Made by a program: the position numbers and the translations under genes. A DNA stretch of 64,000 nucleotides from an uncultured delta proteobacterium (GTDB lineage Bacteria; Myxococcota_A; Polyangia; Haliangiales; Haliangiaceae): NCBI GenBank assembly GCA_963848295.1, contig CAWKDB010000010.1:1952001-2016000 (forward strand). The letters are read 5' to 3'. Each line of letters begins with the position of its first letter. Position 1 is the first letter of the stretch. Of the stretch, positions 1 to 64,000 are shown piece by piece. The notes beneath the pieces were generated by a model. The model saw only the letters and a program-made list of their open reading frames with translations. It was not told where the DNA came from and ran no database searches.

Positions 1-1
1 C

Positions 2-885
2 GACGATGTCGGAGACCGCCTGACTGATCTCGCTGCGGTGCTTGATCTCACCGACCGCACGCTCGAGCGGAATGAACACCATCGCGACGAGCACGAGCGG
101 CGGAACGATCCGCGCAAACGGTCCAAGTCGCTTCGTCGTCACCTTGCTGATCGCGCGGCCGACGCGAATGCTCGCATGCTTCTTATCGAGCGCATCGAAT
201 GTCTGCTCCTCTTGGCGCATGTCGACCCGCGCGAAGCCGGCGCCCACGAACATCACGGCCGCGATCGCGAGGATCCCGCTGAGGTTCGCGGTGAACAGCA
301 GCGCGGCCCCTCGCGCGACGTCGGGGTCGCCGAGGGCGATCCCGTAGCCACACGCGCACAACGGTGGCACGAGTGAGATGCCGATGCTCGTGCCGGCCGC
401 CGTGGTCGCGATGTCGGCATCGGCGCGTAGCGTCGCGTACGCCGCGGCGAGTGCGCAGGCCGCGGCGACGGCGAGGTCGAGCAGGCTCGGCGCGGTTCGC
501 GCCTCGAGCTCCGGCGTGATCGAGTGAAACGGCAATAACCAGGTGATCGCGACGGCGACGACGACTACCACGGCGATGCTGACGAGGGTCCGGATCGTCG
601 CACGGAGCGCGAGCGCCGGCGAACCCGTGGCCAACCCCATCGCGAGATCGACGAGCGGCTTCATGAGCGGTGCGATCAACATCGCGCCGATCACGACCGC
701 CGTGCTGTTGAGCGCGAGGCCCAGGGTCGCGAGCATGGTCGCGATCCCGAGCTGGAGCCAATACCCGGTCGCGTCGCCCTGCTTGGGAATCAACATCGCC
801 TGGACGAGCCCAGCCCGATCCGACGGCGCGCGTCCGAACGACGCGAGCACGCGATCCTGAATGCGATGCGCGATCGTCCGGACCT

Positions 886-889
<4 letters not shown>
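2..889 (-). CDS. DUF389 family membrane protein (runs off the window start)
   Basis: Manual translation from GTG 889, which overlaps the upstream stop: ..LATLGLALNSTAVVIGAMLIAPLMKPLV..TAPSLLDLAVA..GTSIGISLVPPL.., typical DUF389 motifs. Not in the ORF track because it has no stop in the window. Confidence 0.85.
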
Positions 890-2126
<1,237 letters not shown>

Positions 2127-2130
<4 letters not shown>

Positions 2131-2831
2131 GTGCCGATCGCGAGGTCGTTGTGGATTGCGCCGACCCTAGCCCCCTGGTGGGGCGACTCCCACACCCGAA
2201 ACCCGCCGATGAACGCGTTCGCGTTGTCGCCGAGACGCGCGTTGGCCGGCAGCTGGTCGAGCTTCTTCGCGTTGCCACCGCCGATCACGACGTCGTCGGG
2301 TTCGAGGGCCGCGGTCAGCCGCTCGATCACGTCCGCGACGTGTCTGCGCCATTTCTTCTTGCCCCGCCGCTCGAGGCTGCGCACGCCCACGTAGTCCTCG
2401 TAGGTGCGTCCCTTCTTGTAGGGCAGATGCGCGAGCTCCATCGGAGCGAGGTGGCCATCGATGACCATGGCCGAGCCCAGCCCGGTGCCGAGGCCGAGAA
2501 ACAACATGCAGCCCTCGCGGTAGCTCCCGAGCGCTTGCATCGCCGCGTCGTTGACGATCTTGATGGGCCGGTGAAACGCTTGATGAAAGTCGAATCCGAC
2601 CCAGCCGTGTCCGAGGTGTTGCGGTTCTGCGGCGATCTGTGCGCGTGTGACACGCCCTGGATAACCGATCGAGACGGCATCGTATTGCCAATCCGAGGTG
2701 AGGCGCTGAACGTCTGTCACCATCACATGCGGAGTCATGCGTGGCCCCGAGTCGACCTTGCGCGGCTCGGTCTCCCCGCTGACGAGGACCTTGACATGCG
2801 TGCCACCGACGTCGATCGCGAGCACTCTCAT
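2127..2831 (-). CDS. ROK family kinase, polyphosphate glucokinase-like
   Basis: Motifs IDVGGTHVK, NDAAMQALG, GLGTGLG and MELAHLP. Confidence 0.85.
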
Positions 2832-2972
2832 CGATCCACGTTGTAGTCGATGGCCGCCCGGCGCGCAGTCTCATCCGGAGCAGATCGACATCGGCGTTTG
2901 CCCGCCGCGCCGGCCGAAGGCGTGAACGCATCCGCGCGCGGGACGTCTTGATAACTAGGAAGGAATCGAGCC

Positions 2973-3494
2973 ATGGCGAACAAAAACGACATCGCAGTCG
3001 CGATCTATCCGACGCACGATTCGGCGGAGACCGCGGTCAAGGAGCTCCAGAGGTCTGGTGTCGACATGAAGGCGTTGTCGATCATCGGCCGCGACTATCA
3101 CACCGAGGAACAAGTCGTCGGTTATTACAACCACGGCGATCGAATGAAGGCATGGGGCAAGCTCGGCGCCTTCTGGGGCGGGCTGTTCGGCGCGGTGTTC
3201 GGCAGCGCGTTCTTCATGATCCCCGGGATCGGACCGGTCGTCCTTGCCGGTCCCATCGTCAGCTGGCTCGTCGGCGGGCTCGAAGGCGCTGTCGTGGTGG
3301 GTGGACTGAGCGTGCTCGGAGCCGCGCTGTTCAACATCGGGATCCCGAAGGACAGCGTCATCAAGTACGAGAAGGCGCTCAAGGCTGATCAATTCATCGT
3401 TGCGGTGCACGGCACCGCGGCTGACGTCGACCGCGCGCGCTCGATCTTGCAACGCACCGGCGCTACCGAGACCGCGGTGCACGCGGTCAAGTGA
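2973..3494 (+). CDS. General stress / DUF1269-like membrane protein
   Basis: N-terminal HDSAETAVKELQRSG, Gly-rich hydrophobic core, GIPKDSVIKYE; AGGA RBS upstream. Confidence 0.7.
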   Translation: MANKNDIAVAIYPTHDSAETAVKELQRSGVDMKALSIIGRDYHTEEQVVGYYNHGDRMKAWGKLGAFWGGLFGAVFGSAFFMIPGIGPVVLAGPIVSWLVGGLEGAVVVGGLSVLGAALFNIGIPKDSVIKYEKALKADQFIVAVHGTAADVDRARSILQRTGATETAVHAVK

Positions 3495-4081
3495 ATCCCA
3501 TGCCCACCCGACCACTTCAGGTCGTCGTCGCGTTCGACTTCACGCAAACCGCGGAGGCCGCACTGCAGCGCGCGATCGATCTCGCGCATCGCGCAGAACG
3601 TCACGTCTTCCACTTTGTTTGCATCATCGATCCGCACGTTGGCGTCCCCGTCGTGCCGGCGGAGGGCAAGTACGACTACCAGTACGCCGAGCGCGTCCAG
3701 CAACAGCTCACGAAGCGGATCGAGACCGAGTTCGCGGCGCAACATGTCCCCGGCGCGGTGCACTTCTTTGTCCACGCGCGGTTCGGCAAGGCGGCGACCG
3801 AGATCCTGGTACTCGCGAAGGGCGTCGGCGCCGATCTGATCATCGTCGGCAGCCATGGCCACACGAGTCTCGAACGGGCCCTGCTCGGATCGGTCTCGGA
3901 AGCCGTGGTCCGCGGTGCCGGCTGCTCGGTGATCGTCGCGCGGCCGAAGTCGTACGCCGACGTCAAGCTACTGCCGATCATCGAGGTCGAGCCCAGTCAC
4001 CATCCGTACGTTCCCCCGCACCGCTACTCCTACGAGGAGACGCGGCTGATCAAGAGGCCTCTCGAATGGCCGTTGTACTGA
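3491..4081 (+). CDS. Universal stress protein (UspA family)
   Basis: VVVAFDF..ADLIIVGSHG..LLGSVSEAVVR..CSVIVAR. Confidence 0.9.
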   Translation: MNPMPTRPLQVVVAFDFTQTAEAALQRAIDLAHRAERHVFHFVCIIDPHVGVPVVPAEGKYDYQYAERVQQQLTKRIETEFAAQHVPGAVHFFVHARFGKAATEILVLAKGVGADLIIVGSHGHTSLERALLGSVSEAVVRGAGCSVIVARPKSYADVKLLPIIEVEPSHHPYVPPHRYSYEETRLIKRPLEWPLY

Positions 4082-5464
4082 GTCCTACCGAATCCGACGC
4101 GCTCGTCGTCTTTGGCGCGTCCGGAAGATCTCGCGTACAAGCAGATCTTCCCGGCGCTCCAGGCGCTGGTGCGGCGCGGCGAGCTGAACGTGCCGATCAT
4201 CGGCGTGGCCAAGTCACCGTGGACGGTCGAGCAACTACGCCAGCGTGCGCGCGCCAGCCTCGAGCATGATGGCCAGGTCGACGCGAGGGCGTTCGACAAG
4301 CTGTCGTCGATGCTGCGCTACGTCCAGGGCGAATACGCCAACCCCGAGACCTTCACTTCGCTGAAGCAGCAGCTCGGCTCCGCGAAGCGGCCGTTGTTCT
4401 ACCTGGCGATCCCGGAGAGCGCCTTCGCGACCGTCGTCACCGGGCTCGAACGCGCGAAGTTGTCGGAGCACGCGCGCGTGGCGATCGAGAAGCCGTTCGG
4501 ACGCGACCTCGCGTCGGCGCGCGCGCTCGAAGTAACGCTGCGGGCGGTCTTTCCAGACTCGGCGATCTTTCGCATCGATCACTTCCTCGGCAAGGAGCCG
4601 GTGCAACACCTGTTGTACTTCCGCTTCGCGAACTCGCTGTTCGAGCCGATCTGGAATCGCGATCACGTAGAGTCGGTGCAGATCACGATGGCCGAGAGCT
4701 TCGGCGTAGCGGGGCGAGGCGGCTTCTACGAGGAGACCGGGGCGATCCGCGACGTGCTGCAGAACCATCTGCTGCAGGTGACCGCGATCCTCGCGATGGA
4801 ACCGCCGATCGGTGCACATGCCGAGGCGATCCGCGACGAGAAGGTGCGAGTCCTCAAGGCGATCGCACCGCTCGACGCGAGCCACGTAGTTCGCGGTCAA
4901 TTCCGCGGCTATCGCGACGAGCCAGGCGTCGCTGCCGGCTCGTCGGTCGAGACCTACGTGGCAGTCGAGCTCCGCATCGAGAATTCGCGCTGGGCCGGCG
5001 TGCCATTTCTGATCCGATCGGGGAAGTGCCTGCCGACGACCGCGACCGAGATCATTGTCAAGCTCAAGCGACCGGCTTGCGAGCTGTTTGGCGAGCACAC
5101 CGACAGCGGCAACTACGTGCGGTTTCGCCTCGGCCCCGATGTCGTGATCGCGCTCGGAGTGCGCGTGAAGCAATCGGGCGAACAGATGGTCGGTCAGGCG
5201 TGCGAGCTCCAAGCGATCGAGAGCACCCCTGGCGAGATGCGTCCGTACGAGCGCTTGCTCGGCGATGCGATGCGGGGAGACCAGGGCTTGTTCGCACGCG
5301 CCGATGCGATCGAGGAGCAATGGCGGATCGTCGATCCCGTGCTCGGCAATGCGGCGCCGGTCCATCCCTACGCCCCGGGAACCTGGGGCCCGGCCGAGGC
5401 CGCGCGGCTGCTGCCGGATGGTCAGCGCTGGCACGAGCCGCCGGCGTCCAAGCGGGTCACGTGA
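4066..5464 (+). CDS. zwf: Glucose-6-phosphate 1-dehydrogenase, +1 frameshift near 4125
   Basis: ATG 4066 gives [20 protein letters not shown]. One extra A (GGA-A-GAT) separates this from [25 protein letters not shown] and DVLQNH motifs follow. Confidence 0.9.
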
Positions 5465-6924
5465 CACCCGTCGAGCCTCCCGCGACGCGATGTCACTTCG
5501 CGTGCGCGCTCGATCCCTCAGCCGCGGTCGCGTTCCCGCACGTCTGGGAACACACGATCGGCAGCGGCCACGCCGCGCTTGCCTTGCGCGCCGATTGGCA
5601 ACACCAGCTCGCGCGGTGCCGGCGCGAGCTCGGGTTCCGTCATGTTCGATTCCACGGCGTCTTGTCCGATGACCTGGGCACGCTGGTGCGCGAGAACGAT
5701 GCCCTCGTCTATTCGTTCTACAACGCCGACCACATCGTCGACTTCTTGCTCTCGATCGACATGCGGCCGTTCGTCGAGCTGTCGTTCATGCCGAACGCAT
5801 TGTCCTCGGGCGGAGCCGAGGTATTTTACTATCGCGGCAACATCACGCCGCCGAAGAGCTACTCGGAGTGGGAGGCGTTGATCGGCAAGCTCGTACTGCA
5901 TTGGGTCGATCGCTACGGCGCCGTCGAGGTCCGGCAGTGGTTGTTCGAGATCTGGAACGAGCCCAACTTGCCGGCGTTCTGGACCGGGACCCAGGCCGAG
6001 TACTTCAGGCTGTACGAGCACGCGGTCCACGCGATCAAAGCGATCGATAGCTCGCTGGTCGTCGGCGGTCCTGCGACCGCGGCCAACGCGTGGATCGCCG
6101 ACTTCCTCGCGTTCTGTCAGGCAGGCGCGGTGCCGGTCGATTTCGTCTCGACCCATCACTATCCGACCGACGCGTTCGGCGAGCCAGGCGACGACACGGT
6201 GGCGCAACTGGCGCAGAGCCGGCGCAGCGTGCTGCGCGAAGAAGCCGCGGGCGCACGTCGCGCAGCCGGCACCACGCCGCTGTACTATACCGAGTGGAGC
6301 ACCTCGTCGAACCCGTTCGATGATCTGCACGACCAGCCTTACGCCGCCGCGTTCATCGTCAAGACCGTGATGGAGGTCCGCGACCTGGTCAGTGGCTACA
6401 GCTACTGGACGTTCAGCGACATCTTCGACGAGAACTACTTCGCATCGCGGCCGTTTCACGGCGGGTTCGGGCTGCTCACGATCGACGGCGTGCCGAAGCC
6501 GGCGTATCGCGCGTTCGAGCTCTTGCATCGGCTCGGCGATCGGATCTCCGTGGTCGAAGGCTCGCACGCTACGGTCGATGTCTGGATCACGCAGCGCACC
6601 GGTCGCGTGTCGATCCTCGTCACCAACGGTGCGCTACCCCGCCACCCGATCCGCACGGAGGTCGTGACGATCGAGCTTCGCGGCATCGGGGCGATCGCCT
6701 CCGCGACGATCGAACGGATCGACGACGATCACGCGAACCCTCGGCGGGCCTGGGTCGAGATGGGACAGCCGGACCGGCCGATGCCACGTCAGGTCGCAGC
6801 GCTCGACGCGGCCTCCGCCTTGGTGGCGCAGCCCACACCGTTCCGGGCGGATCGCGATAAGGTGCTGTTCGAGATCACCATGCCACCCCAGGGAACTGCA
6901 CTGCTGAGCATCGAGCTGCGGTGA
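5461..6924 (+). CDS. GH39 family glycoside hydrolase (beta-xylosidase-like)
   Basis: [22 protein letters not shown] (acid/base), YTEW (nucleophile) and [13 protein letters not shown] start overlaps the zwf stop. Confidence 0.9.
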
Positions 6925-8234
6925 GCGTGGAGACCTTCGCAGCGCGCGACCGAGCGATGCTCGACACGTTGCAGCACGAGACGTTCGACTACTTCGTTCG
7001 CAACGCGAATCCGCGCAACGGCCTGATCGCGGACAAGACCGAGCCCGGCGCCCCGGCGAGCATCGCCGCGACTGGCCTGGGACTGTCGTCGCTGTGCGTC
7101 GCGGTCGAGCGCGGCTGGATGGCACGCGCGGCGGTGGCGGCGAGGGTCCGGTCGACCCTCGAGTTCTTTCAGGGGAGCGCGCAAGGCCCGGAGCCCGATG
7201 CGACCGGGCACCACGGCTTCTACTATCACTTCCTGGAGATGAACAGCGGTCGACGCGCGTGGAAGTGCGAGCTGTCGACGATCGATACCGCACTGTTGAT
7301 CGCCGGGGTGCTGACCGCCGGGACGTTCTTCGACGGTGCGGACGCGGATGAAGTCGCGATCCGTGCGCTGTCAGATGAGTTGTATCGCCGCGTCGAGTGG
7401 AGCTGGGCCTGCAATCGCACCGCGACGATCGGGCACGGCTGGACGCCCGAGTCGGGCTTTCTCGAATCGGACTGGAGCGAAGCGTACTGCGAGGCGTTGT
7501 TGCTCTATGTCCTCGCGCTCGGCTCGCCGACGTTCGCGACCGCCGCCGAAGGCTATCGCGCCTGGACGGCGACGTTCGAACGCAAGACCGCGTACGACGT
7601 CGACTACATCTACGCCGGCCCGTTGTTCATCCACCAGCTCTCGCACATCTGGATCGACTTTCGCGGCATTCACGACGATCGGACGCGCGAGCTCGGTTGG
7701 GATTACTTCGAGAACAGCCGGCGCGCGACCCTCGTGCATCAGCGGTACGCGATCGAAAATCCACACGGGTTCGCTCACTACTCCAAGAACGAGTGGGGCC
7801 TGACCGCGAGCGACGGACCTGGGCCCATGGTGGAGGTCGTCGACGGCGTTCCGCGTGAGTTCTTCGGCTACCTGGCGCGCGGTGCGCCGTTTGGCCCCGA
7901 CGACGGAACGATCTCGCCATGGGCGGTCGTCGCATCGCTGCCGTTCGTGCCGGAGATCGTGTGCGAGACGCTCCACCACGCGATCGAGCGACTCGAGCTC
8001 AAGAACAAACACGGACCCGGCTTCGATGCCAGCTTCAACTCGACGTTTCCCTATAAGCGAGAGAACCCGCACGGCTGGGTCGCGCCGTGGCGCATCGGGT
8101 TGAACGAGGGACCGATCGTCCTGATGATCGAGAATCATCGGAACGAGTTGATCTGGAAGATGATGAAGCGGTGTGCGCCGATCGTCGCCGGCTTGCGGCG
8201 CGCCGGATTTCGCGGTGGGTGGCTCGATAGCTGA
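6921..8234 (+). CDS. DUF3131 'glucoamylase' family protein (GH144-like glucanase)
   Basis: ASIAATGLGL, HGFYYHF, ELSTIDTA, GPLFIHQLSHIWIDFRG and WGLTASDGPG. Confidence 0.8.
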   Translation: MSVETFAARDRAMLDTLQHETFDYFVRNANPRNGLIADKTEPGAPASIAATGLGLSSLCVAVERGWMARAAVAARVRSTLEFFQGSAQGPEPDATGHHGFYYHFLEMNSGRRAWKCELSTIDTALLIAGVLTAGTFFDGADADEVAIRALSDELYRRVEWSWACNRTATIGHGWTPESGFLESDWSEAYCEALLLYVLALGSPTFATAAEGYRAWTATFERKTAYDVDYIYAGPLFIHQLSHIWIDFRGIHDDRTRELGWDYFENSRRATLVHQRYAIENPHGFAHYSKNEWGLTASDGPGPMVEVVDGVPREFFGYLARGAPFGPDDGTISPWAVVASLPFVPEIVCETLHHAIERLELKNKHGPGFDASFNSTFPYKRENPHGWVAPWRIGLNEGPIVLMIENHRNELIWKMMKRCAPIVAGLRRAGFRGGWLDS

Positions 8235-8259
8235 TGCGCGAGAGGCACGATAGACGACG

Positions 8260-9129
8260 ATGATCGAGCTTACCCTCCCGGTCATCGCGCTGCTGTTCGC
8301 CGTCGGGCTCGGCGCGGGTCTGCTCGGCGCGCGGATCGGCATCGGCGGCGGTGTGGTGCTCGTGCCGGCGCTCGTGCTTGGCTTCGGGATCGATCCGAAG
8401 ATCGCGATCGCGACCTCGCTCCTCGCGGTGATCGCGACCTCGACCGCGGCGGGCAGCGTCTACGTCGGCCGCGGCCTCACGAACACCCGGCTCGCGATCG
8501 CGCTCGAGGTCGCGACGAGCCTCGGCGGCGTGATCGGTGGCTTGCTAGCCGTCATGGTGCCCTCGTACATGCTCGCCGGCGTGTTCGCGATCGTCATGGG
8601 CGTGACCGCGGTGTTGATGCTCCGGCGCGCCAGCGCGCGCCAGCCGCGCACGGTCGATGCGGCCGCGACCCCCGATCAGGCGTCGGAGCTCGCCGGGCAG
8701 CTCGCCGGCAGCTACTACGACGATCTACGCGGCGGTCTGGTCCGCTATCGCGCTCGGCGTGTCGGGTTCGGCGCCGCGCTCGCGCTGGTCGCCGGGGCGG
8801 TGTCCGGACTGCTCGGCGTCGGCGGCGGCTTCCTCAAGGTCCCGGCGATGAACGTGGCGATGGACATCCCGATCAAGGTCGCGATCGCGACCAGCAACTT
8901 CATGATCGGGGTCACGGCGGCGTCGAGCGTCTTTGTCTACTTCGGTCGCGGCTACGTTCACCCTGCCCTCGTCGCACCGGTCGTGCTCGGCGTGATCGCC
9001 GGCGCGCTCGCGAGTAGCACGCACTCAGCGAAGGCCGATCACGCCGGCCTCAAGCGCGTGCTCGCGGTCGTCTTGATCATCGTCGCGATTCAAATGGGCC
9101 TGCGCGCCCTCGGGGTCGGCGGTGGTTGA
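8260..9129 (+). CDS. Sulfite exporter TauE/SafE family protein
   Basis: Duplicated GIGGGVVLVP / GVGGGFLKVP motifs, ATSNFMIGVT, multi-TM. Confidence 0.88.
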   Translation: MIELTLPVIALLFAVGLGAGLLGARIGIGGGVVLVPALVLGFGIDPKIAIATSLLAVIATSTAAGSVYVGRGLTNTRLAIALEVATSLGGVIGGLLAVMVPSYMLAGVFAIVMGVTAVLMLRRASARQPRTVDAAATPDQASELAGQLAGSYYDDLRGGLVRYRARRVGFGAALALVAGAVSGLLGVGGGFLKVPAMNVAMDIPIKVAIATSNFMIGVTAASSVFVYFGRGYVHPALVAPVVLGVIAGALASSTHSAKADHAGLKRVLAVVLIIVAIQMGLRALGVGGG

Positions 9130-9472
9130 TTCGTCGAGCCCCAGCGCGAGGTCGCAGCGCGCTCACCGCTACCTCCAGTGGATCCTTCGCGTCGGCCTCG
9201 TCATCGCGATGGTGCTCGTCGCTGGTGGTCTGATCGCCGCGCTGGTCACCGGCGAGCCGAGCGGAGACGCGGTCAGTCTTCACAGCTTGTTTTCCGAGGC
9301 GACGGTCGCGGACCGCCTCATCGCGATCGGGCTGCTGGTCCTCGCGTTCACGCCGGTGATGCGCGTGGTCGCGCTGATCGCGATCTGGATCGGCGAACGC
9401 GACTGGCGCTTCGTGGTGCTGAGCCTGATCGTCGCCGCGATCCTGGCCGTGTCGATCTTGTCGGGGTGGTGA
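9122..9472 (+). CDS. DUF1634 family membrane protein
   Basis: LRVGL..GLLVLAFTPVMRV..ERDWRF; usual partner of TauE. Confidence 0.75.
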   Translation: MVDSSSPSARSQRAHRYLQWILRVGLVIAMVLVAGGLIAALVTGEPSGDAVSLHSLFSEATVADRLIAIGLLVLAFTPVMRVVALIAIWIGERDWRFVVLSLIVAAILAVSILSGW

Positions 9473-9567
9473 TCCTGTCAACCGTGTAATGCTGGTGAAA
9501 GGTTCTCGTTACCCGCGACGGTCAGGCTTGGGCAAGCGCGCTCGAAGCCGCAAGAAAGCCTCGCCAG

Positions 9568-11742
9568 ATGAAACGTCGCAATATCGGGTCCCTCGTCCTG
9601 TCGGTAGGAATCGTCATCATCCTGGTCGCCACCGGCCTTGGCGGTGGCTTGGGCAGCCGATCGCCCGCATCGGGCACGACGGAGGCCAACATCACGCGGC
9701 TCACCACGAACCTCCTCGAGCGCTCGCAGTTCGCGCACCACATGCTCGACGACAAGCTCGCCCGCAGGTTCCTCGATCGCTACCTCGATTCGTTGGACCC
9801 GACTCGATCACTGTTCCTCCAGTCAGACGTCGACGACTTCGCCGCCTCAGGAGCCGACCTCGCACGTGCAACTCGCGACGTCGGCGATACGCACCTCGCT
9901 CGGGCGATCTTCGCGCGCTTCGTCGAGCGACTCGGCCAGCGGTCTGCGTACCTCACGCGCGCACTCGCCGGGACTTTTGATTTTACCGGACATGACGTGT
10001 ACGCCTTCGATCGCGAGCACGCGCCGCGGCCGCGCGATCTGACCGACGCGCACCACCTCTGGCACGAACAGCTTCGCGCCGACTACTTGCAAGAGAAGCT
10101 GGGCGACCACAAGCCGAGCGAGATCGTGCACACGCTGGCGCTCCGCTACGCGCAACAGGCAAAGATGACGAGGTCGTTCGGGCCTGACCAAGTCCTCGAC
10201 GTGTACCTGAACGCGCTCGCGCACGTCTACGATCCTCACTCGGACTATCTGGGTCACGAGGAGATGGAGAGCTTCTCGATCGCGATGAACCTGTCGCTGT
10301 TCGGCATCGGTGCGACGTTGGAATACAAGGATGGCTATTGCACGATTCGAGATCTGGTCCCGGGCGGTCCCGCGGCGCGAAGCAGGGCGATCAAGCCAGG
10401 TGATCGCATCATCGCGGTCGCTCAGGCTGGGAAGGATCCGGTCGACATCACGAACATGCCGCTGTCGCAAGCGGTGGAGCTGATCCGGGGCGCGAAGGGC
10501 TCGACGGTGACGCTGAAGATCCTGCCCGCCGGCGCCGTCGAAGGCGCACCCGCGACGACCGTCTCGATCGCCCGCGGCGAGGTGAAGCTCGAAGATCAGG
10601 AAGCGAAGGCCCGCATCGTCGATATGACGACGGGTCACAAGCTCCGACTCGGCGTCATCGACCTTCCATCGTTCTACGCCGGCGACCGCGATGGCATGCG
10701 TCGGAGCGCGACCGCGGATGTCGCGCGCCTGCTGCGCAAGCTGGAGGCCGAGCACGTGCGCGGCATCGTGCTGGACCTGCGCCGCAACGGCGGCGGGTCG
10801 CTCGCCGAAGCGATCAGCCTCACCGGACTCTTCATCCGCACCGGGCCGGTCGTGCAGACGCGCGACCAGATCGGACGCATCGAGGTCGGCTCCGACACCG
10901 ATCCATCGGTGGTGTACGACGGGCCGCTCGTCCTGCTGACCAGTCGGTTCAGCGCTTCCGCCACCGAGATCCTCGCAGGTGCGCTGCAGGATTACGGGCG
11001 CGCGGTCGTCGTCGGCGATTCCGCGACGTTCGGCAAAGGCACCGTGCAGAACGTCGTCCCGCTCGCCCGGATCATGGACCGACTCGGGCTCGCACACCGC
11101 TACGACCCGGGCGCGTTGAAGATCACCACCGACAAGTTCTATCGCCCGAGCGGCGCGTCGACCCAGTTGCGCGGCGTGGCATCGGACATCGTGGTGCCGT
11201 CTCTGAGCGAGGTCAGCGGCGTGAGCGAGGCCGCGCTGAAAGACCCGTTGCCCTGGGACACGATCCCATCTGCGAGCTACGACCGCCTCGGTCTCGTCGC
11301 CCCGTATGTCGCCACGCTGCGCGCTCGCGCCGCGCGCCGGATCGCGAGCGAGAAGGACTTCGCATATCTCGCCGGTGACGCCGTCCGTCTCGAACAGCGC
11401 CTCGCGACGAAGTCCATCTCGCTGAACGAGGCGGAGCGGCGGTTGGAGCTCTCGCAGGACAAGGCGCGCGACGCCGAGCGCATCGCGGCCGATCGAGCTA
11501 TGCGCTCGACCGAGCCGACGACCTATGCGATCACGCTCGAGAACGCGTCTGCACCGGGATTGCCGCCCGCCACGTCGAACGCCGATGCGACCTCGCCGAA
11601 CCACGCGCAGACGAAGCTCGATCGATCCGATGCGAAACAATGGTCGTCCGACGATGTCATCCTGCGCGAAGGGGAGCGGATCCTGGCCGATTACGTCGAG
11701 CTCCTGGCTCATCCCGAGCTCCGTCGGATCGCGGTGAAGTGA
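9568..11742 (+). CDS. prc: Carboxy-terminal processing protease (S41A, Prc/Tsp)
   Basis: YDPHSDY, PDZ (GIGATL), LDLRRNGGGSL, SASATEILAGALQDYGRA and TFGKGTVQ. Confidence 0.92.
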   Translation: MKRRNIGSLVLSVGIVIILVATGLGGGLGSRSPASGTTEANITRLTTNLLERSQFAHHMLDDKLARRFLDRYLDSLDPTRSLFLQSDVDDFAASGADLARATRDVGDTHLARAIFARFVERLGQRSAYLTRALAGTFDFTGHDVYAFDREHAPRPRDLTDAHHLWHEQLRADYLQEKLGDHKPSEIVHTLALRYAQQAKMTRSFGPDQVLDVYLNALAHVYDPHSDYLGHEEMESFSIAMNLSLFGIGATLEYKDGYCTIRDLVPGGPAARSRAIKPGDRIIAVAQAGKDPVDITNMPLSQAVELIRGAKGSTVTLKILPAGAVEGAPATTVSIARGEVKLEDQEAKARIVDMTTGHKLRLGVIDLPSFYAGDRDGMRRSATADVARLLRKLEAEHVRGIVLDLRRNGGGSLAEAISLTGLFIRTGPVVQTRDQIGRIEVGSDTDPSVVYDGPLVLLTSRFSASATEILAGALQDYGRAVVVGDSATFGKGTVQNVVPLARIMDRLGLAHRYDPGALKITTDKFYRPSGASTQLRGVASDIVVPSLSEVSGVSEAALKDPLPWDTIPSASYDRLGLVAPYVATLRARAARRIASEKDFAYLAGDAVRLEQRLATKSISLNEAERRLELSQDKARDAERIAADRAMRSTEPTTYAITLENASAPGLPPATSNADATSPNHAQTKLDRSDAKQWSSDDVILREGERILADYVELLAHPELRRIAVK

Positions 11743-11837
11743 CCGGTGTCTCGCGATGCGGCGGATAAGCTCGAACCTTGCCAGCTTGAAATGTTACGGC
11801 AACGTTCGAGCAGGATCGCCGGGCCAGACTTGTTGGC

Positions 11838-12913
<1,076 letters not shown>

Positions 12914-12917
<4 letters not shown>

Positions 12918-13894
12918 CCGGCGTCGTCCACGCGACCCGCGCGCCGGTGTTGCCGCGGCGCGCGTTGGCGCCCGCGGAGCATGTCGATCCGGCGCGCGTC
13001 AAGGCGATCATGGAGAAGGTCCGCCAGATCGAGATCCGCACGCGCGGTCTCGTCGCGAGCTCGCTCGCCGGCGGATATCAAGCCGCGTTTCGCGGTCGCG
13101 GCATCGACTTCGATCGGGTTCGCGAATACGTGCCCGGCGATGAGGTCCGCACGATCGATTGGAACGTGACGGCGCGAGCCGGCCATCCGTTCGTCAAGGA
13201 GTTCCGTGAAGAGCGCGAGCTGATCTTGATGCTGCTCGTCGACGTCTCCGCGTCGGGCGAGTTCGGCAGCACGAGCGTGCGCAAGCGCGAGCTCGCCGCG
13301 GAGCTCGCTTGCGTGCTCGCGATGTCCGCGATCCGCAACAGCGACCAGGTCGGGCTCGTCTTGTTCTCCGATCAGATCGAACGCTTTGTCCCGCCGGCGA
13401 AGGGTCGATCGCACGCGCTGCGCGTGGTGCGCGAGATCCTCGGATGCAAACCCGCCGGCACCGGCACCGACATCGCGGGCGCGGTGCGGCTCGCCGGCTC
13501 GATGCTGCGCAAACGGTCGCTGATGTTCGTGGTCTCCGACCTCGTGCTCGGCCAGCCGCGGGCAACGAAGCTCGCCGATCTCCGGCACGCCGTGCGTCCG
13601 GTCGCGCGCGCTCACGATGTCGTCGCGCTTCACGTGCGCGATCCGTTCGAGCGCGAGCTCCCCGATCTCGGGCTCGTCACGGTCGAAGACGCCGAGACCG
13701 GCGACGTGGTCTGTATCGACACCGGGCGCAAGAAGGTCCGACAGCGGTTCGCCGAGCTCGCCCGGGCGCGCGCCGACGAAACCGTGCGGCTGCTGCGTCG
13801 CTCGAACGTCGAGACGCTCGAGATCGATACCAAGGCGGGATACGTGTCCGCGTTGCTCGCGTTCTTTGCCGAGCGCGAACGGAGGCCGCGATGA
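12914..13894 (+). CDS. DUF58 (VWA-like) protein
   Basis: GRGIDFDRVREYVPGDEVRTIDWNVTAR and DVSAS; directly follows MoxR. Confidence 0.92.
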
Positions 13895-14493
13895 CCGCAC
13901 TCCTGCTCGCCGCCGGCGCAGCCGCCGATGACATCCGCGATATCCACGGGCCGATCGTCGCGCCGCCCGCGTCCGCGTGGTGGTCGTACGCGCTCGCAGG
14001 CCTCGTCGTGGTCGCGATCGCGCTCGCCGTCCGGTCCGTGATCGTCTGGCGCCGGCGCCGCGCGGTCCCCGCCGACCTTCGAGCCTTGCTCGTGCTCGAC
14101 GCCGCGCGCGAGTTGATCGAGCGCGGAGACGCGCTCGGCTTCTCGATCCGGGTATCCGCCGCCGTGCGCGGCTACGTCGAGGAAGCATTCGCGCTGCACG
14201 CCCCCCGGTTGACGACCGAGGAGCTGCTCGGCACGTTGATGACCGATCACAGCCCGGTCGCCGCGCACCGCGAGCAGCTCGGCACCTTCCTCGAGTTCTG
14301 CGACCTCGCGAAGTACGCGCGGTGGTCGCTCGCGCGCGAGGACATGACCGGGATGCTCGACAGCGCCACCGCCTTCATTCACGCGACCGCTGCCAGACCC
14401 AACCGGTCGCGGACTCGAGCCGATGCCGACGCCGACACCGACGCGGCGCCGAGTGTTCCGAGTCCGTCGAGCGCTCGAGGAGGTACACCGTGA
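13891..14493 (+). CDS. DUF4381-like single-TM protein of the Bat operon
   Basis: DIRDIHGP followed by a TM, then LTTEE and CDLAKYA; sits between DUF58 and BatA. Confidence 0.75.
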   Translation: MTALLLAAGAAADDIRDIHGPIVAPPASAWWSYALAGLVVVAIALAVRSVIVWRRRRAVPADLRALLVLDAARELIERGDALGFSIRVSAAVRGYVEEAFALHAPRLTTEELLGTLMTDHSPVAAHREQLGTFLEFCDLAKYARWSLAREDMTGMLDSATAFIHATAARPNRSRTRADADADTDAAPSVPSPSSARGGTP

Positions 14494-15488
14494 GCTCGTT
14501 CGCCTCGCCGCAATGGCTCTGGCTCCTCCTCCTGCTGCCCGTGCTCGCGATCATCCGCGCACGCCGCGGGCCGCGCGCCGCGGTGCGCTACGCCAGCACC
14601 GACCTCGTTCGCGAGGTCGGGCGCACGACGCGCAGCCGGTTCGGCCGGCTGGTGCCGTACCTCCGTTTCCCCGCGCTCGCGCTCATGATCATCGCACTGG
14701 CTCGTCCGCAGACCCGCCTGGCGCGATCGAGCGTGAAGGCGAGCGGCGTCGACATCATGCTCGCACTCGACGTCTCGGGCTCGATGGCCTCGCTCGATCT
14801 GACGCTCGATGGCAAGCCGGCCGATCGGCTGTCGGTCGTCAAGTCGGTCGTCGGCAAGTTCATCGACGACCGCCCCAACGATCGGATCGGCATGATCGCG
14901 TTCGCGGGGGCGCCGTACCTCGTCTCGCCGCTCACGCTCGATCACGACTGGCTCGATCGCAACCTCACTCGGGTCGAGCTCGGCACGATCGAAGACGGCA
15001 CCGCGATCGGCTCGGCGCTGACCTCCGCGGTCAACCGGCTGCGCACGAGCGACGCCCACACCAAGCTCGTCGTGCTGCTGACCGACGGGGTCAATAACTC
15101 GGGCAAGGTCCAGCCGCTGCTCGCGGCCGAGGCCGCGGCGGCGCTCGGCATCAAGGTCTACACGATCGGCGTCGGGACCGAAGGCAAGGCGCCGATGCCG
15201 ATCACCGACGAGCAAGGCCATCGCCACATCGTGATGACCGACGCCGATGTCGACGAGAAGACGCTCGGCGCGATCGCTACCAAGACCGGCGGCGAGTTCT
15301 TCCGCGCCACCGACACCAAATCGCTCGAGCACGTCTACGCGAAGATCGACGCGCTCGAGAAGACCACCCGCGAGGTCAGCCACTACGAGCACCACGACGA
15401 TAGGTTTGCATGGGCCCTGTTGCCGGGCCTCGCGCTCCTCGCCGCCGAGCTCGGGCTCGCAACAACCTGGCTGCGCCGGGTCCCGTAA
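14490..15488 (+). CDS. batA: BatA-like VWA domain protein
   Basis: FASPQWLWLLLL, ALARPQ, MIDAS DVSGS, GTAIG and LLTDG. Confidence 0.88.
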   Translation: MSSFASPQWLWLLLLLPVLAIIRARRGPRAAVRYASTDLVREVGRTTRSRFGRLVPYLRFPALALMIIALARPQTRLARSSVKASGVDIMLALDVSGSMASLDLTLDGKPADRLSVVKSVVGKFIDDRPNDRIGMIAFAGAPYLVSPLTLDHDWLDRNLTRVELGTIEDGTAIGSALTSAVNRLRTSDAHTKLVVLLTDGVNNSGKVQPLLAAEAAAALGIKVYTIGVGTEGKAPMPITDEQGHRHIVMTDADVDEKTLGAIATKTGGEFFRATDTKSLEHVYAKIDALEKTTREVSHYEHHDDRFAWALLPGLALLAAELGLATTWLRRVP

Positions 15489-15498
15489 GGAAACCGCC

Positions 15499-17538
15499 AT
15501 GCATTTCGCACAACCTCAATGGCTCTGGTTCGGCGCGCTAGGCTGCGCGGCACTCGCGGTGCTGTTCGTCCGCGCCGAGCGCAAGCGCCGCGCCGCCATT
15601 TCCATCTTCGCGGCAGCGAGCCCGGAGACCTCGGTCGCGACGTCGCGCCGGTGGCTGCGCAACGGGCTCGCGCTGCTCGGCGTCGCGATGACATGCGTCG
15701 CGCTCGCTCGGCCGCTCGCAGGCTATCGCTGGGAGCAGACGCCGCATCAAGGCGTCGACCTGATGTTCGCGATCGATACGTCGAAGAGCATGCGCGCTGC
15801 CGACATCCGGCCCGATCGGCTCACCCGCGCCAAGCTCGCGGTCGCCGACCTCGTGCGCAAGTTCGACGGCGAGCGCGTCGGGCTGATCGCGTTCGCGGGC
15901 GACGCGTTCGTCCAGGCCCCGATGACCGTCGATCGCGACGTGTTTCTCGAGTCGCTCGACGCGCTCGATACCGACGTGATCCCGAAGGGCGGCACCGACA
16001 TCGCGTCGGCGATTCGCGCGGCCGATCAAGCGATGGCGAGCGAGCCAGATCACAAGAAGGTGCTCGTGCTCGTCAGCGACGGCGAAGATCTCGACGGCGA
16101 TGCCCTCGCCGCCGCCCGAAACGCCGGTCAACAGGGGCTGACGATCTTCACGGTCGGCGTCGGCAGCCAGCAAGGCGAGCTGATCGAGATCGCGAATGCG
16201 GCCGGCGTCAAGGAGCTCGTGCGTGACGAAAACGGTCAGCCGGTGCGCTCGCGGCTCGACGAGCCGATGATGCGCAGCCTCGCGCAGGTGACCGGCGGTG
16301 CCTACGCGCCGCTCGGCGCCGACGGTCGTGGCCTCGACGAGCTCTACGGGCGCGTGAAGGCGAAGTTGCCGCACAGCACCTCGGCTGGAACCGCGCGCAA
16401 GGTCTACACCGAGCGCTACCAGATTCCGCTCGCGATCGCGATCGGCTGTCTGATGTTCGAGCTCGCGCTCGGCGATCGGCGCCGGCGATCGCGAGCGATT
16501 CGCGCGGCGGCGGCGGCTGCCGCGATCGGCCTGGTCGTATTTCCGCGCCTCGCTGCTGCCGCGCCCGCACCCGGCGCAGTCGCCTCGTACAATGCCGGCA
16601 CCGCGACCTACCGCAAGGGCGACTTCGCGGCGGCGCAACAGGCGTTCGAGGCGGCGCTCCACACCGGTGACGTGCACCTGCAGACCGACGCCTACTACGA
16701 TCTCGGTAACGCGCGCTATCGCGGCGGCCAGGCGACGCTCGCGAAGGATCGCGACGCGACGATCGCGAGTTGGAAACAGGCGCTCGCCGCGTACGACACC
16801 GCACTCGGCGTGACCCCCGGCGACCCCGACACGAAGTTCAATCGCGACTTCGTCGCTCGCAAGCTCGCCGCGCTCGAGCAACAAAAAAAGCAGGACGAAG
16901 ACAAGAAGCAGCAACAGTCCAAAGACCAGCAAGCCAAGCAGCCCAAGGATCAGCAGGCCAAGAACCAAAAGGGTCAGGGCAAGCAGTCGAAGGACCAGCA
17001 GGGCAAGGGCAACCAGTCGAAGGACCAGCAAGGCCAGGGTCAACAAGCCAAGAATCAGCAAGGCAAGGGCAACCAGTCGAAGGACCAGCAAGGCCAGGGT
17101 CAACAAGCCAAGAATCAGCAAGGCCAGGGCAACCAGTCGAAGGGCCAGCAAGGCCAGGGGCAGCAAGCCAAAGATCAGCAAGGCCAGGGTCAACAACCCA
17201 GGGACCAGCAAGGCCAGGGTCAACAAGCCAAAGATCAGCAAGGCCAGGGCAAGCAAGCCAAGAATCAACCCGCGCATGACGCGCCCGACGCAAGCGAGCA
17301 CGCGGATCACGCGCCGAAGCCGACGCCGGCCGCGGCGGCAGCGGCTGCCGCACGACAAGCCGCCCAACAAGCCGCCGCCGCACAAGCCGCCGCCGACGCG
17401 AAGCGCCGAGCGGCCGGTGAGCTCACCCACGGCGAAGCGGTGCAGCTGCTCGACTCGGTCGAGAGCGAGCTCAAACCGATGCCGATCCACGGACGCGCCG
17501 GCGGCCGTCCCGAACAGACCAAGATCAAGGACTGGTGA
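15499..17538 (+). CDS. batB: BatB-like VWA domain fused to BatC-like TPR domain, with Gln-rich repeat tail
   Basis: DTSKS, FAGDAFVQAP, SDGED; TPR YDLGNARYR; ends in the BatC-type KDW. Confidence 0.85.
   Translation: MHFAQPQWLWFGALGCAALAVLFVRAERKRRAAISIFAAASPETSVATSRRWLRNGLALLGVAMTCVALARPLAGYRWEQTPHQGVDLMFAIDTSKSMRAADIRPDRLTRAKLAVADLVRKFDGERVGLIAFAGDAFVQAPMTVDRDVFLESLDALDTDVIPKGGTDIASAIRAADQAMASEPDHKKVLVLVSDGEDLDGDALAAARNAGQQGLTIFTVGVGSQQGELIEIANAAGVKELVRDENGQPVRSRLDEPMMRSLAQVTGGAYAPLGADGRGLDELYGRVKAKLPHSTSAGTARKVYTERYQIPLAIAIGCLMFELALGDRRRRSRAIRAAAAAAAIGLVVFPRLAAAAPAPGAVASYNAGTATYRKGDFAAAQQAFEAALHTGDVHLQTDAYYDLGNARYRGGQATLAKDRDATIASWKQALAAYDTALGVTPGDPDTKFNRDFVARKLAALEQQKKQDEDKKQQQSKDQQAKQPKDQQAKNQKGQGKQSKDQQGKGNQSKDQQGQGQQAKNQQGKGNQSKDQQGQGQQAKNQQGQGNQSKGQQGQGQQAKDQQGQGQQPRDQQGQGQQAKDQQGQGKQAKNQPAHDAPDASEHADHAPKPTPAAAAAAAARQAAQQAAAAQAAADAKRRAAGELTHGEAVQLLDSVESELKPMPIHGRAGGRPEQTKIKDW
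16951..17268 (+). repeat. 30-bp coding tandem repeat, 10 full units plus a partial one (x-Q-[AS]-K-[DN]-Q-Q-G-[QK]-G)
   Basis: Units start at 16951, 16981, ... 17221, e.g. aaccagtcgaaggaccagcaaggccagggt. Confidence 0.95.
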
Positions 17539-19400
17539 TGACCATGAAACGCACAACCGCGATCGCGTTGCTGCTCGGGCTCGTCCCGGCCAGCGCATTC
17601 GCCGCCGCCCACGCGACGTTGCGACCAGGCCCCCAGCTCGCCGTCGGCTCACCCGCCGAGCTCTCGATCACGATCGATGGTGACGCACAGCCGCCGGCGC
17701 CACCGCGCGTCGACGGCGCCTCGATCCAGCTCACCGGCCAGATGTCGCAGACCCGGATGACCAACGGCCAGGCGACGCAACAGATGACCTACGTCTATAC
17801 GGTCGTCCCGACTCGGACCGGCCCGCTCGACATTCCGGCGATCACGGTCACGACACCGACCGGAGCAGAGTCGACCGAGCCGGTTCACGCGACCGTGACG
17901 GACTCGCCGGTCGCGCCGAGCCAAGCGGCCGCAGCGCCAGCCGCCACCGCCGATCGCGCGGTCGGGCTCGAGCCGGCGCACGCGTTCGTCACGCTCGACG
18001 TCCCGGCGAAGTCGTTGGTCGTCGGTCAGGCCATTCCGATCAAGATCCGCGCGTACTTTCGCGGCGGCACGTCGGCGACGCTGCAGGGTCTTCCACACGT
18101 CACGTCCGATGCATTCACGCTGTCCGAGCTGTCCGACAAGCCCGCGCAGGCGCAGCTCGAGATCCGCGGCGAGCCGTACCTCCAGGCGACCTGGACCGCG
18201 GTGCTATCTCCGGCCAAGCCGAGCAATGGCAAGCTCGGAGTCGAGCTACCGGTCGAGCTGGCGTACCGCGCGGCGGCACGCCCGGCGCAACATCGCTCGT
18301 TGCGCGACGTGTTCGGCGCCGATCCGTTCGGCGACTCGTTCGCCGACCCGTTCGGAGGCAGCGATCCCTTTGCCGGGATGGGCGATCCGTTCGGCGACAT
18401 GGACACGATGTTCGACATCGGCCCGATGCAGCAGTATCAGACCACGCTGCGCGCGACCGCCGGCACGATCGTCGTCACCGATCTCCCGGCCGCAGGCCGA
18501 CCCGCGAGCTTTACCGGCGCGGTCGGCCACTTCGACGTCGCGCTCGATCCGATCGCCGGCGAGCCGCGGGTCGGCGAGCCGCTGACGCTGTCGATCCGCG
18601 TGACCGGCACCGGCAACTTCGACCGCGTCGAGATGACCGGTGCCGCCGACGCCGGCGATCTCAAGACCTACTCGATCAAGAGCGCGTTCACGCCGTCGGC
18701 GACGAGCACGCTCACCGGCACCAAGACGTTCACCCAGACGGTCGTCCCGACGCGCGCCGGCGACCTGACGATCCCCGCGCTCGCCCTCGCCTACTTCGAT
18801 CCAGCCAAGCACGCCTACGTCACGGCCGAGACCAAGCCGGTGACGCTACCGATCGCGGCGGCTCGCGGCGGCGGTTCGTCCGATCCGGGACTCGCGGCAT
18901 CGGTCCGCGATCCGGCGATGGTCCCCAATCGGATCGATGCCGGCGGCACCCGCGCCACGCTGCTGCCGCTGATCCGGCAATCGCGACTGTGGATGGCGCT
19001 CGCCGGCCTCGTCGCGCTGACCGCGCTGGTCGTCGTCGCAGCGTGGTCGCGCAAGAGCCCGCGGATCGCAAACGTCCTCCGATCGCGGCGCATCGATCGC
19101 GCGATCACGCGCGCGTCGGCCGATATGGACCGCGCCGCGCGCGCCAACGACCGGCCCGCGTTCTTCAGCGCCGCGCGGACCGCACTCCAGACTCGGCTCG
19201 CGGCGAGCTGGGACACGACCCCCGAAGCGATCACCGCCCACGACGTGGCGACTCGGCTCGGCGATCGCGGTGCATCGATCTGCTCGGTGTTCGAGCAGGC
19301 CGACGGCGTGACCTACGGCGGTGCGATCACGCCCGAGCCGCTCGAGCACTGGCATCACGTCGTTCGCGCCGAGCTCGCGAACTGGAAGGCCGCGTCATGA
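17538..19400 (+). CDS. batD: BatD family protein
   Basis: Signal peptide, repeated Ig-like units, PASFTGAVGHF, YFDP, C-terminal TM. Confidence 0.85.
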   Translation: MTMKRTTAIALLLGLVPASAFAAAHATLRPGPQLAVGSPAELSITIDGDAQPPAPPRVDGASIQLTGQMSQTRMTNGQATQQMTYVYTVVPTRTGPLDIPAITVTTPTGAESTEPVHATVTDSPVAPSQAAAAPAATADRAVGLEPAHAFVTLDVPAKSLVVGQAIPIKIRAYFRGGTSATLQGLPHVTSDAFTLSELSDKPAQAQLEIRGEPYLQATWTAVLSPAKPSNGKLGVELPVELAYRAAARPAQHRSLRDVFGADPFGDSFADPFGGSDPFAGMGDPFGDMDTMFDIGPMQQYQTTLRATAGTIVVTDLPAAGRPASFTGAVGHFDVALDPIAGEPRVGEPLTLSIRVTGTGNFDRVEMTGAADAGDLKTYSIKSAFTPSATSTLTGTKTFTQTVVPTRAGDLTIPALALAYFDPAKHAYVTAETKPVTLPIAAARGGGSSDPGLAASVRDPAMVPNRIDAGGTRATLLPLIRQSRLWMALAGLVALTALVVVAAWSRKSPRIANVLRSRRIDRAITRASADMDRAARANDRPAFFSAARTALQTRLAASWDTTPEAITAHDVATRLGDRGASICSVFEQADGVTYGGAITPEPLEHWHHVVRAELANWKAAS

Positions 19401-20143
19401 CCCGCAAGCCCTATGTCCTCGCATCCATCCTCGCTGCAGCTCTCGCTGGCTCGGCCGGCGCAGCCCCGGAGCCGTTCGTCGCGGGCAACGCGGCGGCGAC
19501 CACCGGCGATCATGCCGCGGCCGCGATCGCATTCGAGCACGCGCTCGAGACTCACGGGTGGTCCGCGGGAACGCTGTTCGATCTCGGCAACGCCTACGCG
19601 AGCAGCGGTCGGCCTGGGTCGGCGATCCTGGCGTACGAGCGCGCGCAACTGCTCGCGCCACGTGACCACGCGATCCGCGCGAACCTCGAGCACGTCCGAG
19701 AGACCGCCGGCGTGACCGTCGCGGCGCCATCCCCGATCCGAGCCGCGCTCGCAACGCTGAGCTCTGACGAATGGACCTGGGTCGCGATCGCCGCCGCGAT
19801 CCTCGCCTGCGCGAGTGTGGCGGCATTCGCGTGGTCGCTCCGTACGCGCGCTGCCCGCGCCCTCGCCATCGCGAGTGTGGTGGCAGGCGCGTTCGCGATG
19901 ACCGCGGCCAGCGCCGTCGCGCCCGGGGAAGACGACGCGGTCATCGTCCATGGCGACACCGCGCGGATCGCGCCGACCGCCGCCGCCGAAGCCGCGTTCA
20001 CCGCACCCGAGGGCGAGAACGTGCGGATCGAGCAACACCGTGGCGATTTTGTCTATGTCCGCGACGGCGACCGCTCGGGCTGGCTGCCGGCCAGCGCGGT
20101 CGAACGCGTCATCGCCACCGATCGACACGCCGCGCACACTTGA
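19397..20143 (+). CDS. batE: BatE-like TPR plus SH3b protein
   Basis: FDLGNAY..AILAYERA..PRD..NL; C-terminal EGENVRI..SGWLP. Confidence 0.8.
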   Translation: MTRKPYVLASILAAALAGSAGAAPEPFVAGNAAATTGDHAAAAIAFEHALETHGWSAGTLFDLGNAYASSGRPGSAILAYERAQLLAPRDHAIRANLEHVRETAGVTVAAPSPIRAALATLSSDEWTWVAIAAAILACASVAAFAWSLRTRAARALAIASVVAGAFAMTAASAVAPGEDDAVIVHGDTARIAPTAAAEAAFTAPEGENVRIEQHRGDFVYVRDGDRSGWLPASAVERVIATDRHAAHT

Positions 20144-20173
20144 ACCGCGCGCTCGACCGAGGTGTCATGACTC

Positions 20174-20854
20174 ATGCGGTTGGCCCTGGTCGAAGACGAC
20201 GAACGGATCGGCGAGTTCGTCTACAAGGGACTGACTCAGGACGGCCACATCGTCGACTGGACGCGAACCGGTATCGACGGCCTCTCGCAGCTGACGACGA
20301 CGACCTACGACGCGGCGGTGATCGACGTCATGCTGCCCGCGAAGAGCGGGCTCGACGTGATCCGCGCGGTGCGCAAGCACAAGCTGACGACCCCGATCAT
20401 CATCCTGTCCGCGCGCGACTCGGTCGATGACCGGATCGCCGGGCTCGAAGCCGGCGCCGATGATTACCTGACCAAACCGTTCTCGTTCGCCGAGCTCGTC
20501 GCGCGCATCCACGCGCTCGTGCGTCGCGCGACCACGAGCCCGAGCTCGTTCGTGCTGACCTACTCCGATGTCGCGCTCGATCTGCGCACGCGGCGGGTCG
20601 AGCGCGGCGGCAAGCAGATTCATCTCCAAGCCAAGGAGTTCGTGTTGCTCGAGTACCTGATGCGCAACCCGGAGCGCGTGCTCAGCAAGACGATGATCCT
20701 CGAGCACGTCTGGGAGTACGGGTTCGATCCGCAGACCAACGTGGTCGACGTCCTGATCAGCCGCCTGCGCGCGAAGCTCGACCGCGAGTTTGCAACCAAG
20801 CTGATCCACACCCTGCGAGGAGCCGGTTATGTCCTCCGATCCGAAGCCGAGTGA
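20174..20854 (+). CDS. OmpR family response regulator
   Basis: LVEDD, DVMLP, GADDYLTKPF and IHTLRGAGY. Confidence 0.95.
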   Translation: MRLALVEDDERIGEFVYKGLTQDGHIVDWTRTGIDGLSQLTTTTYDAAVIDVMLPAKSGLDVIRAVRKHKLTTPIIILSARDSVDDRIAGLEAGADDYLTKPFSFAELVARIHALVRRATTSPSSFVLTYSDVALDLRTRRVERGGKQIHLQAKEFVLLEYLMRNPERVLSKTMILEHVWEYGFDPQTNVVDVLISRLRAKLDREFATKLIHTLRGAGYVLRSEAE

Positions 20855-22169
20855 TCCACCGCGGCGCAGGCCGTTTCAGTCGCTCGCGTTTCGGATCAAC
20901 GCCTGGTACGTGGTCGCGTTCGTGGCAAGCCTGGCGGCGCTCGTCGCGTTCGCCGTCCCGACCGTGCGCGCCGCCTTCGATCGCGCCGATACCGTCGTGC
21001 TCGACGACCGCGTCGATCGCCACATCGCGGTGCTCGCGACCGGCCTGCCGCAATATCGCGCCGCGGTCGAACATTCGCTCGCGCTCGGCAACCCCGAAGC
21101 TCCGGTCCGAGTTCGCGACGCCAAGGGAGGGACGGTCTACGAGCACGGCGATCTCAGCTCCTCGCGGCTCACCGTCGAGCGCGACACCGGCGACCTGCGG
21201 CTCGAGCTCGGTGCGCCGGCGGTTCCATGGCGGACCGTGCTCGACGAGTTGCGCTCAGGTGCGCTGGTCCTCGGTCTCTGCGCGCTCGCGCTCGCGGTGC
21301 TCGGCGGCTACCTGCTGACGAGGCGCGGTCTCCGGCCGGTGCGCGAGCTCGCCGCGGCAGCGCACGACGTGATCCGATCCGGCGATCTATCGCGCCGTGT
21401 TCCCGAGCGCGGCAGCGCCGACGATCTCGATCAGCTCTCGACCCTGTTCAACCGGATGCTCGAGCGCAACCTGACGCTGGTCACCGGCATGCGCGATTCG
21501 CTCGACAACGTCGCGCACGATCTGCGAACCCCGCTGACCCGGCTGAGAGGGACCGCCGAGGTCGCGCTGCGAACCGACGACGTCACGGCCAGTCGCGATG
21601 CGCTCGCGGTCTGCATCGAGGAGTCGGATCATCTGCTGACCGCGCTGCGTTCGCTGATGGACATCTCCGAGGCCGAGACCGGCATCATGAAGCTCGATCG
21701 CGCGCCGGTGTCACTCGACCAGCTCGCCGGTGATGTCCTCGAGCTGTACGAGAACGTCGCCGAGGACGCCGGCGTCGGGTTCACGATGACTCGCGACGCG
21801 CGCGCGATCGCGATGGCCGACGCGACGCGCATCCGGCAAGCGATCGCGAATCTCGTGGACAACGCGATCAAGTACACGCCACGCGGTGGCGCGGTGGCAC
21901 TCGAGGTCGATCACACCGAGTCGCACGCGCTCGTCCGCGTGCGCGATACCGGCGAGGGCATCGCCGCCGAGGCATTACCGCGGATCTGGGATCGCCTCTA
22001 TCGCGCCGAGCCTAGTCGTTCGAAGCCCGGGCTCGGGCTCGGGCTCAGCATGGTCAAGGCGATCGTCGCCGCACACAATGGTACGGTCACGGTCGACACC
22101 GCGCCCGGTCGTGGCTCGACGTTCACGTTGTCGCTGCCACTCACCGAACCGAAAGGACTACTCCGATGA
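20829..22169 (+). CDS. HAMP-domain sensor histidine kinase
   Basis: AHDLRTPL, NLVDNAIKY, DTGEGI and GLGLGL. Confidence 0.95.
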   Translation: MSSDPKPSDPPRRRPFQSLAFRINAWYVVAFVASLAALVAFAVPTVRAAFDRADTVVLDDRVDRHIAVLATGLPQYRAAVEHSLALGNPEAPVRVRDAKGGTVYEHGDLSSSRLTVERDTGDLRLELGAPAVPWRTVLDELRSGALVLGLCALALAVLGGYLLTRRGLRPVRELAAAAHDVIRSGDLSRRVPERGSADDLDQLSTLFNRMLERNLTLVTGMRDSLDNVAHDLRTPLTRLRGTAEVALRTDDVTASRDALAVCIEESDHLLTALRSLMDISEAETGIMKLDRAPVSLDQLAGDVLELYENVAEDAGVGFTMTRDARAIAMADATRIRQAIANLVDNAIKYTPRGGAVALEVDHTESHALVRVRDTGEGIAAEALPRIWDRLYRAEPSRSKPGLGLGLSMVKAIVAAHNGTVTVDTAPGRGSTFTLSLPLTEPKGLLR

Positions 22170-22230
22170 TGAAACGAGTCACGAAGCTCTTGCCGGGCAA
22201 CCCCGGTCTCGTCGCATGGACGGGATCCCG

Positions 22231-22695
22231 ATGACGACGGCGCCGCGAGCACGCGAGATCCATCGCATCCTGGTGCCGATGGTCGGCGTCCCGAGCGAGC
22301 AAGCCGCGATCGACTACGCCACCGTCCTGGCTCTGGCGCTACATGCGTCGATCACGTTGGCTCATGTCGACGAGACCTCCAACGCGATGGTCGGCATCGT
22401 CCCGGGCGCGAGCATCGAGGGTGACCTCGCAGCCGAGCGAGCCATGTCGACGGCACGGCTCGACGAGGTCGTACGGGTCCTTGCCCAGAAGGGCGTGATC
22501 GACGCGAAGACGACCTACGTGGTCTCGCCGTCGGTAGCGTCCGCGCTCGTCGAGCTCGCGCGCCGGGACCAGTTCGATCTCATCGTGATGGCGACGCATG
22601 CTCGCACCGGCATCTCGCGCGCCATCCTCGGCAGCGTGGCCGAGCAGGTGGTTCGTCACGCACCGTGTCCGGTGATGACCGTGCACTCGTCGTGA
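22231..22695 (+). CDS. Universal stress protein
   Basis: RILVP..DLIVMATH..LGSVAEQVVRHAPCPV. Confidence 0.9.
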   Translation: MTTAPRAREIHRILVPMVGVPSEQAAIDYATVLALALHASITLAHVDETSNAMVGIVPGASIEGDLAAERAMSTARLDEVVRVLAQKGVIDAKTTYVVSPSVASALVELARRDQFDLIVMATHARTGISRAILGSVAEQVVRHAPCPVMTVHSS

Positions 22696-22708
22696 CGACC
22701 GGGCCGGG

Positions 22709-24013
22709 TCAATGCCCACCGGCGAGCGTGGGGACCGCTCTCTTTCCGGCTTCCCCGCTGCGCACGAGCGTGATCCGCAGCATCACGGGTGCGATCAGCT
22801 GATTGATCCCGACGACGCTGAGCAGCAACACGGCAGCCTGCGGCCCGAAGGTGGGGAAGTTCTTCTGGATCACCACCACCAATGCGAGGGACAAGCCCGC
22901 TTGCGGGACGAGCCCGGTCCAGCCGTATTTCGAGATCACCGGATCCGCATACGTGCGCGCGCATGCGGCGCGGCAGCCGTAGTAGAAGACGGCCGCGCGC
23001 GTGATCGCGATCAGCGCGACCGGGATGATCATCGATCCGAGCTGGTCGATGTTCAGCTTGCTCCCGGCGAGCGCAAAGAACACGAGGAACACGGGGAGCT
23101 CCGCGGACTCGAAGCCATGCAACAGCTTCGACGGGTCGCCGCGAGAGAAGTTCTCGAGCCAGACGCCGGCGGCGAGCATCACCACCATCGGATCGAGGCC
23201 GACGCGCCCGCCGATCTCGGCCACGATCACGCACACGAGCAGCGCGAACATCACCGCGCCGCTCTTGACATGGCGTACGAACAGGCCGAGCAACACTCCG
23301 ACGACGACACCGAACGCCATCGACCCGAACAGCTCCCAGCCGACATCGAGCACGGTATCGCGGAGATCGATATTGCCTCCGATCACGCCTCCGGTGACCG
23401 CGGCCACGATCGAGTAGACGACCACCACGACGAGGTCGGCGACGACGACGGTCGCGAGCACGAGCCGACTCAGCGGACCATCCGCGCGGGTCTCGGACAG
23501 CAAGGCCATCACGACCGCGGGCGATTGCGCGGACAGCGCGACGCCGATCAGTCCACACACGGCGAAGCTCTGGAGGGTGGACAACGAATCGAACACCGGC
23601 AGGAACGGCCGCATGACGAACAGCAATGCGGTGAGCGCCAACATCGCTCCGAACACGGCGAACACCGTGACCGCGCGTAGCGTCGGCATGAGCGGCCGCA
23701 CGCGCTTGAGGTTGAGCTCGCCGCCCGCCGTGAGGCCGAGGATGCAGGTGGCGACGTCGTTGACGACCTTGAGCGCGCTCGTCATACCGTCGGTCACGAG
23801 CCCGAACACGAACGGGCCGGACACGACGCCGGCGATCAAATAGCCGGTCAGCTTCGGCAAGCCGAGCCGGCTGATGACGCGCCCGCCGAGGTACGAGACC
23901 AGGAGCAGATAGCCGAACGCGAGCTCCGAGCCACCGTTCGTGGCGCTCATCGTGAAGCTGCCGACGGCACGCATCAGGCCGGCGACCGCGAGGACCAAGA
24001 GCAGCTCGATCAC
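22709..24013 (-). CDS. Cation:proton antiporter family membrane protein
   Basis: LPKLTGYLIAG, GGEL, SPAVV, VFFALAG, PQAGL; multi-TM; start uncertain. Confidence 0.8.
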   Translation of the reverse strand: MIELLLVLAVAGLMRAVGSFTMSATNGGSELAFGYLLLVSYLGGRVISRLGLPKLTGYLIAGVVSGPFVFGLVTDGMTSALKVVNDVATCILGLTAGGELNLKRVRPLMPTLRAVTVFAVFGAMLALTALLFVMRPFLPVFDSLSTLQSFAVCGLIGVALSAQSPAVVMALLSETRADGPLSRLVLATVVVADLVVVVVYSIVAAVTGGVIGGNIDLRDTVLDVGWELFGSMAFGVVVGVLLGLFVRHVKSGAVMFALLVCVIVAEIGGRVGLDPMVVMLAAGVWLENFSRGDPSKLLHGFESAELPVFLVFFALAGSKLNIDQLGSMIIPVALIAITRAAVFYYGCRAACARTYADPVISKYGWTGLVPQAGLSLALVVVIQKNFPTFGPQAAVLLLSVVGINQLIAPVMLRITLVRSGEAGKRAVPTLAGGH

Positions 24014-24057
24014 GGGTCTCTCGTTTGTACACCAGCGGTCGGAGGTATTGTCGCCGA

Positions 24058-24990
24058 ATGAGCCCCGTCCGCAGCACCGATCAGCCGTACTCCGCTCGCA
24101 CCTCATCGTGGATCGCGAGCTTGCTCTACACGTCACTCGTCACCGGATCGATCGCGGCGTGCGCCGGCCATGCGACGCCCCGCGCTCGACCGACGAGCTT
24201 GGTGATCGATCGGTTCAGCCAGCGCGCCGGACATCTCATGGTCCGCGATCACGCGCCCAAGCTGCCGGGACCGGATCAGCCGATCGATCTCGATCGACCG
24301 CCGTTCGCCACGCAAGGACTCGGCCCGGATGGCTCGCCGGTTCGTTACTACAACTTCGACGTTCAGAGCGATCAGCCGGCGACGATGTACCGGTTGGTCC
24401 ACGCCGGGTCTCACGATCCGATCGCGGGCCAGCTCGACATCGTCGATGTCGTCCCCGGCGACGACGGCTACAGCGACTTCTGGCGGGTCGCGTGGGTCGA
24501 GGTGCCGGCCGGTTTCGTCGCGGGGTCGATCACGAACGCGAGCCAGCTGCGCGCGCTTCATGTCGAGACCTCGGCGAGCGTCGTCGATTGTCCGATCGTT
24601 CCGCGCGGTACGACCGCCCGCGGTGGCCACGGTGTCGCGCCGCCGGAGGTCCGCGAGCTGTCGGTCCGCGGCCAGCGCGTGACGTGCCTGCACTTCGGGC
24701 CGGACCTCACGCTCGACGGTGACCGGGTCCCGACCTCGCCGATCTACGTGACGTTCGCGAGCGAAGCGGGCCCCGCGTCCGGGTTTCGGACGGAGGCCCA
24801 GACTCCGCAGACGCACAACGTCGTGATGAGCGTGCCCGGCGACGTCGACTACTCGCCGCTGTGGGCGGTGCACATCTACGATCGGCAGGCGTTCGATCGC
24901 GTCCACGATGCGAACACCGCGATCGCCGCGCCGGTCGCCGGAAAGGGCCCGCTCGTGAACTGCCCGATCTTCGCGGTCGGCCCGCAATGA
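24058..24990 (+). CDS. Exported hypothetical protein with an internal duplication
   Basis: Signal or lipobox-like IAAC; two repeats, DIVDVVPGDDGYSDFW..DCPIV and NVVMSVPGDVDYSPLW..NCPIF. Confidence 0.7.
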   Translation: MSPVRSTDQPYSARTSSWIASLLYTSLVTGSIAACAGHATPRARPTSLVIDRFSQRAGHLMVRDHAPKLPGPDQPIDLDRPPFATQGLGPDGSPVRYYNFDVQSDQPATMYRLVHAGSHDPIAGQLDIVDVVPGDDGYSDFWRVAWVEVPAGFVAGSITNASQLRALHVETSASVVDCPIVPRGTTARGGHGVAPPEVRELSVRGQRVTCLHFGPDLTLDGDRVPTSPIYVTFASEAGPASGFRTEAQTPQTHNVVMSVPGDVDYSPLWAVHIYDRQAFDRVHDANTAIAAPVAGKGPLVNCPIFAVGPQ

Positions 24991-24992
24991 GC

Positions 24993-26175
24993 TCAGTTGG
25001 CAGCGATGCCCTCGGCGGTCGCCGGTAACCCGATGACGTCGGGGTGCCGGGTCAGCGTACCGTCCGTCGCGACCGCGTAGGTGCTGATCGAGTGGTCGTT
25101 GGAATCGAGCACGTAGAGGAACGCGCCATCGGAGCTCAGCGCAGCGTCGAGCGGCTTGTTGGCCGTGGTCGCGGCGATGCCGCTGCTCGCGGTGAGCGCG
25201 AGCGTGCCGTCGCCCGCGATGCCGTAACCGGTCACGCTATCGCTGCCGGCGTTGATCGCCCAGCCCCAGCCGCCGCCCGCCGCCATCCAGCACGGAGCAG
25301 CTTGGTGCGTGCTCAGCGACGAGGTCGTCGCGGTCAACGCGCCGTCGGTCGCGATCGTGTAGGCGCTCACGGCGCCCGCCGCCTCGGTCACGAGCAACGT
25401 GCCGTTGCCGCTGAACGCAAACCCATAGGGCGTCGCGGTGGCGCCGCCTGCGGTGATCTGGTCACGCGGCCCGGTCGCCACGCCGGCGGCGTCGACCTCG
25501 TACGTGTCGATCTCGCCGGTGCCCTTCTCGGTCACCACGAGGTGGTTGCCGTCGGGCGTGAACGAGATCTGCGCGGCGGCGGCGAGCGACGACGACGGTC
25601 GTGCTCAGCCCCACCGATACCGAGTTCGAGGTCGAGGCCGTCGGCGCCGGCCGAGAACCCGCGACGTTCGGCGCGTTCGAGGGATTGCCCGCGTTCAGGA
25701 CGTAGACGATCCCGTTGTACTCGGTGACGCTGATCGGCGCGACGCCGCCCGACGCGGCCGGCGTACCGACGAGCGACAGACTACCGTCGGTCTGGATCGC
25801 GAACATCGACACGGTGTTGCTACCGGCGTTGACCGCGAACACGCGCTTCGCGGTGGCGTCGACGACCACCGCGCCCTGATCCGCCAGGCTGGCTCCGGTG
25901 CCGGTCCCGCCGGTACCGAACGCCCACGGGTCGCCGAGCGAGCCGTCGGAGTTGCGTGCGAACGCCCATACCTCGTTGTGGGCGCTGTCGTTGGACGCGA
26001 CGTACACCGCGCCGACCACTCCCGGGCCGGCGTCGACTACGGGGCCGGCCGGGCCTTGTGGTCCAGCTGACCCAGTTGACCCTTCCGAGCCCATGGGGCC
26101 TTCGGGCCCGGTAGATCCGGTGCAAGCAGCGACGAAGGAACACAGCAGGAACGTGAAAGTGCGCGAGTAAGACAT
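24993..26175 (-). pseudogene. Lactonase/beta-propeller lipoprotein with short collagen-like N-terminus, frameshifted at about 25580-25660
   Basis: GGAGG RBS, lipobox VAAC, G-X-X repeats, AVNAGSNTVS. It continues in another frame as QISFTPDG..PYGFAF..APCW. May be a sequencing error. Confidence 0.75.
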
Positions 26176-26399
26176 GCAGCCCTCCAAGATGGTCTGCCGC
26201 ACCTACGCGCGCAGCGAACGAAGGTTACGAGCGAACGTCGCGCTCGGCCCGAACATCGGGTGCAAACGTTGCGGCTGAACGAGTGCAGCCAACGCGATTA
26301 TTTTGTATACCAACGAAATGGTGCGGGTCCCACGCTGCGCTGCAATACGGCTCGAGTCCGAGGCGAAGCTCGACGGCATCGTCGGGACTCGCTGACCCC

Positions 26400-28316
26400 G
26401 TGACCCCCGATCCCCAGCCAGCGCGGTTGGACGCGGAGCGTGCGAAGGCCGCACCCGGTCCGCGTCGTCGCCCTGCGCGCCCGACCCAGCCGCTCGCATT
26501 CGCGGTGGACGTCGTGCAGCGGAGTTACCAGGTCTGGCTGACGACCAAGGCGCGGTTCAGTCCGACCGAGCGCCAGCGGCTGTTCGGGCTGACCATCATC
26601 ATCGGAGGTGTGTGCGGGCTGGTGGCGGTCGCATTCCACGAGAGCATCCGCTGGCTCGCCTCGCTCACGATCGATCGCGCGTTCTCCGCATCCGGCGACA
26701 CCTGGATCCTGTGGGTGATCCTGGTGCCGTCGGTCGGCGCCCTGGTGTCGGGCGTGATGCTCTACTACATCCCCGGGGCGCGGGGCAGCGGTGTGCCCCA
26801 GGTCAAGGTCGCCTATGCGCTGAAGGCGATGAAGCTTCGCTTGCGCGACTCGCTCGGCAAGTTCGTGATCGGCGTGGTCCAGATCGGCACGGGCTCGTCG
26901 CTCGGACGTGAGGGGCCGACGGTCCAGATCTGCGCCGGTGTCGCGAAGGGACTCGGCAAGGTCGTCGGGGTGTCGGCGCAGAACATCAAGCTGCTACTTC
27001 CCGTCGGCGCGGCGGCCGGAATCGCCGCGGCATTCAACGCGCCGATCGCCGCGGTCACGTTCACGATCGAGGAGATCGTCGGCAAGCTCGATCAGACCCT
27101 GCTCTCGGGCGTGATCGTCGCCGCGGCGCTCGCGGCCGCCGTCGAGCGCAGCGTGCTCGGCGAGAGCCCGATGTTCTCGATTCCGAAAGCCGAAGGACTC
27201 GACCACGCGTCGTCACTCGTGATCTACGCCGCGCTCGGCGTGGCCGCGGCGCTGGTGTCGATCGCGTTCACCGAGTCGCTGCTGTGGCTGCGACAACGGT
27301 TCAACACATCGAAGAGGGTGCCGGTGTGGTTCGGGCCAGCGGTCGGAGGCGCCGTCACCGGGCTGCTCGGTGTCGCGGCGATGGTCATCGCGCACGTCGG
27401 CGGCATCACCGGCGGCGGCTACGCCGTGCTCGGCGAGGCGCTGTCCGGCAAGTTCGTCGTCGAGGTCCTCCTCGTGCTCGGCGCGTGCAAGCTGGTCGCG
27501 ACCGTGTTCTCGTACTCGAGCGGCGGCTCCGGCGGCATCTTCGCGCCGGCGCTGTTCATCGGCGCCATGCTCGGCGGCGCGTTCGGCGCGATCGACGTCG
27601 CGGTGTTCGGCCACAGCCAGGCGGAGGTCGCATCGTTCGCGTTGGTCGGGATGGGCGCGGTGTTCGCGGGGATCATTCGCGCGCCGATCACTTCGGTGCT
27701 GATCATCATCGAGATGACTGCGGGCTACGGCCTGACCCTACCCTTGATGATCGCGAACATGATGGCCTACGGCCTCGCTCGCCACCTGCGACCGACGCCG
27801 ATCTACGAGGCGCTGCTCGAGCAGGATGGCGTCCAGCTCCACGCGCCCAATCCGGTGCTGGATACGATCGACCGCCTCTCGATCGACCGGGTCAAGCTCG
27901 AGGACGGTCCGCACGCGACGTACCGGGCGAACGAGAAGCCCGTGCGTATGCTCGAGGTCGTTCAGACCGCCGGCCGGCAGGAAGTGTTCCCCGTCCTCGA
28001 TGCGACGCAACGTCTGATCGGCATCATCACGCTCGAGGATCTGACCGCGCTCGCCGCCGAGGCCGACATCGACGACCTGGTCTGTGCGACCGACCTCATG
28101 CGGCCGCCGGTCGCGCTGCAGCAGCACGAGCTCGTGAGTCGCGCGCTCGACCTGATGATGTCGCTGGGCGTGCGCGAGCTGCCCGTCATCGACGCCGACC
28201 AGCGCGTCCTCGGGCTGATCGACGAGGCCGCGATCGCCCGCGAGTACATGCGTTCGCGCGCCGCCGAACGCGCCGATGCCGCTGCGTCCAGCGAGCACCC
28301 GGCCGCGCGCGGATAG
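26400..28316 (+). CDS. CLC family H+/Cl- antiporter with CBS domains
   Basis: GSGVP, GREGP, FTIEE and GGIFAP motifs; C-terminal CBS pair; start uncertain. Confidence 0.92.
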   Translation: MTPDPQPARLDAERAKAAPGPRRRPARPTQPLAFAVDVVQRSYQVWLTTKARFSPTERQRLFGLTIIIGGVCGLVAVAFHESIRWLASLTIDRAFSASGDTWILWVILVPSVGALVSGVMLYYIPGARGSGVPQVKVAYALKAMKLRLRDSLGKFVIGVVQIGTGSSLGREGPTVQICAGVAKGLGKVVGVSAQNIKLLLPVGAAAGIAAAFNAPIAAVTFTIEEIVGKLDQTLLSGVIVAAALAAAVERSVLGESPMFSIPKAEGLDHASSLVIYAALGVAAALVSIAFTESLLWLRQRFNTSKRVPVWFGPAVGGAVTGLLGVAAMVIAHVGGITGGGYAVLGEALSGKFVVEVLLVLGACKLVATVFSYSSGGSGGIFAPALFIGAMLGGAFGAIDVAVFGHSQAEVASFALVGMGAVFAGIIRAPITSVLIIIEMTAGYGLTLPLMIANMMAYGLARHLRPTPIYEALLEQDGVQLHAPNPVLDTIDRLSIDRVKLEDGPHATYRANEKPVRMLEVVQTAGRQEVFPVLDATQRLIGIITLEDLTALAAEADIDDLVCATDLMRPPVALQQHELVSRALDLMMSLGVRELPVIDADQRVLGLIDEAAIAREYMRSRAAERADAAASSEHPAARG

Positions 28317-28342
28317 GCGTGACGCGTCTGGACGGACCGCGA

Positions 28343-28655
28343 TCAAATCGTTTGCGTAGCGACGAGATGCGGCATTCCAGGCGGGAGTCGGCCCAGCTCC
28401 GGATCGAGATCGCTGAGCACCGCCGAGGCGAATCGAGTGACGTCGCGGTATCGGAGTGTGCCTTGAGGAAACTCGAGCTTCTCCAGCGCGTCGCCGCGAC
28501 GCCAGCCGAGCTCGACGAACTGCGTGCCCGGCGGAACATCGACCTGGCGCGGTACGTTGCGACGAACCGTTCGTCGCTGAAGATGTGCAACGAAACCTAC
28601 CGAGGTAGAAACCACCAGGGCTTCCGCACTCGTAGCTGACGGCGTCAACAGCCAT
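28343..28655 (-). pseudogene. Degenerate paralog of the 139-aa toxin-locus protein
   Basis: Three frames give MAVDAVSYECGSPGGFYLGRF / LHIFSDERFVATY / VELGW..FASAVLSDLDPELGRLPPG, matching both ends of 28699-29118 with the middle deleted. Confidence 0.7.
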
Positions 28656-28698
28656 TACTTGACTCCAAACTCCGAACCTAACCGCTCGCCCACAGCGA

Positions 28699-29118
28699 TC
28701 AGGCGTGTTGTTGAACATCAACGATCGGCGTGGTCTGACCCGGTGGCATGCGAGCGATCTTCGGCTCGAGCATGGACAAGATCGACGATGCGATGATGGA
28801 TATCGCGACGTAGGTGCGGTCACCCTCGCCGATTTCAATCCGCTCCCACGTTCCGTCCGTCTCCAGCGCGAGCTCGACTGGATAGGAACCCGACGAGACT
28901 GGGGCAATTGGCGCAACGCGCGGGAATCCTGCGTCACTGACCGCGGCAGTCGCGCGATCAAATGTTCCGCGCACCAACGTTCCGCGCCAACTCGTTCGCT
29001 TCTTGCGATGCTCGTAACTCGCCTCGAATCGATCGTCCGCGTAAAGCCTGAGCTCGAACCGGCCGGAGTAAGGATTGCTGGGGCTCCCATTGCAGAACGA
29101 AATCTGGGTAGCGCTCAT
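28699..29118 (-). CDS. Hypothetical protein, putative immunity or accessory factor
   Basis: ATGA-coupled to the upstream HEAT gene; paralogs elsewhere in the locus. Confidence 0.75.
   Translation of the reverse strand: MSATQISFCNGSPSNPYSGRFELRLYADDRFEASYEHRKKRTSWRGTLVRGTFDRATAAVSDAGFPRVAPIAPVSSGSYPVELALETDGTWERIEIGEGDRTYVAISIIASSILSMLEPKIARMPPGQTTPIVDVQQHA
28886..29060. repeat. 175-bp direct repeat, copy 1 (copy 2 at 35501-35675)
   Basis: gaacccgacgagactgggg...gcctgagctcgaacc occurs at both sites (offset 6615). Confidence 0.92.
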
Positions 29119-30017
29119 GATCTGCTTTCCCGCACATCGCTCACCAACCGCTCCGGGCCGGCGGCTCCGAGCTCCGGCACTAGGTCGCCACCGATCTGGC
29201 CGGTCAGCCTCACAATGTCGCGATATCGGGTGCTGGCGATCGGCGCCTCCAGCTCGGCCCGGTTTCCATCACGGGTACATCCGATGATGATGGCCTCTCC
29301 TGCGCGCGGCGCCGGAGGTCCCGGGAAGCCGGCGAGCTCCATCGCGCCAACGGCACGATCCCAGGTCCCGGGGACAACCGTGCCGCGCCAGACCTTGTCA
29401 GCACAGTGTACTTCGAATGCGTCATGTGTGAGCGAGACTGTCGTCAGCGCGTCGCGCGTTTCGATCCGCGTCGTGCGTACGAGGTCCGCTTCGGTTCCGC
29501 GATCGGCCCCCGTTTCGCGCATCACCGCATCGAGCCTCGTCCAGAGTATGCCGTCCTCGAGTGGGCGATCCAATGACGAGGCCGGCTTTGGGCGATCCAC
29601 TGCGTTGGGCAAATAGACAGTGAAGAACTCCGTATAAGCGATCGCCCGGACGGCATCCGGTTGCGTATCATCGACGACGAGCTGATACAGGCGGCGAAGC
29701 GTGGACGGAGAACGCGTAGCCGTGTCGTAGGCCGCCCACGCGAGAACGGCGATCCCGCGGGTCTCGTCGTCTGGATCTTCCCTCATCATCTGCTCGGCTA
29801 CTTCGCGATACGCAGGCAGCTGCCAATAAAAGCCAAGTGTGCGGATCGCGGCAGAGCGAAGATCCGGTTCCGGGTCGTGGAGATACTCCGCGACCGCGGG
29901 TGCCAGCGTCTTTTTGAACGACTTACCGATCGCGATGATCGCGCTGTAGCGATCGTCCAGCGTCTGTGCATCGCGAACGCGCGAGAGCGCAGCTTTCTCG
30001 TCTGGCGTCATCGTCAT
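29115..30017 (-). CDS. HEAT-repeat immunity protein with extra C-terminal domain
   Basis: ATG 30017 overlaps the toxin stop; HEAT motifs YLHDPEPDLRSAAIRTLG and DPDDETRGIAV. Confidence 0.8.
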   Translation of the reverse strand: MTMTPDEKAALSRVRDAQTLDDRYSAIIAIGKSFKKTLAPAVAEYLHDPEPDLRSAAIRTLGFYWQLPAYREVAEQMMREDPDDETRGIAVLAWAAYDTATRSPSTLRRLYQLVVDDTQPDAVRAIAYTEFFTVYLPNAVDRPKPASSLDRPLEDGILWTRLDAVMRETGADRGTEADLVRTTRIETRDALTTVSLTHDAFEVHCADKVWRGTVVPGTWDRAVGAMELAGFPGPPAPRAGEAIIIGCTRDGNRAELEAPIASTRYRDIVRLTGQIGGDLVPELGAAGPERLVSDVRESRS

Positions 30018-33000
30018 GTCTTCGACTCCACTGTATCTAGAAGTTTGGAGTGTCGCGACAACCAACGCTGGAGCGCCTCGCGTGCATCGTCATCCAAATC
30101 ACCGGCGAGCTCGCGCTTCACTCTGTCGATCGCGTTGATCACGCCCTGTCGTGCTGCATCGACCTCGGCGACATGTTGGAAGGCCCCTCCAGCTGGATTC
30201 GGGATGGCAACCCCTCGGTTTTCCTTGATCACCGCGGCGAGATCGTCCGGCGTCATATGATCGCGAACCGCGCGTTCTGCGCGACGCAAAACGTTCTGCG
30301 TCGCCTGTGGCACCGCAGTGAGGTCCGCTTCGCGTGAGTCCTTGAGGACACGATTCCGCTCGTTCGCAACCTCCTCGAGGTCGCGCTGCTCATCGGCGGC
30401 CAAGGGTTGCGGCAGGTTCTTCCCCGTGTTCGAGAGCTGCGCCTCGGGCGTTCCCTTTGTCTTCGGCGCTTCAGGCGCGTGTCCTGCAACTGGCAGTTCT
30501 TGCGTATCGGCCGCGGCTTTCACCTCATCGATTTCGGGTGGGCCTCCAGCGCCTGACATCCTCCGAGTTTCTGCTGCAGCCTTCACCTCGTCGAACTCAG
30601 GCGGCGCGACGGCACTCATCGGCTTCGTTACCTTCGCAGCAGCGGCCTCGCTCTGCATCGCACGATCAATGTCGCCGCCGATCTGGTCGATGTGGCGCGC
30701 CTTGAGCGAGGCTACTTTCTCGCCCTCGTCCCAGAAGTCACCCATCAGACTGTTGTCATTGAAAAGGGCGCGATTGGGAGAGCGACCGAGCTCCTCGTAC
30801 TCGTCGAGTAAGCCGATCTGATGCGATAGCTCGTGGGCAGCGACCTCCTCGCTGGCGTCGTCGGTAAGCCAGCGGTACTGATGCGTCTTCTTCACGCGAA
30901 ACCCGGTCGCGGGATCGTACGGGCACTCGATGTCGACCACCAGATCCGCCTCTGCAGGATCATCGACGAAGTTGATGCGAACGTGAAGGTTGCTGCCGTC
31001 TTGAAGCGTGTGGAGGCGCTTGCCGTCCTTGAAGTTGTAGAAGCGATCGATTCCGTTCTTGGAGTGATCCTTCATGATCTCGATCTCGACGTCGTTCACC
31101 GCTTCGCCGGGACGCATATGTACGTCGAGCGTGATCTCGGTCAGCGGACCGTCCGCTGCCTCGAACTTCCGAACGTCGAACTTGCTATCGACGATAACGC
31201 TACCGTCGTAACGCCTGTTCTTGACCTCGGTGACATGCGCGGCTTCGCGCGCCTCCGCCTCCTTGAGCTCGGCTTCGAACTTCTCGTAGTGCGGACCGCG
31301 TGAGACGTTGGTAGCGCCTTCAACTTCGCCGCGAATCTGCTCGGGTGCCCCGAGGTTCGCCTGCGTCACCGCGACCTCGGTCGCCGGCTCGCCGACCTTC
31401 GCGAGCGCCGTCTCGGTCTTCGCCGCGTCGGCCGCCTCGCCCGGCATGCGCGGTGCGCTGTCCGCGAGCTCCGCGTCGCCCGCGACTTCCTGAACGCCTT
31501 TATCGACGATCTCGGCCTTTGCCTCTTGAGTCGCGCCGTGCTCGACGAGCTCGCCTGCGGTCTTCTCGCCGATTTCGACTGCATCACCGCCGATCGCGCC
31601 GACCTTGCGCATCTGGGCGAACCTGGCGACGCCCACGGTCGCGAGATCGACGACGGCGTCGATCGCCAGCAACTTCGTATCGTCGGCCGGGTCGTAGGCT
31701 TCGCCCGCGACGGACTTCTTGATCGCCATCGTCGCGAGCCCGGACGCGATGTCGATGAGCGCAAACAGCTCCGGCTGCGCCGTTAGTAGCGCGGCGATCT
31801 TCGCGATCGTCGCGAAGATGTGACCGAGGTGTTCGCCGAGCTTGATCTTCTCCTCGCGCTGAACGTCGAGCGTTTGCGCGAGGTTCTGGTCGATCTCGCG
31901 GAACTCGGCGTCGGAGACTCCCGACTTGAGCTCGCGCGGTCCCAGGCCGAACGGATCCGCCGCCGGTCGAAGCATGTCGTCTTGAACGAGCAGCTGCTCG
32001 CGCGCGAGCTCCTCGGTGCCGGCGTTGCCTCCGTACTGCTCGCGCATCGTCTCGCGGTTATCGAGCGAGTCGCTATGTTGCTTGTCGTAGAGCTCGACTT
32101 GAAGGCGATGCTCGAGATCGGGCCGGCGCTCCGGCTTGACGCCGTACTCGCGCACGTTGTCGATCTTCAGCTCCATCGCGTTCAGATCGTCGTGAGCGAG
32201 CTCGCGTTCGATCTCCTCGAGCGGCCTCTCGTCGCCCTCGGCCTTCGCGTTCAGTGCATCGTTCTGGAACTTGGCGAGCTCGGGCGCCTCGAGCATGTCC
32301 TTGCCGTACTTGGCCTTGAACTCGGCTTCGTCGAACATCAGACCCTTGTTCGACTTGATCCCTTCGAGCACGGCGACGCGATCCTTGTCGCTGTCCGCGC
32401 GGTGATACTCCGTCGCCGTGCTGAACTTGCCTTCGCTCCACAGCTCGGTGGTGCCGATCTCGTTGTCCGCTGCCTCTGCCTTGCGCTTCTCGCGGTCGTG
32501 ATCTCGCGTGACGGCGAGCTGTTCCTCTACGAAGGCGTTGTCGCTGTGCCTATCGGTCTCGACGTACGACGCGTAGTGCGCGGCGAGCTGCTGGTCGACG
32601 CCATGCTCGTCGACCTTCGTGGTGTCGCGCCCGGTGAGGATAGCCACCCCGCGTTGCTCGCTTGCATCGAGCTCGGTCGCCTTCGCGGCCAGGGCTTGTT
32701 TCTCGGCCAGCGCGGCCGCTCGCTTCTGGGGATCGGTGCTCGACAGGTCCGGACTCGTGAGCGCGGTCTCGATCTCCTTCTGGTCGTTTTCGCGCATGCC
32801 CTCGCGCAACGCGTAGGCGCGATCTTCGGCCCGTTCGCCGCGCAACAGCGCCGCGACCCGCATGTCGGTCGTATCGCCATCGTTGAACCGGTCCTTCAGT
32901 AGCTCGTCGAACGTCTCGCCGCCCGTCGCGGCAGCTTGCCGGTCCCACGCGGTCCGAGCCGCTTTGATCTCCTCGGGCGGCATCTGCTCGAGCTCGCGGA

Positions 33001-33199
33001 GCACGTTGCTCGCCTTGCGGACGTCGTAGTTGTGGAGGCTCTGCGCGTCGATCTGCCCGTAGTCGCCGGTCTTCATACCGTCGCCGCGCTTCTTCAGCAT
33101 GTTCGCGATGTGAATGCCTTCGGCCGCCGCGCGGTCTCCGGCCGACAGCTTCAAGATCTCCTCGCGGTTGTCCTCGGAGACTACGACCCCGCCCTGCAT
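30014..33199 (-). CDS. 5'-truncated polymorphic toxin: shared trunk, HExxH metallopeptidase, Ntox28-like tip
   Basis: Trunk matches 36080-39439; AHELSHQIGLLDEY..SLMG; tip DHMTPDDLAAVIKE..GGAFQHVAEV. Confidence 0.8.
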   Translation of the reverse strand: MQGGVVVSEDNREEILKLSAGDRAAAEGIHIANMLKKRGDGMKTGDYGQIDAQSLHNYDVRKASNVLRELEQMPPEEIKAARTAWDRQAAATGGETFDELLKDRFNDGDTTDMRVAALLRGERAEDRAYALREGMRENDQKEIETALTSPDLSSTDPQKRAAALAEKQALAAKATELDASEQRGVAILTGRDTTKVDEHGVDQQLAAHYASYVETDRHSDNAFVEEQLAVTRDHDREKRKAEAADNEIGTTELWSEGKFSTATEYHRADSDKDRVAVLEGIKSNKGLMFDEAEFKAKYGKDMLEAPELAKFQNDALNAKAEGDERPLEEIERELAHDDLNAMELKIDNVREYGVKPERRPDLEHRLQVELYDKQHSDSLDNRETMREQYGGNAGTEELAREQLLVQDDMLRPAADPFGLGPRELKSGVSDAEFREIDQNLAQTLDVQREEKIKLGEHLGHIFATIAKIAALLTAQPELFALIDIASGLATMAIKKSVAGEAYDPADDTKLLAIDAVVDLATVGVARFAQMRKVGAIGGDAVEIGEKTAGELVEHGATQEAKAEIVDKGVQEVAGDAELADSAPRMPGEAADAAKTETALAKVGEPATEVAVTQANLGAPEQIRGEVEGATNVSRGPHYEKFEAELKEAEAREAAHVTEVKNRRYDGSVIVDSKFDVRKFEAADGPLTEITLDVHMRPGEAVNDVEIEIMKDHSKNGIDRFYNFKDGKRLHTLQDGSNLHVRINFVDDPAEADLVVDIECPYDPATGFRVKKTHQYRWLTDDASEEVAAHELSHQIGLLDEYEELGRSPNRALFNDNSLMGDFWDEGEKVASLKARHIDQIGGDIDRAMQSEAAAAKVTKPMSAVAPPEFDEVKAAAETRRMSGAGGPPEIDEVKAAADTQELPVAGHAPEAPKTKGTPEAQLSNTGKNLPQPLAADEQRDLEEVANERNRVLKDSREADLTAVPQATQNVLRRAERAVRDHMTPDDLAAVIKENRGVAIPNPAGGAFQHVAEVDAARQGVINAIDRVKRELAGDLDDDAREALQRWLSRHSKLLDTVESKT
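31402..33160. repeat. 1759-bp near-identical direct repeat, copy 1 (copy 2 at 36589-38347)
   Basis: Constant offset 5187; identical shadow ORFs in the track; one mismatch noticed (33143 c vs 38330 t). Confidence 0.95.
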
Positions 33200-33446
33200 C
33201 GCCCCGCACCCAATCGAGCGCGAGCGCCTTTGCGCCGCGCTGCCAGACCGTGCGGTCTGTCGCCTCCGTCGCGACCGGCACCGCTGACGACTCCACGTTC
33301 GCGTCTCGGATCAGCAGCGCGACGCTCATCCCGCCGAACCGACCTGACGCTGCTCGATCATCGTCGGTGTGAGCACACGGATCCTCCAGAATTGTTTCGC
33401 TCCAACGTCTGGACCCGCTGCCACGAGGTTGCGACGCTGATCGCGA

Positions 33447-34763
33447 TCATGCGTCCTGGTGCAGCTCGAGTATCGGCGTGGTCGCGCCCGGAGGCATGCG
33501 AGCGAGCTTCGGCTCGAGCATGCAGATTATCGAGGATGCGATGACGTCTATCGCACCGTAGGCCTCGTCATCTTCACCGACGCGAATCCGATCCCACACG
33601 CCGTCCGCTTCGCGGCCGAGCTCGAGCAATGAGGTTCCAGATAGTCTCGGGCCGATCGGAGCCGAGTGCGGAAAGCCCCCCGCCGCGAGCGCGGCTAATG
33701 CGCGAGCGAACGTACCGATGACCAACGTGCCGTGCCACATACGCCGTGTACGATGCTCGTAACTCGCCTCGAATCGGTCATCGACATGGAGCAGGAGCTC
33801 GATCCTGCCGGAGTATGGGTTGTGTGGATTTCCATGGCAGTACGAGATCTGCGTGACGTTCATCGTTGCTTCGCGTCGCGCCGTGTCGACCAATCGGTCC
33901 GGGCCAGCCGTTCCCAGCGCCGGAACCAAGTCGCCGGCGACCGCCCCGGCGATCCGAATGATATCCCGATATCGACTGCTCGCCATCGGCGCGTCGAGTT
34001 GGCCTCGCGCACCATCACGCGTGCACGCGATCGCAATGACGTCTCCCTCATGCGGCGCCGCAGGTGCCGGAAAGCCGGCGAGCTCCATCGCGCCGACTGC
34101 GCGCTCCCACGTTCCTGCGACGAGGGTCCCACGCCAAACTTTGTCATCGCAGCGCAGCTCGAATGCGCCGCGCGTGAACGAAACGCTCGCGACCGGACCA
34201 CGCGTCTCGATCCTCGTGGTGCGCGCGAGCTCGGTCTCACTCGCGCGATCGGCGCCAGTCTCGCGCATGGCAGCGTCGAGTCGCTTCCAATCGATTCCAT
34301 CTTCGACCGGATGATCAAGCGACGATGCAGGCTTCGGCCGACCGACGGCGTTAGGCAAATACACGGTGAAGAACTGACTGTAGGCGACGCTGCGCACCAT
34401 TGTGGGTTGCGTATCGTCGATCACGAGCTGATATAGGTGGCGCAAGGTCGAAGGGGCGCGCGCGGCTCTGTCATATGCAGCCCATGCCAGAACGGCAACC
34501 GCGCGCGTTGCGACATCCGGCTCCTCGCGCATCATCTGCTCAGCGACTTCGCGATAGGCAGAGATCTGCCAATAGAACCCCAGCGTACGAATCGCCGCGG
34601 AGCGGAGCTCAGGATCCTCGTCGTGCAGATACTCGGCGATGACGGGCGCGAGGTTTGTTAGTGACGCCTTGCCAATCGCGATGATCGCGCTGTAGCGATC
34701 CCCCGAGGTCTTCGCGTCGCGTAGCGCGGCGAGCGCGGCCGTTTCGTCCGCCGTCATCGTCAT
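33447..34763 (-). CDS. HEAT-repeat immunity protein fused to two accessory domains
   Basis: ATGA-coupled to the orphan toxin; corresponds to paralogs of 29115-30017 and 28699-29118 in a single frame. Confidence 0.8.
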   Translation of the reverse strand: MTMTADETAALAALRDAKTSGDRYSAIIAIGKASLTNLAPVIAEYLHDEDPELRSAAIRTLGFYWQISAYREVAEQMMREEPDVATRAVAVLAWAAYDRAARAPSTLRHLYQLVIDDTQPTMVRSVAYSQFFTVYLPNAVGRPKPASSLDHPVEDGIDWKRLDAAMRETGADRASETELARTTRIETRGPVASVSFTRGAFELRCDDKVWRGTLVAGTWERAVGAMELAGFPAPAAPHEGDVIAIACTRDGARGQLDAPMASSRYRDIIRIAGAVAGDLVPALGTAGPDRLVDTARREATMNVTQISYCHGNPHNPYSGRIELLLHVDDRFEASYEHRTRRMWHGTLVIGTFARALAALAAGGFPHSAPIGPRLSGTSLLELGREADGVWDRIRVGEDDEAYGAIDVIASSIICMLEPKLARMPPGATTPILELHQDA

Positions 34764-35500
34764 ATCTTCGACTTGACTGTATCGAGGAACTTGGAATATC
34801 GCGACAGCCAAGCCTGGAGCAGTTCGCGCTCGCCGTAGCCACCCACCGCGGCGTCGACTCGGCCCAGTTCGTCCTTCACGGTCGCGATCGCGTTGAGCAC
34901 ACCTTCGCGAGCGGTCTCAACTTCCGCAACGTGGTCATACACGCGTCCCACCGCATTCGTGATCTCGACTCCTCGCTCCTCCTTGATCACCGCGGCCAGG
35001 TCATCGGGCTTCATGTGATCGCGAACCGCGTTCTCGGCGCGTCGCAAGATGTTCTGCATCGCCTCTGGTAGCGCCGAGAGGTCAGCTTCGCGCGAAATTC
35101 TGAGCACTCGATTGCGCTCGGTCGCGGCTTGCTCGAGGCTGCGCTGCTCGTCACTCGTCAGGGGCTGCGGCAGGGTCTTGCCGGTATTCGAGAGCTGTGA
35201 CTCGGGCAGGCCGAGCGTCTTCGGCCCTCGGGGTTCGGTTCCGGCGACCAGCGTCTCTTGGGGCTCGGCGGCAGCGTTGACGTCGTTGAACTCGGGTGGT
35301 GCAACCGCGACCATCGGCTGCGTGACCTTGCTAGCCGCGGCCTCGCTCCGGCGCGTACTCTCGATGTCGCCGCCGATCTGCTCGATGTGCCGCGGCCTGA
35401 TAGAAGCGGCTTTCTGACCCTCCACAGGGAAGTTGCCCATCAAGCTGTGGTCAGTGAATACAGCGCGCCCAGGCGAATCGGCGAGATCAACGTATTCGTC
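34760..35500 (-). pseudogene. Orphan toxin module: truncated metallopeptidase plus Ntox28-like tip
   Basis: In-frame homology to 30014-33199 starts abruptly at 35500 (DEYVDLADSPGRAVFTDHSLMG); tip DHMKPDDLAAVIKE..YDHVAEV. Confidence 0.8.
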
Positions 35501-35675
35501 GAACCCGACGAGACTGGGGCAATTGGCGCAACGCGCGGGAATCCTGCGTCACTGACCGCGGCAGTCGCGCGATCAAATGTTCCGCGCACCAACGTTCCGC
35601 GCCAACTCGTTCGCTTCTTGCGATGCTCGTAACTCGCCTCGAATCGATCGTCCGCGTAAAGCCTGAGCTCGAACC
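35501..35675. repeat. 175-bp direct repeat, copy 2 (internal fragment of the 139-aa gene)
   Basis: Matches 28886-29060. Confidence 0.92.
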
Positions 35676-35789
35676 TGCGCGAACTCGGTCTGGAGCCGGT
35701 GCTCGAGGTCGGGCCGGCGCTCCGGCTGCACAACCGCGGCCGTATCCGCGGTTCCATCGGCGTGCTGGTTCGTTACGGCTTCGGCTTCG

Positions 35790-36083
35790 TCACCGATTCT
35801 CGCCGTCTCGGTCGACTGGGGGCGTTGATTCTGCGTCAACGATTGTCGCCCCATTGAGAAGCGCAAGGGCGAACCCCGGGGCAGCGATCGTCAGTGTGTA
35901 TTCATTCGAAGTCTTAGGTGGGTCCACGAAAGCGACTGTTCGTATGACTATCGGGAGCGAGCCTTCGCGCGTCTGTGCCGTCGCGGCGATCCCGTGGCGG
36001 AGAGCTCCGCTTTCGAGTACTCCAGTTACCGTGTCGACGCCGGCAATTCTGGATACTTGCTTGACAACGAAACGGAGGCTCAT
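35790..36083 (-). CDS. Putative cognate immunity protein (97 aa)
   Basis: ATGA overlap with the toxin stop; small, beta-rich, visibly lower GC. Confidence 0.65.
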   Translation of the reverse strand: MSLRFVVKQVSRIAGVDTVTGVLESGALRHGIAATAQTREGSLPIVIRTVAFVDPPKTSNEYTLTIAAPGFALALLNGATIVDAESTPPVDRDGENR

Positions 36084-39000
36084 CGTGGTGCCTGCTCCTT
36101 CGCGAGTGTCTCTCGTAAGCGCCGCAGTCGCGCGATTGTCTGACGGGTTTCCACCGGCGAAATCCCGTACTGCCTACGGTTGCGAATCAGCTTTTCCGCC
36201 GCCTCGATCTCCATCTCAGTCACGTTGGCGCCGGTCGCCCGCCCGGTGCGATACTGCGCGGTGTGAATGAACTCCTCGAACGTCTCCGAGGCGGTTGGCT
36301 GGGGACGTAGCACCATGGTCTTCGCATTGAGTGTGACGGCACTGGCCTCGCGCGCTTCAAGATATGCTTGGGCTTCCGCATCCTGGGCGAGAACACCGCC
36401 CTGTCGTTCGAAGGCCCGTTTCATCTTTCCGAATCGCTCGGCGTCCATCGCGGGGCCGTCGATCGGCTCGCTCGTCATCCCTGCATCGAGGTCGTAGCCG
36501 CTCTGCGACCGATCTATCGTTGCCTCGACCTCCCACTCGTCCCCCGAGACCTCGGCGGGATCCTCGGGCACGCGGGTCGCTGAACCCTCGAGCGCCGTCT
36601 CGGTCTTCGCCGCGTCGGCCGCCTCGCCCGGCATGCGCGGTGCGCTGTCCGCGAGCTCCGCGTCGCCCGCGACTTCCTGAACGCCTTTATCGACGATCTC
36701 GGCCTTTGCCTCTTGAGTCGCGCCGTGCTCGACGAGCTCGCCTGCGGTCTTCTCGCCGATTTCGACTGCATCACCGCCGATCGCGCCGACCTTGCGCATC
36801 TGGGCGAACCTGGCGACGCCCACGGTCGCGAGATCGACGACGGCGTCGATCGCCAGCAACTTCGTATCGTCGGCCGGGTCGTAGGCTTCGCCCGCGACGG
36901 ACTTCTTGATCGCCATCGTCGCGAGCCCGGACGCGATGTCGATGAGCGCAAACAGCTCCGGCTGCGCCGTTAGTAGCGCGGCGATCTTCGCGATCGTCGC
37001 GAAGATGTGACCGAGGTGTTCGCCGAGCTTGATCTTCTCCTCGCGCTGAACGTCGAGCGTTTGCGCGAGGTTCTGGTCGATCTCGCGGAACTCGGCGTCG
37101 GAGACTCCCGACTTGAGCTCGCGCGGTCCCAGGCCGAACGGATCCGCCGCCGGTCGAAGCATGTCGTCTTGAACGAGCAGCTGCTCGCGCGCGAGCTCCT
37201 CGGTGCCGGCGTTGCCTCCGTACTGCTCGCGCATCGTCTCGCGGTTATCGAGCGAGTCGCTATGTTGCTTGTCGTAGAGCTCGACTTGAAGGCGATGCTC
37301 GAGATCGGGCCGGCGCTCCGGCTTGACGCCGTACTCGCGCACGTTGTCGATCTTCAGCTCCATCGCGTTCAGATCGTCGTGAGCGAGCTCGCGTTCGATC
37401 TCCTCGAGCGGCCTCTCGTCGCCCTCGGCCTTCGCGTTCAGTGCATCGTTCTGGAACTTGGCGAGCTCGGGCGCCTCGAGCATGTCCTTGCCGTACTTGG
37501 CCTTGAACTCGGCTTCGTCGAACATCAGACCCTTGTTCGACTTGATCCCTTCGAGCACGGCGACGCGATCCTTGTCGCTGTCCGCGCGGTGATACTCCGT
37601 CGCCGTGCTGAACTTGCCTTCGCTCCACAGCTCGGTGGTGCCGATCTCGTTGTCCGCTGCCTCTGCCTTGCGCTTCTCGCGGTCGTGATCTCGCGTGACG
37701 GCGAGCTGTTCCTCTACGAAGGCGTTGTCGCTGTGCCTATCGGTCTCGACGTACGACGCGTAGTGCGCGGCGAGCTGCTGGTCGACGCCATGCTCGTCGA
37801 CCTTCGTGGTGTCGCGCCCGGTGAGGATAGCCACCCCGCGTTGCTCGCTTGCATCGAGCTCGGTCGCCTTCGCGGCCAGGGCTTGTTTCTCGGCCAGCGC
37901 GGCCGCTCGCTTCTGGGGATCGGTGCTCGACAGGTCCGGACTCGTGAGCGCGGTCTCGATCTCCTTCTGGTCGTTTTCGCGCATGCCCTCGCGCAACGCG
38001 TAGGCGCGATCTTCGGCCCGTTCGCCGCGCAACAGCGCCGCGACCCGCATGTCGGTCGTATCGCCATCGTTGAACCGGTCCTTCAGTAGCTCGTCGAACG
38101 TCTCGCCGCCCGTCGCGGCAGCTTGCCGGTCCCACGCGGTCCGAGCCGCTTTGATCTCCTCGGGCGGCATCTGCTCGAGCTCGCGGAGCACGTTGCTCGC
38201 CTTGCGGACGTCGTAGTTGTGGAGGCTCTGCGCGTCGATCTGCCCGTAGTCGCCGGTCTTCATACCGTCGCCGCGCTTCTTCAGCATGTTCGCGATGTGA
38301 ATGCCTTCGGCCGCCGCGCGGTCTCCGGCTGACAGCTTCAAGATCTCGTCCCGATCGGCGCCGGGCGCGATTCGGACAGCAGCCCACTCGGGCCCGAGCA
38401 TCCACTGGCGCTGAGCTGCTTCCGCGAGCTGCGCAGGGGTGAGACCGCGTAATACTTCCTTGATCCGCTCGACGTCATCCCCGGCGTTGATCACGCCGAT
38501 CACCGCTGCGTGGACCGGATCGCCGCTGAGCCCGGCAACCGCTTCATCCTCGTTGCCTTTCGAGAGCGACTTGTCGAGCTCCTCGTAGATCGTGTGATCC
38601 CCATGGGTGTTCTTCCGGATCGCCGCGCGGATCATCTCGATCTCTTCGGGCGTGCGTGGGCCGAGTACTCGGGCGATCTTCTGCGCTTGGTCGTCGTCGT
38701 TCGCGTCGTCGGTACGAGTCACCGCGAGGACCTGCTCGGCCCACGCATTCGCCTGGGTGGCGAGTGCCGCGCGCGCGGTGGGGTTCATCTTCTCGAGCGC
38801 ATGCTCGGTCGCGTCGCGGTCGTCCGAGATCATGTCGAGCGCCTGCGCTTGGTCGCGGTTGCCGTGCCAGTCCGCTTTATCGATGAAATCGCGAAGCGAT
38901 ACGCCGGTCATCTGCTGGAACTTCGCCATCATCTTGTGGCGAACCAGCGGGTCATCGACACGATCGAGGACGTTCAGGAACTGCCAACGCGCGGCCTTGT

Positions 39001-39439
39001 GGTCGGTGTCGTCCTTTGCGGACACGAGGGTCGCGGCAAACGTGGTCGCTTGCAGGTCAGCAAGCTGGTCGCGGACCTGAGCCTTCACCTCTTCGTCGTG
39101 CGCGTGCTGCTCGGCCCCGGCGTCGACCGCCGCCTGTCGAGTCGCGGCCGCTACGCCAGGGTGCTCGGCAGCCTTCGCGGCGCTCGCCTGAATGACCTGC
39201 TGGACGTAGCCATTACCGAGTGAGCGGTGGAGGACCTCGATCATCTGTGCGTGCTCGCGCGGATACTCTTCGAGCAGGTGCGCGACCGTTGGGGGCGCCG
39301 GTCGCCCGCCGGCGATCAGCGCTCGCAGTCGCGCCGCACCGGAGCCCGTTGCGGGGGTCGGCTCGTGTTCGTGCTCCGCAGAGGGCGCGTTCGTCTCGGC
39401 ACGTTGCCCCGCGGAATGATCAGCACCGACCCCAGCCAC
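36080..39439 (-). CDS. Full-length polymorphic toxin: annexin-like helical trunk, hydrophobic pre-toxin segment, zincin-like tip
   Basis: 1119-aa ORF; trunk shared with 30014-33199 but a different C-terminus (FEEFIHTAQ..EIEAAEKL); followed by a coupled small gene. Confidence 0.82.
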   Translation of the reverse strand: MAGVGADHSAGQRAETNAPSAEHEHEPTPATGSGAARLRALIAGGRPAPPTVAHLLEEYPREHAQMIEVLHRSLGNGYVQQVIQASAAKAAEHPGVAAATRQAAVDAGAEQHAHDEEVKAQVRDQLADLQATTFAATLVSAKDDTDHKAARWQFLNVLDRVDDPLVRHKMMAKFQQMTGVSLRDFIDKADWHGNRDQAQALDMISDDRDATEHALEKMNPTARAALATQANAWAEQVLAVTRTDDANDDDQAQKIARVLGPRTPEEIEMIRAAIRKNTHGDHTIYEELDKSLSKGNEDEAVAGLSGDPVHAAVIGVINAGDDVERIKEVLRGLTPAQLAEAAQRQWMLGPEWAAVRIAPGADRDEILKLSAGDRAAAEGIHIANMLKKRGDGMKTGDYGQIDAQSLHNYDVRKASNVLRELEQMPPEEIKAARTAWDRQAAATGGETFDELLKDRFNDGDTTDMRVAALLRGERAEDRAYALREGMRENDQKEIETALTSPDLSSTDPQKRAAALAEKQALAAKATELDASEQRGVAILTGRDTTKVDEHGVDQQLAAHYASYVETDRHSDNAFVEEQLAVTRDHDREKRKAEAADNEIGTTELWSEGKFSTATEYHRADSDKDRVAVLEGIKSNKGLMFDEAEFKAKYGKDMLEAPELAKFQNDALNAKAEGDERPLEEIERELAHDDLNAMELKIDNVREYGVKPERRPDLEHRLQVELYDKQHSDSLDNRETMREQYGGNAGTEELAREQLLVQDDMLRPAADPFGLGPRELKSGVSDAEFREIDQNLAQTLDVQREEKIKLGEHLGHIFATIAKIAALLTAQPELFALIDIASGLATMAIKKSVAGEAYDPADDTKLLAIDAVVDLATVGVARFAQMRKVGAIGGDAVEIGEKTAGELVEHGATQEAKAEIVDKGVQEVAGDAELADSAPRMPGEAADAAKTETALEGSATRVPEDPAEVSGDEWEVEATIDRSQSGYDLDAGMTSEPIDGPAMDAERFGKMKRAFERQGGVLAQDAEAQAYLEAREASAVTLNAKTMVLRPQPTASETFEEFIHTAQYRTGRATGANVTEMEIEAAEKLIRNRRQYGISPVETRQTIARLRRLRETLAKEQAPR
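36589..38347. repeat. 1759-bp near-identical direct repeat, copy 2
   Basis: Matches 31402-33160. Confidence 0.95.
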
Positions 39440-39607
39440 AGCTCATCAATCTACGTGGCTGGTGGCTGAAATCAACCCACCTAAGTCGCCGAGCTGATCG
39501 TCGACGTAAATACCTTGCGAACGTGTACCGGTGGCTCTCAGCTGGCTGCAGTCGCTGTCCCAGATTGTGGCACCCGGAGAGGCGTCGTTCGCGCCACGTT
39601 CGCCCGG

Positions 39608-41434
39608 TCAGCGCGGCGCGCGCAGCAGGTTGCGCTCGGCGTGCGCGAGCACATCGATCATCTGATCGAGCATCGGCTCGTTCGCCGCGTGCGTGGTCGC
39701 GACCGTGACGTCCTTCGCGAACAACGCGACCATGTAGCGCAGGCGGGCACGCGGCTCGGCCGCGAGCGCGCGGTAGTCGGCGTGACCGATGTTGACGCGC
39801 CAGCTGCCCGATGACATCCGACTGCGCCAGCCGCTCGCCGGTTCGTCGACGAGCACCGGCTCGGGAATGCCGGCGCCCGGGCCGCCGATCGGAGGGCCGT
39901 CGACCACGTCGACCTCGGCGGTGGTCGATGCCGAGCCGCCGTTCGCCTCGGCGACGACGGTGATCGCGTAGAAGCCGCGGTCGGCGAGCTCGGCGAGCGC
40001 GATCGTGCGCGCGCTGCCCTCGCCGTCCATCGACAGCAATGGCGAGCTCGCCGACCACGTCGTCGCCGCCGCGATCGCCTGGCCGTTGAGGTCGGTGACG
40101 ATCGCGCGCACGCGGCGCGCACCTCCGGGCCACAAGCGGATCGGATCGGGCGACAGTCGAACGTGCGCGGCCGGGCCGGGAGGCAACAACTGCGGCTCGT
40201 GCGCGGGCTCGTCGCTTGGCGCGGGCGTCTCTCCGGTCGTGCTCGCGGCGGGGACCGAAGCGCCGGTCGCGAGCGGATCGATCGCGCGCTCGCCGTCGGG
40301 TCCGCCGCGCCCGACGATCGGCGACGGCATCTCGAGGTGAGGTAAGCGATCGCGTAGCCCGCGCAGCGCGCGGCGCAGCTCGGATAGCAGCTGGCGCTCC
40401 GACGCGGCGTGGCGCTGCTCGAGCTGGCGGTCGAGCGCGGCCTGCGCGTACGGCTCGATCCGGGCGAGCGCGGTGACGAACGCCGCCGCGGCCGCATCTG
40501 GGGTGACGCCGCGCCGCGAGCCCGGTGGCACCGCGAAGCCCGCGAACTCGATCGTGCCGGCGAGCGCGGGATCGGTCCACGGTGCGTGGTCGAGCCCGAG
40601 CGCGGCGAGCTCGCCGAGCCGATCGGCGACGACCGTGCCTCCGCAGGTCAGCTCGACGCCGGCCGCGCCGACGCTCGCGTGATACAGCTCGATGACGATC
40701 GGCGAACAGCCGGGCACCTCGACCTGCGCGGGTACATCGAGCCGAACGCCATCGAACCGCCGCGGCACGACCGGGATGCGATCGACGAGCACCCCGCGCG
40801 AATCGAGCTCGCGCACCTCGACCGCGGCGCCGCTCGACAGCAACGGGCCGCGCAGCTCGGCGCCGAGATAGTCGGCGAGCCGACGCGTCGTCAGCGGGCG
40901 CAGCGCCGCGGCGTGGAGCTCGCCGACCACGATCTCGGTGAACGTCGCGGGCGCGTCGATCGTGGGCGGCGCGGGCACGATCTCGGCGCGCGGCTCGTCC
41001 TCGACCAGGCGGAGCAGCCAGGGCGCCGACCCGGCGACCCGCGAGCGGATGTCCATGCGATGGCCGATCGACCAGAACCCGAGCAGCCCGATGCCGTACT
41101 GGCCCGCGACGATCTGCTCGTGGCGCTCGCGCGGCGACAGGTTGCGTTTGTGCGAGCGCCCGATGTGCGTCGCGATGTGGCGAAGCGCGGTCTCGCGGTC
41201 CTCGTCGGGGCGTATCCCGTCGCCGTCGTCGCGCACGACGAGCGTCGCCCGCCGGCCGCGCCGCCGCCGCTCGATCACGATCGCGCGCGCATTCGCGTCG
41301 ATCGCGTTCTGCACGAGCTCGGCGACCGCCTTGCGCGGATCGCTCTGGCTGCGCGCGAGCCAGCGGATCAGATCGAACGCGTCGGCCGGCTGCAGCCGCA
41401 CGCGGCTCGCATCACGCTTCGATCGGATCGGCAC
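39608..41434 (-). CDS. GHKL (HSP90/MORC-like) ATPase domain protein
   Basis: ELVQNAIDA, RDDGDGI, IGRSHK and GQYGIG; likely GTG start at 41434. Confidence 0.82.
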   Translation of the reverse strand: MPIRSKRDASRVRLQPADAFDLIRWLARSQSDPRKAVAELVQNAIDANARAIVIERRRRGRRATLVVRDDGDGIRPDEDRETALRHIATHIGRSHKRNLSPRERHEQIVAGQYGIGLLGFWSIGHRMDIRSRVAGSAPWLLRLVEDEPRAEIVPAPPTIDAPATFTEIVVGELHAAALRPLTTRRLADYLGAELRGPLLSSGAAVEVRELDSRGVLVDRIPVVPRRFDGVRLDVPAQVEVPGCSPIVIELYHASVGAAGVELTCGGTVVADRLGELAALGLDHAPWTDPALAGTIEFAGFAVPPGSRRGVTPDAAAAAFVTALARIEPYAQAALDRQLEQRHAASERQLLSELRRALRGLRDRLPHLEMPSPIVGRGGPDGERAIDPLATGASVPAASTTGETPAPSDEPAHEPQLLPPGPAAHVRLSPDPIRLWPGGARRVRAIVTDLNGQAIAAATTWSASSPLLSMDGEGSARTIALAELADRGFYAITVVAEANGGSASTTAEVDVVDGPPIGGPGAGIPEPVLVDEPASGWRSRMSSGSWRVNIGHADYRALAAEPRARLRYMVALFAKDVTVATTHAANEPMLDQMIDVLAHAERNLLRAPR

Positions 41435-41552
41435 GCCATCGGTTGTAGCGCGCGGCTCTGACGAGCGTGGTGCGGCCTCCGGATTGGGTCCGTGCGGCTC
41501 ACGCGTGTGCTCGCCGATGAGGGTTGGCACGCCCGCTGCTCCTCCGTACACC

Positions 41553-41891
41553 ATGCGCACCTGTCTCTTCGTTGTAACGTTCGCCGTGATCGCGGCATGC
41601 ACCAGCAGCTACCAGCCGCCGGATCTGTCGGGCTCGGTCGCGTGCGGGACCATGACATGCGGCGACGGTCAGCTGTGCATCGACTCGACGCGCGACGGCA
41701 GCGAGGGCTCGTCGAACGAGATCGAAACGTTCAGCTGCGCGACGCCACCCGCGGACTGCCAGCTCCTTGAATGCAGCTACGAATGCCCGCACGAGGGCGT
41801 GAGCAATTGCTGTCCGCCGTGCATCGTGGGTCTGTGCGGCGGCATCCCGGGCTATGACGGCAGCCGGAACGTCAGCTGCGTCGGCTTCTGA
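41553..41891 (+). CDS. Small Cys-rich lipoprotein
   Basis: MRTCLFVVTFAVIAAC lipobox; many Cys; GC-rich third codon positions. Confidence 0.75.
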   Translation: MRTCLFVVTFAVIAACTSSYQPPDLSGSVACGTMTCGDGQLCIDSTRDGSEGSSNEIETFSCATPPADCQLLECSYECPHEGVSNCCPPCIVGLCGGIPGYDGSRNVSCVGF

Positions 41892-41918
41892 TTCGCGACA
41901 ACGATGTCGCGGTTTGCG

Positions 41919-42455
41919 TCACCGGGCGTCATCAACGGGGTTAGGTTCGAGCTCGAACCGGAGCGTGACGGTATGAAGCTGCCGATCTAGCTTGGTGAGC
42001 GGCATGACGGTCCCGACGAAGCTCGCCTGGAGCCTGTCGCGGTCCTGGACGAGCCTCGTCCGGCTGAACACGTCACCGGCGCGGGTCTTGACCAGATCCT
42101 CGACGGCCGTCGGGAATCCGCGAAACTCCACCGCGCCGATCGAGAACTTCGCACCCTCGTCGATCCGGATCGTGACCGCGCCGGAGCGTTTGCAGTCGGG
42201 GGTCAGGAACCCGATCACGCACGTGCCGTCGGTCTCCTGCACCTTGACGTCGACGTAACCGAGGTCCCAGTAGAGCTGGCTCGTCTTCAACGATACGCGC
42301 TCGAGCTCTTGATCGGTGAGCTTGCGATCGGCCGGCACGAGCGCTCCGAGCGCGGCATCCGTCACCTCGCGATTGCCGACGAAGTGAAGTCGCGACGGAG
42401 CCGCACTGGCGACGCTCGAGATGACCAGGACGGACAGGAAGAACATGGTGCGCAT
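41919..42455 (-). CDS. Exported POTRA-domain protein
   Basis: Signal peptide; HFVGN, LYWDLGYVDV, IDEG..IGAVEF and GDVFSRTRLVQD. Confidence 0.7.
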   Translation of the reverse strand: MRTMFFLSVLVISSVASAAPSRLHFVGNREVTDAALGALVPADRKLTDQELERVSLKTSQLYWDLGYVDVKVQETDGTCVIGFLTPDCKRSGAVTIRIDEGAKFSIGAVEFRGFPTAVEDLVKTRAGDVFSRTRLVQDRDRLQASFVGTVMPLTKLDRQLHTVTLRFELEPNPVDDAR

Positions 42456-42511
42456 GCGGCTCTGACCGCGAGGCCTACGCGCCGGTTGCTCGCCGCTACT
42501 CGCAAACCACG

Positions 42512-43270
42512 TCAATGCTCGACGAATAACGCGTACTGATTCAGCGTGCGCGTGCCGCTGATCTTGTGGACGCTGATGTAGAACGTGCCGGCGTCGGGAC
42601 TGCCCGGTGCCATCACGCACGCGCTGGCGCCGCCGCCACCCGTCGCGGTCGCGCAGGTCTGCGGGTCGGTGCTGCCGTTCGCCGAGATGCACACCTGGTA
42701 GTTGTCGTCGGCCGGGTAGTTCGCGATGTTGAGGCAGGTCGCCATCCCGCCTGACGTGCCGGCGCCTACGGCGGTGATCACGAACCAGTCGTCGCGGCCG
42801 AGGGTGCGCATCGTCGGCGCGCTGTCGTGCATGCGATCGTCGGAGTAGATCTGGCTGACGATCGTGCACGGATTATTCGCGTTGTCACACGTGCCGGTGC
42901 CGCCGGTCACGTTCGGGAGCATCACGGGGACTGCGGTCGCGGCGCTATCTTGCACCGGCGCGTCGAGCGCCTCGCAGCCATCGGCCGCGCTGCCGTTCAT
43001 GTCGTAGTACTCGCCGACGCACGTCAACACGCACGTCCCGCTCGCCGTGCCGTCGGAGCACGTCTCTTGCTCTCTCGTCGGATCCGCTTGCGGGCAGCTC
43101 GTGCTGCAGGTGCCGCAGTGATCGGTCGAGCCGAGCGTGCACTCGGCGATCGGCGAATCGGTGCTCCCGTCGGCGTGCGCCGGCGGCTCGCCGCCTTTCG
43201 CGCAAGCCGCGACGACCAAGAGGAGCCACCACCGCACGCGCGCGAGCGTAGCAGCGGCAGCGCGGCGCAT
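42512..43270 (-). CDS. Cys-rich lipoprotein
   Basis: LLLVVAAC lipobox; HCGTCSTSC and DGCE. Confidence 0.75.
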   Translation of the reverse strand: MRRAAAATLARVRWWLLLVVAACAKGGEPPAHADGSTDSPIAECTLGSTDHCGTCSTSCPQADPTREQETCSDGTASGTCVLTCVGEYYDMNGSAADGCEALDAPVQDSAATAVPVMLPNVTGGTGTCDNANNPCTIVSQIYSDDRMHDSAPTMRTLGRDDWFVITAVGAGTSGGMATCLNIANYPADDNYQVCISANGSTDPQTCATATGGGGASACVMAPGSPDAGTFYISVHKISGTRTLNQYALFVEH

Positions 43271-43340
43271 TACTACACGACGGTTACCGAGTCGCGGTCC
43301 GCACTTGCCGATCGCGGGCAAAGCGCTACACCGCGCATTG

Positions 43341-44066
43341 ATGATCGACCTCTATTATTGGCCGACCCCGAACGGGCAGAAGATCGCGATCATGCTGGAG
43401 GAGACCGGCCTCCCTCATCGGGTCATCCCGGTCAACATCGGACGCGGCGACCAGTTCGACCCCGCGTTTCTCGCGATCAGTCCCAATAACCGAATGCCCG
43501 CGATCGTCGATCACGAGCCGGTCGGCGGTGGCGCTCCGATCTCGATCTTCGAGTCGGGTGCGATCCTCATGTACCTCGCCGAGAAGTCCGGCAAGCTGTG
43601 GCCTGCCGAGCCGCGCCGCAAGTACGAAGTCGCCCAGTGGGTGATGTGGCAGCTTGCGAACCAGGGCCCGAAGCTCGGCGAGAACGGCCACTTCAAGCGC
43701 GCGGCCCAGAACGCGAGCAACGGCGACCTGACGTATGCCCTGCGCCGGTTCGACGACGAGACCAATCGGCTGTTCGGCGTGATGAACATCCGCCTCCACG
43801 ACCAGCGATACCTCGGCGGCGACGACTACAGCATCGCCGACATCATCTGCTACCCGTGGACCGCGACCTGGAAGTATCAAGGCCAGGACATCGAAGAGTT
43901 CCCGCACGTCAAGCGCTGGCTCGACGAGCTCGCCGCACGCCCCGCGGTCGAGCGCGGGATGGCCGTCGGCAAGGAGCTGCGCGAGGATCCCGCGACCATC
44001 TCGGCGGAGGAGCAAGCGCGCCGCGCGAAGGTGCTCGCCAACCAGCGCGCTCGCCGGCCCAGCTGA
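43341..44066 (+). CDS. Glutathione S-transferase family, YfcG/YghU-like (Nu class)
   Basis: WPTPNGQKI, SPNNRMPAI, FESGAIL and YSIADI. Confidence 0.92.
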   Translation: MIDLYYWPTPNGQKIAIMLEETGLPHRVIPVNIGRGDQFDPAFLAISPNNRMPAIVDHEPVGGGAPISIFESGAILMYLAEKSGKLWPAEPRRKYEVAQWVMWQLANQGPKLGENGHFKRAAQNASNGDLTYALRRFDDETNRLFGVMNIRLHDQRYLGGDDYSIADIICYPWTATWKYQGQDIEEFPHVKRWLDELAARPAVERGMAVGKELREDPATISAEEQARRAKVLANQRARRPS

Positions 44067-45086
44067 TCACTTCTTCGTGAACTTGAGCGTCATCCGATCG
44101 CTCTCGCCGATCGCGGTGTACTTCGCCTTGTCTTTCTCGCCCTCGCGATAGCCCGGCGGCAAGGTCCACACGCCCTGCGGGTAGTCCTTGGTGTCCTTCG
44201 GGTTCGCGTTGACCTCGGACTTGCCGGCGAGCGTGAAGCCGGCCGCGGTGACGCGATCGATCACCCATTGCTCGGCGAGGTAACCGGTCTTCGCGGTGTC
44301 CTCGCCCTTGGTGCCCGCGACCCCGCGATGCGCGACGACCCCGAACGTACCGCCGGGCTTCAGCACGGCGTGGATCGCCGCGAGGTACTTGTCGAGCTCG
44401 GCGTCGCGCTGCCAATCGTGCATCTCGCGGATCGCGAGGACCAGATCGACGCTGCCTGCCGGCCCGAACACGAGCGGGTCGCCACTCGTGATCCGGACGC
44501 GCTCGACCTTGCCGAACAGCTCGGGCGACTTCGCGAGGAACAGATCGAGGCGACGTCCGCTCACCGTCGACATCTTCCCGGCGGGCGCCGCGGCGTCCGG
44601 TCCGGCGACGATCAGCTTGCCGTGATTCGCGAGCAACGGCGCGAGCAACTCGGTGTACCAGCCGCTCCCCGGACCGATCTCGAGCACGGTCTGCGTCGGT
44701 TTCAAGCCGAAGAACTCGAGCGTCTCGATCGGATGGCGCGCCGCATCGCGGTCCTTGTTGCCGGGTACGCGGTACGGGCTCGCGAGGATCGCGGCGAGCG
44801 CGGCCTTCGTATCCTTGGCCTTTTGATCTCGTACCGCGACCGCGGCCTTGATGAGCTCGGGCGTCCACCGCTTGGCTTCCTTGGCGGCGTCGGCCTCGGC
44901 GTCCGCCATCCCCTTGGCGACCTTGTCCGCGTCCGTCATGCCGGCGTCGACCGTCATGCCGGCGTCGACCGTCACGGCGGTCTTCGCCACGATCGGCGCG
45001 ATGTTCTCGGACTTCGCAGCGGCCTCGTGCTTCTTGCACGCACCGACCGCACACAACGCGACGAGCAACCAAGGCGATAACTTCAT
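44067..45086 (-). CDS. Class I SAM-dependent methyltransferase-like lipoprotein
   Basis: Lipobox VGAC; RHPIETL, VLEIGPGSGWYT, LKPGG and GESDRMTLKF. Confidence 0.85.
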   Translation of the reverse strand: MKLSPWLLVALCAVGACKKHEAAAKSENIAPIVAKTAVTVDAGMTVDAGMTDADKVAKGMADAEADAAKEAKRWTPELIKAAVAVRDQKAKDTKAALAAILASPYRVPGNKDRDAARHPIETLEFFGLKPTQTVLEIGPGSGWYTELLAPLLANHGKLIVAGPDAAAPAGKMSTVSGRRLDLFLAKSPELFGKVERVRITSGDPLVFGPAGSVDLVLAIREMHDWQRDAELDKYLAAIHAVLKPGGTFGVVAHRGVAGTKGEDTAKTGYLAEQWVIDRVTAAGFTLAGKSEVNANPKDTKDYPQGVWTLPPGYREGEKDKAKYTAIGESDRMTLKFTKK

Positions 45087-45115
45087 ACGCGGCACTGTAC
45101 GCCTTTCGTCACGCG

Positions 45116-45874
45116 CTAGTTCTGCAGCGTCGCATTGAACAGCGCGACCATCGTCTCCCAGTGATGCTCCGCAGCCGCGGCGTCGTAGACCGGCGTGTCG
45201 CGAAACACCCAACCGTGCTTCGCGTTGAACGTCTCGATCTCGTGATCGACGCCCGCGCTGGTCAGCGCCTGGCCGAGCCGCTGCTTCATGTCGTCGGGAA
45301 ACGATTGATCCTCGATCGCACCGCCGATGAAGACGCGCGCCTTGATCTTCGGCGCGAGCAGGTGCGGACTGTCGGGCGCTTCGGTAGCGAGTCGGCCGCC
45401 GTGATACGAGGCCGTCGCCGCGATGCGGTCCGGGTACGTGCCGGCCGCGGTGAGCGACATCAGGCCGCCCATGCAGTAGCCGGTGGTACCGATGCCGCCG
45501 GGCTTCGCCTTGGGTGCCGTAGAGATGTACTCGAGGAACGAGCGCGTGTCGGCCATGATGTTCGAGGCGGTCGCGTGCGCGAAGAACTTCTCCATGAGGA
45601 CCTTGCGCTGCTCGGGATCGCTGAACACGGTGTGCGGATTCATCGGCTCGTAGGGCCCCGATCGATAGAACAGATCCGGCAGCACGACGAAGTAGCCGTA
45701 GGTCGCGAGCCGCTCGCCGACCTCGAGCATGGCGGGGCGGATGCCGAGGCCGTCCATGAAGACGAGCACGGTCGGCCACGGACCCTTGCCGTCCGGGTGA
45801 TAGACGTAGCTCGGGCACGAGCCGTCGCGGGTGGTGATCGTCTCCTTGCGATAACGAACGGCGGCGGTGGGCAT
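45116..45874 (-). CDS. Dienelactone hydrolase family protein
   Basis: GYCMGG nucleophile elbow, LPDLFYR and HGW. Confidence 0.9.
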   Translation of the reverse strand: MPTAAVRYRKETITTRDGSCPSYVYHPDGKGPWPTVLVFMDGLGIRPAMLEVGERLATYGYFVVLPDLFYRSGPYEPMNPHTVFSDPEQRKVLMEKFFAHATASNIMADTRSFLEYISTAPKAKPGGIGTTGYCMGGLMSLTAAGTYPDRIAATASYHGGRLATEAPDSPHLLAPKIKARVFIGGAIEDQSFPDDMKQRLGQALTSAGVDHEIETFNAKHGWVFRDTPVYDAAAAEHHWETMVALFNATLQN

Positions 45875-46188
45875 ACGGTCAGACTCCTTGCGTGATTGAA
45901 GAAAGCGACAGGCGTTGCATTACGGCATCGTGTAACGCCGTCTCCGGAGCTCGGTGACGAGCGCTTCGCTCACCGCCGGATCGAGTTGTTGATCGCGTAG
46001 GCGATCGCGCGCTGGCGCTGGGTCGCGACCAACGGCGCCTTGCCACGGAGCAGCGCCACGAGGTCGCTGCCGCCGGCGGGACGCCCTCTCCCGCGTCGCT
46101 TCGCGCGCACCATGCGGCCACTATGGTTCGTTCGCGTCGCGCTGCGGGACAACGGGCGGTCCACGCTCGAGCCGTGTCGGGCGCAGCG

Positions 46189-46926
46189 TCAGTGCACGAG
46201 GAACCAGCGCACGCCCGCCGTCACCTCGAGATGAAAGTGGTTGCGGTGCGGACGGTTGTAGTCGGGCGTGAGCACGACGTTGAACAAGTGATCGTCGACC
46301 GCCTCGCACAGGATCGCGCGGAGCTCGGTCGCCTTCGCGGTCACCGGATGTGGCGCCGCGCCCTTGCCGCACGTGGCCGCGCCGATCGCGCCGTGAAAGT
46401 CGTCGAGCACGCTGAGCGCGCTGCCGTCGGACTTCACGAACCTCGCGGCGTCGAGTGCGAGCCCGCCGTTGTGCTGACCGCCGATCTTGTCCGCGGCCCA
46501 CGACTTCGGCGGCACCCGGTACATCGAATAGTGGACGACCTCGACGATGTCGTGGCGCGCGAGGATCTCGGCGAAGTCATCGAGCGCGAGCACGAGCCGG
46601 CAGTCGCCGATCTCCCACGGAGAAGTCGCACGCGCGGCCTCGCGGAGATCCGTGTGAAACGTCACGCCATGCAACGGACCTTGTAGACGCACGGGCGCCG
46701 CGACGCCGCGAGCGGTCTCCGTGCGAAACGCGATCTTGCGCCGGGTCAGCTCGGCGGTGCAGTCGTCGGGGGATAGCGCACCGTATCGCACCGCGGGTGA
46801 GGCGTCGGCATCGCGGGGCGTCGTGAACCGCGAGGTCGCGTGTCTCGACGGCGCCTTGTGGGCGTGAGGTGCGGCTGCCGCGAGCGTCGCGCTGGCGGTC
46901 AACACGACGAGGGCAAGCCGCACCAC
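46189..46926 (-). CDS. Extensin-like C-terminal domain protein (peptidase M15-related fold)
   Basis: Signal peptide; QHNGGLALD and VLTPDYNRPHRNHFHLE. Confidence 0.8.
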   Translation of the reverse strand: MVRLALVVLTASATLAAAAPHAHKAPSRHATSRFTTPRDADASPAVRYGALSPDDCTAELTRRKIAFRTETARGVAAPVRLQGPLHGVTFHTDLREAARATSPWEIGDCRLVLALDDFAEILARHDIVEVVHYSMYRVPPKSWAADKIGGQHNGGLALDAARFVKSDGSALSVLDDFHGAIGAATCGKGAAPHPVTAKATELRAILCEAVDDHLFNVVLTPDYNRPHRNHFHLEVTAGVRWFLVH

Positions 46927-47021
46927 AACATTCTACGCGATCGAAGTTTGCCCGGCCGCATTTCCGACGGAGCGCCCGACCCCACGGTGTATCCTTGCCG
47001 CAACGACCTCCTGGGGGAGCG

Positions 47022-49625
47022 ATGCGTAGACACGTCCTTTCGCTCGTCGCGCTGCTCGCAGGTTGCGGCGACAACATCCATCCTGGCGTATTCGTCGACA
47101 CCGCGGTGCCGAACACGACGCTCGCCGCCGGCGACCCGGTCGGAGCTCGGTGCTCGCTCGTCGACGCGACCGGCGAGCCCGCGCTCGACCCGCACGGCAA
47201 TCCGCTGACCGACTCGACCGATTTCTCGATCAGCTACGAGGCGCCGGAGTCGTTCGCGACCGCCGACGACGGCCAGATCATCGCCGCGAAAGAAGGCACC
47301 GCGACGGTGCGCTGCTCGGCGGCGAGCCTCGCCTTGATCGACGAGACCCCGGTGGAGCTCACGATCGTCGCCGGCCCCGCGGTCCGCGCGATCACGCAAC
47401 TCGACCAACCGACGACGCTCGCCGGCGTTGCCGACGGCGTGCAGTGCCTCGTGTTCGACGCGTTCGACAACCCGGTGCAGGTCGTCGCGCAGTCGATCGC
47501 GCTGTCTCCAACCGGCGCCGGCACGTCGACGACCGCCGACAGCGTGACCGCCACGCTGACCGGCGACTATACGGTGTCGTGCGTGATCGGCGGCGCGACC
47601 GAGGTCGTGCCGGCGGATCTCGTCGTGCTCCCCGCGCTGCCGGCGTCGCTCGTCGGCGCGCTCGATCCGGAACGCACGCTGTACGCGATCCTCGATCAGG
47701 TCACGCTGATCGCCGACGCGTTCGATCAATTCGGCAACCGCGTCGACGACGTCGGCCTGTCGTATGCGGCGTCGCCGACCGTGCCTTCGCCGGCCACCGC
47801 GCGCTTCCAGTTCAACGCCGACGGCACGTTCTTGTTGTCCGCGATGGTGACCTCGGCCACCGAGAACGGCACGCCGCTGAGCGCCACGCTGCCCGCGCTC
47901 GTCGATTCGACCGGGCCCGCGATCGAATGCCGGCGGATCGATTCGCCCACGGTTGCGGCCGACGCATACATGGTGCAGCAAGCGCCCGCGACCGTCGTGT
48001 TCCCGGTCCATATCGGCGCCGCGTTCAGCGTGCAGTCGGTGACGATCGGCGGCAACGCGGCGAGCCTCGATGCCGGCTCCGGCAACTACACCGCGAGCGT
48101 GCCGATCGGGTTCGGGATGAACTTCGTCGACGTCGTCGCGACCGATACCAACGGCATCCAGAACAGCACCACGTGCTTCGTGCTCGCCGCGTCGACCTAC
48201 AACCCCGAACCGAACGTGATGGCCGGCGCGATCGGTTTGCGCCTCGATCAGTACGCGATCGGCGATCCGTCGCCGTCCGGTCTCGATAGCCTGAACGACA
48301 TCTTCTACACGGTGCTGAGCAGCGGCGCGCTGCGGTCGCTCGTCGACGCCGCGCTCACCGCCGACAACCCGATCAGCAACGGCAGCTGCGGGGTCTTCGC
48401 GTGCGATCCCAAGGTCACGTACAACGGCGGCACGATCGCGTGGGACACGCCGACCACGACGTTGACGCTGATCACCGGCGGCTTGCAAGCCAAGGTCACG
48501 CTACCGAACGTGCGGCTCAACGTCAGCGCGTGCGGCACGACCTGTTGCATCGGCGGGTCGAACATCGAGGTCACCGCGAGCAGCATCAGCGCGACCGTCA
48601 ACTTCAGCCTGCAACTGCAAGGCGGCTTGCTGCGCTCCGCGGTGTCGGGGGCGCCGGTCGTCACGGTCGGTACGGTCACGCTCAACGGCTCGGGCTTCTG
48701 CGGGTTCGTCCTCAACCTCATCCAGAGCTTCTTCACCGGCACGGTCAAGACCGCGGTGCAGAACGCGCTGACGAGCTTCATCAACACCTCGGTGGGCCCG
48801 ATCCTCGACGGCGTGACTTCGAGCCTCGACGTCTCGACGCTCGGCCAATCGTTCTCGGTGCCCCGCCTCGATAACACGGGCACGATCATGCTCGGCTTCG
48901 GCCTTCAGTTGTCGTCACTCGACATCTCGACGACCCGCGTCCTGATCGGCCTCGGCACGAAGTTCACGCCGGGTACGGTCGCGCAGACCCGGCCGAGCCT
49001 CGGTATCGCGATGCGAACCGCGAGCGCGCTGCTCGATCCGCCGGGCACGAGCCCTTCGAACCCGGTCGCGATCTCCGCCTATGAAGGCATCCTCAACGAG
49101 GCGCTGCACGCGCTGTGGCGCGGCGGGTTCTTCCAGGCGACGTTGGACCTCGCCGGTGGCACCGCCGTGATCGACGGCCGGTTGCCTCCTGTCGTCGCGT
49201 TCGGCACCGGCAACACCGCGACGCTCATGCTCGGCGGCATCAACGCGACGCTCACGATCCCCGGCGTGATCGATACGCCGATCCAGATCGTGTTCGGCGG
49301 CAACGCGAGCGCGACGGTGAGCCTCGTCGGCAACTCGCTCGTGTTCGGCAACCTGGACCTCGATCAGCTGTTCGTGTCGTTCCAGGCGACCCTGTCGCAA
49401 CAACAGCGCACCGCGATGGAGACGTTCTTGACCTCGGCGCTCCAGTCGGTGCTCGGCACCGCGATCAACAACGCGATCCCGGCGCTGCCGATCCCGTCGT
49501 TCACGCTGCCCGCGAGCGTCGCGACCTACGGACTACCGGCAGGGGCCCAGCTCGGCATCGTCAACCCGTCGCTGTCGACATCGGGCTCGAGCGCGGTGCT
49601 CGTCGGCCAGTTTGGAGTCCACTGA
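47022..49625 (+). CDS. Large lipoprotein, Ig-like N-terminal domains and putative BPI/TULIP-like C-terminus
   Basis: Lipobox LLAGC, GGAG RBS, beta-rich sequence, ILNEALHALWRGG. Confidence 0.75.
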   Translation: MRRHVLSLVALLAGCGDNIHPGVFVDTAVPNTTLAAGDPVGARCSLVDATGEPALDPHGNPLTDSTDFSISYEAPESFATADDGQIIAAKEGTATVRCSAASLALIDETPVELTIVAGPAVRAITQLDQPTTLAGVADGVQCLVFDAFDNPVQVVAQSIALSPTGAGTSTTADSVTATLTGDYTVSCVIGGATEVVPADLVVLPALPASLVGALDPERTLYAILDQVTLIADAFDQFGNRVDDVGLSYAASPTVPSPATARFQFNADGTFLLSAMVTSATENGTPLSATLPALVDSTGPAIECRRIDSPTVAADAYMVQQAPATVVFPVHIGAAFSVQSVTIGGNAASLDAGSGNYTASVPIGFGMNFVDVVATDTNGIQNSTTCFVLAASTYNPEPNVMAGAIGLRLDQYAIGDPSPSGLDSLNDIFYTVLSSGALRSLVDAALTADNPISNGSCGVFACDPKVTYNGGTIAWDTPTTTLTLITGGLQAKVTLPNVRLNVSACGTTCCIGGSNIEVTASSISATVNFSLQLQGGLLRSAVSGAPVVTVGTVTLNGSGFCGFVLNLIQSFFTGTVKTAVQNALTSFINTSVGPILDGVTSSLDVSTLGQSFSVPRLDNTGTIMLGFGLQLSSLDISTTRVLIGLGTKFTPGTVAQTRPSLGIAMRTASALLDPPGTSPSNPVAISAYEGILNEALHALWRGGFFQATLDLAGGTAVIDGRLPPVVAFGTGNTATLMLGGINATLTIPGVIDTPIQIVFGGNASATVSLVGNSLVFGNLDLDQLFVSFQATLSQQQRTAMETFLTSALQSVLGTAINNAIPALPIPSFTLPASVATYGLPAGAQLGIVNPSLSTSGSSAVLVGQFGVH

Positions 49626-51472
49626 TGCGCGCCGCGATGCTCGCGATCGTCTGCGCGTGCGGCTCGTCGACCGCGCTCCCCACCGCGGGCGACCTCACCG
49701 TCACGATCACGTCGCCCTCGCCGGGGGCCGAGCTGCTCGCCAGCGATCAGCCGATGATCCATGTCACCGGCACGGTCACCACGACCGACCCCGCGTACGG
49801 CGTGTTGCTCGCGTGGGTCGACGGTGCCGCGGTCGACCTAGCCAGCGACGGGTCGTTCGCGACCGACATCGCGCCTGCGGTCGGCATCAACCACATCGAG
49901 GTCGACGGCGACGACGGTTTCGGCACGACGGTGAGCCAGCAACTCGATGTGATGTGGGCGCCCGATTATCTGCCGCCGACCGCCGGCACGACCGGGTTCG
50001 TGTTGTCCGACGCGCTCGACTTGTACCTCGGGCAGGATTTCTTCGACGGTCGCCAGCTCGGCACCACGCTCGACCTCGCGACCGATCCGGTGATCGCGCA
50101 CGACCTCGCGTCGTCGCTCGAGCTGATCTTGTGGAACATCGATCTCGCGAGCTTGCTCCAAGGCGGCATCCACGTCGGCAGCGGCGGCTCGGCGCTCGAC
50201 ATCGACATCGCCTCCGCGACGCCTTCGCAGATCATCGTCGACGCGCTCGTCGCCGACACACCCGATGCCGAGATCGATCTCTCGATCGACCTCGACGGCG
50301 TGTTCCTCGGCACGACCGGCAGCTTCACCTACAGCGGCAACACCCTCGTCATCGGCGGCGGCTTGTCGGCCGACATGCACGCGTCGGCGCGCCTCCTGCT
50401 CGGCATGAACCCCGACGGCACGATCGCCGTGACCGTCGCCGACGTCACCGCGACCGTCGGTCCGCTGGTCCCGAGCTTCACCGGCCCCGACGGCAACACG
50501 CTCGACGGCTTCATCGCGATCGGCAACAACGACTTCCAGACGCTGGTCGAAGGCATCATCCAGCAGCAACTGATCCCGACGTTCACGAATCAACTGCCGC
50601 CGCTGCTCGAATCGCTGCTCGGCGCGACGAGCGATCTGCTCGACAACGTCAGCTTCACGCTCGACGCCTCGCTCGGCACGCCGGTCACCGCGACGCTCGA
50701 CGGTCAGGTCAGCTCGCTCGAGGTCGTCGCCGGGCCGGCGGTCGGCGAAGCGCCCGGGCACGTCACGATCCATCAGAGTGTTGCTATCTCGACGACCGGC
50801 ACACCGATCCATCCGGACTCGCGCGGTGCGGCTCGCGTCGCGGCGGCCCCGGTGCTGCCCGCGACCACCGGATCGCTCGACGTGCTGTTGTCGCAAGACT
50901 TCTTGAACGCGCTGCTTCACTCGCTATGGAACTCGGGTCTGCTCGAGGGCTCCGCGACGCTCGGCGGGATCTCGGCCAACGTCAGCGCGAAGCTGCAGCC
51001 GTTCGTCGCGCCGATCCCCGATGCGGTCGCGTGCGATATCGATGGCGTGCGCTGCGACGTGATCCTCGAGCTCGGCCAGCTCGAGGTGGCGCTGCCCGAC
51101 TTCTCGCAGACGTTCGTGATCAACGCGACCGCGGGTGCGCGCGTCGTCGTCGACGGCACCACGATCTCGATCGTGATCGAAGCGACGCCGACGCTCGTCG
51201 TGTGGGAGACGTCGGCGACGCCGGGCCTGCTCACGCCCGCGGCGGTCAGCGACATCGTGACGACCGCGGTGTGGCCCGAGCTGTTCGGTGCGATCGGCGA
51301 CAAGCTCCACCTCACGCTGCCGGTCCCCGATCTCGCCGCGCTCGGGCTCGACGCGCTGTCGCCGAAGCTCGCGAACGCGCAGCTCGAGCTCGACGTCCGC
51401 CAGAGCGCCTCGGTCACCGCCGGCTACATCGGGCTCGGCGCCGACCTCGAGCTCCAGACACCACACCCGTAG
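49625..51472 (+). CDS. Lipoprotein, Ig-like domain and putative BPI/TULIP-like region
   Basis: Lipobox CACG, VTITSP, LSQDFLNALLHSLWNSGLL; TGATG-coupled to the upstream gene. Confidence 0.75.
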   Translation: MRAAMLAIVCACGSSTALPTAGDLTVTITSPSPGAELLASDQPMIHVTGTVTTTDPAYGVLLAWVDGAAVDLASDGSFATDIAPAVGINHIEVDGDDGFGTTVSQQLDVMWAPDYLPPTAGTTGFVLSDALDLYLGQDFFDGRQLGTTLDLATDPVIAHDLASSLELILWNIDLASLLQGGIHVGSGGSALDIDIASATPSQIIVDALVADTPDAEIDLSIDLDGVFLGTTGSFTYSGNTLVIGGGLSADMHASARLLLGMNPDGTIAVTVADVTATVGPLVPSFTGPDGNTLDGFIAIGNNDFQTLVEGIIQQQLIPTFTNQLPPLLESLLGATSDLLDNVSFTLDASLGTPVTATLDGQVSSLEVVAGPAVGEAPGHVTIHQSVAISTTGTPIHPDSRGAARVAAAPVLPATTGSLDVLLSQDFLNALLHSLWNSGLLEGSATLGGISANVSAKLQPFVAPIPDAVACDIDGVRCDVILELGQLEVALPDFSQTFVINATAGARVVVDGTTISIVIEATPTLVVWETSATPGLLTPAAVSDIVTTAVWPELFGAIGDKLHLTLPVPDLAALGLDALSPKLANAQLELDVRQSASVTAGYIGLGADLELQTPHP

Positions 51473-51487
51473 CGGGGCTACCATTGC

Positions 51488-52501
51488 ATGATGAGGGTCG
51501 CCGGCGTCGCGCTCATCCTGTGCGCTTGCGGTCGGCTCGAGTTCGTCGACGAACCGAGTCGCGGCGACGCCGGCACAGATGGCGCGCGAACTGTCGACGC
51601 CGCCGACGCCGCGATGGCGCGCAAGACGTTCTGCCTCACGGGTGACCAGATCGACTACGCCTTGGTCTCGCCCGATGGGATCAACTGGACGCAAGAGCCG
51701 CTGCCTTCGACTCAGGCATGGGATGCGATCGGAGCGAGCGACTCCACCTATTGCGTCATCGCGGGCAATACCGATATCGCAGGGCAAGCGACCGCGGCCT
51801 CGGTCGACGGAGTGAGCTGGGCGACCGGAAGCATGCCTGCCGGTGCGCGGTGGAATTCGGTGGCGTGGGACGGCTCGAAGTTCTGCGCCGTGCAGACCGG
51901 CGGGGACAACCTCGCGGCGACGTCGACCGACTGCGTGAATTGGACGTCGCGGACGATGCCATCGTCGAACTACTGGGGCCACGTCGTGTGGAATGGCTCG
52001 CAGTTCGCTGCGATCGGTTTGATCTCGAACGTCGCCGCGACGTCTCCCGACGGCATCGACTGGACCGCGCGCACGCTGCCCTCATCGCAGTACTGGGACG
52101 GCTACCTCGTGTGGAACGGATCGGTGTTTTGCGTGATGGCCGGCTTTGCCACCGACGGCACGACGCCGAGCGCGACGTTCGCAACCTCGCCCGATGGAAT
52201 CACGTGGACCGAAGGCACGATGCCTTCGAGCCAGTTCTGGACCGGGCTGGCGTGGAACGGGTCGACGTTCAGCGCCGTGGCTCAGGCCACGGACGTGGCC
52301 GCAACCTCCCCGGATGGCATCGACTGGACGCTGCAAAAGATGCCGTCCACGCAGGATTGGGCGCTCGACGCTTGGAACGGAACGCTGTTCTTGGCGGTCG
52401 CGAGCGGCACGAACATCGCCGCGACCTCGCCCGACGGGGTCAACTGGACACAGACGACCCTGCCCGCAAGCGCGAACTGGCAGGGACTCGCGGTGAAGTA
52501 G
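51488..52501 (+). CDS. Lipoprotein with Asp-box-like beta-propeller repeats
   Basis: About 7 repeats of AATSPDGIxWT..LPSSQxW..WNGSxF. Confidence 0.8.
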   Translation: MMRVAGVALILCACGRLEFVDEPSRGDAGTDGARTVDAADAAMARKTFCLTGDQIDYALVSPDGINWTQEPLPSTQAWDAIGASDSTYCVIAGNTDIAGQATAASVDGVSWATGSMPAGARWNSVAWDGSKFCAVQTGGDNLAATSTDCVNWTSRTMPSSNYWGHVVWNGSQFAAIGLISNVAATSPDGIDWTARTLPSSQYWDGYLVWNGSVFCVMAGFATDGTTPSATFATSPDGITWTEGTMPSSQFWTGLAWNGSTFSAVAQATDVAATSPDGIDWTLQKMPSTQDWALDAWNGTLFLAVASGTNIAATSPDGVNWTQTTLPASANWQGLAVK

Positions 52502-52587
52502 GCCGCTCGCCGGCAATGGGGCCGCGTGCGCTGCGTCCTGTAGCCTGATCGTACGAATAGGTGGCCGTCGGAGATCGTTATTGCGTG

Positions 52588-53424
52588 ATGCGGTTGCCAG
52601 CGCTGATCGCGTTGCTGCTCACGGGTGGTGTGGCTCGCGCCGATGGTGTCGCGGCCGATCCGATCCATCGGTTCGCGGCGAAGTTCCCGAAGCTTCAAGC
52701 CACGCTCGCCGCACGCAAGCTCGATGCGATCCTGAGCGCGCCCGCACCGTGTGACGCAGATGACGGCACGCCCTCGAAAGCGCCCGCGATCGACGACAAC
52801 ACCGCGGCCTCGACATCGCCCGATGGCAAGACGCTGGTCGTGATCGCGACGCTCGACCTCGACCGCGCCAAAGCGACCGCGCTCGGCATCCCTTGGCGCG
52901 CCGAAGATCCCGACGGCCCGGTCGTCGCGCTCGTGTTCGATGGTCCGAGCGGAGCCATATGGGGCAGCAGGCTGATGAGCTTCTACGCGTGCAACCCGAA
53001 TCATCACACGTTCGACTGGACCGCGAATTCGCATCGCGTCCATGTCTCGGTCGACACCGGCCATGGCGAACGCGTCGCGCTGATCGACCCGACCGGGCCG
53101 ACCCATGGCGTGAAGTTCGTGGGGTTCGTCGGCCTCGATCTCGAATCGCCCGCGATGCAGCACATCGCGTGGATGCCGTGGTCGAGCGGGTGGCCGGCCG
53201 GAGCGCCAGAAGCCGAAGGCGATGAGCTGTGGGTCGACAATCACAAGCTCTGGGGCTCGGCCGATGACGGCGTGAAGATCTGGGGCGTCGCGTGGACGTC
53301 GGAGACCGTGCTGACGTTCTGCGGCCAGGACCCCAAGTCCAAGGCGAGCAGTTACACCGCGACCGTGCGCGGGAAGTCGGTCGTCGTGAAACGCACGGCC
53401 GCGCCCTGCGAGCCCGACGAATAG
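52588..53424 (+). CDS. Secreted hypothetical protein
   Basis: Signal peptide ending VARA; GC-rich third codon positions. Confidence 0.65.
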   Translation: MRLPALIALLLTGGVARADGVAADPIHRFAAKFPKLQATLAARKLDAILSAPAPCDADDGTPSKAPAIDDNTAASTSPDGKTLVVIATLDLDRAKATALGIPWRAEDPDGPVVALVFDGPSGAIWGSRLMSFYACNPNHHTFDWTANSHRVHVSVDTGHGERVALIDPTGPTHGVKFVGFVGLDLESPAMQHIAWMPWSSGWPAGAPEAEGDELWVDNHKLWGSADDGVKIWGVAWTSETVLTFCGQDPKSKASSYTATVRGKSVVVKRTAAPCEPDE

Positions 53425-53428
53425 GCAA

Positions 53429-54601
53429 CTACAGCCAGCCGAACGTGTGTTGGTAGCTGCCGATGACCTCGACGTCGCCGCTCGCATCCTTGATCACGAG
53501 TGACAAGTTGCCGTCTTGCGACGCGATGATCGCGGCGGCCTCGTGGGGATGGCGCATGCAGAACAGCACGCCCGCGGGATGGCGCGTGCCCTTGAACGTC
53601 GACAAGTCGTCGATGTGAACGTCTTCGCTGTACGGGTTCACGTGGCGAAAGCTGGTCGTCGGCGCCGCGCCCTCGATGACCTGGACACCAAAGCCGCGCA
53701 CCGTGAGGTTCGTGTCGAGCAGGAGCGCGTTGTCGATCGCGGTCAGGCGCGCCACGAGCTCGATCGCTTCGGCGAACGCGATCTGCGCTTCATCGCGAAC
53801 CAACGCTCGACCGTCGGCGCCGCGCGGGCGCGAGCCGACCAGCCTCGGCAGGCGGTCGTCGACATGGACATCGCGGATCACCCGCGCGTACCGCTCGACG
53901 AGCACGTCGGCCCCGTCGCCAACCGGGTAGTGCGCCCGCACGCCGACCGGCGTGTCGACCGCCGCGGGAATCAACAAGATCATTCCGCCGTGGCCGTGTG
54001 CGAGCACGCGCGCCGCGATTCGCGTGACGACCGCGGCGCGAAGATCGACACCGATCGTCGGGTGCGCATCTGCGGCCCACTCGGCAAACGTGCGAGTCAG
54101 CTCGCGCGCCGGGGACTTCACGCGATGTGCACCGCCGAGCAGATGGATCTCGCCGCGCGAGTAGAGCGCGCGCGTCACGCCGGCATACTCGACGCGCAAC
54201 ACGCCCGCGCCGAGCGCGCGAAGGGTGAGCGGCTGATGCGCGGCAAGACTGCGCTCGATCAACGCCCACGCGACGAGCTCGTCGCCATCAGCACGCACCG
54301 CGATCGAGGTCGCGTCGCCTCGCGTTGCGGGTGCGAGCTTCGCGAGGTTCTTCGGCGTGACGCGCACGGCGGACGCGAGCTCCACCACCGCGGCGCAATC
54401 TCGAGCTTTCGGCTCCCAGGCGACGCCGAACTCGACCCGGCGTGCTTCCTCGGCGTGCAGGCTCGCGAAGAACGTCGCGTCGATCAGCGCGACGAGCTGC
54501 GCGTCACTCGGCAGCGGCGAGCCGGGCTCGGCGAGCTCGGCGAGGTGACTCGCGAGCTGCGCCGCAAACTCGTTCGACGATCGTAAGAGCTCTGCATCCA
54601 C
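53429..54601 (-). CDS. DisA_N/diadenylate-cyclase-like protein with N-terminal sensor-like domain
   Basis: FFASLHAEE, HGHGGMILL, LTAIDNALLL, GFG, GTRHPAG and SQDG. Confidence 0.72.
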   Translation of the reverse strand: MDAELLRSSNEFAAQLASHLAELAEPGSPLPSDAQLVALIDATFFASLHAEEARRVEFGVAWEPKARDCAAVVELASAVRVTPKNLAKLAPATRGDATSIAVRADGDELVAWALIERSLAAHQPLTLRALGAGVLRVEYAGVTRALYSRGEIHLLGGAHRVKSPARELTRTFAEWAADAHPTIGVDLRAAVVTRIAARVLAHGHGGMILLIPAAVDTPVGVRAHYPVGDGADVLVERYARVIRDVHVDDRLPRLVGSRPRGADGRALVRDEAQIAFAEAIELVARLTAIDNALLLDTNLTVRGFGVQVIEGAAPTTSFRHVNPYSEDVHIDDLSTFKGTRHPAGVLFCMRHPHEAAAIIASQDGNLSLVIKDASGDVEVIGSYQHTFGWL

Positions 54602-54619
54602 GGCGCCAGGATAGCAGCG

Positions 54620-55075
54620 TCACTTCGCGCCCGCGGCCGACTTGAGCGCCGATACGCCGCGAGTCTCGAACAGGTTCGCGACGACGCCCTCGATGCAATC
54701 GGCGAGCGCGATGTCGTCGATGCCTTCGACCGTCGCATCGCCACTCAACACGGCCACCATCGCCTGGCTCGGCAGCGCGATGATCGCGACGCCGACGCCG
54801 CACACCAAGCCGTCGGTCTGCTCGACCCTCTTGAGGCTGACGTGGACCTCGTACGCGGCGTTACCCGCGGCCGCCGACAGCACGCCGAGGTGATGCTCGG
54901 ACGACGTCTTGACCATCGCCTCGCGACCGCCGCTCGTCGAGTCTTCATACGACAGCGTCACACCGTGCGGAACGACGGCGGGTGCGACTGGCGGCTGCGC
55001 CGGGGCCGGCTTCGTCGGCGCACCGCACGCCGCGCCGAGGAGAGCGAGCGCCGAGCTGACACGAAGCGAGCCCAT
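54620..55075 (-). CDS. Hypothetical lipoprotein
   Basis: Lipobox LGAAC followed by a Pro-rich linker. Confidence 0.6.
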   Translation of the reverse strand: MGSLRVSSALALLGAACGAPTKPAPAQPPVAPAVVPHGVTLSYEDSTSGGREAMVKTSSEHHLGVLSAAAGNAAYEVHVSLKRVEQTDGLVCGVGVAIIALPSQAMVAVLSGDATVEGIDDIALADCIEGVVANLFETRGVSALKSAAGAK

Positions 55076-55113
55076 CCGCTTTGTTCGTACACCATTCCCG
55101 GTACGCTCGCGCC

Positions 55114-55926
55114 ATGAACTGGCCATCTCCGTTCACCAGCCATCGTTCGGTGCAAGTCGGCGCGGTCGAGACCCATGTCGCAGCGTGCGGCGACGGCCCG
55201 CCGGTGCTGTTCCTGCACGGCAATCCCGACACCCACTCGGTGTGGAGCTCCACCGTCGCGCTCTTGACCGGTTATCGCTGCCTCGCGCCCGACCTCCCGG
55301 GATTCGGCGCGTCGCGTGCGCCGGCAGACTTCGACATGTCGCTCGAGAACCAAGGCGACTTCGTGCGCGGTCTCGCGGCCGCACTCGAGCTCGATCGCTT
55401 CCACCTCGTCGTGCACGATATCGGCGGCGCGTTCGGGCTCGCGTTCGCGGCGCAGCATCCCGAGCGGGTGCTCTCGCTGACGATGTTCAACACCGGCTTC
55501 TTCCCGGACTTGCGCTGGCACTTCTGGGCGCGGGTGTGGCGGACGCGCGTGCTCGGCGAGATCTCATTGGCGCTGATGAACCGACCGTTGTTCGCGCGCG
55601 AGCTGAAGCGCGGATCGCCCGGCATGCCGCCGGAGTACGCCGCCCACGCGTACGGCGAGCTCACGCCTGCGATGAAGAAGATCACGCTGCGCTGGTATCG
55701 CGCGATGGATCCGGACGTGTGGACCGGCTGGGACACGCGGTTCCTCGCGGCGACCGAAACCGTTCCAAAGCTGACGCTGTGGGGCGACCTCGATCCGTTC
55801 TTGCCGTCGAGCTTCGCCGACCGGTTCGGCGGCGAGGCGAAACATGTCGCGGATTGCGGCCATTGGCTCATGGTGGAACAGCCAGGGCTCGCGGCGACCG
55901 CGATGCGCGCGTTGTTCGAGCGCTAG
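55114..55926 (+). CDS. Alpha/beta hydrolase, epoxide hydrolase / haloalkane dehalogenase-like
   Basis: LHGNP, DLPGFG, HDIGG, WGDLD and GHW. Confidence 0.9.
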   Translation: MNWPSPFTSHRSVQVGAVETHVAACGDGPPVLFLHGNPDTHSVWSSTVALLTGYRCLAPDLPGFGASRAPADFDMSLENQGDFVRGLAAALELDRFHLVVHDIGGAFGLAFAAQHPERVLSLTMFNTGFFPDLRWHFWARVWRTRVLGEISLALMNRPLFARELKRGSPGMPPEYAAHAYGELTPAMKKITLRWYRAMDPDVWTGWDTRFLAATETVPKLTLWGDLDPFLPSSFADRFGGEAKHVADCGHWLMVEQPGLAATAMRALFER

Positions 55927-55982
55927 AGGAATTGAGCGCCGCCACGGCAGATCGTTGCGCCCGTCCGTGCGTAGATAGAGGG

Positions 55983-56702
55983 ATGAACGCTGGTTGGCGC
56001 AGTCTCGGTGTCGCGTGTGCGCTCGTCGCCTGTCAGCAGGCCAAGTCGACGACCGGACCGACGGTCCCTGCCGCGGGCCTCGGTGAAGTCGGTCACGAAC
56101 GCGGCGATTGCAGACCGGACAAGACCTGCGAACCGAATCTGCTGTGCCTGTCGAACCTGTGCGTGCGACCGCCCCCGGCCGACTGCGCCCCGATCGCCGA
56201 ACAGCTGGCTTCGTTCGAGCTCGGCAACTATGCGGAGCCGGAAGCGCGCGCGCCTGTCGTCGCGAAGTACAAGACGCAATGCGAGACCTCGATGGTCAGC
56301 AAGGAAGAAGGCACGTGCATGGCCCAAGCACACGACAAGTGGGCCGCGGCGCAATGCGTGCCTCGGATGTTCCCGGATCTCGCATCGACGAGCGACACCG
56401 GCCAGTGCGACGCGATCTCGCAAAAGATCTCGGCCGCGCTCGACAAGCAAACGAACTACGGCAACAACCCGCAGATGAAGGGCTGGCTCGACACCACGAT
56501 CCGCGTGGTCAAGGAATCGTGCCTGCAAGACCACTGGCCCGATGCGCTCAAGCACTGCGTGTTGGCGACGAACATGCCGCAGAACCCGATGGCATTTCAG
56601 GGCTGCGAAAAAGACATGCCGCCCGAGCTGACCCAAAAGGTCCAACAGCGGATGACCGAGGCGATGCAGGCCTGGTCCGCTCACCAAAACGGTGGCGGCT
56701 AA
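55983..56702 (+). CDS. Cys-rich lipoprotein
   Basis: Lipobox LVAC; CEPNLLCLSNLCV; repeated C..W..C helical units. Confidence 0.75.
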   Translation: MNAGWRSLGVACALVACQQAKSTTGPTVPAAGLGEVGHERGDCRPDKTCEPNLLCLSNLCVRPPPADCAPIAEQLASFELGNYAEPEARAPVVAKYKTQCETSMVSKEEGTCMAQAHDKWAAAQCVPRMFPDLASTSDTGQCDAISQKISAALDKQTNYGNNPQMKGWLDTTIRVVKESCLQDHWPDALKHCVLATNMPQNPMAFQGCEKDMPPELTQKVQQRMTEAMQAWSAHQNGGG

Positions 56703-58459
56703 GGAATCACGACGACGGAGTTGATCTTTCCGACGTTGCCCCCGGCGGGGTACGCGTACGACGAGAACGCCGCGAGCCCCCACACCATGATGTTGAACGC
56801 GCCCGCACTCGAAGCGGTGTGGCGACCGTTCGTACAGGTGCCGACCGGCGTCAACCGCTCGAGATCGACGTTCGTGACCTCGTACTGCGTACCGTCACCA
56901 ACCGGCGTCCAGCCGCTGATCGTGCCGAGGCAATCGACCATGACATCTTGAAAGCCAGCAGTGCCCGCTTTGCGCACGAGCACGAGGTTCGTCGTGGTGT
57001 AGGTCGGATCGGTGAAGAACACGTAGCTCGACAGCCACTGCGCCGGCGGCAAGATGTTGACGTACTCCTCGTCGCCGAGGCACGTGCCCTCGTTGGGGTC
57101 GTTCGCGCCCGGGCGACTGCCGCTCGTGGTGAAGCAGCCGGTCATGTATTGGCCGACGTAGAACGGGTGCATCGCGTCTTGGCTCGTGACGATGAACGGC
57201 ACGGTCGATTGGAACTCGGCCACCTCGCCGACGTCGAGCGCGGTCGGTGCACCTGCCACGGCCGGCGAATAGGTCAGCGTCGTCCCCGCGGTGGTGCCGA
57301 CGACGCGATAGATGATCGACTCGGGCATCAGATCGGCGCGCCGGGTCGCGTACGGCGGCGCGACATATTCCGAGCCGAGCGCCGAGACCGGTGGGATCTC
57401 CTGGTGCGCGGAGTCGCAACCGCCGCCGGTCGAGGTCGTCGACGACAGGCAGAGCTCGCCCGAGCCGCCGGTGAACGACACCGGGTTGTTAGAGCTGATG
57501 ATGCTGCCGGCCATGTCGCCGGAGTCCTGCCACTGGATGTACTGCCCGGCGTCCAGCGTGTACGAGGTCGTCGTGCTCGCCGGTGCCGCTACGACGCCCG
57601 TGCCGGCCGGCAACGCCGACGTCGGCTTGATCTGCACGGTGGTGCCGTCGGTCGCCGCCACGATCTGACCCCAGCCCGGACCGCCGGTCGGCTTGGGGCC
57701 CGCCGCGACGTAGTTCGTGCCCCACGCGGTCGTCGGCAACAGCAGCTCGGCGCTCGGCAAGTACGAGGTCGCGCCGCCGTACGGCAAGATGTCGTACGCG
57801 CTGACCGGAAAGCTGGTCGTGACGTGGAACGACGTGCCGATTCCGGTCGAGCTCGCGGTTCCGCTCCACACCGCCGACCCGGTCGAGGCCGACACCGCCG
57901 GCGTGATCGGACAGGTGATCATCGTGCCGTTGTTGATCGAATTCGGGTCGGACGACAGGAACACGACGCCGACGCTCGAGCTCGCGATCCCGGTCGAGGA
58001 GATCGCCGGCCAGTTCGCCACCGTCGCGGTGCCGTCGGGAACCCGGCCGAACATCGTCGGGTCGTAGCTCGTGCCGCCGCGCGAGATCGTGATCGTGGTG
58101 TTCTCGGGCCAGTTGTTCGCGAGGAACATCGCGAAGCACGGCGGGCGGTCGGTGTCGTAGAACGACGGCGTCGCGACGACGAAGTCGCAGCCGACCGAGC
58201 CTTGGCTCGCCGCGGCGGCCTGACACGCGGGCACGCACACCCCGGCGGCGCAACCTTGGTCGTCGGGACATGTCGCGATGACGTTGCCGTTACCGTCGAG
58301 CACGTTGTGCAGATCCGAGCTGCACGACGCGCCCGCGATCGGCCCGTCGCCGTTGCCAGGACCGCCGTCACCGCTGCCGTTACCACCGCGGCGGGTCGGC
58401 CCACACGCGACCGCGAGAGTGGCGAGCGAGGCGAGCGCGATCGTTGTCAGGGGCTGCAC
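56699..58459 (-). CDS. IgGFc-binding protein N-terminal domain lipoprotein
   Basis: SVGCDF, SAELLLPTTAWGTNY, QEIPPVSALGSEY and SYAYPAG. Confidence 0.82.
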   Translation of the reverse strand: MQPLTTIALASLATLAVACGPTRRGGNGSGDGGPGNGDGPIAGASCSSDLHNVLDGNGNVIATCPDDQGCAAGVCVPACQAAAASQGSVGCDFVVATPSFYDTDRPPCFAMFLANNWPENTTITISRGGTSYDPTMFGRVPDGTATVANWPAISSTGIASSSVGVVFLSSDPNSINNGTMITCPITPAVSASTGSAVWSGTASSTGIGTSFHVTTSFPVSAYDILPYGGATSYLPSAELLLPTTAWGTNYVAAGPKPTGGPGWGQIVAATDGTTVQIKPTSALPAGTGVVAAPASTTTSYTLDAGQYIQWQDSGDMAGSIISSNNPVSFTGGSGELCLSSTTSTGGGCDSAHQEIPPVSALGSEYVAPPYATRRADLMPESIIYRVVGTTAGTTLTYSPAVAGAPTALDVGEVAEFQSTVPFIVTSQDAMHPFYVGQYMTGCFTTSGSRPGANDPNEGTCLGDEEYVNILPPAQWLSSYVFFTDPTYTTTNLVLVRKAGTAGFQDVMVDCLGTISGWTPVGDGTQYEVTNVDLERLTPVGTCTNGRHTASSAGAFNIMVWGLAAFSSYAYPAGGNVGKINSVVVIP

Positions 58460-58573
58460 CCGGCGACGATAACGCTCCTTGCGAGGACTCCGTGAACTAT
58501 CTCGTGACAATGAGCGCGCTAGCGCGCGTGGTCGAGGTGCTCGAGCAAGAACCGCGAGATCGCGGACGGCTGC

Positions 58574-59461
58574 CTAGCGCCCGCCGCTCTGGCCGCACAG
58601 CCCGCCGAACTCGCTCGACGGCTGGCAGGTGTCGCCGCCGGTGCAGTCGGCGTCGGTCGTGCACTCGTTCGACGCGTGGCAATAGCCGTCGGCCGCGCAG
58701 CCGCCGCCGTCGACACAATCGCCGCCGTTGACGCACGGTAGCCGGCACGCATCGCCGACCTGGACGCAGACCGGATCGGCGTTCGGCACGCACACGAGGT
58801 AGCCGTCGTTCTCCCAACCGGCCGGCGTGCCGCACGTGTTGTTCGGGTCACAGTCGGCCGTCGTCGCGCACTCGTCGGAGTCGTGGCAGAACCCGGCGAC
58901 GCAGTTATTGCCGGTCCCGCAGTCATCCGACGTCGTGCACTCGTCGCGGCATTCGCCGCCGCCGGTGCTCCTGCAGTACGGGTTCGGGCCGCCGCGATCT
59001 TCGGTGCAGAAGCCTTGCATGCTCTCGCCGGGTGCCGCGCAGATCTGATCTCCCGGGCAGACGCCGGCGAGCGTGCCGTCGGCTTGCACGGTGAGCGTGC
59101 AGCTACCATCGACGTGACAGATCAGATCGGAGCCGCAGCCTTCGTCGAGCGGACAGTCCTTGCCGGTGGTACAGCTCCACGCGGGCAGCGGCGCGGGAGG
59201 CTGGCCGGCGGCGGTGCACAGGCCGCCGAAGTCCGGATCGGCGATGCACGTCGTGCCGCTCGCGCAGTCGGCGTCCGAGCTGCATTCGTTATCGGCGTGG
59301 CATGCGTTCGCGACGCAACTGCCTCCACGGGCGGAGCAATCGGCGGTCGTGGAACACTCGATCTGAGCAGTCGGCTCGAGGTGCTCGGGTTTGGTGGCAC
59401 AGCCGGCCAGCAAGGCCATCGTGAAAACGGCCTTGAGAACGTTACGGATTTCGGTAGTCAT
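58574..59461 (-). CDS. Cys-rich repeat lipoprotein
   Basis: GGAGG RBS, lipobox LLAGC, many ECxxxxDC..C repeats. Confidence 0.82.
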   Translation of the reverse strand: MTTEIRNVLKAVFTMALLAGCATKPEHLEPTAQIECSTTADCSARGGSCVANACHADNECSSDADCASGTTCIADPDFGGLCTAAGQPPAPLPAWSCTTGKDCPLDEGCGSDLICHVDGSCTLTVQADGTLAGVCPGDQICAAPGESMQGFCTEDRGGPNPYCRSTGGGECRDECTTSDDCGTGNNCVAGFCHDSDECATTADCDPNNTCGTPAGWENDGYLVCVPNADPVCVQVGDACRLPCVNGGDCVDGGGCAADGYCHASNECTTDADCTGGDTCQPSSEFGGLCGQSGGR

Positions 59462-59563
59462 CAGTCCCTCCATGCCCGGCTTAGTGCTTCGCTTCGCGCT
59501 CGATCGAAAAAGTTTTTCGATTCGCGATCGAGTGCGCATCAAAGGCTCTGCTTGCAACCAACG

Positions 59564-60460
59564 GTGATCTCCGGACTCGTGCTCGCGCTCGTGCTCAGCT
59601 CACGGGCGGCGAGCGGCGATCCGCTCAGCGTGCGGAGCACCGGCACGTTGCCGTTCAGCGATGCCGAGCTCGAGTCCGCGCTCGCCGTACGCGCCGCGCT
59701 GGCGCCGGCCGGATCGCCATCGCGCTTGATCGCGGAGGTCAGCGGCGACGCGGCGGCGGCGAAGGTGAACGTCCTCGGCCGCGAGCGGATCGTCGCGCTC
59801 GATGGGCAGCGCGGCGGCGATGCCGCGCGGTTGGTCGCGTTTGCGATCCTCGAGCTCGCCGGCGATCAGCTCGATCCACCCGCCGGGACGACCGGTGCAG
59901 CGCTGGCTCCGCTCGCCCCGGCGATCGTCGACGTCACCGCGCCGATCGCGAACGCGCGGCCGCGGGTCGGCGCACCGCGCTGGACCGTGGGTGTGTGGGC
60001 GTCGGCGGGAGCGCGCGATGACGTGGCGGTCGAGGTCGGCGTGCCGATCGCCGGCGCGTTCCGGGCGCTGATCTCGATCGGGCTCGATCGCACGGCGACG
60101 GCGACGGCGATGGCCGACACGGTCGAGCTGCGCGATGTGCCGGCGCGCGTCGGCGTGGCGTATCGCCCGATCGTGACGCGGTTCGGAGCGCTCGAGTTCC
60201 GAGCGACCGCGCTCGCGGTGATCGAATCGGCGTCGGCGGCGCGCAGCCAGTCCGAAGTCTTGTGGGGCGGCGGCGGTGCCGTCGTGTGGGCGGTGCCGGT
60301 GATCGCGCACGGCGATGTCGGCGTGACCGCGCAGCTCGGGCTCGGCGTCGACGGGTTCGCGTCGTCGATCGACTATCAGGTCGGGGGCCATTCGATCGTG
60401 ACGACCGATCGGGTCGCATGGTGGGGCGGCGTCGGCGTCGCGGCGGAGCTGTGGCGATGA
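59564..60460 (+). CDS. Exported hypothetical protein, possible beta-barrel C-terminus
   Basis: Signal-like N-terminus, alternating beta pattern, coupled to the sigma gene; start uncertain. Confidence 0.6.
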   Translation: MISGLVLALVLSSRAASGDPLSVRSTGTLPFSDAELESALAVRAALAPAGSPSRLIAEVSGDAAAAKVNVLGRERIVALDGQRGGDAARLVAFAILELAGDQLDPPAGTTGAALAPLAPAIVDVTAPIANARPRVGAPRWTVGVWASAGARDDVAVEVGVPIAGAFRALISIGLDRTATATAMADTVELRDVPARVGVAYRPIVTRFGALEFRATALAVIESASAARSQSEVLWGGGGAVVWAVPVIAHGDVGVTAQLGLGVDGFASSIDYQVGGHSIVTTDRVAWWGGVGVAAELWR

Positions 60461-61077
60461 TCCTCGGCGCATTCTTCGGCGCGTTGTGGCGAGCTCCGGA
60501 TCCGGCCGCGCAGGCGGGCGACGCGAACGCCGAGCTCGTGCGACGGGCGATCGCCGGCGAGCGCCGCGCGTTCGACGAGCTGTATCATGCGCATGCCGCT
60601 GGCGTGTACCGACTGATCACGCGGCTCGTCGGTGCCGGCGCAGATCGCGACGATCTCGTCCAGCAGGCGTTCCTCGAGGCGTTTCGCTCGTTGCCGAAGT
60701 TCCGCGGCGACGCCGCGTTCGCGACGTGGCTGCATCGCATCGCGGTCAACGTCGCGTATCAACATCTGCGCCGCCGCAAGCTCGCGAGCTGGGAAGAGAT
60801 CTCGGATCAGCTGCCGGCGCCGCTCGCGAAGTCGCCCGAGCACGAAGCGCGACAGCAGCAAGATCTGACCCGCGCGCTGCGCTACCTGTCCGCGCTCAAG
60901 CCGCGCAAGCGCATCGCGTTCGTGTTGCGCGTCGTCGAGGGGATGTCGCTCGGCGAGATCGGCGAGCTGGTCGGCGCGAGCTCCGCGGCGGTCGGCCAAC
61001 GAGTCAAACACGCCCAACGCGAGCTGGTCGCGATGGCAGAGCGCGATCGCCTGCGAACCCCGGAGGAGGCCCGATGA
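60457..61077 (+). CDS. ECF RNA polymerase sigma-70 factor
   Basis: DDLVQQAF, FATWLHRIAVN and region 4 VEGMSLGEIG. Confidence 0.92.
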   Translation: MILGAFFGALWRAPDPAAQAGDANAELVRRAIAGERRAFDELYHAHAAGVYRLITRLVGAGADRDDLVQQAFLEAFRSLPKFRGDAAFATWLHRIAVNVAYQHLRRRKLASWEEISDQLPAPLAKSPEHEARQQQDLTRALRYLSALKPRKRIAFVLRVVEGMSLGEIGELVGASSAAVGQRVKHAQRELVAMAERDRLRTPEEAR

Positions 61078-62657
61078 GCGATGTTGATCGATCCGCACCG
61101 CCATCGGCCGTCGATCGGCTGGTCGTAGCGCTGCAACGCGACGAAGTCACTCTCGACGACGTCACGCGCGCGCGCTCGCTCGCTCAGATGGCGCCGGCGA
61201 TCGATGCGATCGCGGCTGACTACGCGTCGGCTCGTGCGCCACGCTCGCAACGAGGGCCCTGGCTGTGGCTCGGCGCCGCGGCCGCCGCGGCCGTGGTCGC
61301 GCTCGTCGGTTGGCGGATCACCGGCGATGGGACCAACCGCGAGCATCGCGCCACGACGTCGAGTCCGACCATCGCGCGCGCGCCGATCGAGCGCGATCGC
61401 CACGTGCTCGCCCCGTACGTCGTCAGCGGCGTCGCGCCGGATGTCGCCAAGACGCTGCTCGATGGCGCCTTCGCGTCGCTCGACGTCTCGACCGGGCTCG
61501 TCCGCGCGAACGTCGCGGGCGACCGGATCGGCATCGTCGGTCCGGCGCGAGTCGTCGTGGCCGCGGTGCACGATACCGACGTCGCGCTCGATCTCCAGTC
61601 GGGGACGCTGCTCGTCGCTGCGCCGGGCTCGACCGCGCTGCACATTCACGCCGGCGGCCACGACCTCGTCGCGCGCGTCGCCGATGTCGTCGTCAGAGTC
61701 GCAGGCTCGGCGCAGACCACGGTGGTGTTCGTCGATCGCGGTGAGGTCACGCTCGACGGGGCGCAGCTCGCCACCGGCCAGTGGTTCGGAGCGGTCGCCG
61801 ACCGATCGCCGGCGCTGGTCGCGATGATCCGCGATCACGGCCATGCGATCGCGCCTCCGATCGGCAGTGCCGGAATCGTGGCCGTCGACGGTGACGGCGA
61901 AGCCGTGGCGACCGAAGCCGGCGCCGTGATCGGCACCGCGCCGGTGTGGGCGCGCGTTTCCGCCGGTCCGCTTGCCCTGGTCGCCACGGGCGGCGCCGGC
62001 GAGCGCCGCGCCACCGTCGACATCCGCGAGGGCGTCACGGCGCACGTCGCTGCGGTCGCGCCTGCGGTCGAGCCGACGCCGACCGAGCCTGCGCGCGGTC
62101 CCGCGCCGATCGCCGCGGTCGCGCCGCCGCCGGCCGCGACGCCGACGCCGACCGAGACCGACGCCGCGGCGCCCGATTCCGCATCGGCCTTGTATGCGAC
62201 CGCGGAGCGCGACCTCGGGGCCGGCCAACGCGCGACGGCGGAGCAAACGCTGGTCGAGCTGCTCGACCGGTTCCCGGCGTCACCGCAAGCGGCCTCCGCT
62301 CTGTACGACCTCGCGGGCATCGCGCGCGCCCGCGGCGAGTACGCCAAGGCGGTCACGTGGCTCGATCGCCTGCTCGCCTCGGCGCCGCCGGCGGCGGTGC
62401 GCGAGCCTGCGGCCTATCTACGCTGCCGCATCCGCGTCGACGCCGGCGACGATGCCGCGCCGTGCTTCCGCGGGTTCCGGGTCAGCTTTCCCGACTCGCC
62501 GCACGATGCCGAGGTGCTCGCGTGGCTCGCCGGCGATGCCGGGCGCGGCGGGTGCGCGGGTGCGGCGACCCTCGCGGCCGAGTACGTCCGGCGCTATCCC
62601 GACGGCGCGTTTGCCCCGCGCGCGCGCACGCTCGCCGCTTGCGAGCCGAAGCGATGA
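61074..62657 (+). CDS. Putative anti-sigma factor (TM, FecR-like, TPR)
   Basis: Single TM, beta-rich middle, TPR RFPASP and YVRRYPDG; coupled to the ECF gene. Confidence 0.75.
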   Translation: MSDVDRSAPPSAVDRLVVALQRDEVTLDDVTRARSLAQMAPAIDAIAADYASARAPRSQRGPWLWLGAAAAAAVVALVGWRITGDGTNREHRATTSSPTIARAPIERDRHVLAPYVVSGVAPDVAKTLLDGAFASLDVSTGLVRANVAGDRIGIVGPARVVVAAVHDTDVALDLQSGTLLVAAPGSTALHIHAGGHDLVARVADVVVRVAGSAQTTVVFVDRGEVTLDGAQLATGQWFGAVADRSPALVAMIRDHGHAIAPPIGSAGIVAVDGDGEAVATEAGAVIGTAPVWARVSAGPLALVATGGAGERRATVDIREGVTAHVAAVAPAVEPTPTEPARGPAPIAAVAPPPAATPTPTETDAAAPDSASALYATAERDLGAGQRATAEQTLVELLDRFPASPQAASALYDLAGIARARGEYAKAVTWLDRLLASAPPAAVREPAAYLRCRIRVDAGDDAAPCFRGFRVSFPDSPHDAEVLAWLAGDAGRGGCAGAATLAAEYVRRYPDGAFAPRARTLAACEPKR

Positions 62658-62950
62658 TCCGGATCGCGCTCGCCACGCTGGTCGTGCTCGCCGCCTGCGC
62701 GACGAAGACCGTCGAGCTCGGCAACCCGATCGACGCCGCAATCGATGCACCGCTCGACGCTTCGCTCTGCCGGTGCCGGATCACACCGTGCCGCATCATG
62801 GCCGATTGCGCGGCGATCGGCGGCGCGTGCGGCGGGGATGGTTATTGCGTCGGAGACCTCGGCGTGTGCTCGACGATGGCGCAATGCACCGCGCTCGACC
62901 CGGGCTCGGTGTGCACCGCGAGCTCGACATCGACGCTCGCCTGCCCGTGA
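62654..62950 (+). CDS. Small Cys-rich lipoprotein
   Basis: Lipobox VLAAC; many Cys. Confidence 0.7.
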   Translation: MIRIALATLVVLAACATKTVELGNPIDAAIDAPLDASLCRCRITPCRIMADCAAIGGACGGDGYCVGDLGVCSTMAQCTALDPGSVCTASSTSTLACP

Positions 62951-64000
62951 TCACACCGCGGTGACGTCGACCGGCTGGCCGCTCAGCGCGCTCGTCCCGG
63001 ACAGCGCGTCGACCCGCGCGGGATCGATGATGTCGTTGATGCTCGCGCCCGGTGCTCTCGCCGCGACACGCAGCTTGACGCCGCGCCGTCCGTGGCCCCA
63101 GCCGTGCGGCACGCTGACCACGCCCGGCATCATCGCGTCGGAGATCTCGATCGGGAGCTCGATCGATCCGCGCGCGGTCGCGACGCGAGCGAGGCCGCCG
63201 TCCTCGAGGCCGCGCACGAACGCGTCGTCGGGATGGATCAACAACGTGCAGCGCGGCGGACCTTTGACGAGCCGCGCGCTGTTGTGCATCCAAGAATTAT
63301 TCGACCGCAGCTGGCGGCGACCGATCATCACGAGCCCGCTCGGCGACGAGGCCCAGGCCGTGTCGAGCCGCGCGAGATCGTCGAGATACGGCTTCGGCGC
63401 GAGCGCGACCCGGTGGTCGCGAGTGCCGAGCCGCCCGGGCAATCGCGGCTGTAGCGCGCCGAGATCGATGCCGTGCGGCGACGCGCGTAGCTTCGCGAGC
63501 GACAGGCCACCGCGGCCGAAGCCGTACGGACCGGCGCGCAACGCGACGTCGATGATCGCCTCGGGTCCGAGCCGGCCCAGCAAGCGCTGCGCGAGCCCGC
63601 GCGCGATCGACGGCAGCTTCATCCGCGCGAACAAGCCGGCGTAGATCTCCCAGTCGTGGCGCGCATCGGCGGCGCGCTCGAACAGCGGTGGCGAGTACTT
63701 CGCGACGTTGCGCACCGCAAACGCGTTGAGCGCGGCGTCGTAGTGCGAGCGCTCGAGCGCGGACGTCGGCGGCAGGATCACGTGCGCGAAGCGCGTCGTC
63801 TCGTTGATGTACGGATCGATCGACACCATGAAGTCGAGCTCGCCCAACGCTTGCTCGAGCTGCACGCCGCCCGGCGATGACAACACCGGATTGCCCGCAC
63901 TCGTCACGAGCGCGCGGATCTGACCGTCGCCCGGAGTCTGGATCTCCTCGGCGAGCACCGACATCGGCAGCTCGCCGCCGAACTCCGGCTTGCCCGACAC
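62951..64000 (-). CDS. Molybdopterin-dependent oxidoreductase (3' part)
   Basis: AGNPVLS, YINETTRFAHVILP, SNNSWMHN, IHPDDA and PHGWG. Confidence 0.9.
   Translation of the reverse strand: MSGKPEFGGELPMSVLAEEIQTPGDGQIRALVTSAGNPVLSSPGGVQLEQALGELDFMVSIDPYINETTRFAHVILPPTSALERSHYDAALNAFAVRNVAKYSPPLFERAADARHDWEIYAGLFARMKLPSIARGLAQRLLGRLGPEAIIDVALRAGPYGFGRGGLSLAKLRASPHGIDLGALQPRLPGRLGTRDHRVALAPKPYLDDLARLDTAWASSPSGLVMIGRRQLRSNNSWMHNSARLVKGPPRCTLLIHPDDAFVRGLEDGGLARVATARGSIELPIEISDAMMPGVVSVPHGWGHGRRGVKLRVAARAPGASINDIIDPARVDALSGTSALSGQPVDVTAV

Follow-up and report, generated by a model that had tools for sequence, protein, structure and literature searches.

The gene array at positions 28343-39439 of the window (the entire 64,000-nucleotide stretch that was analysed) is very probably a polymorphic toxin-immunity system, judging from the protein sequences of the array and of its relatives. 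As a whole, the locus is on balance best explained as a polymorphic toxin that is tagged with a conserved leader, would be loaded into an eCIS and is accompanied by a zincin paired with a predicted immunity family, denoted ImmX, and by orphan immunity modules.

All genes of the array lie on the minus strand and, as a previous sequence-only reading had described, the 1119-aa ORF (39439-36080) is found alongside two modules truncated at the 5' end, together with fragments and direct repeats, with ATGA overlaps at 36083, 34763, 30017 and 29118 (Table 1). The exact direct repeat corresponds to trunk amino acids (aa) 371-951 of toxin A. In the recombination scar, the trunk fragment (35691-35727, 89%) is followed by a 178-nt copy of c139 (35501-35678, 99%), which is joined to the zincin remnant.

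Table 1. Features of the toxin locus, in window coordinates
Feature	Position	Strand	Remarks
Toxin A, 1119 aa, GTG start	36080..39439	-	Hydrophilic N-terminus, leader, trunk, Ala/Glu-rich linker, tip
Leader of toxin A, ~65 aa (aa 22-88)	39176..39376	-	Also on 9 other genes of the same genome
Trunk of toxin A (aa 120-878), conserved	36806..39082	-	Annexin-like repeats
Tip of toxin A, zincin-like	36083..36520	-	Motif EEFIHxxQ...E
97-aa gene, predicted immunity	35790..36083	-	ATGA-coupled to toxin A; GC 0.59
Recombination scar	35441..35789	-	37-nt trunk fragment, ImmX-gene copy, zincin remnant
Orphan tip B	34760..35503	-	Zincin end + Ntox28 (D..KE..DHxxE); no trunk start
Predicted immunity B, 438 aa (ATG at 34763)	33447..34763	-	HEAT repeats + degenerate ImmX
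43-codon 5' remnant of another immunity-position gene	33201..33329	-	Cut by module C
Orphan module C, 1061-aa ORF	30014..33199	-	Without leader and trunk aa 1-361
Predicted immunity C, 300 aa	29115..30017	-	HEAT repeats + degenerate ImmX
c139, stand-alone ImmX gene	28699..29118	-	Predicted zincin-domain inhibitor
Broken ImmX copy, two frameshifts	28343..28655	-	Immunity-like gene beginning at 28655; its last part is the 101-aa ORF 28343-28648
Exact direct repeat, 1741 nt	copy 1 36589-38329, copy 2 31402-33142		Spacing 5187 nt

Toxin A shows no match to FHA, RHS, LXG, PAAR, MuF or DUF4157 in Pfam, NCBIfam and PHROGs, and contains no cysteine, hence no lipobox, in agreement with the sequence-only reading; it also has no signal peptide. 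The first 35 aa have a mean Kyte-Doolittle value of -0.77, with no aromatic residue within the first 8 aa, and a moderately hydrophobic segment is located near aa 861-879, directly ahead of the variable region. The tip shows a weak match to Tox-MPTase4, under the Pfam cut-off (E 0.0066), with E instead of H as the first zinc ligand. This tip is 83% identical to that of the homolog P0014, compared with 45% for the trunks of the same pair. For the 97-aa gene downstream of toxin A, only two homologs and no family were found.

The relatives of the trunk occur in one family (records named Kofleriaceae), with a conserved unit of ∼760 aa, and their C-terminal regions are highly diverse: the 59 regions form 40 blastp clusters. 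Most of these tips have no Pfam match; above the cut-off are Ntox28, in the L013 and P0034 tips, and Tox-GHH, in P0009. In the related loci, 24 of the 28 toxin ORFs are followed by a coupled ORF of 70 aa or more, compared with 208 of the 670 long ORFs (31%) in the source genome, and similar tips go with similar downstream genes (L004 and L009, the two L005 modules, L097 and L100). The diversity of the C-termini and the coupled genes bear out the toxin-immunity grammar that had been recognized from the sequence alone. The orphan cassette layout recurs in L005 (second module), and L013 carries an intact zincin-Ntox28 tip on a full trunk.

The proposed likeness of the trunk to annexins is also supported, as all 20 of the remote trunk homologs scanned are annexin-repeat proteins. 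P0014 exceeds the annexin Pfam cut-off (31 bits); in toxin A, which has no annexin Pfam match, a profile derived from the remote trunk hits, and therefore partly circular, gives a single clear annexin-like repeat (aa 253-300, E 3e-6), and a weaker one lies at aa 417-460. The G.GT signature of the GxGT-type calcium loop is absent from toxin A, and a PDB sequence search with the trunk profile gave no matches. One full-trunk protein, P0048, carries DUF4157 (eCIS_core) N-terminal to the trunk (E 5e-12) and is nested within the trunk family (SH-aLRT 100 in a quick tree). The N-termini of the trunk come in three interchangeable forms: besides DUF4157, these are the leader and a short motif, PD..ALLPWxD. 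Because of P0048, and because PVC/eCIS toxins with annexin domains have already been described, in Haliangium and other hosts (available parts of PMC3482391, PMC3894181 and PMC8213781), the suggestion of an undescribed toxin class was too strong, and the trunk maps in part to a known delivery family.

The two truncated modules had been thought to carry different tips; both indeed differ from tip A, but both are Ntox28 (E 1.6e-6 and 2.6e-6, with 59-60% aa identity). Ntox28 is the CdiA-EC536-type tRNase family, and the tip aligns with the CdiA tRNase structure 5J5V (E 0.009), including the catalytic H and E. In module C, the exact trunk copy is followed by the zincin (about 30668-31225; HELSHQIGLLD with an SLMG turn) and then by the Ntox28 tip (QHxxE); the zincin is complete in this module, and only the last ∼50 profile positions remain in module B. 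Behind both orphan tips are the HEAT-repeat genes that the sequence-only reading had named as partners (PF13646, E 5e-8 and 1e-10); predicted immunity C is 70% identical to B, and in B a second ImmX is joined in frame at 33863. The 43-codon remnant is 65% identical to a 102-aa gene of L013.

Neither the zincin-ImmX pairing nor the shared N-terminal leader had been noticed in the sequence-only reading. The zincin displays the metzincin (M6/M7-like) features, that is, HExxHxxGxxD/H and a Met-turn: H142, E143, H146 and D152 are invariant in 13 of 13 sequences, with an SLM/FM turn, and the matches to known families are weak (Peptidase_M6 in 4 of the 13, a Streptomyces zinc endoprotease with E 0.13). 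The c139 protein has no match in Pfam, NCBIfam, PHROGs or PDB. The window contains seven matches to the ImmX profile, and L011 carries three ImmX genes. ImmX is found downstream of all 12 zincin-bearing loci, compared with 1 of the 14 zincin-free ones; with a six-seed profile, it is detected in 7 of the 8 non-seed loci against 1 of the 14 (p 3.5e-4, kin not being independent). Within one genome, L009, with the zincin and tip X, has an ImmTipX-ImmX fusion, and L004, which has tip X but no zincin, carries an unfused ImmTipX, with 42% identity between the two ImmTipX. Against the pairing, a family-wide search detected 22 further ImmX loci, only 4 of them with a zincin at most 1.5 kb away. On balance, it is quite likely that ImmX binds or inhibits the zincin; no description of an optional zincin accompanied by an immunity-like family such as ImmX was found in the literature searched.

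The leader (consensus G.G..L..LL..G.P.P..V......P.ERD.....LH..LGN..VQ.V) is present on 10 unrelated genes of the source genome (toxin A and nine others) and in 56 of the 138 family genomes, with no matches outside the family among 301 genomes of the phylum. The leader-bearing proteins include toxins, a phosphatase, a phospholipase D, peptidoglycan peptidases and beta-rich proteins; a common body type behind the leader is beta-rich, ends in ..GIRIKF and does not look like a toxin, and 24 of the 32 proteins scanned have no Pfam match. In 2 of these 32 (L065 and L087), the leader immediately precedes DUF4157 (eCIS_core). A leader match is missing in 11 of the 14 trunk-positive genomes, so the trunk can do without it. 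The leader is likely to be an export tag; no published description of a conserved ∼65-aa leader was found in the literature searched.

As had been surmised, the export machine appears to be encoded elsewhere. No eCIS or other export genes adjoin the array, no eCIS genes are present in the toxin-locus neighbourhoods listed, and DUF4157 is absent from the neighbouring genes as well. The source genome has an eCIS locus on another contig (C2, ∼913-934 kb) with genes for Pvc16, two sheaths, a tube, a spike and a baseplate. Searches for VipB, Hcp and ShlB found nothing in this genome, which is 85% complete, so that the absence of these secretion systems is unproven, and the ShlB search matched no control genome either. 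Among the genomes with a strong trunk match, 13 of 14 have Pvc16 and none has VipB, which is present in 14 of the 138 family genomes. Pvc16 is found in 49 of the 56 leader-positive genomes (the remaining seven are 59-92% complete) compared with 120 of 138 overall, which makes the co-occurrence uninformative. Delivery by eCIS appears somewhat favoured, on grounds other than linkage or enrichment.

In AlgoCIS, loading depends on the N-terminal region and DUF4157 is dispensable, and toxin A appears to resemble Cgo1/Cgo2 and the PVC loading sequences in having a hydrophilic, system-specific N-terminus ahead of the cargo, with DUF4157 optional (bioRxiv 10.64898/2026.05.27.728243; PMC11297309); however, the published signals are disordered and not conserved, as far as the available parts of these sources describe them, whereas the leader is a conserved family on many unlinked genes, and the missing early aromatic residue of toxin A likewise speaks against a signal of this kind. 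With the PVC/eCIS toxins of Haliangium ochraceum (PMC3482391, PMC3894181, PMC8213781, available parts), the system shares a myxobacterial host, an annexin-related region ahead of a C-terminal enzymatic toxin, variable tips, the lack of a Sec signal and, in one trunk homolog, an N-terminal DUF4157. Unlike those toxins, 37 of the 38 full-trunk proteins in the tree lack DUF4157 and have the leader or the short motif instead, the long conserved trunk retains only degenerate annexin repeats without GxGT, orphan cassettes are present and immunity genes are nearly always coupled; adjacent immunity genes are absent for many PVC toxins (available parts of PMC3482391 and PMC8213781). The succession of a full gene and start-less orphan tips, each with its immunity gene, is also typical of CdiA/CdiI and Rhs, according to the part of PMC9086364 available, but here neither FHA or RHS repeats nor a signal peptide or CdiB were found, the orphan keeps an exact 1741-nt stretch of trunk in place of a short junction motif, and enzyme domains occur as a tandem pair. 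Membership in the CdiA (T5SS) group is not indicated, with no signal peptide, FHA (Pfam/NCBIfam) or ShlB detected, nor is a Rhs/T6SS effector, with no match to RHS/YD, PAAR or VgrG and no VipB or Hcp found in the incomplete genome. The SitA/SitI pairs of Myxococcus are myxobacterial polymorphic toxin-immunity pairs as well (PMC5562445, in the part available), but toxin A, devoid of cysteine, cannot be a lipoprotein of the SitA type.

The same polymorphic toxin could use another export route, either a flagellar/type III-like gate or a myxobacterial system as yet unknown, with the DUF4157 fusions representing occasional re-routing. The family-restricted conservation of the leader, the lack of eCIS enrichment or linkage, the beta-rich bodies, seemingly unlike tube cargo, and the presence of a full flagellar cluster (C10, ∼3.357-3.385 Mb) and, at C10 4.727 Mb, of a second FlhA-like gene are all compatible with such a route, which we nevertheless consider unlikely given that the leader can directly precede DUF4157 and is replaced by it on a full trunk, that eCIS is nearly universal in the family and that the only named lead in the Atlas, to be taken as a lead only, is an eCIS_core cluster (score 0.80, 22% of members). 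It is quite improbable that there is no injector at all and that the toxin, released by lysis or in vesicles, enters by itself in a bacteriocin-like manner through its annexin-like and hydrophobic helices: the lack of a signal peptide and of neighbouring export genes, the hydrophobic segment and the description of an annexin protein from bacteria that also has Pyocin_S and colicin D domains (PMC3894181, available part) would fit, but the three alternative N-termini on one trunk, one of them an eCIS marker, and the leader common to 10 unrelated genes would be left unexplained.

Doubts can also be raised about the zincin and about the repeats. The zincin could be a self-cleaving release protease rather than a second warhead, with ImmX holding it off in the producer; it lies directly ahead of the terminal tip in 11 of the 12 zincin-bearing loci, which is the position of the processing peptidases, and HINT and PVC-metallopeptidase domains have been proposed as such proteases (PMC3482391, available part). 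This role appears somewhat unlikely because the zincin is optional, scattered over the trunk tree and itself terminal in L010/P0015, and because tandem and orphan ImmX copies build up like immunity against the toxins of neighbours. That the repeats are neutral debris or arose through faulty assembly, as the frameshifted pieces and the long exact repeat might suggest in an assembly that is incomplete, is extremely improbable: DNA identity between modules B and C is only 71%, and L005 shows this layout too, orphan cassette included. Short-read contigs from run X1 span the junctions at 33166 and 36589 as well as the fusion point at 33863, and the junction at 33166 is also spanned in run X3, so the locus is probably not an artefact, with the proviso that X1 may be the source sample, in which case the support comes from another assembly and not necessarily from an independent sample.

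Under the eCIS-loading reading, a loading ATPase would recognize the hydrophilic N-terminus and the leader, and the protein would be threaded into the tube. After injection, the annexin-like and hydrophobic helices may contact the target membrane and help the tips into the cytoplasm, where tip A would act as a zincin-like peptidase. Both orphan modules, B and C, would encode an Ntox28 tRNase, to which C would add the metzincin protease, a second warhead, with its inhibitor ImmX; without leader and start, the orphan modules may chiefly provide immunity. The exact repeat would permit a tip switch, in which recombination would delete 5187 nt and place the zincin-Ntox28 tip onto the full trunk, as in L013; no such repeat was found in the literature searched.

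For the choice of cargo by eCIS particles, the leader is a directly testable candidate tag, the profile of which allows effectors far from the machine to be found. The locus contributes a polymorphic toxin trunk specific to one family, with ∼40 tip types, mostly without a Pfam family, a zincin with its predicted cognate immunity family ImmX, previously unnamed, and a natural case of tandem toxin domains mirrored by fused predicted immunity domains. A more speculative possibility is a genome-wide effector code in Kofleriaceae, whereby the leader is a sequence-defined export tag on ∼10 unlinked proteins per genome, swappable onto an annexin-derived trunk with two tandem warheads, each with its own, often fused, immunity domain. 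If true, the leader would be the first conserved eCIS loading domain, or else would mark proteins for a myxobacterial export route not yet described, and it would offer a convenient marker of the entire arsenal of a predator. These findings hint at how abundant uncultured soil myxobacteria, mostly lacking T6SS, may fight kin and prey.

In the window, all genes of the locus lie on the minus strand, which bears out this part of the sequence-only reading. The GC content of the locus is 0.61-0.65 compared with ~0.68 in the surroundings, and ATGA overlaps are found at four junctions. The contig is 4.9 Mb long and belongs to a 7.8 Mb genome that is 85% complete; three junctions of the locus are bridged by short-read contigs, and run X1 may be the source sample. 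No sigma-70-like promoter was detected at the toxin locus, and terminators are not in excess.

Genes and remnants of the toxin locus, in order of transcription
Feature	Position in the window	Strand	Description
Toxin A	39439-36080	-	1119 aa; first gene in order
97-aa gene	directly after toxin A	-	
Scar	between the 97-aa gene and orphan tip B	-	
Orphan tip B	after the scar	-	end of zincin + Ntox28
HEAT-ImmX-ImmX gene	after tip B	-	438 aa
Remnant of another small gene	before module C	-	43 codons
Orphan module C	33199-30014	-	
HEAT-ImmX gene	after module C	-	300 aa
ImmX gene (c139)	after the 300-aa gene	-	139 aa
ImmX copy	last in order	-	two frameshifts

The segment of toxin A that encodes trunk aa 371-951 recurs in module C, 5187 nt downstream, as an exact 1741-nt repeat; the zero divergence of the copies means that the duplication or conversion was recent. 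A 5187-nt deletion is absent among the contig joints, at a depth too low to be informative. The orphan modules had been thought to carry different tips (variable C-terminal domains), but both tips are Ntox28 and the modules are 71% identical at the DNA level, so that they represent alleles rather than different families. The resemblance of the 97-aa gene product to EF-Tu domain II, judged by eye, was rejected as unproven, with no support from Pfam, PDB or genome searches. Directly upstream of toxin A, on the same strand, is a stand-alone HSP90/MORC-like ATPase gene (39608-41602, minus strand; PF13589, E 2e-13), which is not seen in the listed neighborhoods of homologous loci, and a ClC chloride channel gene with CBS domains (26283-28316, plus strand) ends convergently at the locus boundary.

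The trunk, the conserved body of toxin A, has 22 protein relatives by word-index search and 108 by full profile search, 64 of these with E<1e-30, from records labelled Kofleriaceae or Deltaproteobacteria MAGs. Among the 138 genomes of the family (a set that, for these tallies only, takes in G037 and G038, flagged unpublished), 27 contain a trunk match, 14 of them strong and 13 confined to the annexin-like part; among 301 phylum genomes, the seven matches from outside the family are all weak and partial. As the sequence-only reading anticipated, the C-termini are polymorphic: 59 C-terminal regions of trunk homologs, including some truncated records and a few without an evident enzyme, form 40 clusters. 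By Pfam, the tips include Ntox28 and Tox-GHH and, weakly, adenosine deaminase, EndoU, Tox-MPTase4 and eCIS_core-like domains. By their motifs, we take others to be PD-(D/E)xK, papain-like and RelA/SpoT-like, the last presumably a synthetase at the C-terminus of homolog P0019, on which Pfam finds no match. Nothing scores above the NCBIfam cut-off in 27 proteins, none of seven proteins matches PHROGs, and an ESM Atlas query with the trunk gave no usable match. The tip of A is 83% identical to that of homolog P0014 while the trunks are 45% identical, which is direct evidence for an exchange of tips.

Tips and downstream genes co-vary. A coupled downstream ORF follows 24 of the 28 toxin ORFs, compared with 208 of the 670 long ORFs of the source genome, similar tips come with similar partner genes, and one homologous locus (L005) has an orphan trunk-tip-immunity cassette of its own. 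In an alignment of the module C tip to the CdiA tRNase structure 5J5V, the catalytic H and E are both retained; Ntox28 is described as the family to which the E. coli 536 tRNase belongs, its active site being made up of D, W, H and E (PMC9086364, PMC5562914). A role of HEAT repeats as specific Ntox28 immunity is not established: HEAT genes occur behind L007, L010 and L103 as well, and in L081 the gene after Ntox28 is unrelated. Pentapeptide-like repeat genes follow the adenosine deaminase-like tips (weak Pfam matches) of P0042, P0045, P0059, P0064, L097 and L100.

The trunk seems to be annexin-like only in part. Pfam annexin does not match toxin A, whereas P0014 is above the cut-off, and among 20 remote trunk matches scanned, all contain annexin repeats, 19 above the cut-off. 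A profile built from these remote matches recovers one repeat in A (aa 253-300) and a weak second one (aa 417-460); the GxGT calcium loop is absent from A, a PDB sequence search with the trunk profile gave no matches, and no named relative matches the remainder of the trunk. Many family genomes also encode giant multi-annexin proteins of 2200-4400 aa; DUF4157 is absent from the two that were scanned (L110:2400-13487 and L111:2884-9537).

In some members, a metzincin domain (HExxHxxGxxD, with the ligands invariant in 13/13) lies between the trunk and the tip, and these members are scattered over the trunk tree. Their downstream genes encode a domain of ~135 aa that we denote ImmX and that has no match in Pfam, NCBIfam, PHROG or PDB. 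ImmX follows 12/12 zincin-bearing loci vs 1/14 zincin-free ones, leaving out a duplicate of L011 (L012), two loci with <1 kb downstream (L098 and L105) and seven cut by contig ends (L003, L006, L014, L015, L017, L099 and L108). Because most of the ImmX-positive loci are seeds of the final profile, the fair figure is that from the first, 6-seed profile, which detects ImmX at 7/8 non-seed loci (p 3.5e-4, with kin not independent); a wider profile detects it at the eighth. L009 and L004, from one genome, have a tip family in common, but only in the zincin-bearing L009 is the partner of the tip itself fused to ImmX; the contrast recurs between L092 and L095 on one side and L097 and L101 on the other. 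A family-wide search adds 22 ImmX loci, with a zincin within 1.5 kb in four and, over this short distance, absent in 18. We infer that ImmX inhibits the zincin and that two warheads are present in module C; possibly, the zincin is a self-processing domain instead of a second warhead.

The leader (aa 22-88 of A) is matched by nine other ORFs of the source genome with unrelated bodies, one of which ends in a dual-specificity phosphatase. Its profile is found in 56/138 family genomes, with up to 11 copies each, and, among 301 phylum genomes, in none outside the family. Two leader proteins, C4:188074-190704 of the source genome (L025) and L081:2260-4716, have a common second trunk (44% identity over ~660 aa) but differ in tip and partner gene, so that a second polymorphic family uses the leader of toxin A. 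The L081 tip is Ntox28; that of L025 has no Pfam match and is presumably ADP-ribosyltransferase-like, by its motif. Among 32 scanned leader ORFs from relatives (of 46 retrieved), seven have an enzyme or toxin match (phospholipase D, Het-C, M15/VanY peptidases, Ntox28, C39, ubiquitin hydrolase; two weak), one has a weak unrelated match and 24 have none; in two of the 32, the leader directly precedes eCIS_core (DUF4157).

A quick trunk tree, whose regex labels wrongly put some PW-motif proteins under 'other', is used solely for two placements: the leader-bearing members group in a single clade (SH-aLRT 100) that is nested among those with the short N-terminal motif PD..ALLPWxD, and P0048, which begins with DUF4157, is nested at a different place, so that the N-termini are swappable too. 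The leader is absent from 11/14 trunk-positive genomes. The PD..ALLPWxD motif (22 matches in 9/138 genomes, most before trunks) was rejected as a general tag, being mostly trunk-specific. The leader's similarity to PUM-HD proteins (E 0.0015-0.012, through the GNxVQ part) is taken as likely convergence; its ESM Atlas matches, which are unnamed clusters (0.93-0.95) and, at 0.80, an eCIS_core cluster, are leads only. A family that is frequent among the leader proteins, 460-720 aa long (L056, L057, L061, L062, L066-L071), is Gly/Ser/Thr-rich and ends in ..GIRIKF, presumably resembling the terminal strand of outer-membrane barrels; those scanned have no evident signal peptide or informative Pfam match. 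At L020 (G000:C9:64926-67718), a leader gene is apparently split into two ORFs, the second of which weakly matches DUF2380 and is in part similar to the trunk of L081.

The source genome contains an eCIS locus and DUF4157 genes. The locus (G000:C2:902000-934000) comprises two sheath genes, FHA-domain genes, an AAA ATPase and, at its distal end, a short DUF4157 gene; two 2200-aa double-DUF4157 genes sit away from it. This genome gave no matches to VipB, Hcp or ShlB and has a full flagellar cluster (C10:3357000-3385000) and a second, stand-alone FlhA-like gene (C10:4726411-4728321). With somewhat better than even probability, the toxins travel by eCIS, given the two DUF4157 links, the annexin-bearing PVC toxins published for Haliangium (PMC3482391, PMC3894181 and PMC8213781) and a report that loading needs an N-terminal region and not DUF4157 (bioRxiv 10.64898/2026.05.27.728243). 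A CIS cargo lacking DUF4157 is described in PMC13277306, but it is encoded beside its machine; none of the listed trunk or leader neighborhoods contains eCIS genes. Leader-positive genomes are not enriched in the eCIS marker Pvc16 (49/56 vs 120/138 in the family), and VipB is present in 14/138 family genomes, 1/56 leader-positive and 0/14 trunk-positive ones. Against eCIS, many PVC toxins have no immunity genes, and published loading signals are unconserved (PMC11297309). A different dedicated export route is rather unlikely, and passive release is improbable.

Under the eCIS route, toxin A would be produced along with its antidote, carry the leader as its tag, and then be loaded and injected; the annexin-like and hydrophobic helices may help the tip across a membrane, and tip A would function as a peptidase. 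The orphans lack the leader and a convincing start (the ATG of C sits inside a scar), and they are likely to be an immunity bank. If the two exact copies recombined, the zincin-Ntox28 tip would be swapped in, a layout that is intact in L013. The sequences show the anatomy, the polymorphism and the co-variation directly, whereas toxicity, immunity, loading and tip switching are predicted from them.

The locus is similar in grammar to CdiA/Rhs and in parts to PVC/eCIS cargo, membership in the latter being unproven; its protein fails membership in CdiA, Rhs and SitA. The undescribed toxin class first proposed is too strong a reading, as fusions of annexin and toxin domains with ties to eCIS are already known from the three PVC papers. 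The literature consulted has nothing on the trunk, the leader or ImmX, although supplements and figures of eCIS and polymorphic-toxin surveys may list distant members. Of the parts of the system, the leader and the pairing of the zincin with ImmX most deserve to be tested.
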